Part shown: positions 1 to 64,000 of the stretch, piece after piece
How the letters are laid out: each line of letters begins with the position of its first letter
How positions within the stretch are numbered: the stretch's first letter is position 1
DNA from: a phage
Direction: 5' to 3' (one strand)
Sequence record: PZ452581.1
DNA length: 64,000 nt
Program-made: the position numbers and the translations under genes
Notes under the pieces: model-generated
Told to the model about the DNA's origin: nothing
The model's input: the letters and a program-made list of their open reading frames with translations, nothing else
The model's database searches: none

Positions 1-1
1 T

Positions 2-622
2 AATTCTTATAATAAAGATACATTAATAAACTGGATAAAAGCACAAGGGTCCACGCCTGTTGTTATTACTATTACAGGAAATATTGTTTCTCAATCTACT
101 GGTGTTCCATGCTTAGATTTTCCTAGCTCATTAACTAATGCATACGTGACACTTAATATCAATTCAGGCGTGCATGTTTGGGGCCGTGGCGGGAATGGCG
201 GAAATAACTCTGCCGGTGGAGCAGGAGGAACTGCAATAAATAATGGAATTGGAACTAGATTGCGTATTAACAACAATGGTGTTATCGCAGGAGGCGGTGG
301 CGGCGGTGGAGGTGGATATTATTCTCCTTTTTCACAAATGAAATTGACTTTTGGCGGTGGCGGCGGTCGTCCATTTGGTGCTGCTGGCGGGTCTGCTAAT
401 ATGGAACAGGGCGCTACTGCTGGTACTATTTCTGCACCTGGTAAAGGGTCTGTCAATGGTATCTATAATGGCGGGAATGGCGGTGATGCTGGTGCCGCAG
501 GTGGTAAATGTAATATTCGTGGGCAAGGATCAGAATATAACGGCGGTGCGGCTGGTAAAGCTGTTACTGGTAATGCTCCAACTTGGACTAAAGTTGGTAC
601 AATATACGGTTCAAGAGTATAA
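2..622 (+). CDS. 38: Receptor-recognising adhesin gp38, T2/T6 type; 5'-truncated by window start
   Basis: Frame open from base 2 to stop at 620-622. Translation has glycine-rich motifs (WGRGGNGGNN, GGGGGGGGGYY, GGGGGRPFGAAGG) separated by variable segments. Sits directly upstream of holin t. Confidence 0.75.
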   Translation, partial: NSYNKDTLINWIKAQGSTPVVITITGNIVSQSTGVPCLDFPSSLTNAYVTLNINSGVHVWGRGGNGGNNSAGGAGGTAINNGIGTRLRINNNGVIAGGGGGGGGGYYSPFSQMKLTFGGGGGRPFGAAGGSANMEQGATAGTISAPGKGSVNGIYNGGNGGDAGAAGGKCNIRGQGSEYNGGAAGKAVTGNAPTWTKVGTIYGSRV

Positions 623-653
623 TTTTGAATAAATATCCTTAAAAGGAGGGTCT

Positions 654-1310
654 ATGGCAGCACCTAGAATATCATTTTCGCCCTCTGATATTCTATTTGG
701 TGTTCTAGATCGCTTGTTCAAAGATAATGCTACCGGGAAGGTTCTTGCTTCCCGAGTAGCTGTCGTAATTCTTTTGTTTATGATGGCGATTGTTTGGTAT
801 AGGGGAGATAGTTTCTTTGAGTACTATAAGCAATCAAAGTATGAAACATACAGTGAAATTATTGAAAAGGAAAGAAATGCACGCTTTGAATCTGTCGCCC
901 TGGAACAACTCCAGATAGTTCATATATCATCTGAGGCAGACTTTAGTGCGGTGTATTCTTTCCGCCCTAAAAACTTAAACTATTTTGTTGATATTATAGC
1001 ATACGAAGGAAGATTACCTTCAACAATAACTGAAAAATCACTTGGAGGATATCCTGTTGATAAAACTATGGATGAATATACAGTTCATTTAAATGGACGT
1101 CATTATTATTCCAACTCAAAATTTGCTTTTTTACCAACTAAAAAGCCTACTCCCGAAATAAACTACATGTACAGTTGTCCATATTTTAATTTGGATAATA
1201 TCTATGCTGGAACGATAACCATGTACTGGTATAGAAATGATCATATAAGTAATGACCGCCTTGAATCAATATGTGCTCAGGCGGCCAGAATATTAGGAAG
1301 GGCTAAATAA
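654..1310 (+). CDS. t: Holin T
   Basis: 218 aa, N-terminal MAAPRISFSPSDILFGVLDRLFKDNATGKVLASRVAVVILLF matches T4 holin as recalled. AAGGAGG Shine-Dalgarno 5 nt upstream. Confidence 0.95.
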   Translation: MAAPRISFSPSDILFGVLDRLFKDNATGKVLASRVAVVILLFMMAIVWYRGDSFFEYYKQSKYETYSEIIEKERNARFESVALEQLQIVHISSEADFSAVYSFRPKNLNYFVDIIAYEGRLPSTITEKSLGGYPVDKTMDEYTVHLNGRHYYSNSKFAFLPTKKPTPEINYMYSCPYFNLDNIYAGTITMYWYRNDHISNDRLESICAQAARILGRAK

Positions 1311-1583
1311 TTATTTGTTTGTATACATCTCTAGATATCGATATACACTCTCAAAACCCTCATTGAATTCGTCGATGAGGGTTTTCTTATCTTCTTGAGT
1401 TAATTCAGAAACAATTTTACGGAATGAATTCTGATTTAATTTTCTACCTTCATGCGTTACTCCAATCTCATTCAGAAATGCAATAAAATTAGCACGATTC
1501 TCAACAATATCTTCTCTGGAAAATTTAATCAAAATAGACGCAACAGTAATAATTTCACGAACTGTATCAATATTTTTATTCAT
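1311..1583 (-). CDS. asiA: Anti-sigma70 factor AsiA
   Basis: 90 aa, MNKNIDTVREIITVASILIKFSREDIVENRANFIAFLNEIGVTHEG matches T4 AsiA; conserved position after t. Confidence 0.92.
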   Translation of the reverse strand: MNKNIDTVREIITVASILIKFSREDIVENRANFIAFLNEIGVTHEGRKLNQNSFRKIVSELTQEDKKTLIDEFNEGFESVYRYLEMYTNK

Positions 1584-1595
1584 TAACTATACCAC

Positions 1596-1748
1596 TCAAT
1601 TAGTTGACTTTGTTATAATATCATCAGACGCTTGATTTGTAAACCGGTCTGTGTTATTTTCTTCAAAAATTTTTTCTACGAATTCCTTGAACGACTCACG
1701 TTCCTGAGCTACATTATGCTCGATTACCTTTTCAAGATTATGACTCAT
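1596..1748 (-). CDS. Small hypothetical protein (asiA.1-like, 50 aa)
   Basis: Hand-translated ORF below the 60-aa track cutoff; ATGA start/stop overlap with arn. Confidence 0.4.
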   Translation of the reverse strand: MSHNLEKVIEHNVAQERESFKEFVEKIFEENNTDRFTNQASDDIITKSTN

Positions 1749-2023
1749 TCGAAATAATCTTCAATTTCATAATCATGGACATAAATCATTATAGTTTTTA
1801 ATACATCATCAATACTTTTTCCTGGAGCTGGAATTACGTAAAAATATCCTGCTTTTGAGAGGTCTTTATAAGTTCCAATCAAGAAATCATTATTCTCAAG
1901 ATGTAGTTCTTCAACTAATTCATTAACAATTGAGTGGTATAAATTTGGTAGAAACTTATATAGCTTTTCTAGAATATCAATTTTGATTGTATATTGAACC
2001 ACGGACTGAGAATCAATAATCAT
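1745..2023 (-). CDS. arn: Anti-restriction nuclease Arn (McrBC inhibitor)
   Basis: 92 aa acidic protein at the T4 arn position between asiA and motA. Confidence 0.8.
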   Translation of the reverse strand: MIIDSQSVVQYTIKIDILEKLYKFLPNLYHSIVNELVEELHLENNDFLIGTYKDLSKAGYFYVIPAPGKSIDDVLKTIMIYVHDYEIEDYFE

Positions 2024-2106
2024 AGACCTTCCCCTTATGTTTCTGTTTGCGATTAGATTCTTTAAACGCTTTCTTCTTATCCTTATGAACAGAAGCTTTA
2101 TTAAAA

Positions 2107-2325
2107 TTATGTTTTGCGACTAAATTGTTCATAGTGCTGAATTACCTCTCTTAAACATTTGCATGTGAATGAAAACTTTTTAGCTACACCACATTCAAAT
2201 ATATGTTCTCTTAAATCGCGTGTATCGGTATATCCCATCTCAACAATAAAGTGCCTTATCAGATTTTTATCTTTATCATTGAGAGAATTAAAATAGTCAG
2301 ATTTTGAATTAATTTCCCTGGCCAA
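2107..2325 (-). CDS. Hypothetical protein (arn.1-like)
   Basis: 72-aa ORF in minus-strand early gene series. Confidence 0.5.
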   Translation of the reverse strand: MAREINSKSDYFNSLNDKDKNLIRHFIVEMGYTDTRDLREHIFECGVAKKFSFTCKCLREVIQHYEQFSRKT

Positions 2326-2605
2326 ATTGAATCACCTTCAGTTGACGTTTTAACTCTGTTATCATTTCTTCGTTCATCGCAATATAAAGATCGCGTAAAG
2401 CAGGTTTTAGCATGTCATTTATTATAGAACTAAATGGGCATACATATTCTTTTCCTACAAGCTTTTTGGTGAATTCCATATCACAGAACTTAAATCCCGG
2501 CTCATTGGTATAAATTCCCCAATTAGTTGACATCATTTTATTGGCATATTCTAGTGCCTGGATTTGATTCATAATTCCATCAATTTGAAACTTTTTAATA
2601 TTCAT
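2309..2605 (-). CDS. Hypothetical protein (arn.2-like)
   Basis: 98-aa ORF, short overlap with neighbours typical of T4 early operons. Confidence 0.5.
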   Translation of the reverse strand: MNIKKFQIDGIMNQIQALEYANKMMSTNWGIYTNEPGFKFCDMEFTKKLVGKEYVCPFSSIINDMLKPALRDLYIAMNEEMITELKRQLKVIQFGQGN

Positions 2606-3066
2606 TAGTAAAGGTCCTCAGAGTAAAGTTCTTTTTCACTACCACCACGTTCAATACGTACTTGTCCAGCGTAAGTTGCAATAATCATTGCTTCTTCGCG
2701 AGTCCAATAATTACTATATTGGTCAATAAATCCTTGGTCATCATCACAAACTTGTTGAGTAACTAATTGAGGTTTAACTACATCTAAAACTTCTGCCATA
2801 TCTTTAGAATAATGACGAGCACCTGGAATAATAAGAGTTCGTCCATCTTTTAATTTAAAACGATTAGCTGCGCAAACAATTCGTCGTTGATACTTTTGGT
2901 TTTCATCCCAATACGCAGTCTGCCAACAGATTTCAGGAACTTCATCTAAAACATTTTGTTCTGTATATTCACCACCGTAAGAAGCTAATTTAGCAGCCAG
3001 ACTTTCCGGAGTCTCACGAGATAAAGCTTTATCTAACAGAGCTAAACGTTCTTTAAAAGTTTTCAT
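2605..3066 (-). CDS. Hypothetical protein (arn.3-like)
   Basis: 153-aa ORF; stop/start overlap with flanking ORFs. Confidence 0.5.
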
Positions 3067-3392
3067 TTAAACCATCCTTTAATACGTTGCCACAAAGTTT
3101 TCTGCTGAGCTCTGTTAACACCAATTGAACGAATAACCGGTTGAGATTCCTGGAATTCTTTATAATCAGCAAGGTAAATTTCGTAAGCTGCATCCGTAAA
3201 TGAACTTATCGCTGCCATAAAATTATTACGAATACCTACTGGAGCATCTTTACTTTCACGAATAATCATGTATTTACCAGTCTTAATCTTTACGATAGTT
3301 CCAAGATAAGCTCCATGATACCAGATGTCCCACCCCTCTTGAGTGGGTTCTGCGCAACGACGAAGTTCATTGACAATTTCTAACTTGTTCAT
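3063..3392 (-). CDS. Hypothetical protein (arn.4-like)
   Basis: 109-aa ORF immediately downstream of motA. Confidence 0.5.
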
Positions 3393-3402
3393 TATTTATT
3401 CC

Positions 3403-4038
3403 TCACAGTTCAGATGCTACAGTGATTACAGCTTCAATGTTTTCTGCCGAGCGTTTAATGTCAAGATACACATTACCGTTTTTAGCGATTTTACAAGACA
3501 TTCCGATATCAGTAAATTTCTGAATATGATGTTCCATCATTTTGTATCCAAAAATTCGCATGTTTCCATTGTTGTTAATTTCAAAATTGCGAATTCCGTG
3601 AGTGCGTTTTTCTAAAATAGCAAGATAATTACTACGATAAGTTTCAACCTTTTTAAGAACAAATCCATTTTCATCTAAAAGTTTTAACATGAAGTCTTTA
3701 TCTTCTTCCATATCAGAAGTAATCTCACGAGCTTTACGAGTAGCACGTTTTTTCAGCAGTTCCGGAGCGTTTTCCTGTGCGTATAAAGTTGCTGCGTTTG
3801 AAATAATATCTTGCGCTTCGCCTGTGATGATTAATCCATCACCTGATTTCTCTACCAGGCCTTTTTTAATCAATACCCCAATATTACTATTAACTACTGC
3901 GTTACCTAAATCTGGATGCACCTCACGAACTTCTGCAGCTGTAATGAAATCTTTCTTAGCAATGGTAATTAAAATCGCAGCAGTTTTTTCATTCAGAACA
4001 TCGTTAGAAGCTTTGATGATGTAAGTTACTTTAGACAT
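3403..4038 (-). CDS. motA: Middle-transcription activator MotA
   Basis: 211 aa, MSKVTYIIKASNDVLNEKTAAILITIAKKDFITAAEVREVHPDLGNAVVNSNIGVLIKKGLVEKSGDGLIITGEAQD matches T4 MotA. Confidence 0.95.
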   Translation of the reverse strand: MSKVTYIIKASNDVLNEKTAAILITIAKKDFITAAEVREVHPDLGNAVVNSNIGVLIKKGLVEKSGDGLIITGEAQDIISNAATLYAQENAPELLKKRATRKAREITSDMEEDKDFMLKLLDENGFVLKKVETYRSNYLAILEKRTHGIRNFEINNNGNMRIFGYKMMEHHIQKFTDIGMSCKIAKNGNVYLDIKRSAENIEAVITVASEL

Positions 4039-4075
4039 TTTCTAATCTCCGTAATTCTGTATCAGTAGTTGATAG

Positions 4076-4110
4076 TTGTATAGTACCACAGTATGCTTTG
4101 GTTGTAAACC
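4076..4110 (-). promoter_or_regulatory. T4-early-type sigma70 promoter upstream of motA
   Basis: On minus strand GTTTACA (-35) then ~17 nt then TGGTACTATA (-10-like), followed by the conserved leader caactatcaactactgatacag and SD before motA ATG. Confidence 0.55.
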
Positions 4111-4134
4111 GTTTTGTGAAAAAAATTTTTGAAA

Positions 4135-4165
4135 TAAAAAAGGGAGAGCCGAGGCTCTCCCTAAA
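4135..4165 (-). terminator. Rho-independent-type hairpin between motA.1 and the motA promoter
   Basis: GGGAGAGC-loop-GCTCTCCC stem followed on the minus strand by a T-run. Confidence 0.55.
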
Positions 4166-4167
4166 AA

Positions 4168-4317
4168 TTACTGCATGACTGTGATAACTGTCATGATAAC
4201 ACGTTGAATTCCGAACGCAAGAAGACCTCCTGCTACGGCTGGAACAACACCTAAACCCGCCAGTAAAATGCTACCGGATACTAATGCAGCGCTTGTAATA
4301 CCTATGAATGGACTCAT
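4168..4317 (-). CDS. Small membrane protein (motA.1-like, 49 aa)
   Basis: Hand-translated hydrophobic ORF MSPFIGITSAALVSGSILLAGLGVVPAVAGG...; ATGA overlap with gene 52 stop. Confidence 0.45.
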   Translation of the reverse strand: MSPFIGITSAALVSGSILLAGLGVVPAVAGGLLAFGIQRVIMTVITVMQ

Positions 4318-5642
4318 TTGATTTCCTCTAAATCTTTAGTGTATTCGGTAACTACATCAGTAGTTTTCCAATATTCGTTTTCTTCTTTCTTAGCTTTAGC
4401 TTCTTCAGCAAGTTTCTTTGCTTCGTCGGAAGTCATATGAAAAATATTCATTCCGACTAGTTTATCAACATAAGAAGAATACATCTCAATTTTAGAAAGT
4501 TCTTCGGTCAGTTCTTTACGAGTTTTACCTTGAACAACAATTTCACCTGAAATTACTTTCTTAATGAAATGTGCCTTGGCAAAGGCTAAACGAAAAGCTG
4601 ACTCAGTTTCTTTGATTTTGTTATCAATTCGTTTTTGGACATAAGTTTTACGAACTTCAACAAAGTCTTTAATTAAATCAACTACGTTATCGTAAACTTG
4701 CAGTTTTCCTTTCTCATTAATGACGGTAATATTCTGAGAACGACGCTCAATCAACCCGAAGTCTTTCATAATTTTTGCATGGCGTTCTTCTTCATTATCG
4801 CTCAAAGAATATTCTTTACGGAATTTAACTTTGAATCCAAAACCATGCTCACCACAAGCATCATCCCATGTAATGAAGCCTTTATCTTCAAGTGGGTCTA
4901 AGATTTTACTCACATAAGTTTCACGATCATACTTATACGGAATCTCAGTGATATGCATTTGAGTTCGTGAAGTAAACTTATATGTTCCACGAATTTCATA
5001 TTGCCCATCAATTTCAACGACTTCACCACGAAATTCTGGGAATTCTACCTTCGGTTTAGTTACTTTCTTTCCTTGAAGAGCTTGCAGTACAGCTTTCTTA
5101 ACAGAAGAAACACTATGAGGAAGAATGTAAGTTGCATAACCAGTTGCAATACCGGAAACGCCATTAAGAAGAACAGTAGGAATAATAGGCAAATAGAAAG
5201 CAGGCGGAATGTGTTCTTTATCTTGATGTACCGGAGCATATTCAGTATCTTTATATACGTTATAGAAATTTTTACTTACACGAGCAAAAATATAACGACT
5301 TGCTGCTGCTTTTTGGACGGTACGAGAACCAAAGTTTCCTTGACCATCTAACAGAGGAAAGTTATTATTCCAAGTGTTAGCCATCAAAGCACCTGCGTCT
5401 TGCGCAGAGTTTTCACCATGATGATATCCAAGGTCCGCTACACCACCTGCAATAGAAGCAAGTTTGTGAAACTTATCTTTATTTCCTCGTGCCAAATCAA
5501 GAGCTCGAGCAATAACAAATCGTTGGACTGGCTTAAATCCGTCAATCATATTTGGGATAGCACGATTTTCAACCGTGTACATAGCATAAGCCAATGCTTC
5601 ATTATCAATGATACTTTTTAAATCGCGATTATTCAGTTGCAT
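4314..5642 (-). CDS. 52: DNA topoisomerase II medium subunit gp52 (GyrA-like)
   Basis: 442 aa; cleavage-religation domain motifs (PVQRFVIARALDL..., GQGNFGS); same length as T4 gp52. Confidence 0.95.
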   Translation of the reverse strand: MQLNNRDLKSIIDNEALAYAMYTVENRAIPNMIDGFKPVQRFVIARALDLARGNKDKFHKLASIAGGVADLGYHHGENSAQDAGALMANTWNNNFPLLDGQGNFGSRTVQKAAASRYIFARVSKNFYNVYKDTEYAPVHQDKEHIPPAFYLPIIPTVLLNGVSGIATGYATYILPHSVSSVKKAVLQALQGKKVTKPKVEFPEFRGEVVEIDGQYEIRGTYKFTSRTQMHITEIPYKYDRETYVSKILDPLEDKGFITWDDACGEHGFGFKVKFRKEYSLSDNEEERHAKIMKDFGLIERRSQNITVINEKGKLQVYDNVVDLIKDFVEVRKTYVQKRIDNKIKETESAFRLAFAKAHFIKKVISGEIVVQGKTRKELTEELSKIEMYSSYVDKLVGMNIFHMTSDEAKKLAEEAKAKKEENEYWKTTDVVTEYTKDLEEIK

Positions 5643-5646
5643 AAAT

Positions 5647-5787
5647 TTACCATACTAGTGAATGTAGTGCCATAATAACATCAGAAATGAAAAGCACGAC
5701 TTGAATTAATCCGAACATTACTCCATAATATAGTGCTACCAATAAAGTAGCAAGGGCTAGTGAATAGCCCAAGATTTTCTTAATCAT
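5647..5787 (-). CDS. Small membrane protein (52.1-like, 46 aa)
   Basis: Hand-translated hydrophobic ORF; start overlaps ac stop (ATGATTAA). Confidence 0.45.
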   Translation of the reverse strand: MIKKILGYSLALATLLVALYYGVMFGLIQVVLFISDVIMALHSLVW

Positions 5788-5938
5788 TAGTAGATAACAA
5801 CACAAATGTTAAATATGCACACATACCCTGGGCTAAAGCTTGTGAAAACACACTGCTAGCATCGATACAGATAGTTAAAACACATGCTACTATCCAACAA
5901 ATAAATGAAATAACTCCTAATAATTTTGCGATATTCAT
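5780..5938 (-). CDS. ac: Acridine-sensitivity membrane protein Ac (52 aa)
   Basis: Hand-translated 52-aa hydrophobic ORF at the T4 ac position between 52 and stp. Confidence 0.55.
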   Translation of the reverse strand: MNIAKLLGVISFICWIVACVLTICIDASSVFSQALAQGMCAYLTFVLLSTND

Positions 5939-5945
5939 ATTTTCC

Positions 5946-6026
5946 TCACTGGCGTCCGAAGACGCCTTTAGTTTTAAGATTGTTACGATAAAACTGCATC
6001 ACATGTTCGTTGTGGAAATTACTCAT
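5946..6026 (-). CDS. stp: Stp peptide (26 aa)
   Basis: Hand translation [26 protein letters not shown] matches T4 Stp as recalled; TAATG overlap with ndd stop. Confidence 0.8.
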
Positions 6027-6484
6027 TAATATGCCTGCAAAACGAATTTAAAGTTATCAGCCAACATACGGTTCATTTCTTCAAGTGTTTGATACTCAGA
6101 ATGATGATTACGAGTAAACGCCAAAGCTAACTGACCTTTACCAAATCCTGTCGTCAGAGGTTTCATCTTAGAAGCAGGCAGATAAAATACTGTGTATGGA
6201 ACATTGTTATTTGCAATAGTACGCGCAAGTTGAGACCGGCGTTGACGAATATGACTTAGAACTGCGCTGAATCCTTGCTTAGAACGCTGATTACCTACAT
6301 AAAATCGTGCAGACACACATGGATTACTAAATGGACGACCATCTAATTTACTCACTAAAAAGTAAAATCCAGGTTTAGATAAAATATCTTTATGCGGAGT
6401 TCCTAAAAACCATTCACCACCCTTAATTGTACCAATAACAGTAGCGCCTGCGTTGTTCAGATCGGTAACAGTCATATATTTCAT
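6026..6484 (-). CDS. ndd: Nucleoid disruption protein Ndd
   Basis: Track ORF 6026-6532 trimmed to internal Met ([28 protein letters not shown]...) preceded by GAGG SD; matches T4 Ndd N-terminus and ~151-aa length. Confidence 0.88.
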
Positions 6485-6544
6485 ATTAATTTCCTCTAAA
6501 TTATTTTCTACTCCAAGGCCGTATGAATACACACGGCCATTAAA

Positions 6545-6760
6545 TTAATCGTCGCAGTCGACGCTCAATTCCCAAAACTCTTCTACAGTATAAGTTTCAG
6601 TATCATTTTCAATACAGAAACGTTCATTACTATTATTTGCTAAAGTAGCATTAACTGTCGGTTTCTCGCTAGTGCTCTTAAGAGGTGAAATACGAATTAA
6701 CTGATCACCATTATCTAAACAGAAAATTTCACCAACTTTTACATCTTTAAAACTTTTCAT
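6545..6760 (-). CDS. Hypothetical protein (ndd.1-like)
   Basis: 71-aa ORF. Confidence 0.5.
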   Translation of the reverse strand: MKSFKDVKVGEIFCLDNGDQLIRISPLKSTSEKPTVNATLANNSNERFCIENDTETYTVEEFWELSVDCDD

Positions 6761-6875
6761 AATTCACCTCAAGGAGTATAAAATCCAAATGCAGTTGTTG
6801 ACCATCCCATCCAATATGGGAAATTTGCGCCAATGTAAAACATAAGAATATAAAACCAAATGTTTAGTAAATTCA

Positions 6876-7094
6876 TCATTTTACACCATTCCAAATTGTT
6901 TCAACTACGGATTTTAAACCATTTTGATGAATATCCATTCCGACTACCGCCATCAAATAGATTCCAACTACAACTGAACCTAAGGCAAAAATCAGCATGA
7001 AAATGAATAAAGCCGGAAAAATATTATCGAAAAACCATTCAATAAATGTAAAAGCACTACGTTTACGCTTCATATTTTCCTCACATAAATTCAA
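6876..7094 (-). CDS. Small membrane protein
   Basis: 72-aa ORF with hydrophobic core. Confidence 0.45.
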   Translation of the reverse strand: MNLCEENMKRKRSAFTFIEWFFDNIFPALFIFMLIFALGSVVVGIYLMAVVGMDIHQNGLKSVVETIWNGVK

Positions 7095-7194
7095 AGTAAG
7101 CGTTTAATACATCAATCATTAAAACGATTGGGAATATACTCAAAACTATTAGTATTATAACTACATTCCATATAGCTTTAATAATCTTTTTCAT
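7081..7194 (-). CDS. Small membrane peptide (about 37 aa)
   Basis: Track ORF 7081-7290 reads through the promoter; internal Met MKKIIKAIWNVVIILIVLSIF with GGAGG SD is the likely start. Confidence 0.4.
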   Translation of the reverse strand: MKKIIKAIWNVVIILIVLSIFPIVLMIDVLNAYFEFM

Positions 7195-7214
7195 TTTTGT
7201 TCCTCCGTAGTTGA

Positions 7215-7252
7215 TAGTTGTATAGTACCACGGAAGAACAGTCTTGTAAACA
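7215..7252 (-). promoter_or_regulatory. T4-early-type promoter
   Basis: Minus-strand GTTTACAAGACTGTTCTTCCGTGGTACTATA with conserved leader and GGAGG SD. Confidence 0.55.
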
Positions 7253-7436
7253 ACTTTTTTAAAAATATTCGTAATAAATGTGAATACCAACTACTACCGC
7301 TGAAACCTGTGCAACCCACCACGCACAAGCAATAAGTACAGAATTCAAAATTTTCATAATAACCTCATTACAAAAGTAAATGTTAAACAAATTACTGGAA
7401 TACTAATTAACCAAACAAAACACCACCACAGTGAAC

Positions 7437-7700
7437 TCATAACTCAATCTCAGCGATTTTCATTTCATTACTATTAATAGCCGCTTTAAGACTATCTGAA
7501 AGAATTACATCCCAGTGGTCATTCATATGACCATTAATTAAGCGTGTAATTTCTTCGGGAGTTGAAAAATAAGGCGTATCAGACTCCCAATGCGATAATC
7601 CTAAGCGAGTATAAATCATACCTTCATCATCGCTAGAATATTCAACTGACACAAACTCATCAGTTATTTTATGTTTAGCGTAATAAAATTTAAATTTCAT
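7437..7700 (-). CDS. Hypothetical protein (about 87 aa)
   Basis: Track ORF 7437-7802 trimmed to internal Met MKFKFYYAKHK preceded by GGAG SD; upstream part is read-through of promoter sequence. Confidence 0.5.
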   Translation of the reverse strand: MKFKFYYAKHKITDEFVSVEYSSDDEGMIYTRLGLSHWESDTPYFSTPEEITRLINGHMNDHWDVILSDSLKAAINSNEMKIAEIEL

Positions 7701-7729
7701 TTTCCGCTCCAAATCCGTATCAGTTGATA

Positions 7730-7765
7730 GTTGTATAGTACCACGGTCCTTGTGGTATGTAAACT
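7730..7765 (-). promoter_or_regulatory. T4-early-type promoter
   Basis: Minus-strand GTTTACATACCACAAGGACCGTGGTACTATA with conserved leader caactatcaactgatacgg. Confidence 0.55.
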
Positions 7766-7783
7766 GTTTTGTGAAATTTTTTT

Positions 7784-8341
7784 TTAAATGGAAAGATACC
7801 ATCCGTTGTAGTTGCTTTTTCTTACAACCTTACGAAGGTCTTCTCTGTCACCGATGAACTTCGGAGTGTACTGGATGACACCTGGATGAATTTCTTTAGT
7901 GTTGAATATAATTATACAGTCAGCGACTTGATGATTTAGAATGGGCCCTAAATTTATTCCAGAACCATATGGATACTCTCCGCTGCATCCCGTTGTTACC
8001 GAAATCCAACGCGAGTCAGTTTGATGTGTCTTAACTTCTACACGAAGCCCACAGTATTTTGGATGTGCTAAAACATCCCATGCATATGTGTACGGATCAT
8101 CGACATCTTCTTGGCCTTTATTGACATATCCGCTTAGCCAATCTGCCACAAAAAACTCTGCGTACACAGCGATACGGCATCTTTCGATAACTTCTGCCTT
8201 ATCCTGATTTGGATTTTGTTTTAAAGAGTATCTTGCTGTATCAGCAATTTTGACCTTCATTTCACTAGTCAAGTCACTGTTCGATAGGGTAAATGTCGGA
8301 ATCTGAAATAGTCTCTGTAAACCCGGATTCGTTTTCTGCAT
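7784..8341 (-). CDS. denB: Endonuclease IV DenB (dC-specific)
   Basis: 185-aa ORF at the T4 denB position between ndd cluster and rIIB; length matches T4 DenB. Confidence 0.75.
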   Translation of the reverse strand: MQKTNPGLQRLFQIPTFTLSNSDLTSEMKVKIADTARYSLKQNPNQDKAEVIERCRIAVYAEFFVADWLSGYVNKGQEDVDDPYTYAWDVLAHPKYCGLRVEVKTHQTDSRWISVTTGCSGEYPYGSGINLGPILNHQVADCIIIFNTKEIHPGVIQYTPKFIGDREDLRKVVRKSNYNGWYLSI

Positions 8342-8427
8342 TAAACTTTCCTTTTACGTCGGAATCACTGATATTCATACAATAAATCATAGTTTCCCTT
8401 AAAACAAAAGGGCCGAAGCCCCTTATT

Positions 8428-8622
8428 TTATTTGAATTGTGCAATTCTTTTCTCTAGACACTCAGCATAAGATTTCATTGAGATGAACTGTGAAAGCAGC
8501 AGTTCTTGCTCAACTGCACTAACCGTTAGAAACTTTGTGCTTTCTAAAAATTTGCTCAGTGCATTAATTTTGAGCATTAATTGATCGTATTCTTCTTTTA
8601 CTCGTGCTTGATAACCTAACAT
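8428..8622 (-). CDS. Hypothetical protein (denB.1-like)
   Basis: 64-aa ORF flanked by UUCG-tetraloop hairpins. Confidence 0.5.
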   Translation of the reverse strand: MLGYQARVKEEYDQLMLKINALSKFLESTKFLTVSAVEQELLLSQFISMKSYAECLEKRIAQFK

Positions 8623-8654
8623 AATTTTCCTTAATATGATAAGGGCCGAAGCCC

Positions 8655-9593
8655 TTATTTAAATTGTTCAGTAACGTCTTCAACTACTTCGTATTGGCAG
8701 GTACGCATTTTAGCATCGTTGTAATCAATCGGAATTGATACTACATCACGTGGATGTACTTTAACTTTTACAACTCGGCTGGTTGAACTGCCAAAGTGAC
8801 GAATATAAGATTTAGAACACACATGCAGACCACGAGAACAAGTTTGTGTATCATCGTCATTCACACGAGTACGCGGCATTTTAACTACTTTACCAGGACT
8901 GTTATCAAAGGTGTTTGAGTGACAGTCAAAGTAGTTGTCACGAACTACTTTCCAAGCATAGAAGTAACCATCTTCTGTAATTTCAATATCGTTTGCTACC
9001 AAGAAATCAAAGAGTCGAGATACCGCTTTCTGGCTTGGGTTTTCCAGCAGATTTTCCAAGAACGGAAAATAAAATTCAAAGTTTTCACCTTTTTCCATCG
9101 AATCGAGAATACGATCAACTAAACCAGACCGTAATTCGATATTTTGATAGAACAAGCTTCCGCCTTCAATTCGAACATCGCCGGAAATATATTTTTCAAC
9201 AGCGCGACGAACATTAATTTTTTGTGCCGCTTCTTCCAACTTATCTGCTACAAGCAGATTAAGAATTTCCTGGAAGTTTGAATGAGTATTAGGAGTTGCG
9301 TTATAAGTTACACCGTCAACAGTAATTGAAATGAATTTTTTAGATGCATTCCAAATAATGTCAGATTTAGCAACTGGAGCAATAACTGCATCGCTATTAA
9401 CTTTAACTGTAATATCACCGCTAATAGTAACTTTAGAGCGTTTAGCTTCTTCAGCATTTTTCAAAACACGACGGATTGTGTCAACCGATACACCTTGCCA
9501 ATCAGCTAATTCCTGTTGGGTGTAATTACCACTTGAATACAATTTAACAATTTCAGCTTGTTCGTTTTTGGTCAGGCATTTAATATTGTACAT
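8655..9593 (-). CDS. rIIB: rIIB protein
   Basis: 312 aa, MYNIKCLTKNEQAEIVKLYSSGNYTQQELADWQGVSVDTIRRVLKN matches T4 rIIB. Confidence 0.95.
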   Translation of the reverse strand: MYNIKCLTKNEQAEIVKLYSSGNYTQQELADWQGVSVDTIRRVLKNAEEAKRSKVTISGDITVKVNSDAVIAPVAKSDIIWNASKKFISITVDGVTYNATPNTHSNFQEILNLLVADKLEEAAQKINVRRAVEKYISGDVRIEGGSLFYQNIELRSGLVDRILDSMEKGENFEFYFPFLENLLENPSQKAVSRLFDFLVANDIEITEDGYFYAWKVVRDNYFDCHSNTFDNSPGKVVKMPRTRVNDDDTQTCSRGLHVCSKSYIRHFGSSTSRVVKVKVHPRDVVSIPIDYNDAKMRTCQYEVVEDVTEQFK

Positions 9594-9604
9594 AATTTTC
9601 CTTA

Positions 9605-11782
9605 TTAGGCCGCAAGGGCCTTCATAGTTTTAGCGATTTGGGAAACTTCATCATCGCTTAAAGAATTGCGATAACCGATGAAGTCGGAAACAATACGGAA
9701 TTTCTTGGTAAACTCAGCAACCATTTTATCACTATTTTTTGAAGCATTACGTGATAATTCATCAAAGAGATTAGTTACTGTCCAGATATCATGACCGATG
9801 GTATCTTTTCCACCATTGAAATACACACCGCGTAATGAACTAACCATATTACCAAGTCGTGTATATTCTTCAGAAACTTCATCTGTACTGAAGTACTTCA
9901 TCATAAAATCTAGTTCAGGATACTTGATAATTTTATCAATATATCGTTGAGCTGAACTTGAATAACCTACATACTTATCATAATCTACATCATCAAAAGC
10001 ATCTACATATAAATCACGCAAAGCTTCAAAAATACATTGGCACTGACCGAGTTCTTTTACCTTTTTCTGTAAAAGCGGACGAATAACATAAAATTCATTA
10101 ATGCCAATAAGATTAGCCATACGAATCAAAATATTCATAGATGGATGACAAAGTGATGTAGTACCATCCATAGAGAAAATATCAGAACGATGCATATACG
10201 CTACATAACCAGTAATTTCATCTGCTTCTGACGTAAGTGTAAATAATTCCTCTTTTTCCCAACGCCCATCTTTAATTTCAAACTTAAATGCTGTAGCAGC
10301 TTTAGGACGAGGAGCTTTACTTTTAACTACCTTTGGAATATAGCTTTTAACTAAAGCTTCAATTTCTGACAAATAATGAATGTTAACTTCATCACTTTCA
10401 AACATTGCCATAATATCAGGTAGTAAATCAATCTGCGATTCTACTTCCGGATTAATAAACAGAAGACGCTCATTGTGATGAATATTTAAAGTGTTATTAA
10501 ATTCACTATCATCTAGCGCATGTGCTAATCCACGGACAATATTAACACGATTTTTAATATTATCAATAACGATATTAATTTTTGTTGTATTAATACCAAA
10601 CAGACGATAACTTGACGCAACGGCTGATGTTTCATGACTTTGCTTAATGCGCTTCAGTCGAGGGTCAAGATTTACTTCATATACAACTCCTGCATTACAT
10701 AACTTACTGTCAGGTTCAAACATGCTCTGCATTTTCTTATATGACAGATTTTTAGTCGTGAATTTGACTGAATTACTAATCATATAATCTCGAGCAGAAT
10801 ACCCCATCTTCATCAATTCACGATATGTGTGACGAGGAGATGTAGATTCTTTAAATCGTTTTACATCTTCATTAAATGCTTTCTCACTAAGCTCTTTAAC
10901 TCGTTCAATAATATTTTTACGAGTGCGATCATCTAATGAAAGAGCTTCACGTGATGGAGCAATATCAAGTGAACCCATTGGAAATTTAATGTAATTCACT
11001 TCATTACGAATGCTTAGCCAGTTACGGTCTCTAATAACACCATCGATAGGATAAACAATACCACCATAGATAGCATATAATCCACCACGATCAGGCCAGT
11101 ATCTTTCTGGATTTACACCGTAATAGTCATCAAAATCCGGAAAATAATCAATTTCGCGGTCAAGACCATTAATGATAGCCAAATCTTTGAACGGTCGCAT
11201 GATATAAGAAACTTCATAAGCAAAGTTTCTAAAGTCTTTTTCTTCAACTGGAACTACGATTTCAATACCAGTTTTATCATCTGGACCCATTTCTTTCACG
11301 AATGTAGGTTTAATTTGTGGACCATCGCCATCCATGTAAGCTACATAACCACGAATTTCACCTTTATGATACGAAGTAATACTAAATGTATCAGTATAAC
11401 TAAACGGAGATTTAGAACCTAAACCAAATCCGCCAATGAAATCGTTAGATTCAGCCTTAGATGAACTGAAGTATGAATTATACAAACCAGGAGAATTATC
11501 ATCACCCTGAATATCAAAATCACTCATACCCGGACCAAAATCTCGGCAAACAAATCGTGGATCTAAACGTCCAGGAACTTGAATGATAAATTTTTCAGGA
11601 TTTCCATTGAGAGCATGGGCATCAATCATGTTGGTAATCAATTCACGGACTACTGCGCGAATTTTGTTTGTATACAAATCAGATGACAGAATTTTAAATA
11701 CTTTAGGAGATGCTGTGATGCTAAATGCTTTTGATTTAGAACCATTACCAAGAATTGTTTCTTTTTCAGTGGTGATAATCAT
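9605..11782 (-). CDS. rIIA: rIIA protein
   Basis: 725 aa, N-terminus [56 protein letters not shown] matches T4 rIIA. Confidence 0.96.
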
Positions 11783-11792
11783 AATTTCCTCA

Positions 11793-11996
11793 TTAATTCA
11801 TATTACGCTTAATAACTTCAGCAACTTCTAGTAGTTCATCTTTAGTTGCAGTGTCGGATTGAATTTTATCTCTAATATCTTTAAAGCGGTTTTTAAATTC
11901 TTCGGCTTCTCCCATATCGAAAAAGCGTTGAATGATTCTATATTCTCGATGAACTGCTTTATCAAAAAGTTCTAAATTTACTCTATATGATTTCAT
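11793..11996 (-). CDS. Hypothetical protein (rIIA.1-like)
   Basis: 67-aa ORF directly upstream of rIIA. Confidence 0.55.
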
Positions 11997-12019
11997 TTCA
12001 ATATCCTCATTTGCCCAAT

Positions 12020-12052
12020 TAATTATACCACATCCTTGTGGTAAAGTAAACT
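12020..12052 (-). promoter_or_regulatory. T4-early-type promoter upstream of rIIA.1/rIIA
   Basis: Minus-strand GTTTAC, 17-nt spacer, TGGTATAAT. Confidence 0.6.
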
Positions 12053-13871
12053 ACTGGCTCATCCATTCTTTACGAAGGTCAGCATTATCTCCCATGAGCA
12101 TTTCAAAAAGCTCTTTCCAGTTCTCAGGAAGTTTAACAACATCATATACTGGATTTTGAATCATCTCACGATATTCAGATTTTTCCAAAGAGCCAAGTCC
12201 TTTAATATAACGGATGCTATGTTTAGGTAGAGCATCTTTGGCACTCTCATATTCAGCGACTGTATAAAACCATTCTTGTTTTTTACCGACCTGAGCGATG
12301 ATTACAGGAGTTTTGACAAAGCGAATTCGTCCTTGCTCAAACAGTTCTGGCCAATTACTAAAAAATCCAAGAAGAGAAGGATAAATGCTTCCTAGACCAT
12401 CATGGTCAGCATCAGTCATAATAGCAATATTATGATAATTCAAGTTTTCAGCCTTTTCACCAAGAACTAATCCAGTGATTGCGCAAATGTCAAACAGTTC
12501 TTTGTTTTTAAGCATATCGGCATATGACATACCCCAGCTATTAAGAACTTTACCACGTAATGGATAACCGCCATGAAGTTCTTTATCACGAACATCAATA
12601 AGATATCCGATAGCAGAATCACCCTCAGTCAAGAAAAGAGTAGTGTCAGCGTCTTTACCGCAAAGATTCGCTTTAATGTGTTTATGAACCTTAGCTTTAG
12701 AAGCCTTTTTAGCTGCTTTAGTTTCTGCTGCTTTTTCTGCCGCCAATTTACGAGCCAAGGCAGCTTCAATAATTGGCATTAAAATTGCTTCATTGTTTAA
12801 AATAGCGCGTGAAATCTTTTTAGCATCAAGCTGAATATGACTACGAATTTCACCAAATGGAGAAGTCAAACGCTCTTTAGTCTGAGAATCAAATCGCATG
12901 TTTTTCATATCACGAACGAACATAACGATAGTCAAACATTCTTTAACGCGTGCTTTAGTTACATCAATTTTGAACTTACGTTTGATTTGTGGAATAAGGT
13001 CTTCACAAATATCATCCATAACACAGTCAATGTGATGGCCACCATTCTTAGTGTGAATGTTATTCACATAAGTTAATTGGCGAAATCCATCCGGTGAACG
13101 ACCAACCGCAATAGAACAATTTTCTTGTTCTTGAACAATAGCATGTTCATCATACTGTCGTGCATATTTCTTAAAATTGCCCTGAACCTTTTTACCATTA
13201 AAGGTAAATTGAATATCAGGATAAACAACAGCAAGTGTCTGGAGACGATCTAGTGTAATGTCAAGATAAACTTGGGACAGCTCATTAGTTTCAAATGACA
13301 TAAAATCTGGAATGAAAGTAACACGAGTTCCTTTCCATTTTCCAGGAATAGTTTCCCAGGATTTATTTTCCATGCCATTTGAACAACGAACTACAATATT
13401 ATTTTGACCATCGCCAGTTTCACCGACAAACATCACAGAAAAAATGTTAGTTAAACTAGAACCAACACCGTTCATACCGCCAGTGACGCGTTCTTTATCA
13501 TCACCGAAGTTACCACCTGCTTTTGGAATAGTCCAAGCAGCAACAGGACCAGGAATTTCTTCACCAGTAGGTGTTTTAACCATCGCTTGTGGAATACCGC
13601 GACCGTTATCTTCAACTGTTACTTGATTGTTTTTAATAGTAACATTAATTTTATTTGCGAATTTAAACTTAGTACGAATACCTTCATCTACTGAGTTATC
13701 GATAATTTCATCAATAAGCTTAACAAGACCAGGTACATACTGAACACTTTCCCATTTACCAAACAGAAAGCGCTCATGCATTTCATTAGCAGAAGAACCA
13801 ATGTACATGCCGCTACGCTTTTTGATATGTTCAATATCGCTCAGAATTTTAATTTCATTCTTAATCATCAC
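12051..13871 (-). CDS. 39: DNA topoisomerase II large subunit gp39, uninterrupted (GyrB-like ATPase plus the part T4 encodes as gp60)
   Basis: 606 aa. N-terminal GHKL ATPase motifs (IDNSVDEG, GRGIP, GGMNGVG); C-terminus ...NIAIMTDADHDGLGSIYPSLLGFFSNWPELFEQGRIRFVKTP... matches what I recall of T4 gp60. Confidence 0.9.
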   Translation of the reverse strand: MMIKNEIKILSDIEHIKKRSGMYIGSSANEMHERFLFGKWESVQYVPGLVKLIDEIIDNSVDEGIRTKFKFANKINVTIKNNQVTVEDNGRGIPQAMVKTPTGEEIPGPVAAWTIPKAGGNFGDDKERVTGGMNGVGSSLTNIFSVMFVGETGDGQNNIVVRCSNGMENKSWETIPGKWKGTRVTFIPDFMSFETNELSQVYLDITLDRLQTLAVVYPDIQFTFNGKKVQGNFKKYARQYDEHAIVQEQENCSIAVGRSPDGFRQLTYVNNIHTKNGGHHIDCVMDDICEDLIPQIKRKFKIDVTKARVKECLTIVMFVRDMKNMRFDSQTKERLTSPFGEIRSHIQLDAKKISRAILNNEAILMPIIEAALARKLAAEKAAETKAAKKASKAKVHKHIKANLCGKDADTTLFLTEGDSAIGYLIDVRDKELHGGYPLRGKVLNSWGMSYADMLKNKELFDICAITGLVLGEKAENLNYHNIAIMTDADHDGLGSIYPSLLGFFSNWPELFEQGRIRFVKTPVIIAQVGKKQEWFYTVAEYESAKDALPKHSIRYIKGLGSLEKSEYREMIQNPVYDVVKLPENWKELFEMLMGDNADLRKEWMSQ

Positions 13872-13937
13872 TTATCCTCGTTTGGTTTCGGGAATATTAT
13901 ACTCCGGTAATCATAAAGCTAAAGGCCCGAAGGCCTT

Positions 13938-14210
13938 TTATTTAAAACGGATAGTCGAATCCTTGAAGAATAGACCAGAACATACTGTTCCTTCTACTTT
14001 CTGCCCGGTAGGTCCAATAGCACGAAATCCAGTATGTTGGAAATCATTTTCAGAGCAACCGAACCAATTATATCCAGTGATTTCAATATTAGTAAAACCG
14101 CTTGAAGACAAAATTTTGGTTGCATTATCAGCATCAGTACATCCTACTAAAGATACTGCTAATACTAATGCTGCGATAGAACGATTAACATATTTCATAA
14201 TTTCACTCAA
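13938..14210 (-). CDS. Putative lipoprotein
   Basis: 90 aa with signal peptide and lipobox LVGC. Confidence 0.5.
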   Translation of the reverse strand: MSEIMKYVNRSIAALVLAVSLVGCTDADNATKILSSSGFTNIEITGYNWFGCSENDFQHTGFRAIGPTGQKVEGTVCSGLFFKDSTIRFK

Positions 14211-14574
14211 ATTTAATGGCTTGAAGAAGACTAATAATTCTCAAGCGACTTCTTTCATCTTTAACTGTAAAAGAAAGAGGGTCACCAGATTTCATAGTGA
14301 TGGTGCATCCAAAATCAAAATCTTCTGTAACTTCTTCGAAGAAGTCAAATTCTTCATCATAAATTAGAACATTACTCTGAAAGCTGTGAAGAATTTTTCC
14401 ATCATTTCCAGATGCTGTACTAATCATTGTAACATTATGACCTTTCATATCTTCAACGATAAATTCGCTTGTAGATATTACTGCATTAATAGAACCGTTC
14501 CTATGAATAGCAGAAAATAGATATTTCTTTTCTTCACCTTCGCGAACACGATATTTCTTACCGATTTTAAACAT
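14203..14574 (-). CDS. Hypothetical protein
   Basis: 123-aa ORF. Confidence 0.5.
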   Translation of the reverse strand: MFKIGKKYRVREGEEKKYLFSAIHRNGSINAVISTSEFIVEDMKGHNVTMISTASGNDGKILHSFQSNVLIYDEEFDFFEEVTEDFDFGCTITMKSGDPLSFTVKDERSRLRIISLLQAIKFE

Positions 14575-14576
14575 AA

Positions 14577-14753
14577 TTACCCTTTAAGTAAGTCGTAAAA
14601 TCCACCATTCACATGCTTAGGAGCAGAAGGCCGACGAGTAGACAAACGATGACATTTAGGGCAAACATCATTTTCTCGTTCAGAAATCTTTTTAATTTTT
14701 TCATATTCATGCCCGCAATCTTCGGATTGGCATTTATAATCATACATTGGCAT
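14577..14753 (-). CDS. Small zinc-ribbon protein (58 aa, two CxxC pairs)
   Basis: Hand-translated MPMYDYKCQSEDCGHEYE...CPKCHRLS...; AAGGA SD upstream; not in ORF track because shorter than 60 aa. Confidence 0.45.
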   Translation of the reverse strand: MPMYDYKCQSEDCGHEYEKIKKISERENDVCPKCHRLSTRRPSAPKHVNGGFYDLLKG

Positions 14754-14755
14754 AA

Positions 14756-15175
14756 TTATTCCTTAAAGTGTGCTTTCAACATCTGATACAAGGACCATGC
14801 CTGTTCATTATTTTCAATAGTAACTTTCATGACAGGAAATTCTGTGAAATCTTCTATTTGTTCTTGCTCTTCCTGCTCTTGCTCTTCAGATGCCTGATAT
14901 GGATTTTCAACTTCATCGAAGAACTCAGCTTCGTTAGTAGAAAGCCAGATAAAGTTTTCATCAAGGATATCACCATGTTTTGCATATCCAATTGTGCCAG
15001 TAGATGACATAATTTTAGTAGGACGCCCAAGATAATCAGCATCTAAAATTTTAAAAGGTTCCATACCTAAACGGCGCGCATAGATTCCGTTATCAGTATG
15101 GTCTTTAATAAAATTTTCTTGAGCTTGTTTATTTTTAAATTGATACCATTTATTAACTTCAAATCTAATAGCCAT
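14756..15175 (-). CDS. Hypothetical acidic protein (T4 goF position)
   Basis: 139 aa with [10 protein letters not shown] acidic tract; assignment by position and length only. Confidence 0.35.
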
Positions 15176-15390
15176 TAATAAATTTCCTTCCAGTAAGTTG
15201 TACCGTCTTCAGTGATTTCACGGAATACACCATAAATCGGTTGTTTATCACCAACCTTTTCATACACATAAACCGAAGTCAAGTGAGTAAACTTAACGGT
15301 ATGTTCCTTTTGAACTACTACCAAATCTGGATCGAATAATACATCTTCAAATTCATCATTAGTGCAATTCTGAACAATTTTACGTTTCAT
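15175..15390 (-). CDS. Hypothetical protein (T4 cef position, 71 aa)
   Basis: 71-aa ORF, same length as T4 Cef; position-based. Confidence 0.35.
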
Positions 15391-15403
15391 TACAATTTCC
15401 TCA

Positions 15404-15685
15404 TTAATTGAACAGTGGAGCGATGCGTTTCAGAAGAGTAGCAGCACCTTTAGCGAATTTTACATCATGAAAAACAGTTTCTTCTTCTGTAACAACTCGA
15501 ACTTTAATATTTTCGCAATCCCAATTTTTGCGAACAATCTTCAAAAGCTGCAGTAAATCTTTACATTCAGCAATATCGATAACACATCCACGAGAATCTT
15601 CCATTATCGCACGATAACCGTAAGCCATACCATAATCATTAAAAGATTGCTCGATGATAATTAAGTTTTCCATTTTATTCTCCAA
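15404..15685 (-). CDS. Hypothetical protein
   Basis: 93-aa ORF. Confidence 0.5.
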   Translation of the reverse strand: MENKMENLIIIEQSFNDYGMAYGYRAIMEDSRGCVIDIAECKDLLQLLKIVRKNWDCENIKVRVVTEEETVFHDVKFAKGAATLLKRIAPLFN

Positions 15686-15770
15686 GTTGTTTTCTGTATC
15701 AGTAGTTGATATTGATATAGTACCATAATCAACTACTGATGTATATAGTTTTATGAAAAAATTTTAAACT

Positions 15771-16262
15771 TTATGCATAGCGAGCTTTGCTGTAGTGTTT
15801 AATCCAACTTTCAGGAATGACTTTGTATGTTCCTAAAAATACCGCGTTGTATAACTTAACGCCATCTTCTACCCATTGATCAGTAATGTATGCACACATA
15901 GCGCGAGTACGGTTAACAACACCTTCCTCACCTTCAGTAAATTCAAACTCATAAGGAGCAACGAACTTGATAGCTTGACCGAGTTTCCACTTAAAGTCTA
16001 CACCTACATGCGAAGTATCAATCGTTTCAATTCCTTTAGCGGGAACAGCTTTCAAAAACGCAGGCTCAAGAAATTTCCATCGAACATAACCAAACTGAGG
16101 TTTAGACATTCCATCTTTAGGAATGATACGCACTTTTACTTCAGAATCTTCATCTTTAACACCATGTTTAAGCTGAATGCTTACGACTTCAACCAATTTT
16201 CCTGCTGCCTTAGAACGGGATTTATCAGATACACGAGCAATTTCACCGATATTAATATTCAT
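15771..16262 (-). CDS. Hypothetical protein, MotB-like by position (163 aa)
   Basis: Length close to T4 MotB (162 aa); shares a C-terminal domain with the adjacent 145-aa ORF. Confidence 0.4.
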   Translation of the reverse strand: MNINIGEIARVSDKSRSKAAGKLVEVVSIQLKHGVKDEDSEVKVRIIPKDGMSKPQFGYVRWKFLEPAFLKAVPAKGIETIDTSHVGVDFKWKLGQAIKFVAPYEFEFTEGEEGVVNRTRAMCAYITDQWVEDGVKLYNAVFLGTYKVIPESWIKHYSKARYA

Positions 16263-16335
16263 AATTATCTCTCACTTGTTAAAAAGATTTTATACTCCAC
16301 AGGACCATTATACTCTGGTCCCAAGAGTTTGTAAA

Positions 16336-16773
16336 CTAGCTTACACGAACATTAATCACTGCGCTACGAGGAACTACAGAGTATTCTCCAGCATGAACTA
16401 CGTTCAGAAGTTCAACACCATCTTCAATCCACTGATCAGTCACCCATCCACCCACAGGATTCGCGAATGGACGACGAATATAAACTGCCTTACACAGCAG
16501 ATCAGTTGGATCTTCAGGTTTTTCAATTTCTGTCAATAGACTAAAATCTTTTTCATAAATAATAAGCGGTGATACCATTCCATAATAGTTTCTAATTTCA
16601 ATATACATCATACCGATAAGAATTCCGCTATTAACACTAATAACAGTAAAAGGATATCCGCCAGTTAAACCAAGAAGTTCACAAAACTTATTATGAGCTG
16701 TATTAGACAGTACCGAAAAATTCTTAATTTCATCAAATTTTTTCAATTGATAAACAGCATTATTTTTAATCAT
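16336..16773 (-). CDS. Hypothetical protein, paralogue of 15771-16262 C-terminal domain
   Basis: Motif VTDQWIEDGVELLNVVHAGEYSVVPRS parallels ITDQWVEDGVKLYNAVFLGTYKVIPES in neighbour. Confidence 0.5.
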   Translation of the reverse strand: MIKNNAVYQLKKFDEIKNFSVLSNTAHNKFCELLGLTGGYPFTVISVNSGILIGMMYIEIRNYYGMVSPLIIYEKDFSLLTEIEKPEDPTDLLCKAVYIRRPFANPVGGWVTDQWIEDGVELLNVVHAGEYSVVPRSAVINVRVS

Positions 16774-16783
16774 GATTTTCTCT

Positions 16784-17287
16784 TTAATTTAAAGTAATAA
16801 AGCCTTTTAATTCGGCATGTGATTTGCGGAACATTACTTGGTGCCCGCCAATGATAACTTGATCATCTGGAACTTCGTATACAGCGAGATAAAATCCTTT
16901 AGAAGATAATTCTTCACGCTCTTCTCGTGTGAACCATCTCATCATATCATATTCGCTAGCGAAAGCAAAATGATAAAGAGCTATAAACCATCCTGGAATA
17001 TAGTGATCTACGCCTACATATTCTTCTTTCTCAAAATTAGTATTAATTGCTATATTAGCATTTTTAACTAATAATTTGTCTTCGTGTGGAAGAGGAATTC
17101 TTTTATTATCATTACTATGATGCATAAAATTAGGTCTGTCATAACCTACGTGTAATAACCACTCTTCGCTCCATGAATCTATTATACTCCTGTATGGCGT
17201 TATTTGAACACAAAGATCTCGACGTATTGTTATAGCATCTTCATAATTAAGAATACTAAACGATGATTCAACACGATAAATTTTCAT
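16784..17287 (-). CDS. Hypothetical protein
   Basis: Track ORF 16784-17326 trimmed to internal Met MKIYRVESSF downstream of a promoter-like element. Confidence 0.45.
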   Translation of the reverse strand: MKIYRVESSFSILNYEDAITIRRDLCVQITPYRSIIDSWSEEWLLHVGYDRPNFMHHSNDNKRIPLPHEDKLLVKNANIAINTNFEKEEYVGVDHYIPGWFIALYHFAFASEYDMMRWFTREEREELSSKGFYLAVYEVPDDQVIIGGHQVMFRKSHAELKGFITLN

Positions 17288-17350
17288 TTTATTATCCTCA
17301 GTAGCTATGGTGTTATAGTACCACAACTAACCGAGGAAGTAAACAACTTT

Positions 17351-18034
17351 TTATCGTTTTGTTGGAAGAGATAGAGGATCGCAATCTTCCTCTGATGGAG
17401 CATCTTCAAGACCCATAGCATATCGCAAAGCGTACTTCATCATCAGGATGTCTTTCGCACAGTCATGAATAGAATCATGTGCAACGAATCCATCTAAAGT
17501 TCCCTTTGGAAGAGGACATGTGGTCATATCACGAACAAGCAGAAGTGCTTCAATTCTGGTACGAATATCACGCTGATTCCAGAATTTACATGGTTCTAAC
17601 TTAAATGTGTCAAGCTCATTCTCAGATACACCATTAAGGCGTTGAATATCACGAATGAGATCGACTAAAATTGGAAAATCAAACGACATTCCACGGCACC
17701 AGCCTTGAGATTTCCAAGGATCGATATTATGTGCATTGATGTAATCATTAAATTTCGCAATACCGTCGATAGTGCTTACATCTTCATCGGACGGTGCAAT
17801 ATTTTTTCGAGCTTCAGGAGATTGATTCTTCCACCATTCGATAGTACTTTTAGTAAAAAGACGATGTCCTTTTTGGCTTTTTAAATCAAATTTGATTTTA
17901 ATGCCACGTGAAACTAATTCATCGAATGTTTCAACCACTTCTGGATTAGGGTCAAAAGCAATTACAGCTAAATCAATAACCGCTGCTTTTTCACCACTTC
18001 CCATTGTTTCAAAATCTATAATAAAATCAAACAT
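17351..18034 (-). CDS. dexA: Exonuclease A DexA (DEDDh 3'-5' exonuclease)
   Basis: 227 aa, MFDFIIDFETMGSGEKAAVIDLAVIAF... exonuclease motifs; length equals T4 DexA. Confidence 0.88.
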   Translation of the reverse strand: MFDFIIDFETMGSGEKAAVIDLAVIAFDPNPEVVETFDELVSRGIKIKFDLKSQKGHRLFTKSTIEWWKNQSPEARKNIAPSDEDVSTIDGIAKFNDYINAHNIDPWKSQGWCRGMSFDFPILVDLIRDIQRLNGVSENELDTFKLEPCKFWNQRDIRTRIEALLLVRDMTTCPLPKGTLDGFVAHDSIHDCAKDILMMKYALRYAMGLEDAPSEEDCDPLSLPTKR

Positions 18035-18291
18035 TAAATTTTCCTTGCTAAATCGCGAATTTGACCTACAGTATAGTCTTGAATATAAACTTTATTAATA
18101 GGCTCATCAATAAATTTTGCCATAGATTCAATATCTTTTTGTATCTCTTTAAGACTGTATACTATCTTTGAAGCTTTTTCGCGAATAGTAATATTTTCAG
18201 GACCTGGATTTTCTTCAATGACAGCTTTAACATTTGTCATAAGAGATTTAAACTGGTACCAACTCAACTCAATCATTAATAATCGCCTCAT
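18034..18291 (-). CDS. Hypothetical small protein
   Basis: 85-aa ORF; similar to the next ORF. Confidence 0.5.
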   Translation of the reverse strand: MRRLLMIELSWYQFKSLMTNVKAVIEENPGPENITIREKASKIVYSLKEIQKDIESMAKFIDEPINKVYIQDYTVGQIRDLARKI

Positions 18292-18529
18292 AAAGATAGC
18301 TAATTTCGCCTAAAACGTAATCATTGATTGTAACAGTTTTCACTTCACCACAAAAGAATTCTAACGCAATTAAATCTCGTTCAATTTCTTCTAATTGAAG
18401 CATCAACTTACTAGATTCAATTTTTACAGTTTCACGATTTTTACCATGAGCAATTTCATAAATTTCGCTAACTTTATCCTGAAGAAGATAAAACTGATCT
18501 TTAGTTATTTCCACGAATAGCTTCCTCAA
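18269..18529 (-). CDS. Hypothetical small protein
   Basis: 86-aa ORF, paralogue-like to 18034-18291. Confidence 0.5.
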   Translation of the reverse strand: MRKLFVEITKDQFYLLQDKVSEIYEIAHGKNRETVKIESSKLMLQLEEIERDLIALEFFCGEVKTVTINDYVLGEISYLYEAIIND

Positions 18530-18761
18530 ATTTAATTAGTAATTTACAGACACTTTCATCTAGTGTAATTACCGTATCTGTATTACTGTGATATGATTGT
18601 TTTTCAATTCGTTTAATTGCTAATATAGTATCACTTATAAGATAAAGCTTATGAAGGAGCTCAGCTCCTGTTATCATAACATTAAGATTATCTTGCTTAT
18701 TAGTATGCTTCCTTATACCATCTATTAGACGATTTAAATATTTTGAATTGATGTTAATCAT
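18501..18761 (-). CDS. Hypothetical small protein
   Basis: 86-aa ORF. Confidence 0.5.
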   Translation of the reverse strand: MININSKYLNRLIDGIRKHTNKQDNLNVMITGAELLHKLYLISDTILAIKRIEKQSYHSNTDTVITLDESVCKLLIKFEEAIRGNN

Positions 18762-18767
18762 ATATCC

Positions 18768-20087
18768 TCACACATAAAATACGTCATAACGACCACGGGT
18801 AACACCAACATAAAGAAGTTGTTGAGCCAATTCAGCATCTGCATAATGAATACAAGGCGTATAAATGAAAGCACGGTCTACAGACATACCCTGAGCTTTA
18901 TGGAATGTTGATGCAGGAAGTGCTTTCACTTTACTAAACTGTGATTTAGCATCCCAAAAATCACTCCACGGAGCTTTTCCGCCTTTGTTCCAATTTTTAT
19001 AAGTTTCTGCCGTTTTACCTAAAAATAGGTTAAACTTATATAGCTCTTCATCAGATGAAATTATTTTAATCTTTTCACGATAATATTCATCATCGCCGTA
19101 AGTTTCTACTGTTAAATCCCAATGACGAATTAAGTATTCTCCAGGAACACCACGAGCTTTAACAAACGTCGATGTATACTCTGCTTCTATAATACGAACT
19201 AATTGTCCATTATTAAAAATAATTTCTGACACAGGCTTTCCATCAATTTTATATGTTTTAATTAATGGTTCCTGCATTACAATAATTTCACCGACAATAA
19301 AATCTTTATCAGTTTCAAAAATCTTTTTACGAATAATGCTATTTAACTTGTCAACAGATTTATTCGTAAATGCCATTACGCGATTTTCAAACAAATCATC
19401 TAATGATTTTACGATTGAAAAATAATTTACCATAAAATCGCGTAAAGCGGTATCACCAGTAAATCCACGTACTCCATGCCCGTCAACAACTTTATCATAA
19501 ATCCACTTACCGTTACGAACATCAGTAGCTACATCAATAATAGGAGCATTACTGCGTTTAACTTCAGTAAGTTCACACTGATAAAAATCTTTGTGTGTAA
19601 AGAATGGACTGATATAAGCAGTATTTTCTCCTGGGTCAACAGGTCTAATTTGCTTATTATCACCTATTCCAATTATAGTACACCAAGGTGGAATAGTTGA
19701 AAGCAAAATTTTAAATAGCTTTCTATCATACATTGACACTTCGTCGCAGATTAATACCTTGCATTTAGCTAAATCTGGTACTTCCTTCTGTTCAAAAAGA
19801 ACGTTTTCTTCATACGTAACTGGGTTAATTTTAAGAATACTGTGAATAGTACTCGCTTCTTTCCCCGACAGTTTTGAAAGAATCTTTTTAGCTGCATGAG
19901 TAGGAGCTGCTAAAATAATACCAGTTTCACCCGTAGATATTAAAGCTTCAATGATGAACTTAGTAAGAGTAGTCTTACCAGTACCAGCAGGTCCATTAAT
20001 AGTTACATGATGTTTCTTTTCTTTAATAGCCCTCATAACGATGTTAAAGGCATTTTTCTGGCCTTCTGTCAAATCATCAAATGTCAT
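18768..20087 (-). CDS. dda: DNA helicase Dda (SF1B)
   Basis: 439 aa, MTFDDLTEGQKNAFNIVM...INGPAGTGKTTLTKFII Walker A; matches T4 Dda. Confidence 0.95.
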   Translation of the reverse strand: MTFDDLTEGQKNAFNIVMRAIKEKKHHVTINGPAGTGKTTLTKFIIEALISTGETGIILAAPTHAAKKILSKLSGKEASTIHSILKINPVTYEENVLFEQKEVPDLAKCKVLICDEVSMYDRKLFKILLSTIPPWCTIIGIGDNKQIRPVDPGENTAYISPFFTHKDFYQCELTEVKRSNAPIIDVATDVRNGKWIYDKVVDGHGVRGFTGDTALRDFMVNYFSIVKSLDDLFENRVMAFTNKSVDKLNSIIRKKIFETDKDFIVGEIIVMQEPLIKTYKIDGKPVSEIIFNNGQLVRIIEAEYTSTFVKARGVPGEYLIRHWDLTVETYGDDEYYREKIKIISSDEELYKFNLFLGKTAETYKNWNKGGKAPWSDFWDAKSQFSKVKALPASTFHKAQGMSVDRAFIYTPCIHYADAELAQQLLYVGVTRGRYDVFYV

Positions 20088-20395
20088 CGGAAAGTCCCTG
20101 CAATTGGAATACTAACAATACGCCCAGTATCTAGAATTCGTTGATATAATCTTTGTGTATCTACATCAGGCTTAACATGTTTAACTTCTATTTTATTAAA
20201 CCAAAACTTGCGTGGAGTCTCAACTAGTCTTGGAATTCCCATACCTAAAGCTAGTTTATATTGGTCTTTGAGAGTAGTAAAAACTCTATCAGCAATCTCT
20301 CTTTCAAAAAACACAGCAGGACGATGTTCATCAAGTGGAACTGGCGCCGTAAATCCGTCTTTGTCTCGGTAAACTATCGCATATACATAAACCAT
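20084..20395 (-). CDS. Hypothetical protein (dda.1-like)
   Basis: 103-aa ORF. Confidence 0.5.
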   Translation of the reverse strand: MVYVYAIVYRDKDGFTAPVPLDEHRPAVFFEREIADRVFTTLKDQYKLALGMGIPRLVETPRKFWFNKIEVKHVKPDVDTQRLYQRILDTGRIVSIPIAGTFR

Positions 20396-20396
20396 A

Positions 20397-21143
20397 TTAT
20401 CCTCGGATAAGTTTAAAAATTGAACAATTTAGCGGGTATCCTCTTTTCAGTTTAAGTTTATCAATAAAAGACAAGTTTTGATACCGCTCTACACCTTGAA
20501 TAATTTTATCACACATGTCATATTGCATTTCTGCTTCTGACAACTTTTTCACAATTTTCCAATCCGAGCCTTTAAGAAGAACGTTCAGTTTAACAACTTC
20601 AGCGCCTTCTGCTATGCGAGAACCATCAATACGAGCTTTAAGTGCTATAATCCTTAGCTTAATGTCAGAGGTCTGTTTTGATTTAGAAAGCTGAGAAATG
20701 TGTTCAATTCGATTTTCACGCTTTTTCTGTATAGCTTTAATTTGATTATAAGTCTTTTTGATTTTAGCCCATTTCTTTTCATCTAAATTTAGTTTATGAA
20801 CTTTTTTCGCAGATGAACGACCAATTCGCAAAGCAAATAAATCACGCTTTTCAATCAACTCTTCTAAAGTATAATCAGAACGAAATGTATTATACTTTTT
20901 CTTTACTGCAATAACGTTCCCTTTAATGTATCCAATGTTATTATCAAAACGTTCTAATGATAATTTCTCTCCTTCAATACGATTATCAAAAGGTTCTCCC
21001 GAGTAAGCGCAAACTTTCTGATCTAAAATGTTCTTAATGTAATTGAAGTCTAAGTTAAAATCTTTAGAACGTCTTTTAGCAGATGCCTGAGTGTGCTCTA
21101 AACGACGTTTAATTTTACGAATTTGATTATTAGACAGTTTCAT
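20397..21143 (-). CDS. Hypothetical basic protein at T4 srd position, with a degenerate HNH-like motif
   Basis: 248 aa, length close to what I recall for T4 Srd. Segment CAYSGEPF...LSLERFDNNIGYIKGNVIAV resembles an HNH core with the catalytic D-H replaced. Confidence 0.4.
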   Translation of the reverse strand: MKLSNNQIRKIKRRLEHTQASAKRRSKDFNLDFNYIKNILDQKVCAYSGEPFDNRIEGEKLSLERFDNNIGYIKGNVIAVKKKYNTFRSDYTLEELIEKRDLFALRIGRSSAKKVHKLNLDEKKWAKIKKTYNQIKAIQKKRENRIEHISQLSKSKQTSDIKLRIIALKARIDGSRIAEGAEVVKLNVLLKGSDWKIVKKLSEAEMQYDMCDKIIQGVERYQNLSFIDKLKLKRGYPLNCSIFKLIRG

Positions 21144-21264
21144 ATTTTTCTCACATCTTACGGACGATTGACTACTATACTATAACATTTTTACCTTGGC
21201 TTGTAAACAATTTTATGAAAAATGCTTCAAAAATTTCATGGTATAATGAATCTAAGTCCTTCCA

Positions 21265-21867
21265 TTATAGATTAAATCCTTCAAAATCAAGAGTATAGAT
21301 AGTGTATGTTGAATACTTTTTATACTCATATCTATCTGCAATTCTAAATACACTTCCAGCTGGTATCATTACTTCTTGTTCATCTGAAACTAATTCCATA
21401 TTACGATAACGATGGCTATCCGGAAACTTAAAGTTTGGATTGTATTCTTTACAGCGTAGAGCTTTTATAGCATACTCCTGGAAATTGAATACCATAGGAG
21501 CTTTGAATTCAAAAATAACCTGTGTGTTATACTCTAAACCGGAAGCAAAATGTAGAGCTATATTTTTATCATATGAAGCTGATACGACTTTATCAAATGT
21601 AATAATATCAATTCCTTGATTTAACACCTGCTTAGTCTCGACTGGAACACCTCTCCAAAGAGGTTTATCGTTTGGAACCAAACGAGATTTGATTATTTCA
21701 TTTAACCAAGTATGGTCATCTGGCTTATTGGTAATACAATGAATTAAAAGTTCAATTTCAGATAAATTAAACCCTTCAGAAAGTAATTCTTCACGAATAG
21801 AAGCACGCACCGATGCATCCATTGATTTTATTTTAAAATCTTTTAGTTGCATTACTGAGTATTTCAT
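21265..21867 (-). CDS. modA: ADP-ribosyltransferase ModA
   Basis: 200 aa with R-S-E signature (LWRG, SAS, DEQEVMIP); length equals T4 ModA. Confidence 0.8.
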   Translation of the reverse strand: MKYSVMQLKDFKIKSMDASVRASIREELLSEGFNLSEIELLIHCITNKPDDHTWLNEIIKSRLVPNDKPLWRGVPVETKQVLNQGIDIITFDKVVSASYDKNIALHFASGLEYNTQVIFEFKAPMVFNFQEYAIKALRCKEYNPNFKFPDSHRYRNMELVSDEQEVMIPAGSVFRIADRYEYKKYSTYTIYTLDFEGFNL

Positions 21868-22487
21868 TCAACTACCTCAATATCATAAACTTTAAATGTT
21901 CCAAATGAATCGTGTAATTTTTCTTTTGAAATAGAAGTTATTCTATACTTTCCAATTGGAATCATCCATTCTTGTTCATGCACAATCATCATTAAGTTAT
22001 CAGTACGCTCTGAATCTAACCCATCAGTATCTTCATATGTATACTTAAACTCAGTATTAGGAGAAGAAAGTATAATATCGCTGATATGGTCAGAGTAATT
22101 AAAAGCTTTATCAGTTTTTAAACGAAGTATTGTTTCAGTGAAATATTCAGCATAAGAAAAAGAACACGCTGTATGCAAACTAGTAGTAAATGAATCTACC
22201 CTGTTCGTTGAAAACACTTCTCCAACTTGTAAATCTTTAATAAGTTCTTTTGTCGATTTTGATATACCACGATATAATTGATAAGGTGATTTAGTTAAAT
22301 GCTTTTTAACGATTTTATTCAACTGCCGATGAAGAGCTTCATTCTTTTTTGCTTCCATACATTGCCAAAGAACAGACTGCTCAAAATCAGTAAATTTTTC
22401 ACAGACCTTTTTATACATATCATATTGAAAATCAACGCTTTCAGCTTTTATAGATAACTGTTCAACATCTGCAGGATTAATAATCAT
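21864..22487 (-). CDS. modB: ADP-ribosyltransferase ModB
   Basis: 207 aa with R-S-E signature (LYRG, TTS, HEQEWMIP); length equals T4 ModB. Confidence 0.8.
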   Translation of the reverse strand: MIINPADVEQLSIKAESVDFQYDMYKKVCEKFTDFEQSVLWQCMEAKKNEALHRQLNKIVKKHLTKSPYQLYRGISKSTKELIKDLQVGEVFSTNRVDSFTTSLHTACSFSYAEYFTETILRLKTDKAFNYSDHISDIILSSPNTEFKYTYEDTDGLDSERTDNLMMIVHEQEWMIPIGKYRITSISKEKLHDSFGTFKVYDIEVVE

Positions 22488-22554
22488 GATAGCCTCCGTA
22501 TACTTCAGAAGCTATCATATCATCGTTAGAAAGGAAAGTAAACAACTTTTTGAA

Positions 22555-22737
22555 TTATTTTGCCCAGGGAGCCCAAGGCGGAGGGTCAAGATGGTATGAA
22601 GCTAGTTCTTCTAGAAGAGCATCTGGGGCTTCAATTCCATAATTCTGTAATACTATACGGTATTCTTTCTTATAATCACTAGAATCATTCTGGATATTCG
22701 TAGAATGATTATCTTCTAACATCTCAAATAAATCCAT
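22555..22737 (-). CDS. Hypothetical protein
   Basis: 60-aa ORF. Confidence 0.4.
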   Translation of the reverse strand: MDLFEMLEDNHSTNIQNDSSDYKKEYRIVLQNYGIEAPDALLEELASYHLDPPPWAPWAK

Positions 22738-22745
22738 ACTAATTC

Positions 22746-23216
22746 CTAGCGATAAAAACCAAATTGACGATTAGCTTCAATAATCTTTCTTTCTTCTTCG
22801 GACATTCTCCAGCGTAGTCCAACATCAAAATGAGCCCAGACCATCCTAACAAATGCATTTATATCTTTAATATCTTCAATAATGAATGTTTTACTTTTAG
22901 AAGGTTGACTCGCTAATTTAACTTTATCGTCTTCAAACATGTCAAAAAGACCATATTCATGAGCTCTTTTATAGCCTTTAATAGTTAAAGCTTCAGAAGA
23001 AGAAAATGGTGAATCTGTATTCTGCAAAATATCTTCAGTATGCTTTATAATTAGAATAACATTTTCTGGATATTTTCTTTCTTTTATATCTTTAATTAAA
23101 ATATCTGGATTTTCTGCTAAAGGAATAATTAATGAGCACTTTTTATCAAGTGTATTTACTGATTTACCTTCTTTAGACATAAATTCTATTGAATATAATT
23201 TTGCTACTTCAATCAT
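22746..23216 (-). CDS. Hypothetical protein
   Basis: 156-aa ORF. Confidence 0.5.
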
Positions 23217-23369
23217 GTGATTTCCTTTTGCCTACTAATGGACCGTCAGGAATTTTATTTTCCTGGATATACTTCTCATTTTCTTCCATCATTTTACTGC
23301 CAATTTTAAGAAGCAAATCCAATGCTTCATTTGCTTTAGCCTTTGCCTCTTCTAACGTCATATCTTTGG

Positions 23370-23573
23370 TCATGATTTATCACCATAGATGTCTCTCATC
23401 AATTTAAGCGCTGAGCGTTCTAATTTCTTTTCTTTCTCAGCACTAATCATTGATTTCATCCATTCTTCTGACTCGTTCTGTATTTCTTTATTTGCCTGTT
23501 CAACCCAACCATCATCAATATACATTGAGTTTGGTCTATTGAACCATTCAAGCATTTTCTTCAGAACTTTCAT
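23370..23573 (-). CDS. Hypothetical protein
   Basis: 67-aa ORF. Confidence 0.45.
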
Positions 23574-24045
23574 TTGTTTTACCTAAAACGATAGTATGGA
23601 CACCGTCAAATTCATGAATTTTTAGCAAATTTGGATTTAAATTATTCCATAAAGAGGTAATAAAATATGATAGCGCACTTTCGTCCGTAATTATAAATTT
23701 ATTTCCCTTATCAATTTTCCAGTCATATATTGAATCATATGAATAGAAGGATAACGGTTTATTATTATAGTATGCTTCAGCAACATCAATATAGTTAGAT
23801 TTAGTAAATGCTTGAATTGCCATAAATGGAGAATTTTGTACAGTTTCAATAATTCCGATCTTTTTAAGTTTTATTTCAACATCTTCTGGAACTGGCATTG
23901 AAATAAAATCTTCTACTAGATACATGTCATTGTCATATCTTTTATCAATCATTACTGCTACTGTAATTGGAACATCCTTGACAAACGCCATACTAATACT
24001 ATTGATAGACATTTCAAATAAAATCGCTTCCATAATTTTCCTCAA
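23548..24045 (-). CDS. Hypothetical protein (T4 mrh region)
   Basis: 165-aa ORF; position-based only. Confidence 0.45.
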
Positions 24046-24383
24046 TCACAAGATGTAGATGAACAACTAGAATCACAAGAACTTTCACATGAATCACCCG
24101 TCCACACATGAACAGGAACATTAGTATCATATGAATCAGAACTAGACTGTGTATTCTGCGTATTAGATGATGTAGTAGGTGTTGACCAGCGCCAAGGATT
24201 TTTATAATATTCCTGGGCTTCTTCATAAGTCATAGTAACTGCTTCTACTGTTCCATCTCCCATATAAACATATTCAACTACAGTTAAAGGGAGGTAGTCG
24301 TTTGAAATAGGAACTACACCTTCTCCGGGAGTTGTAGAGAAAAAATCCGTAAAGAAACTTTTAAACCAATTAAAGATAAACAT
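24042..24383 (-). CDS. Hypothetical protein with Ser/Cys-rich C-terminal tail
   Basis: 113 aa ending [19 protein letters not shown]. Confidence 0.5.
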
Positions 24384-24589
24384 TACAAAAAGCCTCTCTT
24401 GAATTCGACTTGCTTTTCGCCATAATCATATCGAATCTCTGCATTAAATTCGACAGAACCATCTGCGTACATCATAAATGAATGCACAACAACTTCTGTA
24501 GACCATGGCTGCAGTTCATATTTCTTCATTACATGCCGTGAAATGATAATATCTAAATCTTCATTTGGTTTAATCCAGCGATTTAACAT
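24383..24589 (-). CDS. Hypothetical protein
   Basis: 68-aa ORF. Confidence 0.45.
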   Translation of the reverse strand: MLNRWIKPNEDLDIIISRHVMKKYELQPWSTEVVVHSFMMYADGSVEFNAEIRYDYGEKQVEFKRGFL

Positions 24590-24654
24590 AGTGCTCTCCT
24601 CTATAAGATAATTCTATTATACCATACTCATTTTGATATGTAAACTGCAAAAAC

Positions 24655-24692
24655 GAAAAAAGGAACCCCGAAGGATTCCTTAAATTTTAACC
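24655..24692 (-). terminator. Hairpin terminator downstream of soc
   Basis: Minus-strand AAGGAAUCC-UUCG-GGGUUCCUU hairpin followed by a T-run. Confidence 0.6.
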
Positions 24693-24944
24693 ACCAATAC
24701 CTGGAGTTGGCGTAACAGTCCAAAGACCTTCATTAGCAGTGATCCATTCAGTACGCTGATTTTCTTCATATACTGTAGAATATGCTGCTTTTTCAGAAGG
24801 GAATGTCTGATAATGAGCACCAGAAATTTTGTGAACATCAGAATAAAGAGGGAAAGCTACAGAAATTTCTTTACCCTGAATTGTACCACCATCAACTGCT
24901 TGGTCAAATGTTTTGATATTAACATAACCGCGAGTACTAGCCAT
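24687..24944 (-). CDS. soc: Small outer capsid protein Soc
   Basis: 85 aa, MASTRGYVNIKTF...EISVAFPLYSDVHKISGAHYQTFPSEKAAYSTVYEENQRTEW matches T4 Soc. Confidence 0.9.
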   Translation of the reverse strand: MASTRGYVNIKTFDQAVDGGTIQGKEISVAFPLYSDVHKISGAHYQTFPSEKAAYSTVYEENQRTEWITANEGLWTVTPTPGIGG

Positions 24945-24960
24945 GTAATTCTCCTTTTAT

Positions 24961-25170
24961 TTAAATTACATGATTATTTATAATAAATTCTCGCGGAACG
25001 TTAAAATATCCGATTTTAGTTAATATAACAACATCACCATTAATAATTACCGGAGAATAATCTTCTGAAGCATTAAATTTCCAATGGGCTCTAATATTAT
25101 ATCCATCAGAACCAAATGCTCGACTAGCCGGTCTCCCGGCTTTTTGCCATGCATAAAAATCAAATTTCAT
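24961..25170 (-). CDS. Hypothetical protein
   Basis: 69-aa ORF between soc and 56, where T4 carries segF. Confidence 0.45.
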   Translation of the reverse strand: MKFDFYAWQKAGRPASRAFGSDGYNIRAHWKFNASEDYSPVIINGDVVILTKIGYFNVPREFIINNHVI

Positions 25171-25370
25171 TTTGAATGCTCTATAATTAATTTTAAGGCT
25201 TCTTCACGCACCAACTTGTCTAATGGTATATGCCCAGTTTTAATTGTGTAAGCTTTGTGGAGCTGATTAGATAAGAGCTCGTATGTGAGCTCTTTGTCAT
25301 AATCTTTAAATAGCTGGTCAATACGTTTCTTGCGGGCTTTCTTAAGCTGGCGTTTATTTAAACGAGCCAT
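25167..25370 (-). CDS. Hypothetical basic protein
   Basis: 67-aa lysine/arginine-rich ORF. Confidence 0.45.
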   Translation of the reverse strand: MARLNKRQLKKARKKRIDQLFKDYDKELTYELLSNQLHKAYTIKTGHIPLDKLVREEALKLIIEHSK

Positions 25371-25888
25371 TAATAGCCTCTGTCTTGACGAGCGAAGTTT
25401 TCAGCATTTTTCAGATAATAAAGTTTAAATATTTCTTCAGCTGACATTCCAAGAGCAATAAATTTATTCATGAAAAAGTGAAATTGGTCAATCAGTTCAA
25501 ATTTAATTTCAAGCTGATCTTCAGGAGATAAGTCTTGAATTTTCTTGGATTGCATTTCAGAATAACGTTTCTTCCAAGGTTTCCATACAGCAGAAGCTTC
25601 TTTTTCACCATTACTCATACCACCAAGAGAAGTATATAGCTCGCGAGTTTCGTCTGCGATATAATCGTCTTGGTTTCGCAGCCAAGCAAGAACTTCTCCT
25701 GCAGTTTCAAGTGAATCAGGATGACGATTTGTTTCTGGTTTATCATTAGCCAAACGAATCTGTAAATGCCGCTGCATGTCAAGCATAACCTGCAATGGGT
25801 CAATACTGTGCATAATATACTCAGCATATGCACGATTTGCTTTATCAACACCTTCGATCAAATGAGCACATTCATTAAAGTGAGCCAT
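25370..25888 (-). CDS. 56: dCTP pyrophosphatase (dCTPase) gp56
   Basis: Track ORF 25370-25981 trimmed to internal Met MAHFNECAHLIEGVDKANRAYAEYIMH matching T4 gp56 N-terminus; MazG-like. Confidence 0.88.
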   Translation of the reverse strand: MAHFNECAHLIEGVDKANRAYAEYIMHSIDPLQVMLDMQRHLQIRLANDKPETNRHPDSLETAGEVLAWLRNQDDYIADETRELYTSLGGMSNGEKEASAVWKPWKKRYSEMQSKKIQDLSPEDQLEIKFELIDQFHFFMNKFIALGMSAEEIFKLYYLKNAENFARQDRGY

Positions 25889-25959
25889 TATTTTTCCTTT
25901 CAATTCATGGGTTAGTAGATTAATTATACAATAAATATATAAAGCAATAAGGAGGACAT

Positions 25960-26160
25960 ATGGTACAAAAATTAATGGCACTTGTTAATGCCATAAAAGG
26001 TAATAAAAAACGTATAGCTTTTACTATTTCTGCTATGGTAGGAATTTTACTCTGGAACTTTATTTTATCACCAATTGCAATTGCGCATGGTGTTAATATT
26101 CCAGTAGTTACTCTTGATACATTCGTAGATCTAGCATTTGCTTTAGTTGGGTTAATTTAA
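25960..26160 (+). CDS. Small membrane protein on the plus strand
   Basis: 66-aa hydrophobic ORF with AAGGAGG SD 6 nt upstream; occupies the gap between 56 and 61. Confidence 0.45.
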   Translation: MVQKLMALVNAIKGNKKRIAFTISAMVGILLWNFILSPIAIAHGVNIPVVTLDTFVDLAFALVGLI

Positions 26161-27185
26161 ATCTTAGCATATTTAGATAGCCGCATTTTAGCCATCAACC
26201 CCTGGGCAATATTATTTTTCATATATTCCATAATTTGTTCAGGGGTTGCACCTTCCTTTCTAATCATATCATTGACATCTTTTGATTTCCAGGGAGATTT
26301 ATCCCAAAACATAACCCTTTCTCCTGCATCAACTAATTTAGTCATTCGCTTAATAGTGTCAGGATGACGAGGTTCATTATCTAAAACCCACACACGTCTA
26401 TCTTTAAATGGAACAACTTCTAGGTCTAATTGACCACCCGTAATAGCTATACCATTTTCAATAAAAAGTGAATCTATAGGTCCTTCTAGAACATATACAT
26501 CACCATCTTTAACTCGTTCGACTCCATAGATTTTTGTTGCTTCAGGATAAGCTTTGATGGTGATATATTTTTGGGGAGCATCTTTCTTTAATGCACGTCC
26601 TTGAAAAGACTCAGCTTTTCCATTAGCATTATAAATTGGAATAACAAGACGAGGCTCAGGTATTTCCTTTTTATATGTTCCCGGTGCTATGCTATTAACT
26701 AATTTAGGCCATTCAGTTGTAAACCAAAGATATTTCCATTTATCCTTTGGAATACAACGAGCTTTTACATATTTTATAATTGCATGGTCTTCCGCCAGTT
26801 TATCTAATCGAACACATGACGGAAGAGATTTAATTATTTTCTTCTCAGGTTGTTTAGGAAGTTCTTTAGGTTTTTCTACTGGACGACTTTTACCTTTTTC
26901 TTTTCTTATTTCAAAGATATACTCACGATATAAATCAGGTTCAAACTCCTTTAAATATATTCCGATTGGTGCATGATAGTTACAGTTATAACAATGAATA
27001 TTTCCTTCATTATTATCACCATAATACCATCCACGAGCTTTATTCTGGTCGGTTTTTGAATCTCCACAAACAGGACATCTAAACCGTAATTTAAAAGTTG
27101 AACTATTATTTACTTGTGTGAATTTAGGTAAATGAGCTAATGCACGGTATGCAAACTCATTATCAATCCAAGGTATTGATGACAT
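26157..27185 (-). CDS. 61: DNA primase gp61
   Basis: 342 aa; zinc ribbon CPVCGDS...CYNC and TOPRIM region; matches T4 gp61. Confidence 0.95.
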   Translation of the reverse strand: MSSIPWIDNEFAYRALAHLPKFTQVNNSSTFKLRFRCPVCGDSKTDQNKARGWYYGDNNEGNIHCYNCNYHAPIGIYLKEFEPDLYREYIFEIRKEKGKSRPVEKPKELPKQPEKKIIKSLPSCVRLDKLAEDHAIIKYVKARCIPKDKWKYLWFTTEWPKLVNSIAPGTYKKEIPEPRLVIPIYNANGKAESFQGRALKKDAPQKYITIKAYPEATKIYGVERVKDGDVYVLEGPIDSLFIENGIAITGGQLDLEVVPFKDRRVWVLDNEPRHPDTIKRMTKLVDAGERVMFWDKSPWKSKDVNDMIRKEGATPEQIMEYMKNNIAQGLMAKMRLSKYAKI

Positions 27186-27353
27186 TTTTACTCTTCTTTT
27201 TCTTTAGATTCCTCTTTTTTCTTTTTAGGAATCTGTTCAGGGCCTTTATTTACTACAGCGCCTGACGTTGTTCCAGTAGAGATATTTTCAGGATTACCAC
27301 CTGAATCTCCAGCGACCATATCTTCTTTGATAAATTCTTTATATGTTTTCATA

Positions 27354-27710
27354 TTAACCTCTATTCATAAAAGCATTAAAAATTTGGTCATCAATAGATG
27401 GAATAGCAACCTTTTCGGCATCATTTAGCAAATCATTAATTTCATCAGATAGCATAACACATGTGCCTTTATTTCCTGTAATTGTTACTGCACAATTACG
27501 AACGTTTTCTTTATCAAAATTTAGGTTAATATTTTCGTAGTGAAAATCCTTTAATGCCGAATATATCTTTAAAATGAAATTGTCTTTTACTACAATAAAC
27601 CCAACTTCACTATTAAAACGTGGTTCATGGAAACTATAATAAACCTTTTCATCTATAAAATCGTATGAAATTTTTTCCATTTTTAAATATGAAAATTCAG
27701 AACTATACAT
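27354..27710 (-). CDS. Hypothetical protein (61.1-like)
   Basis: 118 aa; C-terminus SIDDQIFNAFMNRG shared with next ORF. Confidence 0.5.
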   Translation of the reverse strand: MYSSEFSYLKMEKISYDFIDEKVYYSFHEPRFNSEVGFIVVKDNFILKIYSALKDFHYENINLNFDKENVRNCAVTITGNKGTCVMLSDEINDLLNDAEKVAIPSIDDQIFNAFMNRG

Positions 27711-27711
27711 A

Positions 27712-28338
27712 TTAACCTTTATTCATAAAAGCATTAAAAATTTGGTCATCAATAGAAACATTTACTTTAGACTGTTTTTCTGATGGTAATTCATATCCAC
27801 ATATTACAATTTTGTAATCAATATCAAAATACACAGAAGCAATATGATTAATGATGTTTTCAGTAAAGTCTAAATCAACGTCAATATCTTTTTGACCACA
27901 GCCCAAAGGATAAATAATGCGAGTAATTCGATTATCTTTAACAAATATTCCACCGACATACTCTGTGCTGCGTTTAAAGTCTACACGCCGACGAAATGAA
28001 AAATATTCAGGCTCTCTATGAGCTCGGCTCATAGGACACAACGAGTAACTAGAATAAGAGATGTCAAATCCTACGCCTTCGATATGAGCCATAGTGTCAT
28101 GATTAAACCAATTATAATCGTACGCCAAATCCATTAGATTATAATATGTAAAAGACACCGGATTAACATCATTAGTCACAAGCATGTAATTAGCAACTGC
28201 TATAATTTCATTGTTTTTAACGAATACAAACCGTGATTGATGCGAATGACCTGGACCCGCGTTTTCACGATTAATGATATAACACTGGGCACTTTTATAT
28301 TTGTATGTATCTTTGCACTTGTGCATTTGATAGAGCAT
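27712..28338 (-). CDS. Hypothetical protein at T4 gene 61.2 position (possibly the TifA anti-ToxIN factor)
   Basis: 208 aa at the 61.2 position upstream of sp and dmd. My recollection that T4 61.2 is 208 aa and is TifA is uncertain. Confidence 0.5.
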   Translation of the reverse strand: MLYQMHKCKDTYKYKSAQCYIINRENAGPGHSHQSRFVFVKNNEIIAVANYMLVTNDVNPVSFTYYNLMDLAYDYNWFNHDTMAHIEGVGFDISYSSYSLCPMSRAHREPEYFSFRRRVDFKRSTEYVGGIFVKDNRITRIIYPLGCGQKDIDVDLDFTENIINHIASVYFDIDYKIVICGYELPSEKQSKVNVSIDDQIFNAFMNKG

Positions 28339-28631
28339 TATTCACCTACCACTTCAGCGATGATATTTTTGTTATTAAAGTTTTTATCGCAATACAGAAC
28401 ATAATTATACTGCATTACACCACCAGACTTAAGCTGTTTTTGCACTTCAGCTTTCATTTCAGGACGATCGCGCTCAACAATATTCATAATATCCGCTTCA
28501 ATTTGAGTTTCAACCTCAGTCTGATTAGCAGTCATAGACCATTCGCACAAATCTTTATCATATCCTGCCATAGCAGGCTGAGCAGCACAAGAAGCCAAAG
28601 TAAAAATTGTAGCAAAAATAAATTTTTTCAT
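28338..28631 (-). CDS. sp: Spackle (periplasmic lysozyme inhibitor)
   Basis: 97 aa with signal peptide MKKFIFATIFTLASCAAQPAMA; length and position match T4 sp. Confidence 0.8.
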   Translation of the reverse strand: MKKFIFATIFTLASCAAQPAMAGYDKDLCEWSMTANQTEVETQIEADIMNIVERDRPEMKAEVQKQLKSGGVMQYNYVLYCDKNFNNKNIIAEVVGE

Positions 28632-28691
28632 GATAATCTCCTCAGTAGTTTATGTTTATATAGTATCTCAATTTCCAACAAAAGTAAACAG

Positions 28692-28991
28692 CTATTTTAA
28701 AACTTCTGCGTAATCACATGTTACAAACTGTTTCTCTAGCTTAACGATTTTACGAAAATACCTTTTATACTGACGAATCTGCCTCTTCGTAGGACGTACA
28801 GCAAACTTAATAAATTCCACTCGACCAAATGGAGGACTTTCTTCTGCTGGAATATCTAACACCAATTCCCACGTATCTGCAATAAGTGCTTTGAATTGAG
28901 TATTTTTCCTGACGTTATACGGAGTAGGTTTAAATAAAACAATATGCATATTATCCTCGGCAATCCACTTCGCACACTTTCTTGTCATCAA
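28692..28991 (-). CDS. Hypothetical protein (61.4-like)
   Basis: 99-aa ORF. Confidence 0.5.
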   Translation of the reverse strand: MMTRKCAKWIAEDNMHIVLFKPTPYNVRKNTQFKALIADTWELVLDIPAEESPPFGRVEFIKFAVRPTKRQIRQYKRYFRKIVKLEKQFVTCDYAEVLK

Positions 28992-29133
28992 TGAAAGCTT
29001 TAACTAATGCTTTATTAACTTCAGCATATTGAGTAGTAGCCCATTGAACGTCATCTTTCATCATTGTGATTTCTTTAGTAAACATGCTTTCATTCTTAAA
29101 CCACCCCATAAAAACTACCTTTACCAATTCCAT
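28951..29133 (-). CDS. dmd: Dmd antitoxin (inhibitor of RnlA/LsoA)
   Basis: 60 aa, MELVKVVFMGWFKNESMFTKEITMMKDD... at the position directly upstream of gene 41; matches T4 Dmd as recalled. Confidence 0.8.
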   Translation of the reverse strand: MELVKVVFMGWFKNESMFTKEITMMKDDVQWATTQYAEVNKALVKAFIDDKKVCEVDCRG

Positions 29134-29191
29134 AACAATCTCCTCATTTAACCAACAAGACTACTATACCATAGTCTTGTCAGTTTGTAAA

Positions 29192-30619
29192 CTAAAATTT
29201 TAATTCATTTGCCAAAGCATCTAACTGAGCTCGAGTGGATTCATTTCTTTGATAGCGATTCTGTTCAGCCTGAATCTGTTGTGAACCTGCTACTTCACTC
29301 ACTTCGGTTGGAGTAGAATCTTGTTCAATTTCTACCCATTTTTGATTTCCTTTTTGAACACCCATCAAAAACTTATTCCACTTATTCTTATCACCATATC
29401 GTGATTTGATTTGCTTAATAAGTTGTTGTTCAGCAGCTGCCAACTCCTCGGTTTCAATGACCGCAAGCATAAAATCAGCTGTTGCTGGAAGACCAGCAGA
29501 TTCTGCGATATCACTCATGTTAACATCGGAAGAGTCCCAAGCTTGTTTACCAACCTGTGCTGCAGTCCAAAGAACAGTTTCGGTTTCAACAGCCAGAGCA
29601 CGCAATTCCTCTGCGATAGCTTTAACAGTTGTGTAACTATTTTCTGAATAAACTCTAATGCGGCAAGATTTACAAATACCTAGATAGTCGACAATAATGA
29701 TTGTTGGAACAAAATTCTTTTTGAGCTTCAATTCATTCAAGAGAGACCTGAATGTATTAGCGTCTGCTCCACCAGTAGGATACTGTTTAACGATTAAACG
29801 ACCGAGAGTAGATTTCTCACGCCATTTTTCCATTTTTCCTTTATACTCGGCGTAAGAAATATGTCCATCATCAATATCGTCAAGAGAAACATCGAGCATA
29901 TTAGCATCAATACGTTTAGCGCAGACTTCTTCTGCCATTTCCATGGAGATATAAAGAACGTTATGACCAAGCTGCAAATAATCTGCTGCCAATGAACACA
30001 ATCCTAATGACTTACCAACGTTAACACCAGCCATTAAAACGTTCAGTGTTCCAGTTTCAGCTCCGCCTTTAGTAATTTTATTTAGAATTTTGAGTCTAAA
30101 TGGAACCTTACGAGCTTTATTCATATAAGATAGCCAACGTGCTTCGTAGTCATCCATCCAATCATGACCAACGTAACTATCAAATGAAATTGATAATGCT
30201 TGGCGCATGATGTCAGGAATAGCACCAACATCCGGCATTTTCTTATTTCGTTTTTCCGGAGGAAGCTCAGCATTAGTTTGAATTTCGATTATTTTAGATG
30301 TGGCGTTAAACATCGCCCTTTGCTGAACATATTTTTCTGTTTCTTTTATTAACCAACTATGGTCTTCTGGAGAATCAGCCAGTTTTGAAATAAGTGTTTT
30401 TACACCAGAATATTCTGTTTCAGTAAATGAACTATTTTCTAATGCAACATTTAACGCATTAATAGATGGAACGCTATGGTACTCGTTGACATGAGATTTA
30501 ATTAATTTGAATGTATTTTTAGCTGGACCACTTTCAAAATATTCTGAATCCATATATGGCCAAACTTTTGAAAAATAAGCTTGATCAAATATAAGATGAG
30601 AAAGAATAATTTCTACCAC
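29192..30619 (-). CDS. 41: Replicative DNA helicase gp41 (DnaB-like)
   Basis: 475 aa; Walker A GVNVGKS and RecA-like fold; matches T4 gp41. Confidence 0.95.
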   Translation of the reverse strand: MVEIILSHLIFDQAYFSKVWPYMDSEYFESGPAKNTFKLIKSHVNEYHSVPSINALNVALENSSFTETEYSGVKTLISKLADSPEDHSWLIKETEKYVQQRAMFNATSKIIEIQTNAELPPEKRNKKMPDVGAIPDIMRQALSISFDSYVGHDWMDDYEARWLSYMNKARKVPFRLKILNKITKGGAETGTLNVLMAGVNVGKSLGLCSLAADYLQLGHNVLYISMEMAEEVCAKRIDANMLDVSLDDIDDGHISYAEYKGKMEKWREKSTLGRLIVKQYPTGGADANTFRSLLNELKLKKNFVPTIIIVDYLGICKSCRIRVYSENSYTTVKAIAEELRALAVETETVLWTAAQVGKQAWDSSDVNMSDIAESAGLPATADFMLAVIETEELAAAEQQLIKQIKSRYGDKNKWNKFLMGVQKGNQKWVEIEQDSTPTEVSEVAGSQQIQAEQNRYQRNESTRAQLDALANELKF

Positions 30620-30628
30620 ACTTACTCC

Positions 30629-30991
30629 TTAAAAGAATTTAAACTTTTTCTTTGACCTTTTATTAAATGCATCTTGTAGTTGCATTGTAATACATTTTTC
30701 TACATGAGGAGCTAACTCAGCTTTTCTTTCTTGGTCAAGAACAGCAAAGTCCATTACAACCTTTCCATCAACCCAATCCAGTTTAGTTACATACACAATG
30801 TGTGTAGAACCATCTTCTAGTTTAATGACAATCTCCTGGATAACATTTTCCATGGCAGATTTAATTATCTTAAGAGATTCATTAAAAAGACGTTCTTTTC
30901 TTTCTTCTTCCCCCTCCGAAGAGGGGGATTCATCGATAATTTCTAGATCTAAGTCTAAATCATCTTTATTCATTAAATTCTTCCATATCAC
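30629..30991 (-). CDS. 40: gp40 head vertex assembly chaperone
   Basis: 120-aa ORF between 41 and uvsX. Confidence 0.6.
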   Translation of the reverse strand: MIWKNLMNKDDLDLDLEIIDESPSSEGEEERKERLFNESLKIIKSAMENVIQEIVIKLEDGSTHIVYVTKLDWVDGKVVMDFAVLDQERKAELAPHVEKCITMQLQDAFNKRSKKKFKFF

Positions 30992-32147
30992 TTAACTGTT
31001 CGAGGTCAGTTTCTAAATCAGCTGCTGATTTACTTTTACTTTCTGGGGATTTAAATTTTTCAACTTTTGAGTTAATTAATTCATCAACTTCAGCTTCAAC
31101 AATTTCATTACTATCAATAGCACCTAACTGATAAGCACGTTTAATAGCATCTCGGAATGGTTGATGCTTAAATAAAGGACCCCAGAATGTAGTGCAGTTA
31201 GTATCTTTTGCACGCCAAGATTTTTCTTCGCGAATCATCTCGCCGGTTTCTTCATCAAGAAATTCACGAGCATACCAACCATTTTTAGGTTTTACTACAA
31301 ATCCTAATTCAAGAGCCATATCTAACAATCCAGAATAAGGATCGATGCCACCGTCAAATTTAACATCAATAAAGAATTTACTTTTTTCTTTAACGGTACG
31401 AGATTTTTCTACATTTAGAACAAATTGATACCCCTGAAGATCAGAACCATCTTTAATCTGGCGCTTACCGATAATGAATACAGTATCAGCCGAATACATT
31501 ACGCCTGTACCACCTGTCATCACGGTTTTACTAAACATTTCAATTGTTTCAATTGTGTGGTTAACCGCAACACATGGAATGTTTTTAATACTAAAATAAG
31601 GAGTAACAATACGGAATAATGACTTCAGTGATTTAGCACGAGTCATATCTGCCACAGATTTTTCATTCAAGGCATCTTCCGTTTCTTTCTTAGAAGCCAT
31701 ATTACCAATTGAGTCGATGAATACAATAACCTTTTCACCACGCTCAATAGCTTCAAGCTGATTCACCATATCAATTTTCAGCTGTTCAACTGACTGGATT
31801 GGTGTATGAATTACACGTTCCGGATCAACTCCCATGGATCGCAAATAAGCTGGAGTAATACCAAATTCGCTATCATAGAATAAACAAACCGCATCAGGAT
31901 ATTTGTTCAAATACGCCGCAACCATAGTCAAAGACATATTTGATTTAAAGTGTTTAGAAGGACCTGCAAAAATGGTTAAACCAGACTGCATTCCACCATC
32001 AATCGCACCAGAAATAGCGATATTGAGCATTGGGATTTTTGTACGGATTACATCCTTTTCATTAAAGAATTTAGATGTAGTCAGTTCAGCAGTCATTTTA
32101 GAAGTGGAAGCTTTAATCAAACGGGATTTTAAATCTGCAATAGACAT
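30966..32147 (-). CDS. uvsX: Recombinase UvsX (RecA-like)
   Basis: 393 aa; Walker A GPSKHFKS; close to T4 UvsX with scattered substitutions. Confidence 0.95.
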   Translation of the reverse strand: MSIADLKSRLIKASTSKMTAELTTSKFFNEKDVIRTKIPMLNIAISGAIDGGMQSGLTIFAGPSKHFKSNMSLTMVAAYLNKYPDAVCLFYDSEFGITPAYLRSMGVDPERVIHTPIQSVEQLKIDMVNQLEAIERGEKVIVFIDSIGNMASKKETEDALNEKSVADMTRAKSLKSLFRIVTPYFSIKNIPCVAVNHTIETIEMFSKTVMTGGTGVMYSADTVFIIGKRQIKDGSDLQGYQFVLNVEKSRTVKEKSKFFIDVKFDGGIDPYSGLLDMALELGFVVKPKNGWYAREFLDEETGEMIREEKSWRAKDTNCTTFWGPLFKHQPFRDAIKRAYQLGAIDSNEIVEAEVDELINSKVEKFKSPESKSKSAADLETDLEQLSDMEEFNE

Positions 32148-32224
32148 TCATTTTTTCCATAGGCATCATTATATTTTCCTCACTGGTTAAAGATAGGGTA
32201 ATTATAACACAATAAATTTAGGCA

Positions 32225-33073
32225 TTAATCAACTACTATTGGATGAATAGCATTAAACTTATGAAACGCTTCTGATTTTTCTTTGCGCGAAACACACATG
32301 CGAAGAACCTTTAATGGCTCGTCTTCTTCACCCAACGATTTTCGTTTTTCAATATTAGAAGTTTTCCAACGAGCTTGCTCTGGAAACTCTTTATTGATTT
32401 GCTCAAGAGCTCTATTATGTTTTGAATTACTACGAATTGAACTACATCCGCCAGGAGCTTGTGCTTTTCCAGACACAACCAGATATTTGAACAAGGCCAA
32501 ATGCGGATAACCTTGATTAATTAAATTGAGAAATGCATACATATCTTCGCACAAATCAATTTTTCCATACCCAATTTGTTCTGTCGTAAGTTTTCCAAGG
32601 TCATACCATGTATTCGTGAATCCATATGAATTTTCACGATAATTACCCCAAGATGAAGTAATTTTAAAAATAGGTAGACGAGCATGACCGTGATAATACC
32701 CGCAATCCATGGCATCTTCCACGTATTGAATCAATTCATAGAACTGTTCACGAGTTAATTGATTAATTTTATCTACGCAGCGACGATCATCTTTCTTTCG
32801 CATTGAACTCATACGAATAGTAGTATCATCATCAATCATCCAGATTCGTTGACCTGCATACATATCAGTAATTGCTTTACGAGTACCAGCAATTCCATTA
32901 ACATCATCAGGAATAGTTATAATTTTAGCTCTAGACCCGTAAGCGTCATAATAAGCTTTTTCTTCGTGTTCACGTACTACAATATGAGGTTCATAATCAG
33001 ATGGAAACATATCAAGGGCAGAAACTGCCCCTACGCGTTGATAGCTTGGAATTACGAATTGAATCATTTCCAC
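32225..33073 (-). CDS. GT-A fold glycosyltransferase at the T4 beta-gt locus, putative beta-alpha-glucosyltransferase of T2/T6 type
   Basis: 282 aa with N-terminal VIPSYQR and DDD (DXD-type) motif; unlike T4 beta-gt (351 aa, GT-B) which starts MKIAIINMGNNV. Confidence 0.55.
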   Translation of the reverse strand: MEMIQFVIPSYQRVGAVSALDMFPSDYEPHIVVREHEEKAYYDAYGSRAKIITIPDDVNGIAGTRKAITDMYAGQRIWMIDDDTTIRMSSMRKKDDRRCVDKINQLTREQFYELIQYVEDAMDCGYYHGHARLPIFKITSSWGNYRENSYGFTNTWYDLGKLTTEQIGYGKIDLCEDMYAFLNLINQGYPHLALFKYLVVSGKAQAPGGCSSIRSNSKHNRALEQINKEFPEQARWKTSNIEKRKSLGEEDEPLKVLRMCVSRKEKSEAFHKFNAIHPIVVD

Positions 33074-33804
33074 TCACCGTTATAATCTTTTTTCGCAATA
33101 TGAGTTTCGCCAGTTTTCCACCAATGGTCAACCAAATAAAAATGACGGGAATACACATGAAGGCTCCCGACATTCCATATAATGGAACCTGCTTTATACT
33201 GACGAGTTGAATCACCTGCATTCAAATCAGATACTAATTTATCTAGTACATATTTTTGCCATGCATAATCATTACGGAATCCGAAGACCACGTCATTTGA
33301 ACGCATGTTAACCACTGCATTAATTTTCTTATCACGAATCAGGTACTGTACTGTATTAGTACACATGAAATCCGACATGCCATCTTTATTGTAGTCAAAC
33401 TGCATGGATGGACGAGTATAAATCATGATACCGCGTCGAGAATCAGGATTTTGACCAAGTTCAGCTAAACACATATCATACTGGGCATAGTTATCTTCTG
33501 ACCAGATGGCCCAACCATAATTCGAGTTAATTTCGCCTTTAGAAGATGCTACCTGCTGCCAAATCTTCGGCGTTTCACCTGGAATATCTTTAACAAACAG
33601 ACTTTGAGACTTATACCATTCAAGTTCACGCTGAATGTATTCATCATTAAGAGAGCCAAAAATAAAAGGTTCATCTGCTACAAATGATGCACCAATAATT
33701 TCAATAGTTTTAACCCCGGTTTTATCAATTACGAAATCTTTTTCCTTTAATGCAAGACCCAAATCAAGACGGATTTCTTCAACTGTCATATAATCGTTAA
33801 TCAT
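33064..33804 (-). CDS. 42: dCMP hydroxymethylase gp42
   Basis: 246 aa; matches T4 gp42 (…GIMIYTRPSMQFDYNKDGMSDFMCTNTVQYLIRD…). Confidence 0.95.
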   Translation of the reverse strand: MINDYMTVEEIRLDLGLALKEKDFVIDKTGVKTIEIIGASFVADEPFIFGSLNDEYIQRELEWYKSQSLFVKDIPGETPKIWQQVASSKGEINSNYGWAIWSEDNYAQYDMCLAELGQNPDSRRGIMIYTRPSMQFDYNKDGMSDFMCTNTVQYLIRDKKINAVVNMRSNDVVFGFRNDYAWQKYVLDKLVSDLNAGDSTRQYKAGSIIWNVGSLHVYSRHFYLVDHWWKTGETHIAKKDYNGEWK

Positions 33805-33957
33805 TTAAACCTCAATTGATGCATTCATATTTAATTTGTAACAGTAATAAACTCCAACCTATAATAAGTGGCGGAATCATAAGAGGAACTGTTACGCTAT
33901 AGTATATACTTATTATAATCATCAAGATTAAAAGCAATACTGCTAAAATTTTGCTTT

Positions 33958-34209
33958 TCATTCCTTCTCTCTGATGATAATTACTTGATTTTGCTGTACA
34001 GATTTTTTAGTTTCACCTGCAATTGACCAAATAAAAGTAATAAACCAACCAATGATTGACCAGTTAAACAGTAAAGATGTGAAAAAGATTCCTACTGTCG
34101 ATTTTGACCCACGCATCAAGGCGATGAACCATGGAAGCATGTATATAATAATAGCCAACACGCCTGAAACTAAAACCATAAAAATTGAACCTGCTACTAA
34201 AGTTTCCAT
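33958..34209 (-). CDS. imm: Superinfection immunity protein Imm
   Basis: 83-aa two-TM membrane protein at the T4 imm position. Confidence 0.8.
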   Translation of the reverse strand: METLVAGSIFMVLVSGVLAIIIYMLPWFIALMRGSKSTVGIFFTSLLFNWSIIGWFITFIWSIAGETKKSVQQNQVIIIREKE

Positions 34210-34216
34210 GTTTTCC

Positions 34217-34597
34217 TCACTTAGTCAAATTTTTTACACATGAATTATAAGAATTCACTACATACTCCATCGGAGCATTTTTACCTGTACGCCATTGGTA
34301 ATTATTAGCCCAATTGGCCCAAAGCTCAGCGCAGTAGTTTTCAATTTTTTCTTCGCGTGTAATTACATCTGAATTACGATATGCTTGAGCAGATTCATCT
34401 GGGCGAATAGCTTCGTCAAAATTCGCCTGCATCTGTTCTACTGTCTGTTTTGGAGCTTCTTTATAACACTTAACATTAGGATTATAAAATTTGCTTGAAC
34501 AGTTTACAATTTTTCCTACATCAGATTGATTTACTACCGGTCCTTGAGCTACACAGCCAGTAAGACCTAATGCAATAACCAAAATAGCGATTTTCAT
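34217..34597 (-). CDS. Putative lipoprotein (imm.1-like)
   Basis: 126 aa with lipobox LTGC. Confidence 0.55.
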   Translation of the reverse strand: MKIAILVIALGLTGCVAQGPVVNQSDVGKIVNCSSKFYNPNVKCYKEAPKQTVEQMQANFDEAIRPDESAQAYRNSDVITREEKIENYCAELWANWANNYQWRTGKNAPMEYVVNSYNSCVKNLTK

Positions 34598-34607
34598 AAT
34601 AATTTCC

Positions 34608-34844
34608 TCAAATACAAGTAGTAATTACTCCAGTAGTGCTTACACAGGTATTACCTAATTGAACACCCAACGTTCCATTAGTATTCATATGAAGATTATC
34701 ATCAATTTTTGTTGATACTTTACCATTCATGTGAATAATAGTATTAGATTCAATCACATTCTGAGTGTCATTTTCAATATCAATAAATGGAACAGTTGCT
34801 AATGCAACTAAACACACTGCTAAACAACCATAAACAATTTTCAT
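34608..34844 (-). CDS. Small secreted/membrane protein
   Basis: Track ORF 34608-35033 trimmed to internal Met MKIVYGCLAVCLVALATVPF (signal-peptide-like) downstream of an early promoter. Confidence 0.45.
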   Translation of the reverse strand: MKIVYGCLAVCLVALATVPFIDIENDTQNVIESNTIIHMNGKVSTKIDDNLHMNTNGTLGVQLGNTCVSTTGVITTCI

Positions 34845-34874
34845 TTTATTCTCCAAATCCGTATCAGTTGATAG

Positions 34875-34910
34875 TTGTATAGTACCATGGAAGAACGGGG
34901 ATGTAAACAG
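34875..34910 (-). promoter_or_regulatory. T4-early-type promoter
   Basis: Minus-strand GTTTACATCCCCGTTCTTCCATGGTACTATA with conserved leader. Confidence 0.55.
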
Positions 34911-34989
34911 TTTTGTGAAAAAATTTTTAATGAATTTACAGGACCTAGAATCATCTATTTTTCCTAAGTATAGATTTATATTACTTGTA

Positions 34990-35022
34990 TGAAAAAGGGA
35001 CCCGGAGGTCCCTAGATTTATT
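34990..35022 (-). terminator. Hairpin terminator downstream of gene 43
   Basis: Minus-strand GGGACC-UCCG-GGUCCC followed by a T-run, immediately after gp43 stop. Confidence 0.6.
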
Positions 35023-35025
35023 CTA

Positions 35026-37722
35026 TCAGCCAAACAGGAAGTCTAACGAAGCTTTTTCCTCATAGTCCATACCTGCCGATTCACACATGCCCGCAAGCGG
35101 TTTAACAAACGATTTTTGGAACAAAGTTGAGTAGTCAATCCAAGATAGTACGTCAGAACGAATTTCTTTTGGAAGTTCCGTACCCGATGGCCAAGCAATG
35201 CACTTGTCACCAAATGGATTTCCCTCACGTAACGGAAGAACCATTACCTTATTTCCATCCAAAATTGGAGCTACACCTAAACCGCTAACAGCTCGACGAT
35301 AAGTTAGCACCCCACGAATATGGAACGGGCATTTAAACCCTGGCCAACCTTTATCGTCATATTTCGCTATATCGTTCGCGGTTTTTACTTCAGCAATAAC
35401 TTTATAGTCAAGTTGACGGTATTCTTTCTCAAAGTTCTTATAGTATTCTTGGACAGACTCTTCGCCTTCCTGAAGAATACGACGAATACTTTCTTCGAGA
35501 GCTTCTTGTACTGCTTTTGGTGTTGAACTCTGCTGAGTTTCCATACCCATGATTTTTAGATGTGGTTCAGCAAATCGCTTATCTTCCATATCATAAACGT
35601 TCAGAGCATAACGTTTTTTCGCTTTCCAAAATCCACCAACACCCTTTGAACCAAGTGGAGGGCAAGAAATAGCTTCACGGTCCATATGCATCAGATGCTC
35701 GCGATTATTCATATAATCACATAACTCACGATATGCAACATCAATCATAGGTTCCATCTTTTTCTTACCAAACTGATTCATGAATTCAACTAAATCATTT
35801 TGTTCTTTAAAGCGGTCAAGACCTACTTTTTCAATTACTTTATCTACACAAACATATACCGAATCAGTATCACCCGCGGCGATGAAATCTTCACCATCAG
35901 TTCCACATACTTTATTTAGATATTCATTAATTTTACGAGCAATCCACTGAATACCAACTTGACCGAAAATTGTGATAGCAGTAGCATTTCGCAAATCATA
36001 GTAACGGAAATGAATATTACCAAGAGCACCATAAAGACTGTTAATAAGAATTTTACGGTTCAGCTGATTTGTGTTAGCAAGTGTAGCTGCTTTTTCACAT
36101 TCTTCGATCAGACTATTAAGAACAGATTCAGTGTAATTCGATAATTTGTTTAAGAAATCATCATTGAACTTAACATATCGTTCAACTTCTGGTTTAGTTG
36201 AACAAGACCCTGCACCTTTCATAATAATCTTTTTAATAGCTTCGGCATTCATTTCTTCAGCGAACATTTTCTTTTTCCAATCTTTACGCTGGAAAAATAC
36301 TTTAGCGATTTCCTTTGGAATGATACCTTCTTGATGCTTATCATACATCCATCCATTCGGAGAACAAGAATATTCATCACTTGGCTTAGGAGCTGTTCCT
36401 GCGATATATTCATGAATTGGATGAACTTTAAATTGTCCACGAATAGTTTCAGGACTAATGTTAACCTGACGAATAATGCTAGGATATAGAGACGTCAAGT
36501 CAAAACTCATAATATATCGACGAGCAATTGGTTTAGGTTCAAACACAAATGCACCCGGAAAACTCTGTTTAACGTGCGAACCTTGTTGAGGAATAACCTT
36601 GTGTTCACCTTTCAATGAGTTAAAAATAATAGCATCCCAAGTTTTAATAGGACTCATTACACCGGAAAAAGGCATTTTAGCATAATAAGACATACTTAAA
36701 ACTAGATCGATAAACCCGCGAATTTTATCAATTGCTTGAACTGATTCTACGTCAATGATGTTATAACTAATGTATCGTTGATGATTAGTCTCACGAAGTT
36801 TATTAATAGGACCATCATACGGTAATTTACCTTTTTTGGTTTCATGTTGAGCAACTGATTCCAAAGAGAATGACGGCAAATTAGTAAAAGCGAATTTCTT
36901 GTACAAATCTAAATAATCAAGAATAGATACGCCATCAATAGAATAAATTTCTTTGCTACCGTACATATTTTGAATTAGTTTAGATTTTACTCGACCGATT
37001 GGAGAGAAGCGTTTCATACTACGTTCACCGAGAACCATTTTAACGCGATTCATGATATACGGAACGTCAAATCCCTCAATATTCCAACCAGTAAAAATAG
37101 CAGGTCGTTTCTGTTCCCAGAGATTGATATATTCCATGAGCATATCACGCTCATTATCGAATGGCATATAAATTACTCGGTCAAGAATTTCTTGAGGAAC
37201 TTCATCACCACCTTCACAGTCAAGCTTAGCAGCTAACTTTGCATCCCATTTTGATACTGAACCGTACATTGAATTCAACAAATCAAAGACGTAAAAACGG
37301 TCGTCAATTGAATCATAATGAGTGATAGCATCAATTTCATATTCTGCTTTCATTGGGTCAGGAAATTTATCACCAGTAACCTCAATGTCACAGTTAGCTA
37401 CACGAACAAATTTTCGGTCATAAACAATTTCTGAACCATATGTATCACTGATATAAGCGAGTTTAAAATCGTTCATACCGAGAGCTTCGAGACCGATGTC
37501 TTCCATTCGCTTCATCCAGTCTCGTGCATCTTTCATTGATGGAAATTTTTGAGGAGCACAGTTTTTACCATAAATGTCTTTGTATTTTGACTCTTCCTTA
37601 CAATGCCTAAACATAGTCGGAAGATATTCTACTTCACGAGTACGTTCCTTTCCGTTTTCATCAATATAGCGCTCAACAATGTTATTTCCGACTGTTTCGA
37701 TAGAGATATAAAATTCTTTCAT
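35026..37722 (-). CDS. 43: DNA polymerase gp43 (family B)
   Basis: 898 aa; exonuclease and polymerase motifs (DIE, SLYPSII, YGDTDS); same length as T4 gp43. Confidence 0.97.
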   Translation of the reverse strand: MKEFYISIETVGNNIVERYIDENGKERTREVEYLPTMFRHCKEESKYKDIYGKNCAPQKFPSMKDARDWMKRMEDIGLEALGMNDFKLAYISDTYGSEIVYDRKFVRVANCDIEVTGDKFPDPMKAEYEIDAITHYDSIDDRFYVFDLLNSMYGSVSKWDAKLAAKLDCEGGDEVPQEILDRVIYMPFDNERDMLMEYINLWEQKRPAIFTGWNIEGFDVPYIMNRVKMVLGERSMKRFSPIGRVKSKLIQNMYGSKEIYSIDGVSILDYLDLYKKFAFTNLPSFSLESVAQHETKKGKLPYDGPINKLRETNHQRYISYNIIDVESVQAIDKIRGFIDLVLSMSYYAKMPFSGVMSPIKTWDAIIFNSLKGEHKVIPQQGSHVKQSFPGAFVFEPKPIARRYIMSFDLTSLYPSIIRQVNISPETIRGQFKVHPIHEYIAGTAPKPSDEYSCSPNGWMYDKHQEGIIPKEIAKVFFQRKDWKKKMFAEEMNAEAIKKIIMKGAGSCSTKPEVERYVKFNDDFLNKLSNYTESVLNSLIEECEKAATLANTNQLNRKILINSLYGALGNIHFRYYDLRNATAITIFGQVGIQWIARKINEYLNKVCGTDGEDFIAAGDTDSVYVCVDKVIEKVGLDRFKEQNDLVEFMNQFGKKKMEPMIDVAYRELCDYMNNREHLMHMDREAISCPPLGSKGVGGFWKAKKRYALNVYDMEDKRFAEPHLKIMGMETQQSSTPKAVQEALEESIRRILQEGEESVQEYYKNFEKEYRQLDYKVIAEVKTANDIAKYDDKGWPGFKCPFHIRGVLTYRRAVSGLGVAPILDGNKVMVLPLREGNPFGDKCIAWPSGTELPKEIRSDVLSWIDYSTLFQKSFVKPLAGMCESAGMDYEEKASLDFLFG

Positions 37723-37800
37723 AGATATTCCTTAGTTTATAGCCCGAGTTATTAGGCTCTTGATATATTATACTCCAAATAAGGGGCCGAAGCCCCTTGC

Positions 37801-38169
37801 TTAATTACCAATCGTATATTTAGGAACGAGTTTCCATTCGTGTTTTTGTTTAAAAGAAATAACTCGGAAGTTATTGGTTAAATCTTTCATAAAAGTTCTT
37901 TGACCAGGAACGATTTCAATCAGCCCCCAATCTTCTAACAGCCACGCAATCGAATCACGACGAACTTCATCTTCTTCTGTCATTTCAACCTGACGGCCAT
38001 CCATACGAAGCATTTCTTTAAAATGAACGATATAGTATAGTCCTTTTTTCTGAAGAATGTGGCAGGACTGATACAGAACTTTATCTTTATTATTAGCAAT
38101 TCCCATACGAGTCAAAGTTTCTTTTACTTTCAGAAAATCTTCAGGTTTTTTAAGAGTAATTTCAATCAT
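37801..38169 (-). CDS. regA: Translational repressor RegA
   Basis: 122 aa, MIEITLKKPEDFLKVKETLTRMGIANNKDKVLYQSCHILQKKGLYYIVHFKEM matches T4 RegA. Confidence 0.93.
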   Translation of the reverse strand: MIEITLKKPEDFLKVKETLTRMGIANNKDKVLYQSCHILQKKGLYYIVHFKEMLRMDGRQVEMTEEDEVRRDSIAWLLEDWGLIEIVPGQRTFMKDLTNNFRVISFKQKHEWKLVPKYTIGN

Positions 38170-38170
38170 T

Positions 38171-38734
38171 TTACCATTCCAATGCTAGTTTTTTGAGTTG
38201 TTTCTGTTCTTTTACATTCTTAGTCACTTCTTTTAAAAAATCATCCGTGACTAAACCTTTTAGTTCTTTTAATACTAAAGGAAGTTTTCCATTTTTAGTA
38301 AGAATTGATTTATAGTTAATTGCATCATTTGTATTAACTTGATACCGCTTAGCAAGTAACTTAATAATCAATACTTCAGTAGAATCTTCGACCAGTTTTG
38401 CCCATTTACCATATCTTTTACCCCGAGGAACAGCAGCCATCAGGTAATTAAAATGGGCTTCATCGCTTAAACCTGATCCAATTAAATTCATAGCATATAC
38501 AGCTGGCATGCATTCAGGAAATTGTGATAATGCATTCTCAACCATGTATTTTGAATAATCTTTTTGAGCAATAGAGCATTTAGTTTTATTATTAATAGCT
38601 CCAATTATTTCAAAAAACTCATTTTCAGCTTTTTCTTTAAAAGAATCAGCAGCAGATTGGACAGCTGTCCAATCTTTTGAATACCAAGCAACTTGATGCT
38701 CGTTTAATTGAATATCATCTTCAAATAAGCTCAT
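38171..38734 (-). CDS. 62: Clamp loader small subunit gp62
   Basis: 187 aa, position between regA and 44. Confidence 0.9.
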
Positions 38735-38735
38735 A

Positions 38736-39695
38736 TCACTTCCACTGCATTTCGCATGCCAATTGAATGAAAAGATATGCTAAATGTAATTCCGTATTAG
38801 CCGCAATTCCGTGATACTGGTTATTTTCACCAACAATTTCATACATACGAATAATACTTTGTGGAGTTACGCGTGTATAGATTTCTTCGGCAAGTTTACC
38901 AACGAACCACGAATAATCAGCCGCATATTTTGGTGCTAAAGCTCTGAGTTGTTTAACATCTTTATTTTTGAGAGACTCAAGAACATCATCAATAGCACCA
39001 CGATCGTTAGTAACCAGTGATAAAATACCAGCATCCAAAACACCTTTAGACGAATAACTATCGAGCTCGCCAATAGTTTTACGAAAATCAGGAAAATTCT
39101 TTTTAACCAAAGCTGCTACAACTTTCATATCAGCTATAGCAATTCCTTCATGCTTGCAGATTTCAGTCAATCGACGAATCATCTGCTTCATCATTTCAAT
39201 TTTATCTTCATCGGTCGGTTGACCGAATGTAATAACTCGGCAGCGTGACTGAAGCGGTTTAATAATACCATCAATATTGTTAGCAGTAATAATAATACTA
39301 CAGTTTGAACTATAAGCTTCCATAAAGGAACGAAGATGTCGCTGAGACTCTGCTAGCCCTGAGCGGTCAAATTCATCAATAACAATTACTTTTTGACGAC
39401 CATCAAATGAAGCTGCACTAGCAAAATTAGTCAAAGGACCGCGAACGAAATCAATTTTACAATCTGACCCATTCACAAACATCATATCAGCATTTACATC
39501 ATGACACAATGCTTTCGCTACGGTTGTTTTACCTGTTCCTGGAGAAGGAGAATGAAGAATAATATGTGGAATTTTACCTTTACTTGTAATAGATTTAAAG
39601 GTTTCTTTATCAAAGGCGGGAAGAATACATTCATCGATAGTAGATGGACGATATTTCTGTTCAAGAATGTGTTCTTTTTCATTTACAGTAATCAT
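38736..39695 (-). CDS. 44: Clamp loader ATPase gp44
   Basis: Track ORF trimmed to Met [17 protein letters not shown]; Walker A GTGKTT; matches T4 gp44 (319 aa). Confidence 0.94.
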
Positions 39696-39744
39696 AATTT
39701 CCTCATTCAAGTTTTAGTGTAAATTTAAGGGCCGAAGCCCTTTA

Positions 39745-40431
39745 TTAAAAATCGTGGGTAGAATCAGCTTCAAGAGCTACTACATAATTCGCGTGTTCAC
39801 CTTCAAATTTAGCAGCACCCTGTTTACCTTTTGCCCAAAGCAGAAGTTTGTAATTTCCTGGTTGCATTTTCATATTTGCCATATTGATAATGAAATTAAA
39901 TGTATTTTCACCATCATAATCACCAAGAGTCAAAGAATATTTAACGCGGGTCAAAGCAGAATCTTCTACTTTATTAAAACCGTTAATTACGATTTTACCT
40001 TCTTTTACTGTGATAGCAATTGTATCAATCTGCAGACCACGAGATACACGCAACAGTTGTTGAAGGTCTTCAGCTTTAATTTCGGTAACAACAGATGCTA
40101 CCGGGAATGGAATTGGTTTATTAGGAGCAACTACTGTACTCGGATCAGCTGCTGGCCAAAAAATTGTTGAACGGGCATCAGCAATTTTAATATTTCCATC
40201 TTCTGACTGGGAAATTTCTGCATCGTCATTAACTAGAGACAGAATACCGAGAAAACCGTTCAAATCGTAAATCGCTACATCAAAATCAATAGTGTCAGAA
40301 ATATTTGCTTCTGCATAAGTTGTACCATTAACCGCGCGAGTCATAATAAATTGACCGGATTTAAGCATAATACCAGAGTTAATAGTAGCGAAATTTTTGA
40401 GCAGAGCAGTGGTATCTTTAGACAGTTTCAT
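39745..40431 (-). CDS. 45: Sliding clamp gp45
   Basis: 228 aa, MKLSKDTTALLKNFATINSGIMLKSGQFIMTRAVNGTTYAEANISDTIDFDVAIYDLNGF matches T4 gp45. Confidence 0.95.
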   Translation of the reverse strand: MKLSKDTTALLKNFATINSGIMLKSGQFIMTRAVNGTTYAEANISDTIDFDVAIYDLNGFLGILSLVNDDAEISQSEDGNIKIADARSTIFWPAADPSTVVAPNKPIPFPVASVVTEIKAEDLQQLLRVSRGLQIDTIAITVKEGKIVINGFNKVEDSALTRVKYSLTLGDYDGENTFNFIINMANMKMQPGNYKLLLWAKGKQGAAKFEGEHANYVVALEADSTHDF

Positions 40432-40459
40432 GTAATTTCCTTCAATTCAAATGAGATTT

Positions 40460-40486
40460 AATTTTATAACTAATTTAATAAAGCAA
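40460..40486 (-). promoter_or_regulatory. Candidate MotA-dependent middle promoter upstream of gene 45
   Basis: Minus-strand TTGCTTTA (MotA-box-like) about 12 nt upstream of TATAAA. Confidence 0.4.
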
Positions 40487-40876
40487 TTAACGATTAAAAT
40501 CAGCAGCAATTGTTTCCGCAACAATTTGAGCAGCGACAATTAGGCGTTCATCTGCATTACCGCAATAATCATCTTCAAGGCGTTCACCGCATGAAGTCAT
40601 AATAAATTTAGCACCAGCATTTAGAGATTCTGCCGTATGTTTGCGCATTAGTTCAATCCATTTATCACTCACTTCACGATCAATAGCTTCATAATACGCA
40701 TGACGAGCAGGTGCAGATTTAATTTTGTTCTGAATAACTTCCATTGCGTTATCAGAAAGAGACAAAACCCATGCTCGACGAATTTTATTTTGGTTTTGTG
40801 GATTTGAATCAGAACGCACGTGTTTTGGCTGAATATCTTTTACATCAACAGTATAATTCACAGTAATTTTAGTCAT
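40487..40876 (-). CDS. rpbA: RNA polymerase binding protein RpbA
   Basis: 129-aa ORF at the T4 rpbA position between 45 and 46. Confidence 0.7.
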
Positions 40877-40885
40877 AATACACCT

Positions 40886-41074
40886 TTAGTCATAATAATC
40901 AGTAACAGTCCAAGCTTCATTTCTGTTGGACATTATTTTCGTATATTCTGATTTAAATGCATTCTTAAGCATAGATTCAGTAACTATATGCTCTTCATTA
41001 GAAAAATTATTTCTCAGAATATATCGTTTTATTTCAGGAATAGTTAATAGATGCTGTCCAGTTGAATATTCCAT
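40886..41074 (-). CDS. Hypothetical protein (45.2-like)
   Basis: 62-aa ORF. Confidence 0.5.
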   Translation of the reverse strand: MEYSTGQHLLTIPEIKRYILRNNFSNEEHIVTESMLKNAFKSEYTKIMSNRNEAWTVTDYYD

Positions 41075-41129
41075 GTTTTTCCTCCATAGAGATTATACTC
41101 TAATAAATTAAAGCATAATCTCTAATAAA

Positions 41130-42812
41130 TTAAACCATTACAGTAAACCGACCAACTTTCTTCATTTGAAGATGCTGACCATATGCTTGTGGGTCATGGT
41201 CTCTATGCGAAATAACAAAAACATTAGTATTTTTTAAACTATCTAAAATAGTTGAAATAGCTTTTACACCTTCAACATCAGTTGCTGAATCAAAAACTTC
41301 ATCGAGAATTAGTGTGTTTATTTTAACACCTGAAACTTTTTCAGCAATATCACGCCAAGTAAATAAAAGAGCAATATCAATTCGTGCTTTTTCACCTTGA
41401 CTAAATGAAGCATAACTAAAATCTTCACGACCACGGGATTTAATTGTCTCATTAAATTCTTCATCTAATGTAAACACATAATCCGCTTCCATTATTTTAA
41501 GATAATGGTTAATTTGCTTATTAAATAATGGAATGTACTTTTTAATAATAGCACCTTTAATACCAGAATCTTTGAGCATATCAGTCAAAATTCCTCTATG
41601 GTATTTTTCCATTACTAAATTAGTTTTTGTCTTAACAATTTTATCAAGTTCTTCTTGAAGCAGTGCTATTTCATCAGCATGGTCAATAAACTCGGATGAT
41701 GCTTTTTCTATAGCCGCTTTAACCTTTTTAGCTTTATCTACCGTTGTGATTAAGGATTGCTTTTTATTGCGAATATCATTCGCCAACGTCTGCTGGGTTT
41801 TAATATTATCTCGGTATTCATCAACAAGAACTTTTAAATTATCACGATGTGTTGAAAGCTGTTCAAACGAATGCGTGCATTCAGAAACTTTATCTTTAAT
41901 TTTAGAAACAACTTTATCACCGGAACTTAATTGTGACAAACAGGTTGGACATAATCCACCTTCGTGATACATATTAATGACTTTATTATACGAGTCAATT
42001 TTTGATTTAATCAAAACTGCTTCTTGACCGATTTTATTAAATGCATCAGTCGGGTCTTCATCCAAAACAATATTAACTAATCTTTCATTAGCTTCTTCTA
42101 TTTCCGATTTTAACGTTCTAGCTTCTTTTGCCAAATCATCATACATATTCTGCAGACGAGTAAGGTTATCACCGGTTAATTTTTTCTGGCGTTCAACGTT
42201 ATCATTATATATTTTAATTTGCTGGATAATACTATCTTTTTTAACATCAAGCACTTGGTTTTGTGAATTTAATTCACGTATTAGTGCTTTATTAAGCTTA
42301 TCCATTTCAGCTAATGTTCCTACCTCGAGCAGGTCTTCCACAAGCTTTCTTCGCGCAGGGGTCGACAAACCCATGAAAGGGGTATACCCTGCTGTACCAA
42401 GGACAACAATCTGCTTGAAACTGGCATATGACATTCCGATAAGCTGTTCAAATTCTGCTTGGAAATCTTTACTGCTGGCAGATTCATTAAGACGTGTACC
42501 GTTAACGGTGATTTCGAAAACGTTTGGTTTTTGTCCTCTTTTGATATAGTACTTTTTCTCATCATATTCCATCCACAGTTCAACTAAAAGTTCTTTCTTA
42601 TTTGTGCTGTTTATTAATTGACCTTTCTTTACATCACGAAATGGCTTGCCAAAAAGCCCAAATGTGATGGCTTCTAACATAGTAGACTTACCACCGCCAT
42701 TTCGTCCAGTAATAAGAGTTTTTTGAACCTTATCTAGTTGAATGTCAATAGGATTTCCACCTACTGACATTATATTTTGATACCTAACTCGGTTTAGTTT
42801 AAAATTCTTCAC
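41130..42812 (-). CDS. 46: Recombination endonuclease subunit gp46 (Rad50/SbcC-like)
   Basis: 560 aa; Walker A GRNGGGKST, central coiled coil with CPTC zinc hook, C-terminal Walker B LILDEVFD. Confidence 0.95.
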   Translation of the reverse strand: MKNFKLNRVRYQNIMSVGGNPIDIQLDKVQKTLITGRNGGGKSTMLEAITFGLFGKPFRDVKKGQLINSTNKKELLVELWMEYDEKKYYIKRGQKPNVFEITVNGTRLNESASSKDFQAEFEQLIGMSYASFKQIVVLGTAGYTPFMGLSTPARRKLVEDLLEVGTLAEMDKLNKALIRELNSQNQVLDVKKDSIIQQIKIYNDNVERQKKLTGDNLTRLQNMYDDLAKEARTLKSEIEEANERLVNIVLDEDPTDAFNKIGQEAVLIKSKIDSYNKVINMYHEGGLCPTCLSQLSSGDKVVSKIKDKVSECTHSFEQLSTHRDNLKVLVDEYRDNIKTQQTLANDIRNKKQSLITTVDKAKKVKAAIEKASSEFIDHADEIALLQEELDKIVKTKTNLVMEKYHRGILTDMLKDSGIKGAIIKKYIPLFNKQINHYLKIMEADYVFTLDEEFNETIKSRGREDFSYASFSQGEKARIDIALLFTWRDIAEKVSGVKINTLILDEVFDSATDVEGVKAISTILDSLKNTNVFVISHRDHDPQAYGQHLQMKKVGRFTVMV

Positions 42813-43072
42813 AAAAGATTCCTTTTAATGTATCTTTTAGACCATTCTATCATATCATCATAATCTAAAAAGTATTCATCAAATTCAGCCATGCAAACAA
42901 CACCTTGTGCTGCTTTTGATGTGATATAAATTATTCCAACATATCTAGAATCTTCTTCGGTGTAATCAATATTTGCTATGAATTCATCGTTAATGTCAAA
43001 TGTCGAAAACTTCACAGTATGCATCCTTAATACAAGATACAGCCATATCTTGTAATGATTTAGGTGTGTCAT
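42809..43072 (-). CDS. Hypothetical protein (46.1-like)
   Basis: 87-aa ORF; start uncertain, overlaps next ORF. Confidence 0.4.
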   Translation of the reverse strand: MTHLNHYKIWLYLVLRMHTVKFSTFDINDEFIANIDYTEEDSRYVGIIYITSKAAQGVVCMAEFDEYFLDYDDMIEWSKRYIKRNLL

Positions 43073-43259
43073 TATCTAAAATGTTGAAGTTAAAAGATAC
43101 AGCCCAGTCAGTGCAGACCGTGACCTTTTTAATACAATTATCTTCAACCTCTAGCGGTTCAAACCAATATTCAATAATTTCTTTATGCCCAATATCATCT
43201 TTTACTTCGCATTCAAAATGCTGACTCATCATAACATTTTTAAATTCATCAAAAGTCAT
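42996..43259 (-). CDS. Hypothetical protein (46.2-like)
   Basis: 87-aa ORF. Confidence 0.45.
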   Translation of the reverse strand: MTFDEFKNVMMSQHFECEVKDDIGHKEIIEYWFEPLEVEDNCIKKVTVCTDWAVSFNFNILDNDTPKSLQDMAVSCIKDAYCEVFDI

Positions 43260-44275
43260 TGTGTTGCCTCTACATATAACTGATTTGCATATTGAATAAG
43301 TGCTTCGCGGTCAGAATCAGTGATGTCTGGAATTGCATTAATGTATTCTTCCATCAACGTCTGAAGAGATTGAACTTCAACTTCTTCACTATCATCTGAC
43401 TCGACAGAGTTATCAATCTTTGACACAACTCGTAATGAATGCACAACTTTTTCTAGTTCAGATTCGAACTTCGTTAGATTTTTGTCTACTTCAGTTACTA
43501 TAACACGCACTGATAGATTTGTAAAATCTTTATAGTCAATTTTTCCCTTAAATGGATACTGAATTCGACGATGCCAGGTAGTGTTGTTTGGAATAAATTC
43601 CATTCGTTCTGTTTCTGTATCAAACATCCAGAACCCACGAGGGTCATTCTCGTCACCTGCAGTTAGTGTCCATGGTGTCCCAATATATCTGACGTTAGCA
43701 GCCTCAGAGATAGTATGGAAGTGACCAGACCACACCTCTTTATAAGTCTTAAGGAAATCAGGTTCAAGACCGTGAGATTTCATTCCTTTATAAAAATAAA
43801 ATCCATTCAGTTCCCAGTGACCAACACAAAAAGAAGCAGATGAAGTTTTTATGTGTTCAAGAATTTCGCCAGTATTTTCTTCACACATCCAAGGAATTAA
43901 ATCAATCAAACATCCGTCAAAATCTACTGTAGTAGGCTTATCATATACTTTAACATTAGGATATTTAGCCAAAAGCTCAGTAGAAGCATTTGGGGTTAAA
44001 GTATTTTTAAAGTGCATATCATGGTTTCCTACAACAGTATGTAGGGTAATACCAGCATCATCAAGCATTTGAACTATTTCACGGGCGAACTCCATAGTTT
44101 TATGCGTGATTGCTTTTCGCACATCAAAAATATCGCCGTATTGAATCCATGTAGTAATTCCATTTTTCTTAGAATATTCTATTGCTTGTTTAATTCCATC
44201 CAACTGAATGGATTGAACCCACTCATCATCGGCTTTAACACCTAAATGCCAATCACCTAAATTTAAAATTTTCAT
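43256..44275 (-). CDS. 47: Recombination endonuclease subunit gp47 (Mre11/SbcD-like)
   Basis: 339 aa; phosphoesterase motifs (GDWHLG, GDIFD, GNHD, GHWE/GHFH). Confidence 0.95.
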   Translation of the reverse strand: MKILNLGDWHLGVKADDEWVQSIQLDGIKQAIEYSKKNGITTWIQYGDIFDVRKAITHKTMEFAREIVQMLDDAGITLHTVVGNHDMHFKNTLTPNASTELLAKYPNVKVYDKPTTVDFDGCLIDLIPWMCEENTGEILEHIKTSSASFCVGHWELNGFYFYKGMKSHGLEPDFLKTYKEVWSGHFHTISEAANVRYIGTPWTLTAGDENDPRGFWMFDTETERMEFIPNNTTWHRRIQYPFKGKIDYKDFTNLSVRVIVTEVDKNLTKFESELEKVVHSLRVVSKIDNSVESDDSEEVEVQSLQTLMEEYINAIPDITDSDREALIQYANQLYVEATQ

Positions 44276-44451
44276 ATATCAAGAACCGTCATTGAAATGC
44301 AAAATAAAATTATTGAAATAAATCCATCTGGAGTGCTAAAGAACCCAATCCAACATGCTCTAGTGAATAGATAAAATGCGAGAAAAAGTATCACATATCC
44401 AAGAAATATCATTATATCAAACTCCGTATAAAGCTAAAGGGCCGAAGCCCT

Positions 44452-45654
44452 TTATTTTGTAATAATGTCAAACTGCTCTTTAAAGCAGAAGCTTGAATCT
44501 TGATGCTGATACAAAAATTCATAAGCTTTTTCACGTTCACGGTCATAAAGAGCTCGGTCAGATGACAGTTCTTTAATACGTTCAAATGTTGATTCCATGT
44601 CATTTTCATCAAACCAAACGATACCGCTATCATGAGAAATTAACGGAGTATTATCAACACGGAATTTTAAATTTTCGCCAGTAGATTTCCAAAATACTGG
44701 AATTGTTCCACATGCACCAAGCTCGAGATGAGTATATTCTAAAGAACGTTGTAGATATTTTTTATCTAATTTACTCAGCTGATAACCAAATCCGGATTTA
44801 CTCATGCGTTCAAGCATTTCGCTATTTACATAACGGTCAAGAATTTGCGTTGGCAAATTAGGAGCAATTTTAATTTGGTCTACTTGATGAAGACGATAAT
44901 ACTCGTATGGAATTCCTTTTTCTTTAATAGGAATGAACGCTGGAGAACGTTCCAGACCTTCCATAATAGTACTTAGTCCTGCAGGTTTAAGATGTTTTTC
45001 ATGAAAATCAAACATCTGATAAAAACCTTTCCATGTAGTAGTACGACCAATCCAACGGTTGATATTCATGTTAATTTCAGAAACATCTTTCCAGTAGGTT
45101 GATCGAACCTTCGCAATATCCATAGGAGGCTGAAAGTTGTATACGGTCGGTGCTTCTTCAACATCATCAAACAGTGAAACAGTTTCTGGATACCATTCTT
45201 TCATTAAAACTTTATTAAAATCACCATTATCAGAATGGCTAAAAATAACATCAGCTCGACGAACAGTTTCTTCTAATCCCAAATTTCGGCGCAAAGAAAG
45301 AGAAGAATGGTCATGTTGATAAACTACAACACGAACCGAAGGTTTAATGTTATCAATAATTTTTTTATAGTTATTAATAGTGTCTTCTTCGACTGAAGTA
45401 GCAGGAACTGAATTGATAATTAGAATATCACAATCATTTACCAGCTTAAGTGTTTTATCGTATTCTTTTGCCAATAAAACCGGAATTGAAAATGACTTAT
45501 AATCATGCGCGCAATTACGAGTAAATGATTTATCTTTAGCATAAACCAAAGTTACTTCATGACCATTTTTAATAAACCAATCACGTTGCTCAAGAGAAAA
45601 TTTAGTTACGCCACAACCTTCAAGACCTCGAGCCATAAAAATGCATACTTTCAT
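44452..45654 (-). CDS. agt: Alpha-glucosyltransferase (hmC DNA alpha-glucosylation)
   Basis: 400 aa, MKVCIFMARGLEGCGVTKFSLEQRDWFIKNGHEVTLVYAKDKSF matches T4 alpha-gt. Confidence 0.9.
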   Translation of the reverse strand: MKVCIFMARGLEGCGVTKFSLEQRDWFIKNGHEVTLVYAKDKSFTRNCAHDYKSFSIPVLLAKEYDKTLKLVNDCDILIINSVPATSVEEDTINNYKKIIDNIKPSVRVVVYQHDHSSLSLRRNLGLEETVRRADVIFSHSDNGDFNKVLMKEWYPETVSLFDDVEEAPTVYNFQPPMDIAKVRSTYWKDVSEINMNINRWIGRTTTWKGFYQMFDFHEKHLKPAGLSTIMEGLERSPAFIPIKEKGIPYEYYRLHQVDQIKIAPNLPTQILDRYVNSEMLERMSKSGFGYQLSKLDKKYLQRSLEYTHLELGACGTIPVFWKSTGENLKFRVDNTPLISHDSGIVWFDENDMESTFERIKELSSDRALYDREREKAYEFLYQHQDSSFCFKEQFDIITK

Positions 45655-45897
45655 TTAATATCCTCATTGTTTTGGTTTATTTTACCAAAAATTTATAAAG
45701 CAATATAGGAGCCGAAGCTCCTATCCGCATAATACACCATACAGAGGCTCATTAGAGCTTCTAAATTTTATACGCTTATATGTTATAGTTCCTTCTGCTT
45801 TAGCTTTATCATGAGATTCTTTAAAGCGTCTCATCATTTCTACTTTAGAGGAACGAATTTTATTATAATCTATTTCACAAGTCTGGGCGTTCATCTT

Positions 45898-46104
45898 TCA
45901 CAGCTGCCACCATTTTTTGACTTGATAGGAATCAACCCACACTTTCATATTAGGGTCTGCTCTTACAATAGGAGGATTAACTTCTTTAATTGAACTATCG
46001 TGGTATTCTTTTTCAGAAATTTTCACGCAAAGATGACCATTCAAAGATTCAGTAAATCCTGCATTAATTTTAAGACGCTTGAATTTTACGCGTGTAAGCA
46101 TCAA
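45898..46104 (-). CDS. Hypothetical protein
   Basis: 68-aa ORF. Confidence 0.45.
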   Translation of the reverse strand: MMLTRVKFKRLKINAGFTESLNGHLCVKISEKEYHDSSIKEVNPPIVRADPNMKVWVDSYQVKKWWQL

Positions 46105-46387
46105 TCATATCCTCAATCTGCGATCTAGTAGTCTTCCAAAGAATACTAATGAGTTCATCGTTATATGGCTGTTTTAGAATATCCCGACTTTTCTTGATAG
46201 CATATTCGTATTGAGCAAAATTATTGTTTTCAGCTGCAATCTGAGCGTGTTTATAAAGACGGTTCAGTTCGCGTTTATTTTTAGACAATAACTTATTTGC
46301 TTTTCTTTCTGCTTCAAGACGGTTCTTTTCTTCAATAGAAGAAATAAGCTTTTCCACTTCATCATTAATTTCGGGTTTATCAGTCAT
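46070..46387 (-). CDS. Hypothetical protein
   Basis: 105-aa ORF with coiled-coil-like sequence. Confidence 0.5.
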   Translation of the reverse strand: MTDKPEINDEVEKLISSIEEKNRLEAERKANKLLSKNKRELNRLYKHAQIAAENNNFAQYEYAIKKSRDILKQPYNDELISILWKTTRSQIEDMIDAYTRKIQAS

Positions 46388-46388
46388 A

Positions 46389-46607
46389 TTATTTCTCTAA
46401 TATAAAATAAAAATCATCATCTGTTAAATGATACCGATAGTTTAATTCTACACCATTAGATTTAAAAGCGGTATCATACGGATTTTCTGGATCAATATCA
46501 ATGTCAAGAGCTAAAACTTCCCTGAGATACATTTTAAGTAAATAGGGAATAGCTTCAACTTCAGGTATTTCTTCCAAGAATCCGGAGAGGTTAATCGTTA
46601 GCCTCAT
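46389..46607 (-). CDS. Hypothetical protein
   Basis: 72-aa ORF. Confidence 0.5.
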
Positions 46608-47148
46608 ATAAAAAATCCAAACTAGGAGAATCGTCTACAGCACTTTTCTTTTCAGCCCCCGGTGTTCTATAGGTTGATTCTTCGTAATGCGTCATTTTAT
46701 CGTAGATGTCTTGAATAAAAGTTTCATCTACTAACGCAACCATATCGTCGTCACGACTGTCATAGACATTGTGAACGAAGTAACTGTATTTCTTTGCAAC
46801 TTCCTTACGTTCTTTTTTAATACGTTGGACGAATGCATTAAAACAAGCTTGAGTTATATATGCATGCGGGTTTTTATATTTCGTTTCATCAAAATTATGA
46901 AGCCCTTTAATAGAAGCTTCTATACCATCTGCAATCATTTCTTGTTTCCAAGATTGGGTGTATCCTGAAAAGTTGAAACGTTTAGATAAGCCTTCTGCAA
47001 TAAGCATAATGGCCAATCCGATAGTATCATTCTGACGAACTACTTTATTTGGGTCTTTATTATTTGCTAATTCTGTTTTCCAATCAATAATAGCTTGTAA
47101 AAGCTCTTTATTGTTTACGTAATTATATTTAGGCTTAGTTTCTGACAT
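46591..47148 (-). CDS. 55: Late sigma factor gp55
   Basis: Track ORF trimmed to [34 protein letters not shown], matching T4 gp55 (185 aa). Confidence 0.95.
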
Positions 47149-47226
47149 TTTCACCTCTTAGCTCAATTCATAGATCTATTATATCATAATATTTGAAGAT
47201 CTATCTTAAAGCATAGAGGATATCAG

Positions 47227-47496
47227 TTATCTAAGTAAGCAGTATGCTTGGAACACTTTTTCCATCATCTTTTTAAATTCATGAATATCTATATAATGAC
47301 TAGTTAAATCAGCATGATATAAAAAGTCTAAAAACTTTTCATGTGTGCTAGCATATTCGCTTTCATTTAATTCAGAAACATGGCTTTCCCAATATCCAAC
47401 ACCAGTCTTATTTGGGAAAAATGAAATTTTCATGTATTGGTCAACATAGAAAATTCCATAATTTTCAATAGTAATAGAAATATTAATAAATTTCAT
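47227..47496 (-). CDS. Hypothetical protein
   Basis: 89-aa ORF. Confidence 0.5.
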   Translation of the reverse strand: MKFINISITIENYGIFYVDQYMKISFFPNKTGVGYWESHVSELNESEYASTHEKFLDFLYHADLTSHYIDIHEFKKMMEKVFQAYCLLR

Positions 47497-47714
47497 ACAT
47501 TCATCAACTTAGCCGCTTCGAGAGCTGCATCTAGTGAATCAAACTGGTCAACGTATTCAATCAATTCGCCATAATTAGCGTATAACCACCATTGGCTAAA
47601 TTCATACTCAAGGATGAATCCATTTCCTTCAATTTGAGTTAAACCAATGCCATTTGTATTTACTTCATATCCGGCAAGACGTAAATCGTTAATAAGAGCT
47701 TCGTTCATATTCAT
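47493..47714 (-). CDS. Hypothetical protein
   Basis: 73-aa ORF. Confidence 0.5.
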   Translation of the reverse strand: MNMNEALINDLRLAGYEVNTNGIGLTQIEGNGFILEYEFSQWWLYANYGELIEYVDQFDSLDAALEAAKLMNV

Positions 47715-48037
47715 ACCTTAGCAATTTTCAGGTCAGCAAATTTTTTCTTGCGTTGATTTTTCATACGACGAATAGTTTTATCGGAAATTTCATGTTTTTG
47801 ATAAGCTTTAGATTCTACACCAAAAGCTTTAACATCAAATTCTGACAAGATATATTGAACCAACAATTCACGGACAGTATTTCGTCCAATCTTCTGATCA
47901 TTCTGTTTCATCGTCTGATGAAGCTCTTTTTCCCATTTATCCAAAATTTGAGGAGTTACAATATCGCCTTTTTCTAGCAGAGAAACTACTTTATCATATG
48001 CATAAGAATTGATGGCGTTTTTAATTTGAATAGTCAT
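47711..48037 (-). CDS. Hypothetical protein
   Basis: 108-aa ORF. Confidence 0.5.
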   Translation of the reverse strand: MTIQIKNAINSYAYDKVVSLLEKGDIVTPQILDKWEKELHQTMKQNDQKIGRNTVRELLVQYILSEFDVKAFGVESKAYQKHEISDKTIRRMKNQRKKKFADLKIAKV

Positions 48038-48089
48038 ACATTATCCTCAATTGCGTTAAAATTTTATTATCCAAAAAGGGCCGAAGCCC

Positions 48090-48290
48090 TTAGCTAAACT
48101 GTTTGGCACCCTTCCAGCCTTCGTACATCATTGCGGCTGATATTAATATTGCTCCTGCGCATTTTGAATATTTGTGATTCCAAAACCAGTTCAGAAAAAC
48201 TTCGTCATCAATACCCTGGGCTATCATATTTTCAAAGAACTGGCGACGAGCTTCAGCAATTCGTTGCGATAATTTAGATTCAGGATTCAT
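48090..48290 (-). CDS. Hypothetical protein
   Basis: 66-aa ORF. Confidence 0.45.
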   Translation of the reverse strand: MNPESKLSQRIAEARRQFFENMIAQGIDDEVFLNWFWNHKYSKCAGAILISAAMMYEGWKGAKQFS

Positions 48291-48422
48291 TTAAATTTTC
48301 CAATTACCATTTTCATCAATAAATTTAATCCAGTCATTTACTGACCACTTGGTCGTATCGCCTTTTGGAGCAACATTTAAAGTATATAATCCCTGTTTAA
48401 AAAGCATGCGTTTGATATTCAT
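48291..48422 (-). CDS. Hypothetical small protein (about 43 aa)
   Basis: Track ORF 48291-48506 trimmed to internal Met MNIKRMLFKQGLY with GAGG SD. Confidence 0.4.
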   Translation of the reverse strand: MNIKRMLFKQGLYTLNVAPKGDTTKWSVNDWIKFIDENGNWKI

Positions 48423-48429
48423 ATTTTCC

Positions 48430-48723
48430 TCAGCTGTAACGATAGCACTCGTTTGATTTACGCTTAGCAACTCGTTGAGAAGTATTGTAATCAAAATCAT
48501 CGTCAATGTAAACTGATTTTTTCAACTTTCTTACTTCACCACGTAATTGACGATTTAACTCATCTTTAACTTCTGAATCAATGCCTTTCATTCTACGCCA
48601 TTTATCTGAGCGAAAAATGTTTTCAACCATATCTTTATGACTTACACCATCAGGAGCTTTACGCTTTCCGAAATAGTCATAATCACGTACTTTTAAATCT
48701 TTACGACGATACGTTTTACCCAT
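48430..48723 (-). CDS. Hypothetical basic protein (about 97 aa)
   Basis: Track ORF 48430-48762 trimmed to internal Met MGKTYRRKDLKVRDY. Confidence 0.45.
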   Translation of the reverse strand: MGKTYRRKDLKVRDYDYFGKRKAPDGVSHKDMVENIFRSDKWRRMKGIDSEVKDELNRQLRGEVRKLKKSVYIDDDFDYNTSQRVAKRKSNECYRYS

Positions 48724-49049
48724 GGAGTTTAATTTCCTTAGCAACTGAACTAAATACAGCACGATCGCAAATCATCTGTTTATTCCATTTAAGTACAGTA
48801 TAATGAACATCTAGATCATCTACTGCTGTAACAATAACAATATGTCCGTTAACACGATAATACTGATCCTTTTTAATCTCTTTATCAACCATATCAAATC
48901 CTCAAAGGCAATTCATATGTTAATAATACCACAGTTTGAACTTCTTGTAAACAACTTTGTGAAATTATTTTAGGGAACGATAAGAAGGGAACGATAGCTT
49001 AGAATGGTAATATACAGAATGCGAGAAAGAAAGGCCCAGAGGGCCCGTC

Positions 49050-49358
49050 TTAGTCTTCTATGATATCTCTATCATATCCAAGTGAAATGAGAGTTTCTTT
49101 GAAGTGTTTAATGTTCTTTTGTCTAGAATCATTGATGAAAATGACTGGATAACGAATGTTAAGAGATGTGAATCCAGCGCGTTTAGCAAGAGATACAATC
49201 AGTGGACGATCATACTCAATCTTACCATTATTTGTAAGAACTTTATAGAAAGTAAAAGGAGCATTGAGCTCCTTTAGAAGTTTTGTAACTGATTGACATC
49301 CAGGACAACGACCTACTTCATCTGGAATTCCATAGACTTCAATCTTGTTTTGTTTCAC
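49050..49358 (-). CDS. nrdH: Glutaredoxin-like protein NrdH
   Basis: 102 aa with CPGC redox motif; located upstream of nrdG/nrdD. Confidence 0.78.
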   Translation of the reverse strand: MKQNKIEVYGIPDEVGRCPGCQSVTKLLKELNAPFTFYKVLTNNGKIEYDRPLIVSLAKRAGFTSLNIRYPVIFINDSRQKNIKHFKETLISLGYDRDIIED

Positions 49359-49360
49359 AA

Positions 49361-49597
49361 CTATTCCTTACTAAGAGCAGCATTCAGCTTATTAGTAATT
49401 TTATCCAGACGCTCATTGAACTCACTAGAAGATAGTCCTTTTTCTGGAGAAATCAAACTAATCACGAAAAATATAGCAATAAAAGGAATAAGGAAAATAG
49501 CTCCAACTGCCATAAACAAAAAGAATGTTACGGTTGTAAGAAAATCAGCTAAACCTTTACGAAATTTATACATATTTACCCTTAATTGATTAACCAA
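49361..49597 (-). CDS. Small membrane protein
   Basis: 78-aa ORF with one long TM segment. Confidence 0.5.
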   Translation of the reverse strand: MVNQLRVNMYKFRKGLADFLTTVTFFLFMAVGAIFLIPFIAIFFVISLISPEKGLSSSEFNERLDKITNKLNAALSKE

Positions 49598-49687
49598 GCA
49601 TTGATAAGCACTAAACTATATTGCGAATAAAATTCTGGACCAAAATGAAAAATCATATCATTTATAGTGTCCATAATATAATTCAAT

Positions 49688-50158
49688 TTAATCATGTTTC
49701 CACACCCCATCGGTATTTGACCAAAGTCGCTGATTATCTGATCCTCGCCACAGCTTTTTGGTCGGAAGATTTTTCTCATACTTCCCATCAATAATAACAT
49801 CAACATATTTAAGCATTTCTAGTTGTTTAATATCTTCAAATTTATATCCTGTCCACAACCAAATGCTTTTATTGGGATAAAGATTTTTTACTGTTTGAAC
49901 AATGCAATGAACAACATCTCGGTTATCAGGATAGAGAGGGTCTCCTCCAGTTATAGTTAATCCTTCTATATAATCATTATTCAAACATTCAATTAATTGT
50001 TCTAGTGTTTCACCAGTGAATGGAACGCCATTTCTAGCGTTCCATGTTGATTTATTATAACACCCTTCACATTTATGCAAACAACCTGTAACGAAAAGAA
50101 CGACCCTGCATCCAGGGCCATTCACAAAATCGCAAGGATAAAATCTATCATAATTCAT
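49688..50158 (-). CDS. nrdG: Anaerobic ribonucleotide reductase activating protein NrdG (radical SAM)
   Basis: 156 aa with CxxxCxxC cluster GCLHKCEGC. Confidence 0.93.
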   Translation of the reverse strand: MNYDRFYPCDFVNGPGCRVVLFVTGCLHKCEGCYNKSTWNARNGVPFTGETLEQLIECLNNDYIEGLTITGGDPLYPDNRDVVHCIVQTVKNLYPNKSIWLWTGYKFEDIKQLEMLKYVDVIIDGKYEKNLPTKKLWRGSDNQRLWSNTDGVWKHD

Positions 50159-51972
50159 TGGTGTTTAACCCTATGCATGATTTCTTTATTTTTGCCGAGA
50201 TTAAATCCACGTTCGTTCGGATTTCCCAAATAACCACAAGTTCTTCTTATTGTGTTCATCTTTTTAGGATCAGTTTCTCCACAAATAGAACAAACAAACC
50301 CGTTTTCAGTAGGAGTCATTTCATGGGTACTTCCACACGTAAAACATTTATCTACTGGCATGTTAACACCAAAATAATCTAAATGTTGTGCAGCATAATC
50401 CCATACAGCCTCAAGACCTTTTAGGTTATTTTTCATATCAGGAAGTTCAACATAAGAAATGTGACCGCCTGTCGCAATGAAATGATATGGGGCTTCGCGA
50501 GAAATCTTTTCAAACGGAGTAATATTTTCTTCTACTGAAACGTGGAAACTGTTAGTGTACCAGCCTTTATCAGTAACATCCTTTACACTTCCATATTTCT
50601 CAGTATCAAGTTTACAGAAGCGATAACAAAGGTTTTCAGCAGGTGTAGAATACAAGCTAAAAGCAAAACCAGTTCTTTCAGTCCACTGCTTAAGACGAGC
50701 ATTCATTTTAGTTAAAATTTCCTGTCCAATATCACGACCGACAAGAATATTCAATTCGTGAATACCAATGTATCCTAAGGACACTGAACTTCTACCGTTT
50801 TTAAATAACTCAATTATATCATCATCGGGTTTAAGACGAACCCCGAATGCACCTTCTTGGTAAAGAATAGGAGCAACAGTAGCTTTAACTCCTTTTAATG
50901 AACTAATTCTACACATCAATGCTTCAAAACACAAATCCATTCGTTCATTGAACAATTCGGCAAATTTCTGTTCATTGAACTGTGTTCCAATATAAGAATC
51001 TAATGCAATACGAGGAAGATTCAGTGTTACAACGCCAAGATTATTACGTCCATCAAGAATTTCATTACCAGTCGAATCTTTCCATACGCTCAAGAAACTG
51101 CGGCAACCCATTGGAGAAACAGGAATAGATGAACCTGTGATAGCTTTATTGTTCTTAGCTGAAATAATATCAGGATACATTCTTTTGCTTGCACACTCTA
51201 GAGCAAGCTGCTTAATATCATAGTTCGGATCGTCTTTATAAAGATTAACACCTTCTTCAACGAACATAACAAGCTTAGGGAAAATAGGAGTTATCCCATC
51301 GCGACCAAGGCCTTTAATACGATTTTTCAGAATTGCTTTCTGAATCATTCGTTCAGTCCAGTCAGTTCCCGTGCCAAATGTAATTGTTACAAAAGGCGTT
51401 TGTCCATTTGAACTAAAGAGAGTATTTACTTCATATTCATAAGCTTGGAACGCATCGTATACGTCTTTTTCTGTTTTAGATTGGGCATAATTCAACGCAT
51501 CAGCGATTTGCCATTTTTCTGCATCCTCAATATGTTTTGCATAGGTGCGTTTAACATAAGGAGAAAGGACTTTGTCTACATTTGCAAAAGTCGTTCCACC
51601 GTATTGATGGGAAGCAACCTGTGCAGTAATTTGTGCCATAATTGCAGTAGCAACACCGATTGATTTAGGAGTTTCAATCTGTGCATTACCGAGCTTAAAT
51701 CCGTTCTCAAGCATTCCTTTTAAATCTACTAAACAGCAATTAGTAAATGGAAGAGCAGGGGAATAATCAATATCATGGAAATGAATAATTCCGCTTTCAT
51801 GCGCTTTCATAATAAAAGACGGGACCATATTTTTGGCAATGTGTTTAGACACAATACCAGCCATAAGGTCCCGTTGAGTTGGAAAAACACGAGAATCTTT
51901 ATTAGCATTCTCGTTCAAAAGGTCTTTATTAGTTTTATGAATCAATCCTTCAATTTCTTTTTCAATTGTCAT
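50155..51972 (-). CDS. nrdD: Anaerobic ribonucleoside-triphosphate reductase NrdD, uninterrupted
   Basis: 605 aa; C-terminal zinc ribbon CFTCGS...CSICG and glycyl-radical region RTCGYLG; contiguous reading frame. Confidence 0.95.
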   Translation of the reverse strand: MTIEKEIEGLIHKTNKDLLNENANKDSRVFPTQRDLMAGIVSKHIAKNMVPSFIMKAHESGIIHFHDIDYSPALPFTNCCLVDLKGMLENGFKLGNAQIETPKSIGVATAIMAQITAQVASHQYGGTTFANVDKVLSPYVKRTYAKHIEDAEKWQIADALNYAQSKTEKDVYDAFQAYEYEVNTLFSSNGQTPFVTITFGTGTDWTERMIQKAILKNRIKGLGRDGITPIFPKLVMFVEEGVNLYKDDPNYDIKQLALECASKRMYPDIISAKNNKAITGSSIPVSPMGCRSFLSVWKDSTGNEILDGRNNLGVVTLNLPRIALDSYIGTQFNEQKFAELFNERMDLCFEALMCRISSLKGVKATVAPILYQEGAFGVRLKPDDDIIELFKNGRSSVSLGYIGIHELNILVGRDIGQEILTKMNARLKQWTERTGFAFSLYSTPAENLCYRFCKLDTEKYGSVKDVTDKGWYTNSFHVSVEENITPFEKISREAPYHFIATGGHISYVELPDMKNNLKGLEAVWDYAAQHLDYFGVNMPVDKCFTCGSTHEMTPTENGFVCSICGETDPKKMNTIRRTCGYLGNPNERGFNLGKNKEIMHRVKHQ

Positions 51973-52442
51973 TTTAAACTCTTTCTAAGCTGCTTCTTAA
52001 ATGAAGCTATTAATTGTGTTTTAGTGTCAGATTCATTATATTCAAATCCTCTTTGAAGCATCTCAGCCATCATTTCCTCTTTTCCTAAACGAGAAAATTC
52101 CTTTGATTTATCTCCAACGAAGTTAGGGTGAATATTATTTTGGGTGTAATCGGATTTTAAATAAGTAAGTAAATTTTCTAACCATTCAAGATAATCAACG
52201 CCTTGTCCCTTTAAGCCGGAACGATTAAATTTGTGCTTCATTTGACCTTCCGCTGCATTGCAGAGATTACAGAGCAATCCACGTACCTTTCCTGCTTTTG
52301 GTCCATTTAATTCATGATCATGGTCAAGGTGATTAGCTTGAACATCAGGATTTAGTTCTCGTTGGCAAATTAAGCATTTACCGTTTTGTGCATTATAAAA
52401 TTTCTGTTTTTCTTCTTTATATAATTTGCCAGTCAATAACAT
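51969..52442 (-). CDS. 49: Endonuclease VII gp49 (Holliday junction resolvase)
   Basis: 157 aa with zinc-binding cysteines and HLDHDHE His-Me finger motif. Confidence 0.93.
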   Translation of the reverse strand: MLLTGKLYKEEKQKFYNAQNGKCLICQRELNPDVQANHLDHDHELNGPKAGKVRGLLCNLCNAAEGQMKHKFNRSGLKGQGVDYLEWLENLLTYLKSDYTQNNIHPNFVGDKSKEFSRLGKEEMMAEMLQRGFEYNESDTKTQLIASFKKQLRKSLK

Positions 52443-52484
52443 AATAAAACCCTTACCTTAAATAGATAAGGGTATTTATTATTT

Positions 52485-52661
52485 TCAAGTATTGTAAAAC
52501 ATTCGATGCAATCGCTTATATTGTCGAATCATCTTTTTAGTAGGACGAGAATAAGTTCCTATACAAGTGGTCATATTAGGGTCAGTAGGACTTCCTTTAA
52601 TAAAAAGTTTCCAAACCTTACCACCATTTAACTTTTCAGTATAAATTAATTCGGTTTTCAT
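52485..52661 (-). CDS. Small basic protein (58 aa)
   Basis: Hand-translated ORF MKTELIYTEKLNGGKVWKLF...; TAATG overlap with the upstream 154-aa ORF. Confidence 0.4.
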   Translation of the reverse strand: MKTELIYTEKLNGGKVWKLFIKGSPTDPNMTTCIGTYSRPTKKMIRQYKRLHRMFYNT

Positions 52662-53125
52662 TAAAACGCTCGGTCAGAAAAAGAAATTTGAGTTTCAAGC
52701 CATTCAATATATTCTGCCGCGGCTTGCATTAAATTTCCTTCGTAATCATCAATATCTTTTTTCAACGCCGATTTAGATAATGCATATGAAATGCGTTCAC
52801 CCTGAAATCCAGCTTTAGGTTTATGAATAACTTGATCAATTCGTTCTACGACTTCTTCAATTTCGCCATTTTCTGCGGATTCAGTATTCCACAAGCACCA
52901 ATATGTAATTGGCTTATCATAGATGTTAATAATCTTTCCATCAGAAAGTTCAATTTCAATAATTCCAGTATCAGGTTCTATATCATCTTCGCATTCTTTT
53001 GCAAGTTCACGAACTTTAAAGACAGTACCTGCACTAAGTTCCGGCCAGTAATTACACAGCCCTTTATCAGCACGATTAATTCTAAACCACTTATCTACTG
53101 CAATCATACCCCATCTCCATATCAA
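52661..53125 (-). CDS. Hypothetical protein (possible Pin-position protein)
   Basis: 154-aa acidic ORF next to gene 49; name not assigned from sequence. Confidence 0.4.
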   Translation of the reverse strand: MIWRWGMIAVDKWFRINRADKGLCNYWPELSAGTVFKVRELAKECEDDIEPDTGIIEIELSDGKIINIYDKPITYWCLWNTESAENGEIEEVVERIDQVIHKPKAGFQGERISYALSKSALKKDIDDYEGNLMQAAAEYIEWLETQISFSDRAF

Positions 53126-53230
53126 TTAAGTCATTTATCGTCGGTTCATTATATACTGTTTCTTCATCAGTGTAAACCGGTTCTTCCGGCTCTGGCTCTA
53201 CTGTTTCCCATCTAGCCGCCCACCAAGGTT

Positions 53231-53551
53231 TTATAGCGTAATCCATTCTCGTACTGTCTGAGTTACTACACGTTCACGGGGCTCGACTAGTTCAACAGTC
53301 GGAACTGCATAATACCAGTCAGAATGGTAAGAACCTGAGCGAGATTCATTTACAGACACATGAACGTTATGTTTTGGACTAAAATAAACACACTGACGAT
53401 ATTGGCATTTACCATCTTGCACCCAGTCTTCTATTTCGATAGGTTTAAGATAATCCGAAAAATCGAAATCATAATTTTCTGAAAATGCATCATGGTCTTC
53501 GATGATTTCGCTCAGAACTGCATCAACATCTAATTTATTTTCAATATTCAT
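53231..53551 (-). CDS. Hypothetical protein
   Basis: 106-aa acidic ORF. Confidence 0.5.
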   Translation of the reverse strand: MNIENKLDVDAVLSEIIEDHDAFSENYDFDFSDYLKPIEIEDWVQDGKCQYRQCVYFSPKHNVHVSVNESRSGSYHSDWYYAVPTVELVEPRERVVTQTVREWITL

Positions 53552-53561
53552 TTTTCACCAA

Positions 53562-53771
53562 TTAATTTCGCAATTTATTAAGTTCTTCATAATCAATCCA
53601 GGATTCTAGTCCTGATGGCAAATCAGATTCAATTTCCCAAAGAAGCTCTTCAATTTTCTGAAGACGATCTAATTCTTCGGCTGGAATAGTAACCATTGAC
53701 GGAGTTCTTGATACACTAATATCGTAAATCATATTTACCCCAGTTTGACCATGCAATCGCCATATTTCCAT
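53562..53771 (-). CDS. Hypothetical protein
   Basis: 69-aa ORF. Confidence 0.45.
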   Translation of the reverse strand: MEIWRLHGQTGVNMIYDISVSRTPSMVTIPAEELDRLQKIEELLWEIESDLPSGLESWIDYEELNKLRN

Positions 53772-53950
53772 TTAGAAATAGACTTTTCACCGTTAGAATA
53801 ATAAACTTCGAGTTTAGCACGATTATTTTTAATTTGAATAACCTTTGCTGTCATCAAAGTTCCATACCCGTAATAAACTGCAACCTCATCACCTACATAT
53901 ACCGCGCTTCCGCGGTAGTCATGGATATAATCAGTTCCTTCGAGCATCAT
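53735..53950 (-). CDS. Hypothetical protein
   Basis: 71-aa ORF. Confidence 0.45.
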   Translation of the reverse strand: MMLEGTDYIHDYRGSAVYVGDEVAVYYGYGTLMTAKVIQIKNNRAKLEVYYSNGEKSISKWKYGDCMVKLG

Positions 53951-54210
53951 TTAAAGTATTCCCGCAATTGGTCAAATCCACCAATATGACTTCCATCAGG
54001 AGCAAATACTTGAGGCATCGTCAGTCCAATTTGAGTATCACGACCTAGTTTCGTCAGAAGCTCAGCGATTTTCTCATCATCAAAAACACCTTTTTCCGGC
54101 ATAATGTTGATAAATTCAAATGGCTGTTTCTTCACGGTCAAAAGACGTTTTGCATTATCACAATACACACATTTATGGATGTTGCTATCATAACCATATA
54201 CTTTAAACAT
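53947..54210 (-). CDS. nrdC: Glutaredoxin/thioredoxin NrdC
   Basis: 87 aa, MFKVYGYDSNIHKCVYCDNAKRLL with CVYC active site; matches T4 NrdC. Confidence 0.92.
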   Translation of the reverse strand: MFKVYGYDSNIHKCVYCDNAKRLLTVKKQPFEFINIMPEKGVFDDEKIAELLTKLGRDTQIGLTMPQVFAPDGSHIGGFDQLREYFK

Positions 54211-54211
54211 A

Positions 54212-54454
54212 TTATTCCTTAATTCCTAGTACTTGTTTAAAAGTCTCGTCGTAATCAAGACTTTGGCCCGTTTGTTCTTTATGTTTGTATATAATATCAC
54301 TTACTTCTGATAGCATATTTTTATATGAACGAGTTAAAGCAGATTTAAGCACGCTGTATCTATCAGGAAATTTACCATGTTCATTATAATAAGCTATTGC
54401 TAATTCACGGACTGCCTTTTCAGCAGTCTCCATATATTCTTTACGCTTGGTCAT
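54212..54454 (-). CDS. Hypothetical protein (about 80 aa)
   Basis: Track ORF 54212-54613 trimmed to internal Met [15 protein letters not shown]. Confidence 0.4.
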
Positions 54455-54737
54455 TTTCTTCTCGGTCAAATCGGTGTTTACAATGGCGGCATTTATAACG
54501 AAGATTATTAGTCTGCCAATGGACCAATTGCACCTGTTCAGTTCCACATTCAGGGCAATTAGGAACGTTTTTAGAAGCCCTTTCGCGACGTTTAACCATA
54601 GCCATAATGGCATCCCATGCTGGAGGTTTAAAATCTAAATCGTCAGTAACTAGCAGTCCTTTATCAAACCCAACGCATGGAGTCCATTCAGGAAAATCTG
54701 AAGCTTCGGCAATATCTTCTAATAAACGCTTTTTCAT
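54441..54737 (-). CDS. Zinc-finger protein (CPECG...CRHC)
   Basis: 98 aa with two Cys pairs near the C-terminus. Confidence 0.5.
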
Positions 54738-55660
54738 TTCAGTACCTCAATAGCATTACGTAAACCATTTGCTTTGGCGGTTAAAGCCTTAAGAACTTTA
54801 GTATGCTCTTCAATCTGTTTTTCAACTTCAATCAAACGGGCACTGAGATATTCGCGTTCTTCTTTCATAGTATCATTCCCATGATTGGGCTTTGGCGTAG
54901 GTTTAAATTTATTAGGGTCCTTTAACTTAATAACAACTTTAGTTTCAAACAGTGAAAGACCATAATTCGTATTATCATCAAAGGATTCAACTACGTCCAT
55001 TTTAGACAATAACGTACGAAGATTATAAGTCAAAGAACGAATCGTTTTATTATGTTTATTAGCTTCACATGGTTTCATATATGGAAGATTTTTATATATT
55101 TCATGCGGAGCACAAACAATAATTGACAATTCAAATGGTCCATTCTGTGATGATGGAATGAATTTAGCCGTAACCCAATCTTTTACATTTACATTAATAG
55201 TACGATCATCGCCATGACAAAACAGTCTACGAGAATGCTTAAAAAGCATATTCACATTATTATTGAATTCGTGTGAAAATTCACTAGCAAATTTTTCTTT
55301 ACTATCTTTAGAAAACCATTCTTCTAAATAAGTTCTTTTCACGTCGTTAATAATATTAAATGTAACAACACTAGCATTTGATACATTAGTCTCAATGTAG
55401 CTTGGATACATAAATTTTTTAACATTATTAACAGCTATCACAGAAGATAGTAATCGGGAACGTTTGAACCACTCGAGCAAAGAACCAAGAGAATGTGAAT
55501 ACGCATTTTGTGTATCTTTACAAATATGGTTTTCCCATCCAATATAGTCTAAAAAATCACGAAGAATATTATTGATTACTGCTTTGTGTCCTATCTGATA
55601 ATTACGATGTTTAGTAATAAGACTATCAAAATAATCAATATAATGTTTACGAGTTTTCAT
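54734..55660 (-). CDS. Paralogue family member A (coiled-coil C-terminus)
   Basis: 308 aa; shares FK.SRLLS and LFK..R.L..GDD motifs with the next three ORFs. Confidence 0.6.
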   Translation of the reverse strand: MKTRKHYIDYFDSLITKHRNYQIGHKAVINNILRDFLDYIGWENHICKDTQNAYSHSLGSLLEWFKRSRLLSSVIAVNNVKKFMYPSYIETNVSNASVVTFNIINDVKRTYLEEWFSKDSKEKFASEFSHEFNNNVNMLFKHSRRLFCHGDDRTINVNVKDWVTAKFIPSSQNGPFELSIIVCAPHEIYKNLPYMKPCEANKHNKTIRSLTYNLRTLLSKMDVVESFDDNTNYGLSLFETKVVIKLKDPNKFKPTPKPNHGNDTMKEEREYLSARLIEVEKQIEEHTKVLKALTAKANGLRNAIEVLK

Positions 55661-55714
55661 GTTCTTCTCACTTGGTTAATGATTTATACTCCGAGCCATC
55701 CTTGGCTTTAAATT

Positions 55715-56716
55715 TTACTTAATTAACTGCAAAGCTTGTTCTAGACGATCAAGACGATTAACAGATTCTTCCCAAATCTTTTTAGCCTGCTCATATTCTT
55801 TCTGCGCTTTATTAGAAATTTCTAGAACTTCTTTATAAGCTTTTTCTAGTGCAATAACTTCTGGACGAATTTCTACCGGTTCAGGTGAATCATCAAGACA
55901 TTCCATTAGTTCCTCAAGGGTAGTTTCTTCTTTAGGAGTATTCACAATTTCATCACATTTTTGTTGGTAAATTTCTTTATCAGTCGGTGAGTACGCGCAC
56001 TTTACTTCACGAAGGCTAATTACGAGTTTATATCCTTCCCAACCGCATATATTTTTAAAAGGATATGTATGAATATTTTCTACTGTTTCCATACAAAGTA
56101 ATGCGGTCTCTAATTGACGAGTTATAGTGCTAGCAATTGAGAAAAATTTATTAATGTTCTTTTGGTTAGTTTCTGGTGTAAAAAATCCATAATTTACAAA
56201 AATAGCTACTTTATTTTTATCAAGTTCATATTCTTTTATGATAATCATATCAGAAGCCAAAGGATGAATTTGACGATAATCGCCATAACATAATTTAGAA
56301 GCTGATTTTAAAATTTGCTTCTTGAAAAGTCTGAAATTACTGATCCAACGACGAGTAAAAATATTCTCAGAGTCTTCTTTGACATTAAGATGATAAGAAT
56401 TAACATCACCGAACCAATTATATCCTACTACATCTTTGGTTCGTTTAATTTCTTTCCCAAAATTACCAAGAATATCCCGATTGACCAAATATGAAAGAAG
56501 ACGAGACTCTTTAAAGGTTTTCTTGATAACATCTTTATCTACACGGCTAGAAATTTTACGAATTTCATGAATAAATTTAGTAGAAGAAACAATACTTGCA
56601 TCAACACTATTGAGCCATTGATTGATAATAGAAAGAACGATATTTTGACCAAACATCGGTATAGCTTTATCATCAATAACGCTATTGAATGATTTGATAT
56701 ATTCGTTACGAGTCAT
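55715..56716 (-). CDS. Paralogue family member B
   Basis: Track ORF trimmed to Met MTRNEYIKSF with GAGGAG SD; about 333 aa; C-terminal coiled coil. Confidence 0.55.
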   Translation of the reverse strand: MTRNEYIKSFNSVIDDKAIPMFGQNIVLSIINQWLNSVDASIVSSTKFIHEIRKISSRVDKDVIKKTFKESRLLSYLVNRDILGNFGKEIKRTKDVVGYNWFGDVNSYHLNVKEDSENIFTRRWISNFRLFKKQILKSASKLCYGDYRQIHPLASDMIIIKEYELDKNKVAIFVNYGFFTPETNQKNINKFFSIASTITRQLETALLCMETVENIHTYPFKNICGWEGYKLVISLREVKCAYSPTDKEIYQQKCDEIVNTPKEETTLEELMECLDDSPEPVEIRPEVIALEKAYKEVLEISNKAQKEYEQAKKIWEESVNRLDRLEQALQLIK

Positions 56717-56744
56717 ATTAATCTCCTCAGTAGAAAGTAAGAAC

Positions 56745-56776
56745 ATTATACCACATCCTTGTGACGAAGTAAACTA
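56745..56776 (-). promoter_or_regulatory. T4-early-type promoter between family members C and B
   Basis: Minus-strand GTTTAC, 17-nt spacer, TGGTATAAT. Confidence 0.6.
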
Positions 56777-57799
56777 GTTTAGTGCATTTAGTGCATTGTT
56801 CAGTTTAGAACGCTGCTTTGTCAGATTTTGAACCCTTGACTGAGCTTGTTCTAACACCTTTTCAGCTTCTAGCACTTCATTGGTCGCTTTAACGAGTTCA
56901 TCATCTACTGCCTTAAGAGACTTCTCAATCGCGTCAGCGTGCCATTTTTCAACAGGTTTAAGACTCGGATTTTCAATAGGAAGAAAATTCACTTTATTGA
57001 ATTTCCATGCATCCTTATTACCTGAACTATACATCCAAAATTTAGGATCGTTTGATAAGTAATTGGATAAATTTAAATTTAAGTTATCTTGTACTTCTTG
57101 CTTTTTCTCTTGTGTAACTTCGTCCTTTCTCAAAAAATCATATTTAAATGAAACGATCATATCAAGTTCATATGATGTTGTATCTAACTTAAATCGTTCA
57201 AAACGAGGTAAAATCTTAGATTGAACAGCAGCAACAACATCCATATACTTAAATGCTTCTGTCAACTGTGATTTAAGGCATTCACAAATTGAAAGAGAAT
57301 TTTTAGTATTAGGCTTAAAGCTAATTCGTGCAGTTCTATTATTTTCTTTAGATGGTCTTACTTCCATTTGAAGAGTATAACCATCAAATTTCAGATTCTT
57401 TAAGTTAATATCAGAACCTTTTAATCGACTAGCAGTAGACAAAATTTGCTTTAATTGTTTACGGAATAGAGCAATAAATCTCCATTCAAGACGATAATGA
57501 TTTGGATTAAAAAATCCTGTTGATAAATCGACCTTACTCTGACCAACGCCTTGAACAAATAGAGGATTTTTATAATCAATAGTTTTACAGAAATCGGTGA
57601 GCTGCTCACGAGCAGTCATTTGAGTAATATACCCCGCTTTACTAAAATGACGTAACCATTCACTGCTATTCATATACTTAAAGTGAATATCACGATTAAC
57701 TTTATCAGGGTCTAAATTATTTTGGCACAAAAATGTCATAACATCACGAGTATAGCTGGCATTACGAACCATATCTTCAATTTGAGAACGAGTTTTCAT
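56774..57799 (-). CDS. Paralogue family member C
   Basis: 341 aa; motif ALFRKQLKQILSTASRLKGSD; C-terminal coiled coil. Confidence 0.6.
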   Translation of the reverse strand: MKTRSQIEDMVRNASYTRDVMTFLCQNNLDPDKVNRDIHFKYMNSSEWLRHFSKAGYITQMTAREQLTDFCKTIDYKNPLFVQGVGQSKVDLSTGFFNPNHYRLEWRFIALFRKQLKQILSTASRLKGSDINLKNLKFDGYTLQMEVRPSKENNRTARISFKPNTKNSLSICECLKSQLTEAFKYMDVVAAVQSKILPRFERFKLDTTSYELDMIVSFKYDFLRKDEVTQEKKQEVQDNLNLNLSNYLSNDPKFWMYSSGNKDAWKFNKVNFLPIENPSLKPVEKWHADAIEKSLKAVDDELVKATNEVLEAEKVLEQAQSRVQNLTKQRSKLNNALNALN

Positions 57800-57807
57800 G
57801 GTGTTCC

Positions 57808-58698
57808 TTAAGATTTAAGTAAATCAACAATTTTAATTAATTTTTCACGTTCAGATTTAGCTTTACTACTCAATCCAGATAGTCTGAAAATTTCATCGTC
57901 ATATTGTTGAATAGAAATATTCAGCTCTTCAATTTGCTTATTAAAATAATCAATTTGTTCAGAATGTTTTTCGTTACTACGAACTGGTGCAGGTTTTATA
58001 GGCAATTTAGTTGAACTGGATTCATCCGGGCGATAAATTAAAATACAACTTGAACCAATCGGACATTTAGCACCAGACACATATTCTAATGTTCCAGCTT
58101 CTTTTAAAATTTCAAAAGCTAAACAGAGATGATGACCCATATTGGCATAATCTGTAGAGTGAGCTCTGACGTAATAATCATCTCCACGAGTGCTAAATTT
58201 AAAGCATTTAAGGTCTTCTGTATTATTAGTTTTAAAAATCATTTGTTTATCTAGACCTTTAGCCAATCGAGCGCCTAATGCTAATAATCGTCGTTGATTT
58301 TCCCACAAATCTGCGATCATTTGGTCAAATGATAATTTCGGCATTAGTCGACCATAAAGGTCATATCCTTTATTATAATTGCGAAGGATTTCACTCGCAT
58401 TAATACGAGACAACGCTCCAATTTTATTAAGGGCTTTCATGATGCGATTAGATAAACTCATTCCAGATCCGTTTGTTCGCTGTAAATGTTTTTCTAATCC
58501 AAATCCAATATCAACTTTAAATTTATCTAAAATTTCAGCATGAACATCTCTGTCAATAACATTCAAATCCAAAGTTGGGTTAAATCTATGAAAAAATTTA
58601 TCTGGCTCTCCACGACGAAGTACAGTCCATTCATTCATCATTTTTTTATTAACTAAAGATTTAATTACTGCATTGACATTATTAATTACTACTGACAT
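57808..58698 (-). CDS. Paralogue family member D
   Basis: Track ORF trimmed to Met MSVVINNVNAV with GAGG SD; about 296 aa; C-terminal coiled coil. Confidence 0.55.
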   Translation of the reverse strand: MSVVINNVNAVIKSLVNKKMMNEWTVLRRGEPDKFFHRFNPTLDLNVIDRDVHAEILDKFKVDIGFGLEKHLQRTNGSGMSLSNRIMKALNKIGALSRINASEILRNYNKGYDLYGRLMPKLSFDQMIADLWENQRRLLALGARLAKGLDKQMIFKTNNTEDLKCFKFSTRGDDYYVRAHSTDYANMGHHLCLAFEILKEAGTLEYVSGAKCPIGSSCILIYRPDESSSTKLPIKPAPVRSNEKHSEQIDYFNKQIEELNISIQQYDDEIFRLSGLSSKAKSEREKLIKIVDLLKS

Positions 58699-58705
58699 AT
58701 TTTCC

Positions 58706-59113
58706 TCACTCAATTTCAATTTTACTAAATATACAGAATAAGATGGAACAGACTATATAAGCACCACACACAGATTGAACTAATACCATTCCAAAGAACC
58801 AAACAATATTATCAAACCATGTCTGTTTTACGTCGAAAGGACGTAAACTTACAGTAATATTATCACCTTTTTCTATTGAAGAATACATCTCTGGGGAAAT
58901 ATATTCACTAAATCTATAACCGTCTTTGAGTTCATATACAGCAATAAACGATAAACTAGACCCTTTTCCTTGTGTTCCTGTAATGGTATTAACTACAGTA
59001 ACATCATAATCTTTATAATGCATATAATCATTAATTGCGTAATAACCATATGCAACTACTACGCATAAACAACATATCAATAAATTCAATCTTTTAATTA
59101 TCAACCGTTTCAT
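58706..59113 (-). CDS. Membrane protein
   Basis: 135 aa with N- and C-terminal TM segments. Confidence 0.5.
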   Translation of the reverse strand: MKRLIIKRLNLLICCLCVVVAYGYYAINDYMHYKDYDVTVVNTITGTQGKGSSLSFIAVYELKDGYRFSEYISPEMYSSIEKGDNITVSLRPFDVKQTWFDNIVWFFGMVLVQSVCGAYIVCSILFCIFSKIEIE

Positions 59114-59168
59114 AATAATCTCAATTAAAAGGGCTTAGAACCATTATACCATCCTTGGTATAAAGCGG

Positions 59169-59696
59169 TTATGCGAGTACCGTCTTTAACCGTTCTTCAA
59201 ACTTCCGAAGAGTATTCTGGCGTTCAGCTCTTTGCTTTTTATAAGTTTCAATACGCTCTGAAATGAGAGTGTATCGTTCATTTACTGATTCTTTCATAAA
59301 ATCAGGAATTTCACGAGAAGCTTTAATCTCGTCAAATTTATCAATAACAGCTTGCTCTTCAGCAATTAAGTTATCATACATCAAAATATCTTTCTTGATG
59401 AACTCAATATCTTCTTGAGTTACACGAGATAATTTAGATGCTTTATCCTTTTTGTACTGTTCATTAGTATCACGAGACCAGTGTAATGTACGATTTTTAT
59501 TCGTATTTTTGTAAATTTCTACAATACCAATCTCATCGATAATAACGATCCAATTCCAACGAGATTTGTAAATTTGTCCTCCGTCAACCGTGATTTCACC
59601 TCCGATTGAGATGTCATTAAAGAACTTGCTTTGTGCTTCAGATTTAAATTTACCATCATTGTAGTTTACCAAGTTGAAAATATCTTTAGCATTCAT
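59169..59696 (-). CDS. Hypothetical protein (about 175 aa)
   Basis: Track ORF 59169-59756 trimmed to Met MNAKDIFNLV preceded by GGAGG SD. Confidence 0.5.
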   Translation of the reverse strand: MNAKDIFNLVNYNDGKFKSEAQSKFFNDISIGGEITVDGGQIYKSRWNWIVIIDEIGIVEIYKNTNKNRTLHWSRDTNEQYKKDKASKLSRVTQEDIEFIKKDILMYDNLIAEEQAVIDKFDEIKASREIPDFMKESVNERYTLISERIETYKKQRAERQNTLRKFEERLKTVLA

Positions 59697-59719
59697 TTTC
59701 TGTTCCTCCGTAGTTGATA

Positions 59720-59756
59720 GTTGTATAGTACCACAGAGGAACGGTCTTGTAAACAA
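59720..59756 (-). promoter_or_regulatory. T4-early-type promoter
   Basis: Minus-strand GTTTACAAGACCGTTCCTCTGTGGTACTATA plus conserved leader. Confidence 0.55.
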
Positions 59757-60071
59757 CTAAAAGAAACTTCTTTCACAATTTTTTCCACTGAACCAAGCGC
59801 TCACTGCTTTCTTAGTCTCAGGAGCAGTGTTATCCATAAACCATTCAAAAGCAGCCTTTTTATGATTCTGGAGGGCTTCTCGGGCTTTAATCTGCTCACG
59901 GTCTATTAACACTAACATATGAGCCTTTCTTGTCACCAAGGGCTTCTTATGATTTTTTGAATACTCCCAATCATTTGTCCATCGCATCGTTGTTGCGAAC
60001 TGAAATACTGCTTCTTTAATTTTAGTTTCGTAAATTTCACGAGCCTTTGAGTATAACATCATTACCTCCAT
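59757..60071 (-). CDS. Hypothetical protein
   Basis: 104-aa ORF. Confidence 0.45.
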   Translation of the reverse strand: MEVMMLYSKAREIYETKIKEAVFQFATTMRWTNDWEYSKNHKKPLVTRKAHMLVLIDREQIKAREALQNHKKAAFEWFMDNTAPETKKAVSAWFSGKNCERSFF

Positions 60072-60160
60072 TTACCAGTTTAATTCTAGTCATCTTTTTG
60101 ATGGCAGTCCATATAATCTATTTCTGAACTGCCTTTTTATCTTAGAAGGCCTCTTATGAA

Positions 60161-61129
60161 TTATTTCAGAAGAGTAACCTCAGCGATTTCTTCCCAACCG
60201 TTTTTGTCGGTCATAATAAAGTCAGCAAGATAAAGAGCAGTACGCAGTGAAACATTGCGTAAACGATTAACATTGACTTTCATCCATGATAATGCTTTAT
60301 AAGTTTCTTCATCAGAAAGACCGCGCTTTTGCATCATGTCAGTTGAAAGAATAACATCTTCAACCCTGACCATAATTTCTTCATTAGTGTGAACACCCAA
60401 ATCCAAATAAACTGAGCGGGACACTAATGCTTGTAAGTGTGGGGCAAGTTTAGTACCACGGTCTAATTCGCGGTCAATGTCAACGTTTGTGATAAAAACA
60501 ATCGTTCCTTTAAATTCAAACTCACGCTCAATGCCTTTTTCTTCTAAGTAAGAAGATGCAGTGCTCCAGCAGACTTTACGGGTCTCTCCAGTGTCCAGAG
60601 CAGCTTTTAGAAGATTAAGAATGTCCATATCAGAGAAAACATCCACATCATCAATCAAAAGGACAGAATTCTCTTCACGATTATTCCAAAGTTGTTCATA
60701 AAGACCGATACCGGAGATTTTACCGTTAATGCTTTTATATTCAATGTATCCAATATCATTTGCTTTATTTAAAGCTTTATCTAAAGAATACGTTTTACCA
60801 ATACCTGCTGCGCCAGAGATAATTAATGAACGAATGTTTCCGTTAATAATACCATTCGTCATCATTCCCATAACATTAAATCTTTTATTAATGCGGGTTT
60901 TCATATCTTCATATGATTCTTTAACTTCTTCAACTTTTACACCATCATATGAAATGTCTGATTTGTAAACCCAAACACCGCGACGTTTACCGTCAATTTC
61001 AACAAAAACTTTACCATCTCCTTGTGCATCTACCGGAGCATTGTCTGGGAACCATTCGCCTAAGAGCTCAAAAGTTCCAGAGATTTCTTTGCCAAAGTAG
61101 ATACCCTTATTGATAGTTACAGTTTTCAT
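60161..61129 (-). CDS. P-loop NTPase (AAA-like) of unknown function
   Basis: 322 aa; Walker A GAAGIGKT and Walker B VLLIDDVD after a ~95-aa N-terminal domain. Confidence 0.6.
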   Translation of the reverse strand: MKTVTINKGIYFGKEISGTFELLGEWFPDNAPVDAQGDGKVFVEIDGKRRGVWVYKSDISYDGVKVEEVKESYEDMKTRINKRFNVMGMMTNGIINGNIRSLIISGAAGIGKTYSLDKALNKANDIGYIEYKSINGKISGIGLYEQLWNNREENSVLLIDDVDVFSDMDILNLLKAALDTGETRKVCWSTASSYLEEKGIEREFEFKGTIVFITNVDIDRELDRGTKLAPHLQALVSRSVYLDLGVHTNEEIMVRVEDVILSTDMMQKRGLSDEETYKALSWMKVNVNRLRNVSLRTALYLADFIMTDKNGWEEIAEVTLLK

Positions 61130-61186
61130 TTTATTCTCCTTTGATTTGATAGGACTACTATAACATAGTCCTATCAGTTTGTATAC

Positions 61187-61387
61187 TTATTTTGACATTT
61201 CTTCGATGTCACGACGATACCCGTCACGAACTTCACGAAGAGCTTCAAGGCCACACATAGGCTCGATACCAGTAATGTGAACTTGATTAATCTGATACTC
61301 TACATCTTCTAACTGAGCGAAAACATAACGACGTTCAGCTGCACAACCAGATTTAGCTTTACCGAAACGTTTATTCAAAGTAGTCAT
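61187..61387 (-). CDS. Hypothetical protein
   Basis: 66-aa ORF. Confidence 0.45.
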   Translation of the reverse strand: MTTLNKRFGKAKSGCAAERRYVFAQLEDVEYQINQVHITGIEPMCGLEALREVRDGYRRDIEEMSK

Positions 61388-61420
61388 TTTGTATCTCCAA
61401 TTTACTCATTTGTTTTGATA

Positions 61421-61456
61421 GATCTATAGTATCAACAACTACAGACCATGTAAACC
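61421..61456 (-). promoter_or_regulatory. T4-early-type promoter
   Basis: Minus-strand GTTTACATGGTCTGTAGTTGTTGATACTATA, upstream AT-rich UP-like tract. Confidence 0.5.
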
Positions 61457-61480
61457 GTTTTATGAAAAATTTTTGAAATA

Positions 61481-61508
61481 AAAAAAGGGAGCCCGAAGGC
61501 TCCCTATC
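61481..61508 (-). terminator. Hairpin terminator downstream of 61507-62520 ORF
   Basis: Minus-strand GGGAGCC-UUCG-GGCUCCC followed by a T-run. Confidence 0.6.
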
Positions 61509-62520
61509 ATTTATAATAACTTCGGTGGTTTTCAAGATAGACCTTCTCAAGGAAGTCATCCCAGAAACTCATGTCTACTGTTTTAGGCATACCGTTCTTA
61601 GAAGCTTCAATAGATGCTGCTTCTACTTGATCGACCACATCTTCCAAAAACTCTTGAACCGTTTTAAATGGATGTTTACCCAACTTCACGTCGAGAATAA
61701 ATGGAGCATCTTGGAGTGGATAAACCAAGTCACCAGTTTTGTAAATTTCCAATAGTTGGAGTCCACCACGGCAAGCATGACTCAGAGCTTTCCAGTCAAT
61801 ACCTTCATTGGCTTCGGCCTTACGAGCACGTTCACCATATTCAGCATCTAATTTGTTCAGTGACTGCTTAAGCTCAATAAGAGAAAGCGTTGTCTGATAT
61901 TTACGACCCAACACAGTGTAGAACGTTTGTGGGCCTGTTTTCTCATGATTATGGAACACCCATTCACAGAATTCGTTTTCTGGAAGACGATGCTTAATAT
62001 CTTCAACTTTAGTGCGACGCTGCTTAATAGAACCATCTTCTTGGTAATCAATCCACTGCTCAGGGATTTGATTAACTACTTTCAATACATCACGTAATGC
62101 AGCCAAACGAGAACCCTTGACACCGTATTTAGAAGCTTGCTTGCGGACATATCCTAAATAGGATTTCATGTTAGTCGTATAAAAACGAGAACGGTTGTCT
62201 TGAATAAACTTCCACACATCAGGCAAATCAGATTTAACCACTAGTTCAGGTGGAGTGTGAAGCATATCCAATGCTACAGTTTCACCATCTGCTGCTAATT
62301 TAAAGAAATATTTAAGACTGTATAGTTCATGGTCAATATCATCTTTAGTGTTTTTAGATGATGTGTTGTTAGTGTTTTTACTCATGTGCTCTTTGACATT
62401 TCCGATAAGAATATCACGAGCAGGAGGAACAAAAATTTCTTTAAAATCTACATCAGATTCTGGGGTAGAAGTTCCATAAAGATGACTACCAAAATAGCTT
62501 TTCATTACTGTTTTCATCAT
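61507..62520 (-). CDS. Nucleotidyltransferase-fold protein (Pol-beta superfamily)
   Basis: 337 aa; N-terminal GSHLYGTSTPESDVDF fits the G[GS]x(9-13)DxD nucleotidyltransferase signature. Confidence 0.55.
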   Translation of the reverse strand: MMKTVMKSYFGSHLYGTSTPESDVDFKEIFVPPARDILIGNVKEHMSKNTNNTSSKNTKDDIDHELYSLKYFFKLAADGETVALDMLHTPPELVVKSDLPDVWKFIQDNRSRFYTTNMKSYLGYVRKQASKYGVKGSRLAALRDVLKVVNQIPEQWIDYQEDGSIKQRRTKVEDIKHRLPENEFCEWVFHNHEKTGPQTFYTVLGRKYQTTLSLIELKQSLNKLDAEYGERARKAEANEGIDWKALSHACRGGLQLLEIYKTGDLVYPLQDAPFILDVKLGKHPFKTVQEFLEDVVDQVEAASIEASKNGMPKTVDMSFWDDFLEKVYLENHRSYYK

Positions 62521-62978
62521 TCAGCCTTATATTCAATAACAGGACATACTTTAGCTTTACGAGCTTTTAAAAATTCAACGATAATCGATTTCTTGGGTTG
62601 AATAGGAGGTAAACCTTTATACGCCCTATCAATATTTTCTATGTGTAAAGCATAATCCTTTTTCCATTTATAATCTTTATATTTTTCATGTAAATGTGCA
62701 GGAATAACAAATGAACCGATAATAAGTAAAACAACCAAAAGCGCAAGTATAAATGCTGATGGAATAAGAGTCCATAAACTACCAAAAATAAGCCATTTCT
62801 GCATGATTTCTGCGCAGATAATAGTTAGACCTGCGAGTATAGTACATCCGAAAAAAGAAACGAAAAATGTAGGAATAACAACAGACCAAAAATATGCACA
62901 CAGTGTCTTAGGTCGTTTCCATTCATCATTAAACATTTTGAATAATTTATAGTGCCAAGAGTTTTCATTAATAATCAT
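62517..62978 (-). CDS. Membrane protein
   Basis: 153 aa with two or three TM segments. Confidence 0.5.
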   Translation of the reverse strand: MIINENSWHYKLFKMFNDEWKRPKTLCAYFWSVVIPTFFVSFFGCTILAGLTIICAEIMQKWLIFGSLWTLIPSAFILALLVVLLIIGSFVIPAHLHEKYKDYKWKKDYALHIENIDRAYKGLPPIQPKKSIIVEFLKARKAKVCPVIEYKAE

Positions 62979-62980
62979 AA

Positions 62981-63502
62981 TTATCCTTTCATTGAAGGTG
63001 TAACAGTTGTTAAATACTTAATCATAGCTTCAGCTTCTGATTTTGATAATGAAATTTCTCCATTGTTTTGACGAATAGAAATAAAATCCGGATGACGGTC
63101 ACCACCAGCTTTTAAAATACACATATAAGTATCAGTTTCATCTTCAATATCTGAAATGATTGAAGCAGTTCCGCATGAATGTGGTTTTTGATAAATCAAT
63201 GCAGCTTTTCTTCCACCGTTTGACTGTTCATAAACTTTTAACACATCAAACAAATCACTTCTTTTATCAATAGCTAAGATGTTGTTTTCATCTTCAATGT
63301 TAAATCCTTCGGATACTTCATAAAGTGTCACCCATAAATCACCGATGTCAATAACAGCATTTCCTTTTCCACGACTTTCAAGAATATGACAAATTTTCTT
63401 GATTTCGTCATAACTCATTTTAATAATATCATCTCCTTGAATAAGGAAGATGTCATTTTTAAATTTAACGCGAATTAAACCACTTCCACTTGAAATAAAC
63501 AT
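62981..63502 (-). CDS. Hypothetical protein
   Basis: 173 aa; C-terminal motif shared with next ORF. Confidence 0.5.
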   Translation of the reverse strand: MFISSGSGLIRVKFKNDIFLIQGDDIIKMSYDEIKKICHILESRGKGNAVIDIGDLWVTLYEVSEGFNIEDENNILAIDKRSDLFDVLKVYEQSNGGRKAALIYQKPHSCGTASIISDIEDETDTYMCILKAGGDRHPDFISIRQNNGEISLSKSEAEAMIKYLTTVTPSMKG

Positions 63503-63508
63503 ATTTCC

Positions 63509-64000
63509 TCACTTTGAAATCATAGTTGGAATGACAGAATCAAGATAAGTCTTTAGCGCAATGGCTTCGTCTTTGGTAAATGTGACAATATGTGATCGAA
63601 AATCGTCAATTTGGCGAATAGTTAAGACATCTCCCTCTTCATAACATTTTGATACATTTAAAAGAGTTTCATCATTCTGATTGCAATCGTTAGTAATAAT
63701 AGCATTGCAATTTTTGAGCCATTTTAAACTATGTTTTCTTTCATTAGAATAATAAAAATATTTAATCTTAGCTATAAAACTATCCCAATGAATAACTGAT
63801 AAACACATTGACTCACTTTTAATATTAAATCCTGGGCATGAAGAATAAAAATGAATTTTGTGCTCATCATTGATGCTTACTATTTTATCAGTATAAGGAT
63901 ATTCAATTTGGGTTAAATGAATGATTTCACTAGGCGTAAAATACAGCATATCGTCTTCTTGCGTCAAACGATACATGTTATTTACTTTTTCTATAGCCAA
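63509..64000 (-). CDS. Hypothetical protein, probably 5'-truncated by window end
   Basis: Frame open to the window edge; codon at the edge is not ATG; C-terminus ...EAIALKTYLDSVIPTM similar to 62981-63502. Confidence 0.45.
   Translation of the reverse strand: MAIEKVNNMYRLTQEDDMLYFTPSEIIHLTQIEYPYTDKIVSINDEHKIHFYSSCPGFNIKSESMCLSVIHWDSFIAKIKYFYYSNERKHSLKWLKNCNAIITNDCNQNDETLLNVSKCYEEGDVLTIRQIDDFRSHIVTFTKDEAIALKTYLDSVIPTMISK

Follow-up and report, generated by a model that had tools for sequence, protein, structure and literature searches.

The first 622 nucleotides of the window, by which we mean the whole 64-kb stretch of DNA that was analysed, carry the 3' four-fifths of gene 38, and the sequence comparisons reported here confirm the product of positions 2-622 as the last 206 residues of a T2/T6-type gp38 adhesin. 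The gene is a mosaic, in which a T6-like cassette reaching from the variable segment HVS2 to HVS4 sits in a scaffold of the Bas43/Bas45 lineage, and the outer membrane protein most relevant to the phage is predicted to be Tsx, which is very probably its primary receptor. This prediction draws on the identity of the fragment to the adhesins of phages JK38 and Bas39, on its T6-type segments HVS2-4 and on published work that backs receptor prediction from the HVSs.

The frame at positions 2-622 of the plus strand is the sole open one in this region. It comprises 206 codons without internal stops and ends with a TAA at 620-622; each of the other five frames over 1-622 contains 4-20 stops. The translated fragment matches the Pfam family PF05268 ('Phage tail fibre adhesin Gp38') with 232 bits (gathering cut-off 25, E=9.6e-69), residues 1-206 being aligned with profile positions 10-218 of 218. 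The crystal structure of S16 gp38 (6F45_D) was found with E=1e-36 and 203/206 residues aligned, and homology to gp38 from PP01 (9V85, E=6e-29) extends over essentially the whole fragment. The T2-type architecture that the earlier note had read from the sequence is borne out by the Pfam score and by the homology to both structures. That reading holds for the family and the overall design, but not for the specificity loops, which are of the T6 type and match those of T2 (HVS2-4) at 11%.

The fragment is conspicuously rich in glycine. The three glycine blocks listed in the earlier note were all recovered exactly, namely GGGGGGGGG (fragment residues 97-105, nt 290-316), GGGGGRPFGAAGG (residues 118-130, nt 353-391) and GGNGGDAGAAGG (residues 157-168, nt 470-505). 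They are GRM2, GRM3 and GRM4 of a total of five and not three in all, as two further conserved glycine motifs, GRGGNGG (nt 182-202) and GGAAGKAVTG (nt 542-571), complete the classical set of five GRMs. Glycine accounts for 47 of the 130 residues between positions 61 and 190 (36%), whereas the background value, taken from the window's long open segments, is 5.1% (binomial P = 1e-27). Outside the gene 38 fragment, no run of at least four glycines occurs in any of the six frames of the entire 64 kb, and the number of Gly9 runs expected by chance is 3e-7. The G+C content rises to 51% across the glycine-rich stretch vs 34.5% for the window. The pattern is real and lies far beyond chance.

For the delimitation of individual segments, the fragment was aligned with 13 full-length gp38 proteins (alignment A1; 14 proteins, 10 distinct C-terminal sequences). 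These were the proteins from vB_Eco_BGP (BGP), from T6, Bas35, Bas36, Bas37, Bas39, Bas43 and JK38, all of which use Tsx, from Bas45 and FL20 (OmpA), from T2 (FadL) and from Bas38 and Bas46 (OmpF). Receptors were taken from the BASEL table (PMC8594841), Lutz et al. (PMC12032242), a 2026 RB-TnSeq preprint and, for T2 and T6, Maffei et al. The boundaries between GRMs and HVSs are operational, as they were derived from the alignment following the scheme of Trojet; the S16 structure contains 10 polyglycine-II (PGII) helices, some of which fall within HVS1 and HVS3 as drawn here. The features are as follows:

2..622, plus strand: gene 38, 3' part (codons 56-261 and TAA); only open frame, Pfam GP38, PDB 6F45_D, 100% protein identity to BGP/JK38/Bas39
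2..181, plus strand: residues 1-60, which by comparison with S16 and PP01 gp38 probably cover the linker's end and the initial rungs of the central beta-helix
182..202, plus strand: GRM1, GRGGNGG; 6/7 columns invariant in alignment A1
203..289, plus strand: HVS1, NNSAGGAGGTAINNGIGTRLRINNNGVIA; includes the equivalent of PP01 loop A and putative beta-helix strands (9V85 alignment; loop definitions of PMC12892980)
290..316, plus strand: GRM2 (Gly9); by homology the predicted long central polyglycine-II helix
317..352, plus strand: HVS2, YYSPFSQMKLTF; equivalent of PP01 loop B, T6-type allele
353..391, plus strand: GRM3, GGGGGRPFGAAGG; GGGGGRPFG invariant in 14/14 sequences
392..469, plus strand: HVS3, SANMEQGATAGTISAPGKGSVNGIYN; its ends are the equivalents of PP01 loops C and D, T6-type allele
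470..505, plus strand: GRM4, GGNGGDAGAAGG; from alignment A1
506..541, plus strand: HVS4, KCNIRGQGSEYN; equivalent of PP01 loop E, T6-type allele
542..571, plus strand: GRM5, GGAAGKAVTG; 7/10 columns invariant
572..619, plus strand: conserved C-terminal strand(s), probable closure of the beta-helix, NAPTWTKVGTIYGSRV; P193, W195, G199, I201, Y202 and G203 invariant
654..1310, plus strand: holin gene t; Pfam Phage_holin_T PF11031, E=1.1e-116
1311-1583, minus strand: asiA
3403-4038, minus strand: motA

Five GRMs in fixed order with HVSs between them correspond to the architecture described by Trojet et al. (2011, PMC3157838), with five GRMs alternating with four HVSs. The alternation of glycine blocks with variable segments, which had been proposed from the single sequence, is also evident from the conservation of columns in A1: the mean entropy per column amounts to 0.17-0.61 bits in the GRMs vs 1.27-1.69 bits in HVS2, HVS3 and HVS4, which contain 0-1 invariant columns. 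The highest value of all segments, 1.69 bits, is that of HVS2.

Residues 1-60 align with residues 57-~115 of 6F45_D. GRM2 aligns with helix 3 of the S16 protein, given as '151-GGGGGGGG-158' (PMC6851490). Via the alignment with 9V85, the five loops of the PP01 adhesin were placed on the fragment by homology only:

Loop A: fragment residues 67-72, last residue of GRM1 and start of HVS1
Loop B: fragment residues 107-116, HVS2
Loop C: fragment residues 130-135, start of HVS3
Loop D: fragment residues 151-155, end of HVS3
Loop E: fragment residues 171-178, HVS4

In S16, a gp38 monomer caps the gp37 trimer by means of its N-terminal helices; its GRMs are packed as polyglycine-II helices in a lattice of three layers, with the HVSs exposed as distal loops (PMC6851490). 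For the PP01 adhesin, cross-links were seen between its loops D and E and loops 5 and 7 of OmpC, and specificity is controlled by loop E (PMC12892980). A beta-helix combined with a polyglycine-II sandwich is thus the very likely fold of the protein studied here, as judged from homology. Single-sequence AlphaFold2 prediction for the 206-residue fragment yielded an unusable model (mean pLDDT 30.3, pTM 0.18); polyglycine sandwiches are hard to predict (PMC6851490).

The name of the gene calls for a comparison with phage T4, whose gp38 is a folding chaperone that is released after assembly, whereas the T2-type gp38 remains on the fibre tip (PMC6851490; PMC12892980). According to one conceivable reading, the fragment would likewise belong to an assembly chaperone outside the virion and its glycine runs would be incidental. 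Gene number and map position between gene 37 and t are the same in both cases, and several database records label close homologues as 'tail assembly protein' or 'assembly catalyst'. However, BLASTP between T4 gp38 and the fragment returned E=14 with 5/23 identities, no GP38 Pfam match was found in T4 gp38 as compared with 232 bits here, and the fragment shows strong homology to crystallised fibre-tip adhesins from two phages. The chaperone labels are to be seen as annotation carried over from T4. The T4 RefSeq annotation (NC_000866) itself calls the 'gp38' of the T2 subfamily unrelated. The two proteins are not related, in keeping with the earlier note, which had described the T4 protein as a chaperone without such glycine motifs, and the check for T4-type homology was negative. 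The probability that the fragment belongs to a T4-type chaperone is vanishingly small, and this candidate was rejected on the basis of the Pfam, structure homology and BLASTP results.

The surroundings of the adhesin gene are those of a Tequatrovirus. The order gp38, t, asiA, arn, motA is canonical for the genus, and the adjacency of gene 38 and t is the same in all relatives. Gene 37 adjoins gene 38 in all relatives fetched and lies outside the window in the genome studied here. About 15 deposited Tequatrovirus genomes match the first 1400 nt at 98-99% identity, the window is colinear with genomes of this genus at 95-99% nucleotide identity, and its first 48.5 kb are colinear with FriedrichMiescher (Bas39) at 95-97%. 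Neither tRNA genes (tRNA scan) nor Rfam matches were found in the window, and a scan of positions 1-1700 for sigma-70 promoters and terminators returned sites not above those in shuffled sequences, save one long hairpin after t.

The description of the gene as partial holds: codons 56-261 lie inside the window and the gene of the relatives encodes 261 amino acids. In the closest relative, BGP (99.1% nucleotide identity), gene 38 is an intact open reading frame of 261 codons directly after gene 37, and the fragment corresponds to residues 56-261 of its product. The N-terminal 55 residues, i.e., the gp37-attachment domain, are located upstream of the window. In the gp38 proteins from BGP, JK38 and Bas39 this part matches Gp38_N (PF21721, E=8e-18) and carries W9, W22 and W37; three N-terminal tryptophans are the residues that plug S16 gp38 into the gp37 trimer (PMC6851490). 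The 55 upstream codons of an intact adhesin would be expected to match MAIVGVPGWIGESAVNETGQRWMDAAMRAVRVSVPGWMSSMAGQSKEVYYSIGAS.

As the window opens at codon 56, with start codon and attachment domain outside it, the copy in this genome might be a truncated or inactivated remnant. We consider this extremely improbable, since the 206 visible codons are intact, the edge of the window is arbitrary and the relatives have the full open reading frame at 98-99% nucleotide identity. Moreover, all nucleotide differences in 1-622, 12 with respect to Bas39, 5 with respect to JK38 and 4 with respect to BGP, are silent, which indicates purifying selection on this allele.

With gene 38 taken as encoding an adhesin, the question of its receptor can be addressed. 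The fragment is identical in 206/206 residues to the gp38 proteins from JK38 and Bas39, i.e., there are no substitutions relative to receptor-tested adhesins over the residues seen. Bas39 is listed as Tsx-dependent in the BASEL table (PMC8594841, suppl. file 5), and RB-TnSeq identified Tsx as the primary and Kdo as the secondary receptor of JK38 (bioRxiv 10.64898/2026.04.02.716166). The earlier note had stated that the variable segments predict the receptor, and indeed HVS2-4 of the fragment group with those of the Tsx binders T6 and Bas35-37, as seen from the identities to adhesins with different receptors:

T6, Bas35-37 (Tsx): HVS2 10-11/12, HVS3 20-21/26, HVS4 10-11/12; HVS2-4 80-86%
Bas45, FL20 (OmpA): HVS2 2-3/12, HVS3 17-18/30, HVS4 7/12; HVS2-4 48-52%
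Bas38, Bas46 (OmpF): HVS2 1/12, HVS3 5/26, HVS4 2/15; HVS2-4 15%
T2 (FadL): HVS2 0/12, HVS3 5/26, HVS4 1/15; HVS2-4 11% (reference PV958097, a laboratory mutant strain and the one T2 record retrieved; the comparison is coarse, which is immaterial at such divergence)

HVS2-4 of T6 and Bas35-37 align to the fragment without insertions or deletions. HVS1, with 19/29 identities, is the one HVS that is not T6-like, the other three being of the T6 type. Nearly all gp38 proteins that recognise Tsx have one common set of HVSs (Trojet et al. 2011, PMC3157838), the receptor can be predicted from a gp38 phylogeny that leaves out the N-terminus (Lutz et al. 2025, PMC12032242), and an exchange of gp38 from HVS2 onward is reported to suffice for a switch from Tsx to OmpA (bioRxiv 10.64898/2026.04.02.716166). 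HVS2-4 of the Tsx binder Bas43 are only 42% identical to those of the fragment; likeness of the HVSs is thus enough, though not required, for a common receptor. What doubt there is about Tsx stems from the prediction being drawn from relatives, from the N-terminus lying outside the window and from the fact that specificity within the family shifts with one to three residues: a single exchange, Q206L, can flip it from OmpF to OmpW (bioRxiv 10.64898/2026.04.02.716166), and three residues can broaden it, as in PST vs T6 (PMC3157838).

A different picture emerges when the protein is compared over its entire visible length. Identity then amounts to 81-85% for Bas45, which uses OmpA, and to 81-82% for Bas43, as compared with 67% for T6. 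Residues 1-96 are 91-96% identical to Bas45/Bas43 and ~50% identical to T6. Within this part, residues 1-60 agree in 57-59/60 positions with Bas45 and Bas43 and in only 20-22/60 with T6 and Bas35-37, and HVS1 agrees in 23-26/29 positions with Bas45 and Bas43. The last 16 residues are again fully identical to those of Bas45 and Bas43 (16/16; T6, 11/16). Sliding identity along the nucleotide sequence gave the same three-part pattern:

nt 1-270: Bas43 82-100%, Bas45 67-93%; T6 37-68%
nt 271-540: Bas43/Bas45 47-77%; T6 and Bas36 75-92%
nt 541-622: Bas43/Bas45 92-98%; T6 (and Bas36) 70-77%

This mosaic structure is consistent with an origin by recombination within the conserved DNA of the glycine motifs; modular exchange is the model that has been proposed for the gp38 family, and mosaicism is a known property of its members (PMC3157838). 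Because the gene is a mosaic, the HVSs alone are informative on the receptor, and identity over the whole protein would mislead toward Bas45 and OmpA. Binding of OmpA, as in Bas45, the nearest non-identical neighbour with a measured receptor among the adhesins compared, is in fact suggested by the overall identity values, by the 91% identity of the scaffold preceding GRM2 to Bas45 and by the location of type 1 OmpA adhesins near Tsx adhesins in trees (Lutz et al., PMC12032242). We nevertheless regard it as very improbable: Bas39 and JK38, which carry the identical protein, depend on Tsx, the fragment has neither the 5-residue deletion in HVS2 nor the 4-residue insertion in HVS3 that mark the OmpA types, its HVS2-4 are just 48-52% identical to theirs, and an exchange from HVS2 onward is just what turns a Tsx adhesin into one for OmpA (bioRxiv 10.64898/2026.04.02.716166). 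An assignment to OmpA derived from whole-protein identity to Bas45 was dropped after the analysis of individual segments and in view of the identical adhesins of Tsx-dependent phages.

The adhesin could also bind Tsx and, through its non-T6 scaffold and HVS1/loop A, engage an auxiliary receptor (OmpA or LPS, like PST), in which case loss of tsx would lower and not abolish infection on some hosts. PST, which differs from T6 by three HVS residues, uses both Tsx and OmpA, and a contribution of the N-terminus has been suggested (Trojet et al., PMC3157838); residual plating without the primary receptor occurs in some T-even phages (BASEL), and HVS1/loop A are of the Bas45/Bas43 and not of the T6 type here. 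On the other hand, BASEL and RB-TnSeq each give a single porin, Tsx, for the identical adhesin, and nothing points to a second protein receptor. An auxiliary receptor of this kind is accordingly judged quite improbable. There is a somewhat larger, still slim chance that the hybrid scaffold together with loop A/HVS1 makes the phage use either a subset of Tsx variants other than that used by T6 or a weak second receptor; if so, the wild E. coli and Shigella strains that it infects would not be those predicted from the label 'Tsx binder'.

The product of gene 38 would act as an adhesin that sits, as a monomer, on the gp37 trimer at the tip of every long tail fibre, its N-terminal attachment domain of three helices, with one tryptophan per helix, plugging into gp37. 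The part visible here would fold into the central beta-helix plus a polyglycine-II sandwich, in which the GRMs pack as PGII helices into a rigid lattice, while the HVSs between them would provide the distal, receptor-touching loops. HVS2-4 probably contact Tsx, and most likely the adhesin binds the extracellular loops of this nucleoside channel in E. coli and Shigella. Once several fibres have bound reversibly, the short tail fibres (gp12) would lock onto the LPS core, and contraction of the sheath would be triggered. Reversible binding of long fibres preceding a step that involves gp12 and LPS is the general model for T-even phages (Maffei et al.).

Work published between 1987 and 2018 described the gp38 adhesins as a family, together with their architecture, crystal structure and role in host range. 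The family, the GRM/HVS architecture, the fold, the role in host range and also the present allele are thus already known. In a tblastn search, 24 phage records contained an adhesin at least 99% identical to the fragment and 405 records a homologue; 24 or more deposited phage genomes hence encode the same protein (at least 99%), and for two of them the receptor has been measured. For annotation, the result means that the phage is a Tequatrovirus of the T2/T6 type with Tsx as its most likely primary receptor, and it calls for caution in receptor prediction, as the signal resides only in the HVS2-4 loops and not in similarity of the whole protein.

Among known systems, the closest are JK38 (MK962755), Bas39 (MZ501066), vB_Eco_BGP, JK1, slur02 and about 20 others, whose gp38 is 100% or at least 99% identical over the 206 residues. 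The neighbouring genes are the same, the DNA is 98-99% identical and all nucleotide changes within gene 38 are silent. The rest of the genome is ~95-96% identical to these relatives, which makes the phage a different isolate or lineage. T6 gp38, the classical Tsx adhesin, to which those of Bas35, Bas36, Bas37 and the T6-like RB-series phages can be added, has the same five GRMs and HVS2-4 of equal length; its scaffold, HVS1 and C-terminal strand are only ~50-69% identical. The reverse applies to Bas45 PaulHMueller (OmpA) and Bas43 TadeuszReichstein (Tsx), which have the scaffold in common with the fragment (91-96%) and differ in HVS2-4 (42-52%, with insertions and deletions in Bas45). T2 gp38 (FadL/OmpF) belongs to the same family and has the same architecture, with 66% identity over residues 1-96, but it diverges in HVS2-4 and has another receptor. 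The gp38 proteins from S16 (6F45) and PP01 (9V85) are homologous throughout and provide the structural model of a beta-helix with a PGII sandwich and distal loops A-E; both bind OmpC, and no sequence relationship exists between their HVS loops and those of the fragment. T4 gp38, finally, has only the gene name and the map position between gene 37 and t in common with the fragment; it lacks glycine motifs as well as sequence similarity and is not a component of the virion (PMC6851490; PMC12892980).

Across the 64 kb of the window, just one copy of the T4 late-promoter consensus TATAAATA is present, as compared to 10.3 ± 3.3 copies expected from shuffles, and it lies at soc, the sole late gene within the surrounding block of early genes, which is why the motif looks depleted over the early region. 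The start codon of soc is located 31-38 nt downstream of the motif:

24975-24982, minus strand: single copy of the late-promoter motif TATAAATA, consensus match
24687-24944, minus strand: soc, gene for the small outer capsid protein

A candidate for the termination of the late transcript covering the tail-fibre genes and the holin gene t is found 43 nt past the stop codon of t, where a hairpin is situated within the coding sequence of the convergently oriented asiA gene and may act as a terminator:

1353-1385, plus strand: hairpin made up of a 14-bp stem and trailed by a T-rich stretch, in the 3'-terminal part of asiA (1311-1583, minus strand)

Neither tRNA genes (ARAGORN) nor Rfam families scoring above the gathering score were detected in window 1-64000.

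The window is colinear with the genome of the related phage FriedrichMiescher (Bas39) apart from segments that it lacks, the largest of which, about 595 bp, is a putative homing endonuclease gene residing between gene 47 and the alpha-glucosyltransferase gene in Bas39:

44881-45476 of the Bas39 locus (L015): about 595 bp absent from the window, junction at window position ~44269-44275

Two further Bas39 segments have no counterpart, one of about 208 bp near window position 8351-8355 and one of about 238 bp near window position 37800-37808, the latter comprising a small ORF between the genes for DNA polymerase and regA.

In many deposited genomes, the adhesin matching window 1-622 is named 'tail assembly protein' or 'distal long tail fiber assembly catalyst', and the T6 record MH550421 uses this kind of name as well. 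These assembly-type labels are inherited from the unrelated T4 gp38.

T-even phages that target OmpC bind this receptor via the tip of gp37. For AdolfPortmann (Bas44), whose receptor is OmpC according to the BASEL collection (PMC8594841), homology to the window starts only at position 629, just past the gp38 stop codon. Taken together, the onset of Bas44 homology and OmpC binding via the gp37 tip point to gene 38 as the exchanged cassette, with a predicted 3' exchange boundary in the spacer between 38 and t (window 623-629).

Follow-up and report, generated by a model that had tools for sequence, protein, structure and literature searches.

The DNA analysed here, called the window below, is a stretch of 64,000 nucleotides from a phage (sequence record PZ452581.1), and its minus strand has no open reading frame (ORF) of 60 aa or more over positions 5643-6025, between the genes for the nucleoid disruption protein Ndd and the medium subunit of topoisomerase II (gene 52). 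The question raised by this interval is whether it encodes genes too short for such a cut-off and, if so, which ones. The original prediction, made by reading the sequence alone, placed here three ORFs of 46, 52 and 26 aa that are chained by overlapping stop and start codons and are absent from the track of ORFs of at least 60 aa, and it took the 26-aa product to be the Stp peptide of phage T4. By sequence comparison, positions 5647-6026 almost certainly contain the known T4 genes stp, ac and 52.1 in the T4 arrangement, in a T4-like phage (Tequatrovirus), and no evidence contradicts the identification of the three as T4 genes.

Gene layout and correspondence to phage T4

In the direction of transcription the order is ndd - stp - ac - 52.1 - 52, as established by sequence reading and the listing of ORFs, with the coordinates re-derived from the peptide sequences:

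6026-6484, minus strand: ndd (nucleoid disruption protein), the upstream flank; ATG start, 152 aa; 317.8 bits to PF06591
5946-6026, minus strand: stp; ATG start, 26 aa, TGA stop
5780-5938, minus strand: ac, a hydrophobic micro-protein; ATG start, 52 aa, TAA stop
5647-5787, minus strand: 52.1, a hydrophobic micro-protein; ATG start, 46 aa, TAA stop
4314-5642, minus strand: gene 52 (topoisomerase II medium subunit), the downstream flank; 442 aa; 259 bits to PF00521

Positions 5647-6026 thus run exactly from the stop codon of 52.1 through the start codon of stp. The TAA of ndd and the ATG of stp share one base (TAATG). Between the stop of stp and the start of ac there are 7 nt, the TGA of stp lying within the Shine-Dalgarno sequence of ac (GTGAGGAAAATATG); ac is preceded by GAGG and a 5-nt spacer. 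The genes ac and 52.1 overlap by 8 nt, the TAA of ac falling inside the first codons of 52.1 (ATGATTAA), and 4 nt separate the TAA of 52.1 from the ATG of gene 52. The coordinates, lengths and peptide given in the original prediction are correct, as are both overlap strings that it quoted and the absence of the three genes from the ORF track. Its description of the micro-genes as overlapping holds in part: true overlaps occur at two of the four junctions in the chain from ndd to gene 52, namely ndd/stp and ac/52.1, whereas spacers separate stp from ac and 52.1 from gene 52, and within the trio only the ac/52.1 pair overlaps. Two longer mechanical ORF calls, a TTG-started 52-aa form of 52.1 (5647-5805, which contains the ATG form) and a GTG-extended 168-aa form of ndd, were rejected, homologues and the T4 annotation favouring the ATG starts.

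The T4 reference genome (NC_000866) has the same gene layout, with 52.1 at 165209-165349, ac at 165342-165497, stp at 165505-165585 and ndd at 165585-166040, and the same 8-nt and 1-nt overlaps. Alignment to the T4 products bears out the proposed identity of the 26-aa peptide: Stp is identical to its T4 counterpart (NP_049878.1) at all 26 residues, and the two genes match at 78 of 81 nt, differing by three synonymous nucleotides only. The peptide also matches the Pfam anticodon nuclease activator family (PF08133, Nuclease_act; 75.3 bits against a cut-off of 25, residues 1-26 aligned to profile positions 1-26) and phrog_6763 (annotated as activator of host PrrC lysyl-tRNA endonuclease; 75.4 bits). 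T4 stp shares with the window gene the TAATG junction after ndd, a C(UUCG)G hairpin and the TGA-in-Shine-Dalgarno junction to ac. The T2-type peptide (T2 YP_010073913.1 and phage YUEEL01) shares the N-terminal 18 residues and the position after ndd, but has a different C-terminus (...KNFGILGFKK) and lacks the CUUCGG hairpin. The window carries the T4-type allele. The N-terminal 18-residue core is intact in the window, and its pattern, MS[NS][FWH]HNEH[VI]MQ[FWL][YH]R..[LI]K, is present in every Stp homologue collected.

The other two ORFs were matched to T4 ac and 52.1 by position, length, near-identity and family profiles. Ac is identical to T4 Ac (NP_049877.1) at 51 of 51 aligned residues and has one inserted threonine (LLSTND versus LLSND), the result of an in-frame 3-nt insertion before the C-terminal ND in the hydrophilic tail, making it 52 aa instead of 51. 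It matches phrog_2501 (88.6 bits, E-value 3.7e-25), no Pfam family was found for it in a Pfam profile search, and it lies between stp and 52.1, as in T4, where Ac has the same 8-nt overlap with 52.1 and the same hydrophobic character. The 52.1 product is identical to T4 gp52.1 (NP_049876.1; also 46 aa and directly upstream of gene 52) at 45 of 46 residues, Thr14 in the window being Ala in T4, and matches PF24129 (DUF7396; 81.9 bits against a cut-off of 27, residues 1-46 aligned to profile positions 1-46) and phrog_3595 (90.2 bits). The PHROGs matches of Stp, Ac and 52.1 have E-values from 1e-21 to 1e-25.

The flanking genes are likewise close to those of T4: gp52 is identical at 440 of 442 residues, and Ndd, with 149 residues identical, differs by two substitutions and an additional residue (152 versus 151 aa). 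A 501-bp region covering the interval matched 550 phage records, 435 of them at 95-99% identity and 18 at 99% or more. The closest record for this region is phage GiZh (99.6%), but identity in the best 24-kb match falls to 96.5%, so the phage is a Tequatrovirus not identical to any record in the collection. Nothing in the interval departs from T4 biology, and the gene identities were already known.

Coding status and substitution patterns

Short ORFs are abundant in this DNA (51 of at least 20 aa in 4 kb of the ORF listing), and a lone 26-codon frame is unremarkable; the mere existence of the ORFs therefore proves nothing, and the evidence lies in homology and selection. The notion that ndd and gene 52 are separated by non-coding DNA in which all three frames are open by chance has to be set against full-length matches to curated families far above cut-off (Stp and 52.1 in Pfam, all three in PHROGs) and against identity or near-identity of all three products to genetically defined T4 genes. 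Substitutions, counted by the method of Nei and Gojobori, weigh on the same side. Between the window and T4, stp has 3 synonymous and 0 non-synonymous changes, and between the window and the siphovirus RP180 (Kagunavirus) it has 10 and 0 over 24 codons (pS 0.82, pN 0), that is, synonymous sites near saturation with no amino-acid change. The comparison of ac with that of a close relative (L016) gives 5 synonymous changes and 1 non-synonymous, and 52.1 has a pN/pS of 0.09-0.25, at a pS of 0.4-0.7, against other Tevenvirinae lineages (L011, L014, L010). Among 41 IMG/VR loci (L007-L047) retrieved by gp52 and scanned with the four proteins and for ORFs, the 52.1 frame is kept at 44-46 codons in the approximately 30 that have a homologue, down to about 30% identity. 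By these counts all three genes have changed as translated sequences do when purifying selection acts on them, and the pattern of conservation, as read from the alignments, refutes the chance-frame explanation, whose probability is next to nil.

A different reading would make 52.1, and perhaps ac, mainly leader ORFs that feed ribosomes to a gene 52 weakly equipped with a Shine-Dalgarno sequence, their peptides being incidental. It would account for the spacing of 4 nt from 52.1 to gene 52, whose ATG has no clear Shine-Dalgarno sequence ahead of it, for the 8-nt overlap through which a 52.1 without a Shine-Dalgarno sequence of its own follows ac, and for the presence of 52.1 homologues just 5' of gene 52 in most Tevenvirinae loci examined (4-75 nt upstream of it, where found among the 41 IMG/VR loci). 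Such a role does not explain why the 52.1 peptide itself is under the purifying selection described above, nor why the motif LYYGV.FGLI..VLFISDVI....L[IV]W is kept across genera, which a pure coupling role would not need; and some genera keep gene 52 without any 52.1 homologue (L018, L031-L033, L035, L036, L038, L039 and L045 among the loci scanned). We regard a mainly leader function as very unlikely, with the proviso that a leader role and a peptide role of 52.1 are mutually compatible.

The extra threonine codon of ac might also suggest that the window carries an inactive allele, as T-even phages have known spontaneous ac-null alleles and the T2 reference genome (NC_054931, locus L048, 1113-1154) has a truncated ac annotated at just 42 nt (13 codons). 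The insertion is, however, in frame and confined to the hydrophilic C-terminal tail, and the gene shows the excess of synonymous over non-synonymous change already noted against L016. Furthermore, all the other close relatives examined (L002, L007-L009, L016 and L034) have the 52-aa form, leaving T4 as the odd one out; because of this the insertion is not to be considered a defect, and an inactive ac is most improbable.

Predicted roles of Stp, Ac and 52.1

The genes stp, ac and 52.1 are known as non-essential early micro-genes, and a single early or delayed-early message is probably read through them as a translationally coupled chain, to judge by the spacing of the junctions: TAATG, the stop codon within a Shine-Dalgarno sequence, the 8-nt overlap ATGATTAA and the 4-nt gap before gene 52.

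Since the window Stp is identical to the characterised T4 peptide, it is expected to have the same activity. This cytoplasmic peptide of 26 residues would act on type Ic restriction complexes (EcoprrI and EcoR124I) to inhibit DNA restriction; in hosts that carry prrC inside the hsd locus, the same interaction would unmask latent PrrC, which would cut tRNA-Lys 5' to the wobble base, and T4-type phages would mend the cut tRNA-Lys with polynucleotide kinase and RNA ligase 1. Stp may thus be described as an anti-restriction peptide that the host exploits as an infection alarm. Like Stp, T7 Ocr and ArdA counter type I restriction at an early stage of infection and can be sensed as an alarm by abortive-infection systems of the host. 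Both are larger, acidic DNA-mimic proteins with no known sequence relationship to Stp. Stp, in contrast, is a basic or neutral peptide of 26 residues that is specific to type Ic (PMC3014915).

In T4, latent PrrC, an anticodon nuclease that acts on tRNA-Lys, needs Stp for its activation, and Stp suffices for this (PMC3014915, a review of work by Kaufmann and colleagues that includes Penner et al. 1995); the description of Stp as the PrrC trigger in the original prediction agrees with this and with the product name in the T4 reference genome. The peptide relieves type Ic restriction (EcoprrI, EcoR124I) but not type Ia; its activity is carried by the N-proximal 18 residues, with suppressor or loss-of-function mutations clustering at residues 4-14, and removal of the 8 C-terminal codons has only a moderate effect (PMC3014915). 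Activation of PrrC requires GTP hydrolysis, an unmodified EcoprrI DNA substrate and dTTP, and the cut tRNA is repaired in T4 by Pnk and Rnl1 (PMC3014915). Neither pnk nor rnlA had a match in the window (tblastn with T4 Pnk and RnlA as queries, E-value 1 or less), which is uninformative because the T4 map puts both elsewhere, at 134-137 kb.

Both remaining products are strongly hydrophobic (GRAVY 1.42 for Ac and 1.68 for 52.1), in agreement with the T4 annotation of both as predicted membrane proteins. Hydropathy averaged over 15 residues has two maxima in Ac, one of 2.8 across residues 5-25 and one of 1.7 around residues 34-48. Ac may be a small inner-membrane protein whose presence makes infected cells accumulate more acridine, perhaps through a block of AcrAB-TolC. 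Wild-type ac makes T4 acriflavine-sensitive and loss of ac makes it resistant (bioRxiv 10.1101/2025.06.30.662393; PMC13250531); the proposal that the membrane protein Ac blocks AcrAB-TolC comes from the same preprint (bioRxiv 10.1101/2025.06.30.662393) and is repeated in PMC13250531. The name "acridine resistance protein" that most records use is therefore misleading, because the intact gene confers sensitivity and its loss gives resistance.

The 52.1 product is probably a conserved membrane micro-protein, hydrophobic throughout and long enough for two membrane crossings. The T4 deletion saΔ9, which removes 52.1, ac, stp, ndd, ndd.1-ndd.6 and denB, is viable, yields about half as much phage as wild type and loses phage-stimulated phosphatidylglycerol synthesis (PMC6071114).

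The interval in other phages, its RNA features and its annotation

In the 41 IMG/VR loci, from across the Tevenvirinae, the interval between ndd and gene 52 (approximately 1650-2500 in most) varies in content: it is an array of 0-5 ORFs, each 25-60 aa long, that are closely packed and translationally chained, and Stp alone among their products is not hydrophobic. The recurrent families number at least six: phrog_5941, Stp, Ac (phrog_2501), a 53-aa family with the sequence MxILVFIEL, a family of 43-44 aa, and 52.1 (DUF7396). Of the three genes present in the window, 52.1 is the most widely retained across genera, Stp and Ac each being limited to a subset of lineages, and diverged proteins of the Ac family (phrog_2501) reach further lineages. 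The 57-aa family phrog_5941 occurs in many loci and is missing from the window and from T4. Plastic regions of small membrane-protein genes are an established picture of T4-type genomes; the variable array fits this picture and adds no new principle.

In phage SholemSchwarzbard (locus L002, 1575-1748), a 166-bp insertion falls exactly where the stop codon of ndd would meet the start codon of stp (equivalent to window position 6026) and adds a 57-aa hydrophobic micro-gene (phrog_5941, 96 bits), the stop codon of which overlaps the stp ATG (ATGAGTAA). The same insertion between ndd and stp is found in phages ime09, Sf22, JLBYU22, A2 and Sf24. Two loci have two copies of stp each (L012, 1819-1899 and 2117-2191; L037, 1762-1842 and 2060-2134): one copy is of the SP18 type, intact and followed by an Ac-like gene, and in the other, of the T4 type, the ATG and first residues have been replaced. 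The T4-type copy without an ATG is likely a remnant of cassette recombination.

Stp-family peptides also occur in siphoviruses:

L005, 2501-2578: Stp-family peptide of Kagunavirus RP180
L006, 2501-2578: Stp-family peptide of Ro145clw
L051, 901-978: Stp-family peptide of Nouzillyvirus PH1062
L052, 901-981: Stp-family peptide of Tlsvirus PHB07
L053, 901-981: Stp-family peptide of Segzyvirus LPSTLL

Each of these peptides, 25-26 aa in length, has its own Shine-Dalgarno sequence and start codon; they are encoded in regions of early genes, for the most part without annotation. With 35-70 bits, every one exceeds the cut-off of PF08133, and that of RP180 is identical to the window peptide at 24 of 25 residues. 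Profile databases already include the siphovirus peptides, and no discussion of Stp homologues outside the T-even phages was found in the literature searched; as judged from these matches, the occurrence of Stp-family peptides in several unrelated siphovirus groups appears to be the only mildly new point of the analysis. We tentatively suggest, while leaning slightly against it, that Stp is a horizontally shared and strongly constrained anti-type-I-restriction peptide well beyond the T-even phages, and that PrrC-type guards police a wider range of phages than the T4 paradigm implies.

In the RP180 genome, ORF19-21 (L056 13561-15727) also include a PNKP-type HAD phosphatase domain that stands alone (PF25109, 69.9 bits); next to it are an ORF with weak similarity to metallophosphoesterases and a 184-aa ORF that bears an ATPase annotation but has no assignment here. 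The annotation of RP180 lists no RNA ligase. The phosphatase may represent an RNA-healing function that travels together with Stp.

Two nucleic acid features mark the 3' end of stp in the window:

5951-5966, minus strand: C(UUCG)G tetraloop hairpin GGCGUCUUCGGACGCC, in stp codons 20-25 (GVFGR), just 5' of the ac ribosome-binding site
5936-5948, minus strand: stop-in-Shine-Dalgarno junction TGAGGAAAATATG, consisting of the stp TGA, the ac Shine-Dalgarno GAGG and the ac ATG, read from the sequence

The hairpin has a predicted 6-bp stem, and its 61-nt context has a minimum free energy of -13.6 kcal/mol (z = -2.6). It is identical in T4, in SholemSchwarzbard and in five IMG/VR loci (L011, L012, L037, L040 and L047, with gp52 81-83% identical); SP18 stp has a UUUG loop instead, and among the alleles compared those of the T2 type and of Kagunavirus lack the hairpin. 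Because Kagunavirus keeps the GVFG residues without it, the constraint on the Stp peptide is independent of the hairpin.

The 13-mer TGAGGAAAATATG, which combines a stop codon, a Shine-Dalgarno sequence and a start codon, has 4 exact copies in the window (5936-5948, 7071-7083, 48420-48432 and 58696-58708) and 5 copies with one mismatch (at 11780, 21141, 32170, 34207 and 39693), all on the minus strand, against 0.24 expected; it is a stereotyped, generic gene junction of this genome's early strand. CTTCGG is also enriched across the window (35 copies versus 12 expected), and both the enrichment and the recurrence of the junction are general T4 features that are not specific to stp. Three different genes follow the hairpin and the TGAGGAAAATATG junction in different phages. 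A dedicated recombination joint for downstream swaps, formed by the 3' hairpin of stp and the 13-mer, was considered and rejected, the 13-mer being generic (9 copies) and CTTCGG generally enriched. The hairpin was also rejected as a terminator on the coding strand, where no T-run follows it. On the plus strand the hairpin stem is followed by TTTAGTTTTA, and this arrangement scores as terminator-like with an unexceptional fold (z = -1.3); some public records annotate a "terminator" at the equivalent of 5951-5966. Scanning the complete window for Rfam families and tRNA genes gave no hits.

The expectation that length-filtered annotation would miss such genes was borne out, all three products being shorter than 60 aa. 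Among the 30 best DNA matches, just two records (phages ph0021 and SholemSchwarzbard) name Stp, the GiZh record has only Ac annotated between ndd and gene 52, and several records annotate none of the three. A tblastn search with Stp matched 818 phage records (423 with an identity of at least 99%), and among the matches listed most have only ndd annotated under the Stp match, touching it by one base. Stp is missing from most public records of T4-like phages because gene callers and length filters drop ORFs of 26 codons. For this window the importance is one of annotation hygiene only, and the understanding of how Stp, Ac and 52.1 act is unchanged. Stp is among the best-studied phage triggers of an abortive-infection nuclease, and mining of annotations alone for anti-defence genes or defence triggers would miss it.

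Further micro-genes of the early cluster, at 4168-7440, have strong PHROG matches, and five of the six are below the 60-aa cut-off:

4168-4317, minus strand: motA.1, 49 aa, PHROG match
6769-6879, minus strand: ndd.2, 36 aa, PHROG match
6876-7073, minus strand: ndd.2a-type gene, 65 aa, PHROG match, just above the cut-off
7081-7194, minus strand: ndd.4-like gene, 37 aa, PHROG match
7259-7357, minus strand: ndd.5, 32 aa, PHROG match
7354-7440, minus strand: ndd.6, 28 aa, PHROG match

In T4 just 106 nt separate ndd.6 from denB; in the window an ORF lies between them on the minus strand (7437-7802; 121 aa from the first ATG). Its match to phrog_2390 covers residues 35-121, so its start is probably at 7700, giving a product of 87 aa.

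Follow-up and report, generated by a model that had tools for sequence, protein, structure and literature searches.

The DNA topoisomerases II of phages T2 and T6 consist of two subunits, and T4 alone has three, with an insertion of about 70 aa in the TOPRIM domain (PMC11461880). In T4 the large subunit is encoded by the split genes 39 and 60, in an arrangement that comprises a MobA cassette and a 50-nt translational bypass (bioRxiv 10.1101/2022.08.31.505936). The MobA element of the T4 clade has been described as a deletion of 64 nt of parental sequence combined with an insert-borne homR of 67–81% identity, to which 9 more nt beyond the gap belong (Manning and Atkins, bioRxiv 10.1101/2022.08.31.505936). 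According to Bonocora et al. (2011), as related in bioRxiv 10.1101/2022.08.31.505936, intact MobA nicks gene 39 of T2, split and gap are transferred together, and the gap, situated about 20 nt downstream of the MobA nick, shields the invaded allele. By the account given in the same preprint, MobA insertions are recent and occurred independently in several phage clades, each with 'parental' relatives at 96–99% identity; the uninterrupted allele is treated there as parental (bioRxiv 10.1101/2022.08.31.505936). As for function, T-even phage topoisomerase II relaxes DNA and does not supercoil it, and T6 gp39 has been expressed, assembled with gp52, found to relax DNA and resolved by cryo-EM (PMC11461880).

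Results

The DNA analyzed here, hereafter the window, is a stretch of 64,000 nt from a phage (PZ452581.1). Its ORF listing contains a single ORF at 12051–13871 on the minus strand, exactly where the original prediction, which named no strand, had placed one uninterrupted gene for the topoisomerase large subunit; as listed, it encodes 606 aa from a GTG and ends with DLRKEWMSQ before the stop codon. The GTG (13871–13869) is merely the first start-type codon past an in-frame TAA, and the codon directly after it is an ATG (13868–13866). A Shine-Dalgarno sequence GAGGA, read at 13875–13879 on the minus strand and the same in T2 and T4, is spaced 6 nt from this ATG but just 3 nt from the GTG. Moreover, the sequence upstream of the ATG is the same in T2 and T4, and the proteins of T2, T4, T6 and ime09 all begin with MIKNEIK. 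The GTG start at 13871 was rejected on the grounds of the Shine-Dalgarno spacing and of all homologues. For the same reasons, the true start of gene 39 is almost certainly ATG 13868, and the gene would thus extend over 12051–13868 (minus strand, 1818 nt) and encode 605 aa plus the stop. The single ORF of the original prediction was therefore confirmed, and its length has to be corrected from 606 to 605 aa, since the GTG adds one spurious residue. A length of 605 aa is that of T2 and T6 gp39, and the ime09 gene annotated as 'gp60plus39' has 1818 nt, as does T2 gene 39.

Gene 39 of the window is free of stops and frameshifts throughout the ORF. In the junction region its frame is open, with neither a stop nor a frameshift, whereas stop codons are abundant in the other two frames. 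A promoter and terminator scan of 11700–14300 revealed no enrichment as compared to shuffled sequences.

The gene product was recognized as the large, GyrB-like, ATP-hydrolysing subunit of DNA topoisomerase II: it matches phrog_543 ('DNA topoisomerase II large subunit', E = 1.6e-295) in PHROGs, and the E-values against T4 gp39, T4 gp60, T2 gp39 and T6 gp39 range from 2e-95 (gp60) down to 0. Pfam identified HATPase_c, the GHKL ATPase domain, at residues 48–150 (E = 1.9e-9, above the gathering score), the transducer domain DNA_gyraseB (PF00204) at residues 251–385 (E = 1.5e-13) and TOPRIM_C at residues 520–605. Additionally, residues 1–380 match the crystal structure of the T6 ATPase domain (9IMJ). 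The gene is flanked as in T4 and T2, with rIIA and rIIA.1 downstream and a homologue of 39.1 upstream; rIIA.1 (11793–11996, minus strand; Pfam T4_RIIA1, E = 2e-33) follows immediately downstream, a placement shared with T4 and T2. The partner gene 52, encoding the medium, GyrA-like subunit of 442 aa, was found at 4314–5642 on the minus strand (phrog_551, E = 5e-221; gyrA/parC-type N-terminal matches in NCBIfam) and is syntenic with T4 gene 52.

Compared with T4, the window thus encodes a homologous enzyme at the same genomic place between rIIA.1 and 39.1, but in one reading frame that comprises both T4 parts. In BLASTP, in the numbering of the 606-aa ORF, residues 2–474 correspond to T4 gp39 1–473 (465/473 identical, 98%) and residues 473–606 to T4 gp60 27–160 (128/134 identical, 96%); in the numbering of the 605-aa protein these are residues 1–473 and 472–605, respectively. 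The C-terminal part is therefore gp60-like, and over gp60 47–160 the protein sequence is the same in T4 and the window. No counterpart of T4 gp39 474–516 and gp60 1–26 was detected in the gene 39 product by BLASTP, codon reading or tblastx with the cassette. At the nucleotide level, BLASTN aligned window positions 14200–12451 with T4 5661–3911 (95.2%) and positions 12386–11700 with T4 2793–2107 (98.8%), so that the breakpoints pair window 12451 with T4 3911 and window 12386 with T4 2793. Between these breakpoints lie 64 nt in the window (12450–12387) as compared to 1117 nt in T4 (3910–2794). The latter constitute the T4 MobA cassette, which contributes a 43-aa tail to gp39 and to gp60 a 30-aa head along with a diverged homologous stretch of 16 aa, all absent here, and which further holds the mobA pseudogene, 60.1 and the 50-nt coding gap, none of which is present in the window.

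The 64-nt 'parental' segment (12387–12450, minus strand), delimited by the BLASTN breakpoints and by codon reading, spans codons ~474–494 of gene 39 and encodes ENLNYHNIAIMTDADHDGLGS. A diverged copy of it resides in the T4 insert at gene 60 codons 31–46, with 76% identity over 46 nt, and the identity of homR over aligned codons amounts to 35/48. The first three codons past the T4 gap are TTA GGT TCT in T4 and CTA GGA AGC in the window. Judged from these alignments, the breakpoint figures of window and T4 reproduce the published anatomy of the T4-clade MobA element.

The site at which T4 ribosomes hop was located in the window by codon reading: its equivalent consists of Gly491 (GGT, 12398–12396) followed by Leu492 (CTA, 12395–12393), i.e., 12393–12398 on the minus strand, and the junction reads GAT GGT CTA GGA AGC without interruption. 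In T4, by contrast, a 50-nt gap separates Gly46 (GGA) from Leu47 (TTA), and the take-off codon is GGA, whereas the window has GGT and is devoid of both the UAG and the stem-loop. The take-off GGA, the in-gap UAG, the stem-loop and the landing GGA are all absent from the window, and so is the nascent-peptide signal of gp60, KKYKLQNNVRRSIKSSS. The 20-residue segment NIAIMTDADHDGLGSIYPSL, which had been put forward as read in frame and as lying downstream of the T4 hop, is indeed in frame within the gene 39 ORF; however, it straddles Gly46/Leu47, because its first 12 residues (NVAIMTDADHDG) equal gp60 35–46, upstream of the gap, and only the last eight (LGSIYPSL) equal gp60 47–54, downstream of it.

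Remnants of a bypass element were sought at the junction as well. A pattern of the T4 take-off stem-loop gave no match in the whole 64 kb with up to three mismatches allowed. RNA folding of the junction yielded z = -1.7 for the window and -1.4 for T2, with a weak AU-rich stem only, as opposed to the 10-bp GC-rich tetraloop hairpin at the T4 take-off site, which has no equivalent in the window junction. At a permissive E-value, Rfam returned one chance-level match to an unrelated thermometer family, which scored 17 bits where the gathering threshold is 50. Remnants of a bypass hairpin were accordingly rejected, as pattern search, folding and Rfam all failed to support them, and the prediction that the gene lacks a bypass element holds.

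The absence of the homing-endonuclease-associated insertion, likewise predicted, was corroborated by translated searches. In the 64 kb, no homologue of the T4 mobA fragment or of gp60.1 was detected by tblastn, and tblastx with the whole 1117-nt cassette returned just the 20-aa homologous stretch, at 70%. Furthermore, none of the other T4 homing endonucleases was found in the window by tblastn, and the segments replaced relative to T4 contained no endonuclease domain according to Pfam. The window as a whole is collinear with T4 160197–168903 plus 1–57774 and is mosaic relative to T4. Over the T4-collinear span it lacks every T4 homing-endonuclease gene as well as dam and β-gt, and it encodes a Gp38 adhesin of the T2 type. 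The absence of the endonucleases, dam and β-gt together with the Gp38 type is consistent with a T2/T6-like phage poor in mobile endonucleases.

Among the closest relatives, T6 gp39 (PDB 8YLU chain C; further entries 8YO1, 8YO5, 8YO7, 8YOD and 8YON) has 605 aa, of which 604 are identical, Q526H being the single difference; it shares the single-gene arrangement and the gp52 partner, the remaining differences between the genes are synonymous, and no functionally significant difference is apparent. T2 gene 39 (LC348380, 2458–4275) likewise measures 1818 nt, with 96.3% nucleotide identity, the same flanks rIIA.1 and 39.1, and 68 scattered substitutions. These affect 66 codons, 64 of them synonymously, and leave two amino acid differences (L70F and D173T). 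The differing codons are also largely synonymous in comparison with ime09 (47/49) and T4 gene 39 (57/65), and exclusively so in the T4 gene 60 part (8/8), which indicates strong purifying selection over the entire gene and also at the junction.

A 3-kb query around gene 39 matched 756 phage records. The best matches were Tequatrovirus at 97–98% (JLBYU24, PP01, teqhad, ime09 and others); in all of these the gene is annotated as one 'DNA topoisomerase II large subunit', and several records name it 'gp60plus39'. Alleles designated 'gp60plus39' or 'parental Topo2L' (RB51, ime09, RB14 and some 450 further Tequatrovirus records) have the same gene and junction at 95–99% nucleotide identity and differ by strain-level polymorphism only. 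For counting intact alleles, the 489 records covered to at least 80% by the 3-kb query were set aside, because T4-type records can join across the insertion, and the count was based on a 121-nt query spanning the junction. When only unbroken matches to 80% or more of this query were counted, the uninterrupted junction was recovered in 448 phage records, whereas the T4 MobA cassette was found in 43 (T4 isolates, RB55, RB59, HY01, vB_EcoM_112 and others). Roughly 90% of the sequenced close relatives of T4 therefore carry the intact allele. These data bear on whether the continuous frame could be an artefact of assembly or annotation in which a short insert, a frameshift or the hop was collapsed. 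With the same 121-nt junction present in 448 independently sequenced records, substitutions relative to T2 and T4 that are nearly all synonymous, and a length exactly that of T2 and T6 gp39, the probability of such an artefact appears vanishingly small.

Discussion

Here, gene 39 of the window was compared to the split genes of T4 and to the single genes of T2 and T6. We consider it very highly probable that the window derives from a T2/T6-like Tequatrovirus with an intact gene 39, whose large subunit is translated from a single frame and which has never received the MobA cassette; no observation spoke against this identification.

The organization of the TOPRIM domain speaks to the direction of the change. 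The catalytic Glu415 in LTEGDSA (12624–12626, minus strand) and the acidic cluster D-A-D-H-D with Asp486, Asp488 and Asp490 (12399–12413, minus strand) were assigned by alignment to the EGDSA and DxDxD motifs of topoisomerase IV and TOP2B. In T4 the Glu is encoded in gene 39 and the DxDxD in gene 60, while in the window both reside on one chain, which thus carries a complete TOPRIM domain: LTEGDSA and MTDADHDG align to topoisomerase IV and human TOP2B with no gap at the junction. Residues 400–540 align without a break to the TOPRIM of bacterial topoisomerase IV and human TOP2B, the shared motifs being EGDSA, PLRGK(I/V)LN, L(R/N)Y.. and the acidic (M)TD.D.DG. A fusion of T4 gp39 and gp60, on the other hand, yields two alignment pieces that are 69 residues apart at that exact junction point. 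More generally, GyrB, ParE and the N-terminal half of eukaryotic Topo II have the same architecture of GHKL ATPase, transducer and TOPRIM, with EGDSA, PLRGK and DxDxD collinear, but these cellular type IIA B modules are distant in sequence, and the scores remain far under the gyrB and parE equivalog cut-offs. The view expressed in the original prediction that the uninterrupted arrangement is ancestral is supported by this gap-free collinearity, as opposed to the 69-residue insertion in T4. 'Ancestral' is to be understood as a phylogenetic inference, as an earlier insertion would leave no trace if recombination with an uninvaded phage had later replaced it perfectly.

Such a history of hit and run, in which the cassette was once present and then lost, genes 39 and 60 were fused again, and the contiguous gene is derived, has a precedent: re-fused genes are known in an Aeromonas phage clade (Manning and Atkins, bioRxiv 10.1101/2022.08.31.505936). 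Moreover, T-even phages recombine freely, and the mosaic structure of the window relative to T4 is in line with this. However, the re-fused Aeromonas genes retain C- and N-terminal extensions derived from the cassette, whereas the cassette search in the window found just the 20-aa homologous stretch; the 64-nt segment is 100% T2-like and only 73–76% identical to T4 homR; and the junction region aligns with the cellular enzymes free of indels. Had a naive allele taken the place of an invaded one through recombination, the outcome could in practice not be told apart from a gene that was never invaded. Secondary restoration is accordingly regarded as highly unlikely, and an allele that never contained the cassette remains the preferred reading.

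The never-invaded allele may be expected to be open to invasion. According to the published account, the MobA nick region on T2 falls within the 64-nt segment. This segment is 100% identical between the window and T2, and the identity extends over gene nt ~1416–1495, spanning the homR-equivalent region and the insertion point of the gap. Because the segment is identical to that of T2, a published MobA substrate, the allele of the window is predicted to be a MobA-sensitive recipient. Homing-endonuclease targets can gain resistance substitutions, and a few synonymous differences between the window and T2 do occur just outside the segment, e.g., GGA TTA versus GGT CTA about 35 nt upstream; an intact allele whose target has diverged enough to escape MobA is nevertheless extremely unlikely, given that the window equals T2, a demonstrated MobA substrate, from gene nt ~1416 to ~1495. 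There is a very low probability that the allele either is a secondary product, freed of the cassette when its lineage recombined with a naive phage, or carries subtle changes outside the core that alter its MobA sensitivity, and sequence signs of one or the other were not found in the window. Either case, if true, would be informative on how the 50-nt ribosomal hop, the sole efficient one known, is gained and lost.

We propose that the large subunit of 605 aa, composed of GHKL ATPase, transducer and TOPRIM domains and a C-terminal tail, would be produced by conventional translation from one mRNA frame. Together with gp52 it would form an enzyme of A2B2 composition, which would hydrolyse ATP to relax DNA while the phage replicates. 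We infer this ATP-dependent relaxation activity because of the 604/605 identity to the active T6 gp39. The allele would never have obtained the MobA cassette that splits the gene in T4 and about 40 relatives and brings in the 50-nt translational bypass, and this phage would be expected to acquire that cassette when a mobA+ phage infects the same cell.

The arrangement as such is already known and represents the ordinary, majority and structurally characterized form of the gene. Earlier work has described Topo2L in its parental form, the deletion of 64 nt, the nicking of T2 by MobA and the protection conferred by the bypass insert (bioRxiv 10.1101/2022.08.31.505936), and prior accounts comprise Uzan and Miller (2010), Bonocora et al. 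(2011), Manning and Atkins (2022) and the T-even topoisomerase II structures published in Nat Commun in 2024 (PMC11461880). The result classes the phage as a T2/T6-like Tequatrovirus poor in T4 homing endonucleases. With its T2-identical MobA target, the allele could serve as it stands as the recipient in experiments on homing and bypass, and the uninterrupted form of gene 39 is the baseline for interpreting the split gene of T4, MobA homing and the gene 60 hop.

Translation of the uninterrupted gene 39, which encodes the topoisomerase II large subunit, very likely begins at ATG 13868 rather than at GTG 13871. Reading of the start region (13866-13879, minus strand) places a GAGGA motif upstream of this ATG at the proper spacing of 6 nt, and the N-terminus translated from it, MIKNEIK, is the same as in T2, T4 and T6; the GTG is disfavored by both features. 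From this start codon, the encoded protein would comprise 605 amino acids, one fewer than the 606 of the original prediction. Around the site where T4 carries its MobA cassette, identity to T4 was uneven, with 98.8% downstream over 11700-12386 (the gene 60 part, rIIA.1 and the start of rIIA) as compared to 95.2% upstream over 12451-14200 (the gene 39 part). This asymmetry may reflect a mosaic recombination history.

Comparison of the 64-kb span with T4 revealed that all homing-endonuclease genes which T4 carries here, freestanding or intron-borne, are missing, i.e., segF, segA, mobB, mobC, the nrdD group I intron with I-TevII, and mobD (sites compared: 24983-25369, 32136-33081, 45646-45669, ~50138-50158, 51434-51437, and 62522-63483). 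Moreover, tblastn detected no homologues of segF, segA, mobB, mobC, I-TevII or mobD in the whole window. The segF slot is occupied by two small ORFs, one of them a DUF7422 protein gene. In the mobD slot lie genes whose products are a predicted membrane protein of 153 aa and a protein resembling y05I. Adjoining the segF slot, gene 56 (dCTPase; 25373-25888, minus strand) forms a sharply diverged patch, with 73% nucleotide and 70% amino acid identity to T4, whereas its neighbors show 93-98% identity. Between genes 56 and 61, where T4 possesses the DNA adenine methyltransferase gene dam (899 nt), the window has only about 20 nt (25929-25948), and no Dam homologue was found anywhere in it; this layout recurs in 113 or more phage records, among them those of RB18, KIT03 and phiD1.

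Two small minus-strand ORFs mark differences from T4. The 123-aa ORF at 14203-14574, between 39.1 and 39.2, is missing in T4 and matches phrog_622 (unknown function), its N-terminus weakly resembling goF-family PHROGs; it is present in T2 as T2_005 and in ime09, annotated there as RB69ORF005c. The 118-aa ORF at 27354-27710, within a 309-nt segment missing in T4 beside the gene 61.2 region, matches the C-terminal half of the anti-DarT factor AdfA (PF23813, E = 1.5e-8), and hence may represent an anti-defence gene in partial or duplicated form.

Positions 2-619 on the plus strand encode the C-terminal portion of a Gp38 tail-fibre adhesin rich in glycine (PF05268, E = 9.6e-69). Since this segment does not resemble T4 gene 38 at the DNA level, the adhesin is, judged by sequence, a T2-type receptor-recognition module. 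Furthermore, where T4 carries segA and the β-glucosyltransferase gene, the window encodes a 282-aa TET-associated-glycosyltransferase-family protein (32225-33073, minus strand; PF20691, E = 1.3e-9), while α-gt is kept (44455-45654, 91% amino acid identity to T4), which suggests a hydroxymethylcytosine glucosylation pattern of the T2/T6 type rather than the T4 type.

Follow-up and report, generated by a model that had tools for sequence, protein, structure and literature searches.

In the canonical HNH and Endo VII-type nucleases, among them F-CphI of the 'DHHRN' family, a catalytic histidine is accompanied by CxxC...CxxC zinc ligands, and mutation of these residues inactivates the enzymes (PMC6083498). 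The restriction enzyme PacI, which is experimentally active, has no such histidine, and the job of this residue is done by a tyrosine of the inter-strand loop (PMC5714182, PMC4081073). One Asp and one Asn coordinate the only metal of the site, with the tyrosine positioned as the general base (PMC4081073). In the classification of the His-Me fingers by Jablonska et al. (2017), the PacI group, group 20, comprised 78 viral, 4 bacterial and 6 eukaryotic sequences with no Pfam family, and is dominated by giant-virus proteins, e.g. from Pandoravirus (PMC5714182). In a 2025 study, two lactococcal phage genes were classed as 'PacI-like' by HHpred (PMC12724721). His-Me fingers that are inactive are also known, such as SMAD MH1 and Enpp, which have neither the His nor an equivalent Tyr (PMC5714182).

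The Srd protein of phage T4 belongs to a different field of work. According to the passages that deal with Srd in three papers (PMC4980113, PMC7430671 and PMC13232886, citing Qi et al. 2015), it binds RNase E at the N-terminal half, which is the catalytic one, raises the activity of this enzyme on host mRNA and accelerates the RNase E-dependent decay of these transcripts. Most sequence records describe it in other terms, as 'Srd anti-sigma factor' or as 'postulated decoy of sigma factors RpoD and RpoS'; the label 'hypothetical protein' also occurs. In cells with defective RNase E, Srd reportedly induces no mRNA decay, and deletion or disruption of srd is said to lower the phage yield and to reduce T4 growth. 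On this account, Srd would not act as a general RNase by itself.

In the literature searched we found no mention of an HNH, PacI-type or His-Me finger domain in Srd. The gene, its RNase E phenotype and the PacI-type variant of the HNH fold are already known; the assignment of Srd to this variant, which we describe here, appears to be new, and so does the scale of the phage family that is related to the N-terminal domain of Srd.

The srd gene and its locus

The window analysed here is a stretch of 64,000 nucleotides of phage DNA (sequence record PZ452581.1). The gene under study lies at 20,397..21,143 on the minus strand, and the list of open reading frames gives it as an ATG-to-stop frame of 248 codons plus the stop codon. 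The product has a calculated mass of 29.06 kDa and a calculated pI of 9.99, with 57 Lys and Arg against 30 Asp and Glu, three Cys and three His. This agrees with a first-pass annotation of the DNA, which had described a basic protein of 248 residues with the motif CAYSGEPF; the frame and the motif are both present. The same annotation had assigned the gene to T4 srd by its position, which is correct and understates the case: alignment with T4 Srd (NP_049634) shows two proteins of equal length that are identical in 247/248 residues, with I70V as the sole difference. The phrog_1400 'Srd' profile matches residues 4-248 with E = 2.5e-108, and the gene order dexA-dda-dda.1-srd-modA-modB is that of T4, with dda.1 downstream and modA upstream of srd. 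The frame is T4 Srd itself, beyond the mere occupation of the srd position.

Several hundred T-even genomes match the 2-kb srd region with 95-99% identity, and colinearity over positions 19,900-21,900 extends to about 500 related genomes, all with full coverage and srd in the same position. Srd-like proteins also occur further afield, in distant T4-like phages that infect Acinetobacter, Serratia, Vibrio and other hosts. No second copy of the Srd N-terminal domain was found within the 64-kb window.

In the gap between modA and srd there is a promoter-like site (TTTACA-17 nt-TATAGT, with TG upstream; 21,179..21,207, minus strand), which is a consensus match only, at 10/12 positions. Overall, the region holds no more such sites than shuffled sequences do. 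On the other side of dda, the window carries an 86-residue open reading frame (18,501-18,761, minus strand) between the dexA.2 homolog (18,269-18,529) and dda (18,768-20,087). T4 has no counterpart of this frame, and there the end of dexA.2 is separated from dda by 22 nt. The products of dexA.1 and dexA.2 are paralogues with 33% identity, and the 86-residue product is only about 18% identical to both.

An HNH-type fold in the N-terminal domain

[quoted passage not shown] The first-pass annotation had proposed an HNH-like core and had named structure prediction as a way to check it, and a beta-beta-alpha core is indeed found in the AlphaFold2 models, with a pLDDT of 88.5 for full-length Srd, 89.7 for residues 1-112 and values above 90 in the beta-beta-alpha region. 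The modelled domain starts with two helices (residues 5-24 and 33-40), which are followed by a knuckle remnant, a strand (61-65), a loop (66-76), a second strand (77-81) and the helices 82-90 and 93-107. The core itself, as delimited by DSSP on the model and by mapping on PacI, comprises residues 61-90 (LSLERFDNNIGYIKGNVIAVKKKYNTFRSD; 20,874..20,963, minus strand), of which residues 61-80 read LSLERFDNNIGYIKGNVIAV.

Three kinds of comparison lead to the same fold. The PHROG profiles match residues of about 10-100 of Srd as endonuclease (1.4e-18), HNH endonuclease (1.4e-16) and endonuclease VII (1.3e-7). The Foldseek search with the full-length model was dominated by coiled coils, which match the C-terminal helices, although PacI was prominent there too, and the N-terminal domain was therefore modelled alone. 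The top match of this model in the PDB is the Gme HNH nicking endonuclease (4h9d; probability 1.00, E = 3e-3), and PacI (3ldy; probability 0.99) gives the best TM-score (TMq of 0.56 over 114 columns), with Cas9 HNH domains lower; the E-values of the HNH matches range from 3e-3 to 5e-2. A search of the PDB sequences with Srd as a single sequence gave no match, and PacI was reached only with a family profile, built from 47 diverse family domains. Against all PDB sequences this profile gave five matches at E <= 10, the best four of which are HNH enzymes, namely PacI (0.031), Gme HNH 4h9d (0.11) and then two Cas9 HNH domains. With hhalign, the family aligns with PacI at a probability of 84.5% and a pairwise E of 7e-6. 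The model libraries are silent on this point: no HNH-type or Endonuclease_7 model matched Srd in Pfam, even at E <= 10, or in NCBIfam, and PADLOC returned nothing relevant. Taking these results together, the likeness to an HNH core far exceeds what chance would give, and we hold the assignment of fold and family with high confidence.

The core fold and the order of motifs in Srd are those of the canonical HNH and Endo VII-type nucleases (4h9d, the Cas9 HNH domains, T4 endonuclease VII and F-CphI), but the residues at the key positions differ. The canonical enzymes carry the histidine in a D-H or DHDH motif together with CxxC...CxxC, whereas Srd has E-R and a single Cys at these places. The replacement of Asp-His by Glu-Arg, which had already been noticed in the first-pass annotation, is exact, as the E-R of the family aligns with the D-H in the 'MDHL' of 4h9d. 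The canonical general base is thus not present in Srd, and histidine is absent from this position in all 183 family domains compared (see below).

Comparison with PacI

The residues that replace the canonical motif in Srd are found again in PacI (3ldy/3m7k), whose sequence reads "...CGYCG...LGVDRSDSFEGYSPQNARLACFICNRIK", with Asp-Arg and no histidine. PacI residues 32-119 align with Srd residues of about 19-91, including the helices that precede the core, and the sequence identity between the two is only about 16-18%. In this alignment, the acidic metal ligand D92 of PacI corresponds to E64 of Srd, R93 to R65, D95 to D67, G99-Y100 to G71-Y72, the structural Asn N104 to N76, the metal ligand N113 to N85, and K116 to R88. 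The tyrosine is unambiguous on the PacI side, as Y100 is the sole Tyr in that loop. The two proteins thus share a beta-beta-alpha-metal fold in which an acidic ligand is followed by Arg instead of His, a Gly-Tyr pair in the loop, a structural Asn, and an Asn ligand in the helix with Lys or Arg three residues on. Judged by this alignment, Srd keeps a counterpart of every catalytic position of PacI, in E64, R65, Y72, N76 and N85. In the window, the E64-R65 codons (20,949-20,954) and the Y72 codon (20,928-20,930) were read in the raw sequence; the N76 codon lies at 20,916-20,918 and the N85 codon at 20,889-20,891, all on the minus strand.

The differences from PacI are also clear. The acidic metal ligand is Glu in Srd and Asp in PacI, Srd has an additional helical domain of 140 residues, and it stands outside any restriction system. 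The PacI zinc ligands C63, C66, C109 and C112 correspond to C45, S48, K81 and Y84 of Srd, so that three of the four Cys are missing, and this loss is family-wide. What is left of the site in the PacI alignments is the segment C45-A-Y-S-G-E-P-F (residues 45-52; 20,988..21,011, minus strand), a zinc-knuckle remnant. Because the Cys4 site is absent throughout the phage family, we regard its members as a sister or variant of PacI without the zinc, and not as PacI proper. C45 itself (codon 21,009-21,011, minus strand) is a lone invariant Cys: the other three zinc positions are never Cys in the family, and position 48 is Ser or Thr throughout.

Like the PacI group, the Srd family is mostly viral and has no Pfam model. 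The fold matches of the Srd model in BFVD, where the top matches are Srd-like, include proteins of Pandoravirus, Pithovirus, Klosneuvirus and Bodo saltans virus. In addition, the domain is repeated in tandem, two to four times, in some family proteins of 320-850 residues (P0080, P0133, P0150 and P0166-P0170), and one copy in P0080 reads 'SLERLNN..GYTKDNC'. Going by the fold matches to giant-virus proteins, these multi-copy proteins may represent that part of PacI group 20 which belongs to the giant viruses.

Conservation of the putative active site

To see how far these residues are kept in the family, we scanned 1.84 billion representative proteins (clusters at 50% identity) with HMMER, which gave 7022 clusters for the N-terminal domain at E <= 1e-3 and 574 at E <= 1e-10. 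Conservation was assessed on 183 domains, made up of the best 150 HMMER matches and close homologs. In this set, Y72 and N76 are present in 183/183 domains, C45 and N85 in 182/183, and R65 in 181/183, where His never takes its place; position 64 is Glu or Asp in 182/183 (141 Glu and 41 Asp), and position 88 is Arg or Lys in 168/183. A second group consists of the 63 clusters with the full Srd architecture, in which both domains are present and the identity of the N-terminal domain falls to 35%. Here C45, E64, R65, Y72, N76 and N85 are each found in 63/63 clusters. The fixed positions of the family have the pattern of a working site and not of drift, as far as conservation can tell.

These results bear on the view, put forward in the first-pass annotation, that the core of Srd is a degenerate and inactive HNH site. 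The term 'degenerate' fails because [D/E]-R, which is near-invariant, is a signature of the whole family and not a decay specific to Srd. The term 'inactive' does not follow from the Glu-Arg either, given that active PacI has Asp-Arg and that the Tyr and the counterparts of both metal ligands are still present in Srd. The sequence of Srd gives no sign of inactivation, and a role in binding only is the less likely reading. Of the earlier interpretation as a whole, the identification as Srd, the HNH fold, the E-R position and a plausible homing ancestry stand, and the decay and the loss of activity are not supported.

Relatives of the N-terminal domain

A tblastn search with the N-terminal domain of Srd returned 1414 phage records, including genes of unrelated phages labelled 'HNH endonuclease' or 'endonuclease'. 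Three relatives, in S-SKS1, a Mydovirus and HF0522, had no match to any Pfam family. The relative of the Klebsiella Mydovirus carries "TVERIDDKKGYVRGNV". The one of Klebsiella phage vB_Kpn_HF0522 (PP836776.1) is a protein of 187 residues with "GSIDRVNPGLGYVKGNV...N", encoded between the two halves of an RNA polymerase gene. This Drulisvirus polymerase gene contains an insert with a net length of 785 nt (positions 1087-1881 of the examined segment), which is found in 4 of about 254 related genomes; in the others, e.g. KP_NC6, the polymerase gene is uninterrupted. An Rfam group I intron model covers the insert end to end (E = 3.7e-5), with a score that falls short of the gathering cutoff. Such presence and absence is the pattern of an intron-borne homing endonuclease, which speaks for DNA cleavage by histidine-less members of the family, and the HF0522 relative suggests that there are mobile, active nucleases within the family of the Srd N-terminal domain. 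The homing-endonuclease origin considered in the first-pass annotation is plausible for Srd because a relative sits in this group-I-intron-like insert. Between HF0522 and the intron-less KP_NC6, the flanks of the insert are 99.7% identical upstream and 92.1% downstream, an asymmetry that is expected from co-conversion.

In Synechococcus phage S-SKS1 (NC_020851.1), a PacI-like frame (1237-1776 of the examined segment) with "SLDKI...GYIKGNV...N" lies directly downstream of psbA. Its product has Asp-Lys where canonical enzymes have D-H, and its N-terminus is rich in Cys. The same psbA neighbourhood is occupied in phage S-PM2 by F-CphI, an unrelated homing endonuclease of the Endo VII type. Homology of the S-SKS1 frame to F-CphI, which would have been direct proof of activity in the family, was rejected, as F-CphI is a DHDH enzyme of the Endo VII type with a histidine and belongs to a different family.

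The behaviour of relatives as mobile intron endonucleases, together with the motif that Srd shares with active PacI, speaks against the strongest alternative, in which the N-terminal domain, as a domesticated homing-endonuclease fold, is catalytically dead, serves only to bind nucleic acid or RNase E and keeps its conserved polar residues for folding or binding. We regard this alternative as rather unlikely, and several observations are consistent with it: Srd has neither the canonical general-base His nor the zinc site, and its effect reportedly requires RNase E. Adaptors of RNase E such as RapZ act by protein-protein contact (PMC7430671), and the recruitment of a non-catalytic His-Me finger has a precedent in SMAD MH1, a nuclease fold reused for DNA binding (PMC5714182). 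Indirect counter-evidence to a nuclease activity of the Srd family also comes from the Skunavirus PacI-like HNH, the one of the lactococcal phage genes that was tested in vivo, which had no significant exclusion activity (PMC12724721). The precedent differs from Srd at the very residues in question, however, since the inactive SMAD MH1 and Enpp have lost both His and Tyr, whereas the Tyr and both metal-ligand equivalents of Srd are retained in 63/63 clusters. We consider it probable that the N-terminal domain of Srd is a functional, non-degenerate site; that it is truly catalytic is a tentative step further, for which our confidence stops a little short of even.

The C-terminal domain and the link to RNase E

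The C-terminal domain (residues 111-248; 20,397..20,813, minus strand) has a pI of 10.1 and is predicted to be all-helical, with long helices at residues 122-153, 159-191 and 195-222, and its tail is conserved at R220, G235 and P237. Searches of Pfam, NCBIfam, PADLOC, the PDB (Foldseek) and BFVD gave no homolog beyond Srd-like proteins, and its fold matches in the PDB are generic coiled coils only.

RapZ and CsrD act, as Srd does, through the catalytic N-terminal domain of RNase E to boost cleavage (PMC7430671). They have no kinship with Srd in sequence or in fold, and the range of targets differs, with one sRNA for RapZ and, as reported, host mRNAs broadly for Srd.

A function of Srd on the host sigma factors, as an anti-sigma factor or a decoy of sigma-70 and sigma-S for which the HNH likeness would be irrelevant, is stated in the sequence records and is, in our view, highly improbable. 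The published accounts, in the passages that concern Srd, point to RNase E (PMC13232886, PMC4980113, PMC7430671). Residues 89-118 of Srd do align with residues 569-598 of RpoD (13/30 identities, pairwise E = 0.008), but this patch is the helix after the nuclease core, which is common to endonuclease-like relatives (e.g. '...SLEDLI...'). No Pfam sigma-70 region is found in Srd even at E <= 10, and hhalign gives a probability of 0.24% for the Srd family against RpoD. Homology to sigma-70 was thus rejected, with a patch of 30 residues as all that is shared. This patch, the sole measurable sigma-70 likeness of Srd, lies at 20,874-20,879 and 20,790-20,873 of the window (minus strand), and presumably gave rise to the name 'similarity with rpoD' and to the anti-sigma label in hundreds of records.

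We give hardly any credence to srd as a selfish, free-standing homing endonuclease gene like seg or mob, whose product would cut srd-less relatives: T-even genomes carry many free-standing homing endonuclease genes and the N-domain family has intron-borne and free-standing members at variable positions, but srd occupies one constant site in about 500 related genomes with full coverage of the region, Srd-like proteins reach the distant T4-like phages named above, the extra C-terminal domain is conserved, and disruption of the gene reportedly reduces T4 growth.

Discussion

The comparisons presented here suggest that Srd probably consists of two domains, a PacI-type His-Me finger (residues 1 to about 110) and a basic, helical C-terminal domain. 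A mobile, zinc-less endonuclease of the PacI and tyrosine type has probably become fixed in the genome and fused to the helical domain, giving rise to Srd. The parent family would be the very large, mostly phage-borne group of endonuclease-like genes, both free-standing and intron-borne, to which the relatives described above belong.

From the correspondence with PacI, we infer an active-site geometry for Srd around Y72, E64 and N85. E64 and N85 would hold a divalent metal in a one-metal site, and R65 and Y72 would face the backbone phosphate. The N-terminal domain would be the working part that engages nucleic acid during host shutoff, binding RNA (or DNA) and possibly nicking or cleaving it, and the helical domain may supply the contact with RNase E, oligomerisation or both. 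The contact between Srd and RNase E would direct or activate the host enzyme. A bolder version of this model, in which Srd is an active, tyrosine-dependent one-metal nuclease that docks on RNase E and in this state cuts or nicks host RNA, or host DNA with its cytosine, is conceivable, although we think it rather unlikely. If it holds, Srd would be the first PacI-type enzyme in host shutoff, and its own cutting would help T4 to erase host expression.

The PacI-type assignment bears on how T4 destroys host mRNA within minutes, a process in which Srd turns up RNase E. The apparently intact site singles out E64, R65, Y72 and N85 for point mutants, and the domain boundary near residue 110 could be used to separate the binding of RNase E from the engagement of nucleic acid. 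For the family as a whole, the PacI group, which counted 88 sequences in 2017, is not small, as its relatives number thousands of phage clusters and include intron-borne genes, and the label 'HNH endonuclease' on members of the Srd family masks the absence of the catalytic histidine. If the bolder version of the model is true, the thousands of zinc-less phage proteins with [D/E]-R...G-Y...N...N would make up a large and hitherto unrecognised class of HNH homing endonucleases that lack the histidine.

Follow-up and report, generated by a model that had tools for sequence, protein, structure and literature searches.

About half of the genes of bacteriophage T4 have no assigned function, and mrh.1 is among them. 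The protein encoded by this gene, Mrh.1, ends in a tail rich in serine, aspartate and cysteine, for which several described systems offer a comparison. Thiols set among serine and aspartate, on flexible stretches free of basic residues, are known from metallothioneins, phytochelatins and the two-cysteine Cu(I) loop of CueR/MerR, and the tail of Mrh.1 is built likewise. The T4-type tail carries four cysteines within 14 residues. However, Mrh.1 differs from metallothioneins and phytochelatins in having only 4 cysteines in 113 aa, while most members of its family have 2, and in the absence of any sequence homology; neither their high cysteine density nor their CxC/CxxC clusters are found in it. 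The precursors of RiPPs, like McbA of microcin B17 and LanA of the lanthipeptides, are also proteins of about 100 aa in which an N-terminal region is followed by a Ser/Cys-rich end. Mrh.1 is unlike them in that the seven flanking ORFs encode no modifying enzyme or transporter, it has no leader-cleavage motif and its gene belongs to an early operon of a lytic phage. A third comparison is provided by class I ribonucleotide reductase (RNR), the best-documented case of a flexible C-terminal cysteine pair that works as a mobile thiol arm. The pair, located in the large subunit, receives electrons from thioredoxin or glutaredoxin and passes them on to the active site (PMC4078304, PMC5704485). Mrh.1 resembles the RNR tail (of E. 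coli and of the NrdA of phage KIT03) in having a cysteine pair, C103 and C112, in the last 11 residues of a tail predicted to be disordered. It differs from the RNR tail, where a fixed CxxC or Cx4C is borne on a large enzyme, as the spacing in the Mrh.1 family varies from 4 to 10 residues and the protein ends in Cys-Asp.

The window, which is the whole 64-kb stretch of DNA that was analysed, represents a Tequatrovirus (T4-like) genome. A segment of 2.5 kb with the gene under study in it matches 568 phage records, the best of which are AV122 and KIT03 at 96% identity. A preliminary description of this DNA had reported a product of 113 aa with a Ser/Cys-rich acidic tail, and the translation of the ORF, which is on the minus strand, agrees with it exactly. 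This ORF is the T4 gene mrh.1, and its product is a member of the DUF7206 family. The protein is equal in length to T4 Mrh.1 and 98% identical to it. Its full-length match to Pfam DUF7206 (PF23836) scores 101.9 bits, the curated cutoff being 25.6 (E = 3.7e-29), with residues 3-113 aligned on profile positions 1-107 of 107, and phrog_2031 (PHROG 2031) is matched at E = 5.9e-33. In T4 the counterpart of the ORF, located between mrh.2 and mrh, is mrh.1 (gene-T4p027, UniProt P20706). It is labelled in UniProt as 'uncharacterized 12.6 kDa protein in mrh-soc intergenic region', and GenBank M30001 labels the corresponding DNA mrh.1. Since the membership of Mrh.1 in DUF7206 is certain, this is a known gene with an existing catalogue entry, and the novelty here appears to lie in the description of tail conservation, not in a new system. 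A literature search found no paper which discusses the function of Mrh.1, and for the DUF7206 family neither an assigned function nor a solved structure was found in the literature and PDB-chain searches. The Mrh.1 sequence had no match among PDB chains or in NCBIfam and PADLOC, and mrh.1 was not found in the text and supplement of the CRISPRi-ART fitness screen of T4. Emp (Gp94) of Mosigvirus AV110, a growth-inhibitory early peptide, was also considered and is a different gene, which adjoins motA. The coordinates of mrh.1 and of the features discussed below are collected in Table 1.

Table 1. Features of mrh.1 and its surroundings (positions in the window; residue numbers refer to Mrh.1)
Feature	Position	Strand	Basis or detail
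mrh.1 CDS	24042..24383	-	113 codons plus TGA stop (24044-24042); ATG 24383-24381; ORF list, translation
Predicted N-terminal amphipathic helix, residues 3-15	24339..24377	-	AF2, hydrophobic moment
Predicted beta-hairpin with GDG turn, residues 37-49	24237..24275	-	Conservation, AF2, pN/pS
Variable Ser/Thr/Asn-rich linker, residues 62-93	24105..24200	-	Predicted disorder; poorly occupied, variable columns
Ser/Asp/Cys tail, residues 94-113	24045..24104	-	Conservation, pN/pS, codon variation
Tail Cys codons	C99 24087-24089; C103 24075-24077; C107 24063-24065; C112 24048-24050	-	
mrh.2 (68 aa), upstream of mrh.1	24383..24589	-	ORF coordinates; phrog_1873
mrh (161 aa), downstream of mrh.1	23548..24033	-	Pfam T4_MRH, phrog_1234
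Putative early-type sigma-70 promoter, upstream of mrh.2/mrh.1/mrh	24616..24644	-	Promoter scan, 11/12 consensus matches
Predicted intrinsic terminator stem-loop after soc	24660..24681	-	Terminator scan: 9-bp stem, then T-run

The genes on the minus strand follow the order primase 61, dCTPase 56, two small ORFs, soc, mrh.2, mrh.1, mrh, srh, modA.x and modB, and the succession on one strand of 56, soc and the genes down to modB is that of the T4 early region. Gene order at the locus is annotated identically in T4, 303Ecol101PP, Sf23 and T2. The stop codon of mrh.2 and the start codon of mrh.1 overlap (ATGA), so the two genes are probably translationally coupled, and the same pairing is found in T4, in a Mosigvirus-type locus and in PEi20. 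The putative promoter in front of this unit (24644-24616) reads TTTACA, 17 nt, TG-n-TATAAT (TGgTATAAT, which includes an extended -10 TG). It is near consensus and lies directly after the soc terminator. In phage G2540-3 a terminator is annotated at the equivalent place, and the predicted stem-loop forms the border between the transcript of soc, which is late, and the early unit of mrh.2 and mrh.1. The mrh.1 RNA of T4 has been classed as early by transcriptomics (PMC9697503 supplement), and together with the near-consensus sigma-70 promoter this bears out the earlier view that mrh.1 is an early gene. In the proteome time course of T4, Mrh.2 and Mrh were detected and Mrh.1 was undetected (PMC9697503 supplement). 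This is expected from the protein itself, because its only tryptic sites are K8, K61 and R65, which would yield peptides of 8, 53, 4 and 48 residues.

The neighbours of mrh.1 vary by lineage, as it stands with mrh in the T4-type phages and with srh in others. Neither of these is a constant neighbour, for in Serratia phage PS2 a ModA/ModB-like gene is found downstream of the mrh.1 homologue. Recombinant Mrh is known to form a megadalton complex (PMC8076793). A tie between Mrh.1 and heat-shock control is suggested only by the neighbourhood of mrh and srh. In the window the seven ORFs flanking mrh.1 match only Soc, T4_MRH or DUF7422, or have no Pfam match.

The preliminary description had offered the tail as a possible modification site, and this neighbourhood bears directly on the proposal. 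The tail would then be the target of a post-translational modification, like phosphorylation or ADP-ribosylation, or the core of a RiPP-like peptide converted to azoles or thioethers, with the N-terminal part acting as leader. The layout of a leader followed by a Ser/Cys-rich core is like that of microcin B17 and the lanthipeptides, and two genes for ADP-ribosyltransferases, modA and modB, are found 1.5-2 kb downstream of mrh.1. The Mod enzymes of T4 are, however, arginine-specific, and arginine occurs in no tail of the family. Cyclodehydratase, dehydratase, radical-SAM and kinase families are absent from the seven flanking ORFs, where the search for YcaO/McbBCD, LanB/C/M and radical SAM proteins also gave none. 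As Mrh.1 has no cleavage motif and the gene neighbours differ by lineage, modification of the tail is considered very unlikely.

In the window protein, the last 34 residues comprise 12 Ser, 5 Asp, 4 Cys and 1 Glu, with His92 as the sole basic residue, so that 'Ser/Cys-rich acidic' is an accurate name for this stretch. The cysteines C99, C103, C107 and C112 have 3, 3 and 4 residues in between. Four cysteines in 14 residues are not rare by themselves, since about 0.5 such cases would be expected by chance in the 16.8k residues of long ORFs. The composition as a whole is another matter, as Ser, Cys and Asp make up 15 of the last 18 residues (binomial P ~1e-10). Among the 330 ORFs of at least 40 aa in the window, only mrh.1 has at least 50% of these three residues in its last 25, and the low-complexity tail is as unusual as it had been said to be. 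It could be asked if such a tail arose from a tandem repeat in the DNA. Tandem Repeats Finder detected none at 23990-24200 and the serine codons of the tail are a mixture of TCN and AGY (AGT), so this origin was rejected. In T4, T2, Sf23 and others the tail reads ...GDSCGSSCDS[SG]CSSTSCD. The sole difference between the tails of the window protein and T4 is the replacement of Gly100 by Glu, a variant which the window protein has in common with KIT03.

The family was collected by a search of 1.84 billion cluster representatives, which gave 11 matches, and by a profile search of 5.8 billion proteins, which gave 126. The named sources of its proteins are all T4-like phages of Enterobacteriaceae and relatives, and mrh.1 can be described as a small accessory early gene of this group alone. 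The records that were checked belong to Mosigvirus, Dhakavirus, Kanagawavirus and Winklervirus, and further named matches come from Serratia phage PS2, Edwardsiella phage PEi20 and Cronobacter phage VP8. Distant relatives from other genera show about 30-60% identity to Mrh.1, and the lowest values are about 25-35%. Total length ranges from 90 to 164 aa across the family, and the middle of the protein is variable in both sequence and length. Conservation per residue was computed on 44 non-redundant representatives with <80% identity, and in these it is limited to two parts, the hairpin (E37-V49) and the tail. Y40, G42, D43 and G44 of the hairpin are each 100% conserved. In the tail, conservation is 95% for S102, 93% for C103, 89% for D104 and S105 and 82% for S108 and S109, and at its end 80% for S111, 100% for C112 and 95% for D113. 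Outside these parts, K8 (89%) and F15 (91%) near the N-terminus are also conserved in the 44 representatives. The core of the family can be written as S102-C103-D104-S105 ... S111-C112-D113-COOH and the signature of its tail as S-C-D-(S/G)n-S-C-D-COOH, where n = 4-10. The signature derived here for DUF7206, an EYVYMGDG hairpin together with the C-terminal S-C-D...S-C-D-COOH, is present in Mrh.1 with both its parts (E37-G44; S102-D104 and S111-D113).

The same picture emerges from 114 full-length cluster representatives. These end in Cys-Asp in 112 cases and in Cys-Asn in the other 2, and the penultimate cysteine is followed by Asp in 100. Exactly 2 cysteines are found in the last 30 residues of 109 of the 114, with 4-10 residues in between, and 105 have no cysteine outside the tail pair. 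Not one of the 114 has Lys, Arg or His in its last 20 residues, the composition of which in the family is 45% Ser, 17% Asp, 15% Gly, 10% Cys and 8% Tyr. The preliminary description had pointed to regularly spaced cysteines. This holds for the window protein with its C99, C103, C107 and C112, and does not hold for the family, in which only C103 and C112 are general, each usually within an S-C-D triplet. C99 and C107 belong mainly to the T4-type (Tequatrovirus) proteins, and most relatives have Ser, Tyr or a gap at these positions. In some 120 protein clusters, which come from several genera of enterobacterial T4-like phages, almost nothing is constant except the hairpin and the S-C-D...S-C-D end. 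It appears that the tail as the most constrained part of the family, with its invariant terminal Cys...Cys-Asp pair, had not been described before.

Absence or frameshift of the tail in close relatives had been named earlier as the sign of an artefact. It was found instead that the 115-nt segment coding for the tail is present at ≥90% identity in all the 502 phage records with mrh.1 (502/502), and is full-length in nearly all those listed, while distant relatives keep the C-terminal motif. In a sliding-window analysis the pN/pS of the tail is 0.02-0.11, the lowest in the gene, as compared to 0.16-0.24 in the hairpin and 0.3-0.6 in the linker and elsewhere. Relatives with identical tail peptides show many synonymous differences, including TCN/AGY serine switches, TGT/TGC and GAT/GAC. 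The same tail peptide is also kept where the stop codon (TAA in other lineages) and the downstream gene differ. Taken together, synonymous variation, low pN/pS and differing stops and downstream genes indicate that the target of selection is the protein, and that no signal in the DNA or RNA underneath it accounts for the conservation. It should be noted here that the change from Cys to Ser needs only a single base, and still C112 is invariant and C103 nearly so despite Ser-rich surroundings. The thiol itself therefore seems to matter, and the conserved pair argues for thiol chemistry over mere low complexity.

These results also decide on the view that the tail is meaningless low complexity, an error of sequencing or annotation, or a by-product of the ribosome-binding site of mrh. 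It draws on the Shine-Dalgarno sequence of mrh, GAGG (24040-24043), which overlaps the stop codon of mrh.1, and on the few database entries, L008 and P0005, in which the gene is frameshifted or truncated. A tail that is the most constrained part of its gene, varies at synonymous positions and is present in every one of the records does not fit an artefact, and the ribosome-binding site gives no explanation of a tail that is kept where stops, downstream sequence and downstream gene differ by lineage. All these versions are ruled out by the presence of the tail in the records, the lineage differences and pN/pS, and the probability left to them is negligible. The occasional L008 and P0005 copies suggest that mrh.1 is dispensable, although an assembly or sequencing error might also have produced them. 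That the ORF is T4 mrh.1 and that its tail is under selection and functional can, as a joint statement, be taken as nearly certain. Whatever the role of the tail, the question of artefact is closed, and four regular cysteines are replaced by two conserved ones as the feature of interest. The depth of this conservation would be notable to T4 specialists.

Structure was predicted with AF2 on an alignment of 115 sequences, and the model has a mean pLDDT of about 58, which is a low overall confidence. Strands are placed at residues 34-40 and 46-52 (pLDDT 75-86), followed by a helix at 53-61. For residues 69-109 pLDDT is below 50, and from residue 101 to the C-terminus its mean is 46-48, so the tail is predicted to be disordered. 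In the model a helix, the hairpin and a second, short helix make up the N-terminal part, and behind them come some 45 Ser-rich, disordered residues, the last of which form the motif. The model of a Mosigvirus-type member has the same layout and disordered tail, with its N-terminal helix at residues 3-9 and two extra low-confidence helices in the longer middle. Outside the hairpin, confidence is low in both models. Foldseek gave nothing at E <1 against the PDB and only family members in BFVD. The consensus of the N-terminus in the family is M-I-x-W-L-K-x-L-F, and in other genera this segment is only about 10 residues long (MINWLKNLFK). The hydrophobic moment of the predicted N-terminal helix is 0.39-0.63, which is comparable with the 0.51 of the N-terminal peptide of MreB, computed alongside. 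As read from the sequence and the models, there is neither a signal peptide nor a hydrophobic segment of at least about 18 uncharged residues, K8 and D13 being located in the N-terminus. The helix is too short and too charged and hence would not cross a membrane.

Our data indicate that the tail probably does the job of this protein. Two thiols, the adjacent Asp carboxylates and a free C-terminal carboxylate, all on a flexible arm without basic residues, would constitute a soft ligand. Such a ligand could chelate Zn, Cu(I) or Fe, or could enter a metal or cysteine centre of a partner protein from the host or the phage. Metal binding had been raised as a possibility in the preliminary description, and the data are consistent with it. 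The N-terminal helix and the hairpin could be supplying docking or localisation, possibly at the membrane, and the T4-type phages would have doubled the thiols of the tail from 2 to 4. That the tail serves as a thiolate/carboxylate ligand for a metal ion, or for the metal or thiol centre of a partner, is proposed tentatively. It is placed first among the readings of the tail, followed in this order by a docking motif, a redox arm, a modification site and an artefact. The whole explanation, by which the ORF is mrh.1, its tail is under selection and the tail acts as a soft ligand, has about an even chance of being correct. Against the ligand, the spacing of 4-10 residues is variable and without CxxC or CxC, so that no recognised metal-site motif is present, and a tetrahedral site built from two cysteines needs oligomerisation or Asp ligands.

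A narrower form of the soft-ligand proposal, 'anchor plus thiol arm', would make Mrh.1 the first of a new class of small phage effectors. It would dock at the membrane or at a host complex by its N-terminal helix and hairpin, and the disordered arm would deliver the invariant Cys...Cys-Asp chelator into a metal or thiol centre of the host. The chelator would then be a protein-borne thiol/carboxylate inhibitor of a metalloenzyme, or a shuttle for metal or sulfur. One speculative target could be a metalloprotease such as FtsH, the controller of sigma-32, which would tie Mrh.1 to mrh and srh. This form is regarded as unlikely. Should the tail indeed act on such a centre in the host, phages would be seen to interfere with their hosts in a way not described so far.

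The position of the conserved element at the extreme end of a disordered region is typical of terminal linear motifs, and each of the 114 full-length representatives has Asp or Asn as its final residue. The tail could accordingly be imagined as a short linear motif which docks, without any metal chemistry, in a specific pocket of a protein from the host or the phage, where the free Cys-Asp carboxylate makes the key contact. In that case Mrh.1 would inhibit its partner or serve it as a small adaptor. A speculative partner is a membrane-proximal factor of the sigma-32/heat-shock pathway, to which the neighbours mrh and srh are linked genetically. By its amphipathic N-terminal helix the protein could be held at a surface, and mrh.1 shares a transcript with mrh in the T4-type phages and with srh elsewhere, although PS2, with its ModA/ModB-like gene downstream, shows this linkage to be less than universal. 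The variable spacing of the two SCD units fits a rigid pocket poorly, and a cysteine that is never replaced by Ser stays unaccounted for. A docking motif is therefore a possibility to be kept in mind and a somewhat less probable one than the soft ligand. The conserved residues point to C103, C112 and D113 as targets for mutation.

The likeness to RNR raises one more role, that of a redox dithiol/disulfide swinging arm, or of a pseudo-substrate for thioredoxin or glutaredoxin. Mrh.1 and RNR both have a flexible, acidic tail with a cysteine pair in about its last 12 residues, and the end of KIT03 NrdA, ...AEDCSSCKL, is loosely like the CDSSC of Mrh.1. Mrh.1 has no attached enzyme domain for such an arm to serve, however, and the adjacent Asp would raise the pKa of the cysteine. 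A comparison of NrdA C-termini from five genera and RB43 is also unfavourable. The ending (E/D)DC[SA][SA]CKL, with its CxxC, is constant in Tequatro-, Mosig-, Dhaka-, Winkler- and Kanagawavirus, whereas the number and spacing of the cysteines in Mrh.1 vary, and no co-variation of the two was seen. Mimicry of the phage NrdA tail by Mrh.1 was rejected on this ground, and a redox role in general is held to be rather improbable.

Mrh.1 exists in a longer form of 164 aa, which was found in locus L016 of phage vB_EcoM_G2540-3, in protein P0003 and in a BFVD match from Yersinia phage fPS-90. This protein is otherwise of the T4 type and keeps the four-cysteine tail, and a 51-residue insertion (YASDDTMEEIIRQPEKAGNVGAGALPLNSKKLKEHLDSRRSESYIDTAPIITVTAVS) directly precedes that tail. 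It was observed that the middle segment of Mosigvirus/Dhakavirus-type Mrh.1 is homologous to the insertion. Because the added segment has its homologue in the other subfamily, the 164-aa Mrh.1 is the product of intragenic recombination between Mrh.1 subfamilies.

Disrupted copies of mrh.1 were also seen, in an IMG/VR metagenome contig (L008) and in protein P0005. In one copy a frameshift past codon 22 leaves a product of 28 aa, and in the other a frameshift at about codon 60 results in fusion to an overlapping alternative frame, giving 141 aa. These copies could be assembly errors or they could be a sign that the gene is dispensable.

T4 mrh.1 is known as an early transcript and its protein is missing from the tryptic proteome, in which the products of both flanking genes were seen (PMC9697503 supplement). 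The Mrh.1 of the window has three tryptic sites only, which would yield peptides of 8, 53, 4 and 48 residues. The missing protein is probably a blind spot of detection and not a real absence.

Mrh and ModA.3, both of which match Pfam T4_MRH, are paralogues. In Mosigvirus-type loci mrh proper is not beside mrh.1 and a ModA.3-like paralogue is retained. A megadalton assembly has been reported for recombinant T4 Mrh (PMC8076793). Srh homologues of other genera start with W-[LI]-K/E-x-W-L (as in MRITSWLKDWL and ...LPWIEKWL), a motif similar to the M-x-x-W-L-K-x-L-F helix at the N-terminus of Mrh.1. This likeness may be due to chance, or it may reflect an N-terminal targeting peptide common to these early proteins.

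Coordinates of the features discussed (window unless stated)
Feature	Position	Strand	Remark
modA.2, modA.3, modA.4, srh	~22555-23400		small ORFs; suspect labels in matching GenBank records
ModA.3	22746-23216	-
srh region	23370-23573	-	compared with relatives' loci L009 1840-2034 and L015 1044-1259
Mrh	23548-24033	-
Mrh.1	24042-24383	-
Mosaic Mrh.1, 164 aa	L016 747-1241		phage vB_EcoM_G2540-3; also P0003 and BFVD match of Yersinia phage fPS-90
Two small ORFs	24961-25370	-	69 aa (DUF7422) and 67 aa (phrog_5782); between 56 and soc
dCTPase	25370-25981	-	mechanical ORF call; GTG start, 203 aa
56-61 interval	25889-26156		~270 bp only
Hydrophobic ORF	25960-26160	+	66 aa (MVQKLMALVNAIKGNKKRIAFTISAMVGILLWNF...); opposite strand, within 56-61 gap

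It should be noted that in many deposited T4-like genomes modA.2, modA.3 and modA.4 are labelled 'molybdenum ABC transporter, periplasmic molybdenum-binding protein ModA', and srh is called 'S-ribosylhomocysteinase' in one GenBank record. These labels look like gene-name-collision errors, propagated from record to record; T4 modA is an ADP-ribosyltransferase locus.

The gene 56 region differs from that of T4. In T4 dam sits between 56 and 61 (coordinates in PMC9697503 supplement), and it is not present between dCTPase 56 and primase 61 in the window. The hydrophobic ORF of this gap is shared by phage 303Ecol101PP, where it is annotated as hypothetical. In place of the homing endonuclease segF, which T4 has between 56 and soc, the window has two small ORFs, which PHROGs labels 'head protein' and 'virion structural protein' in spite of their early-gene surroundings. 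The true start of dCTPase is almost certainly an internal ATG (MAHFNECAHL...), giving about 172 aa like T4 gp56.
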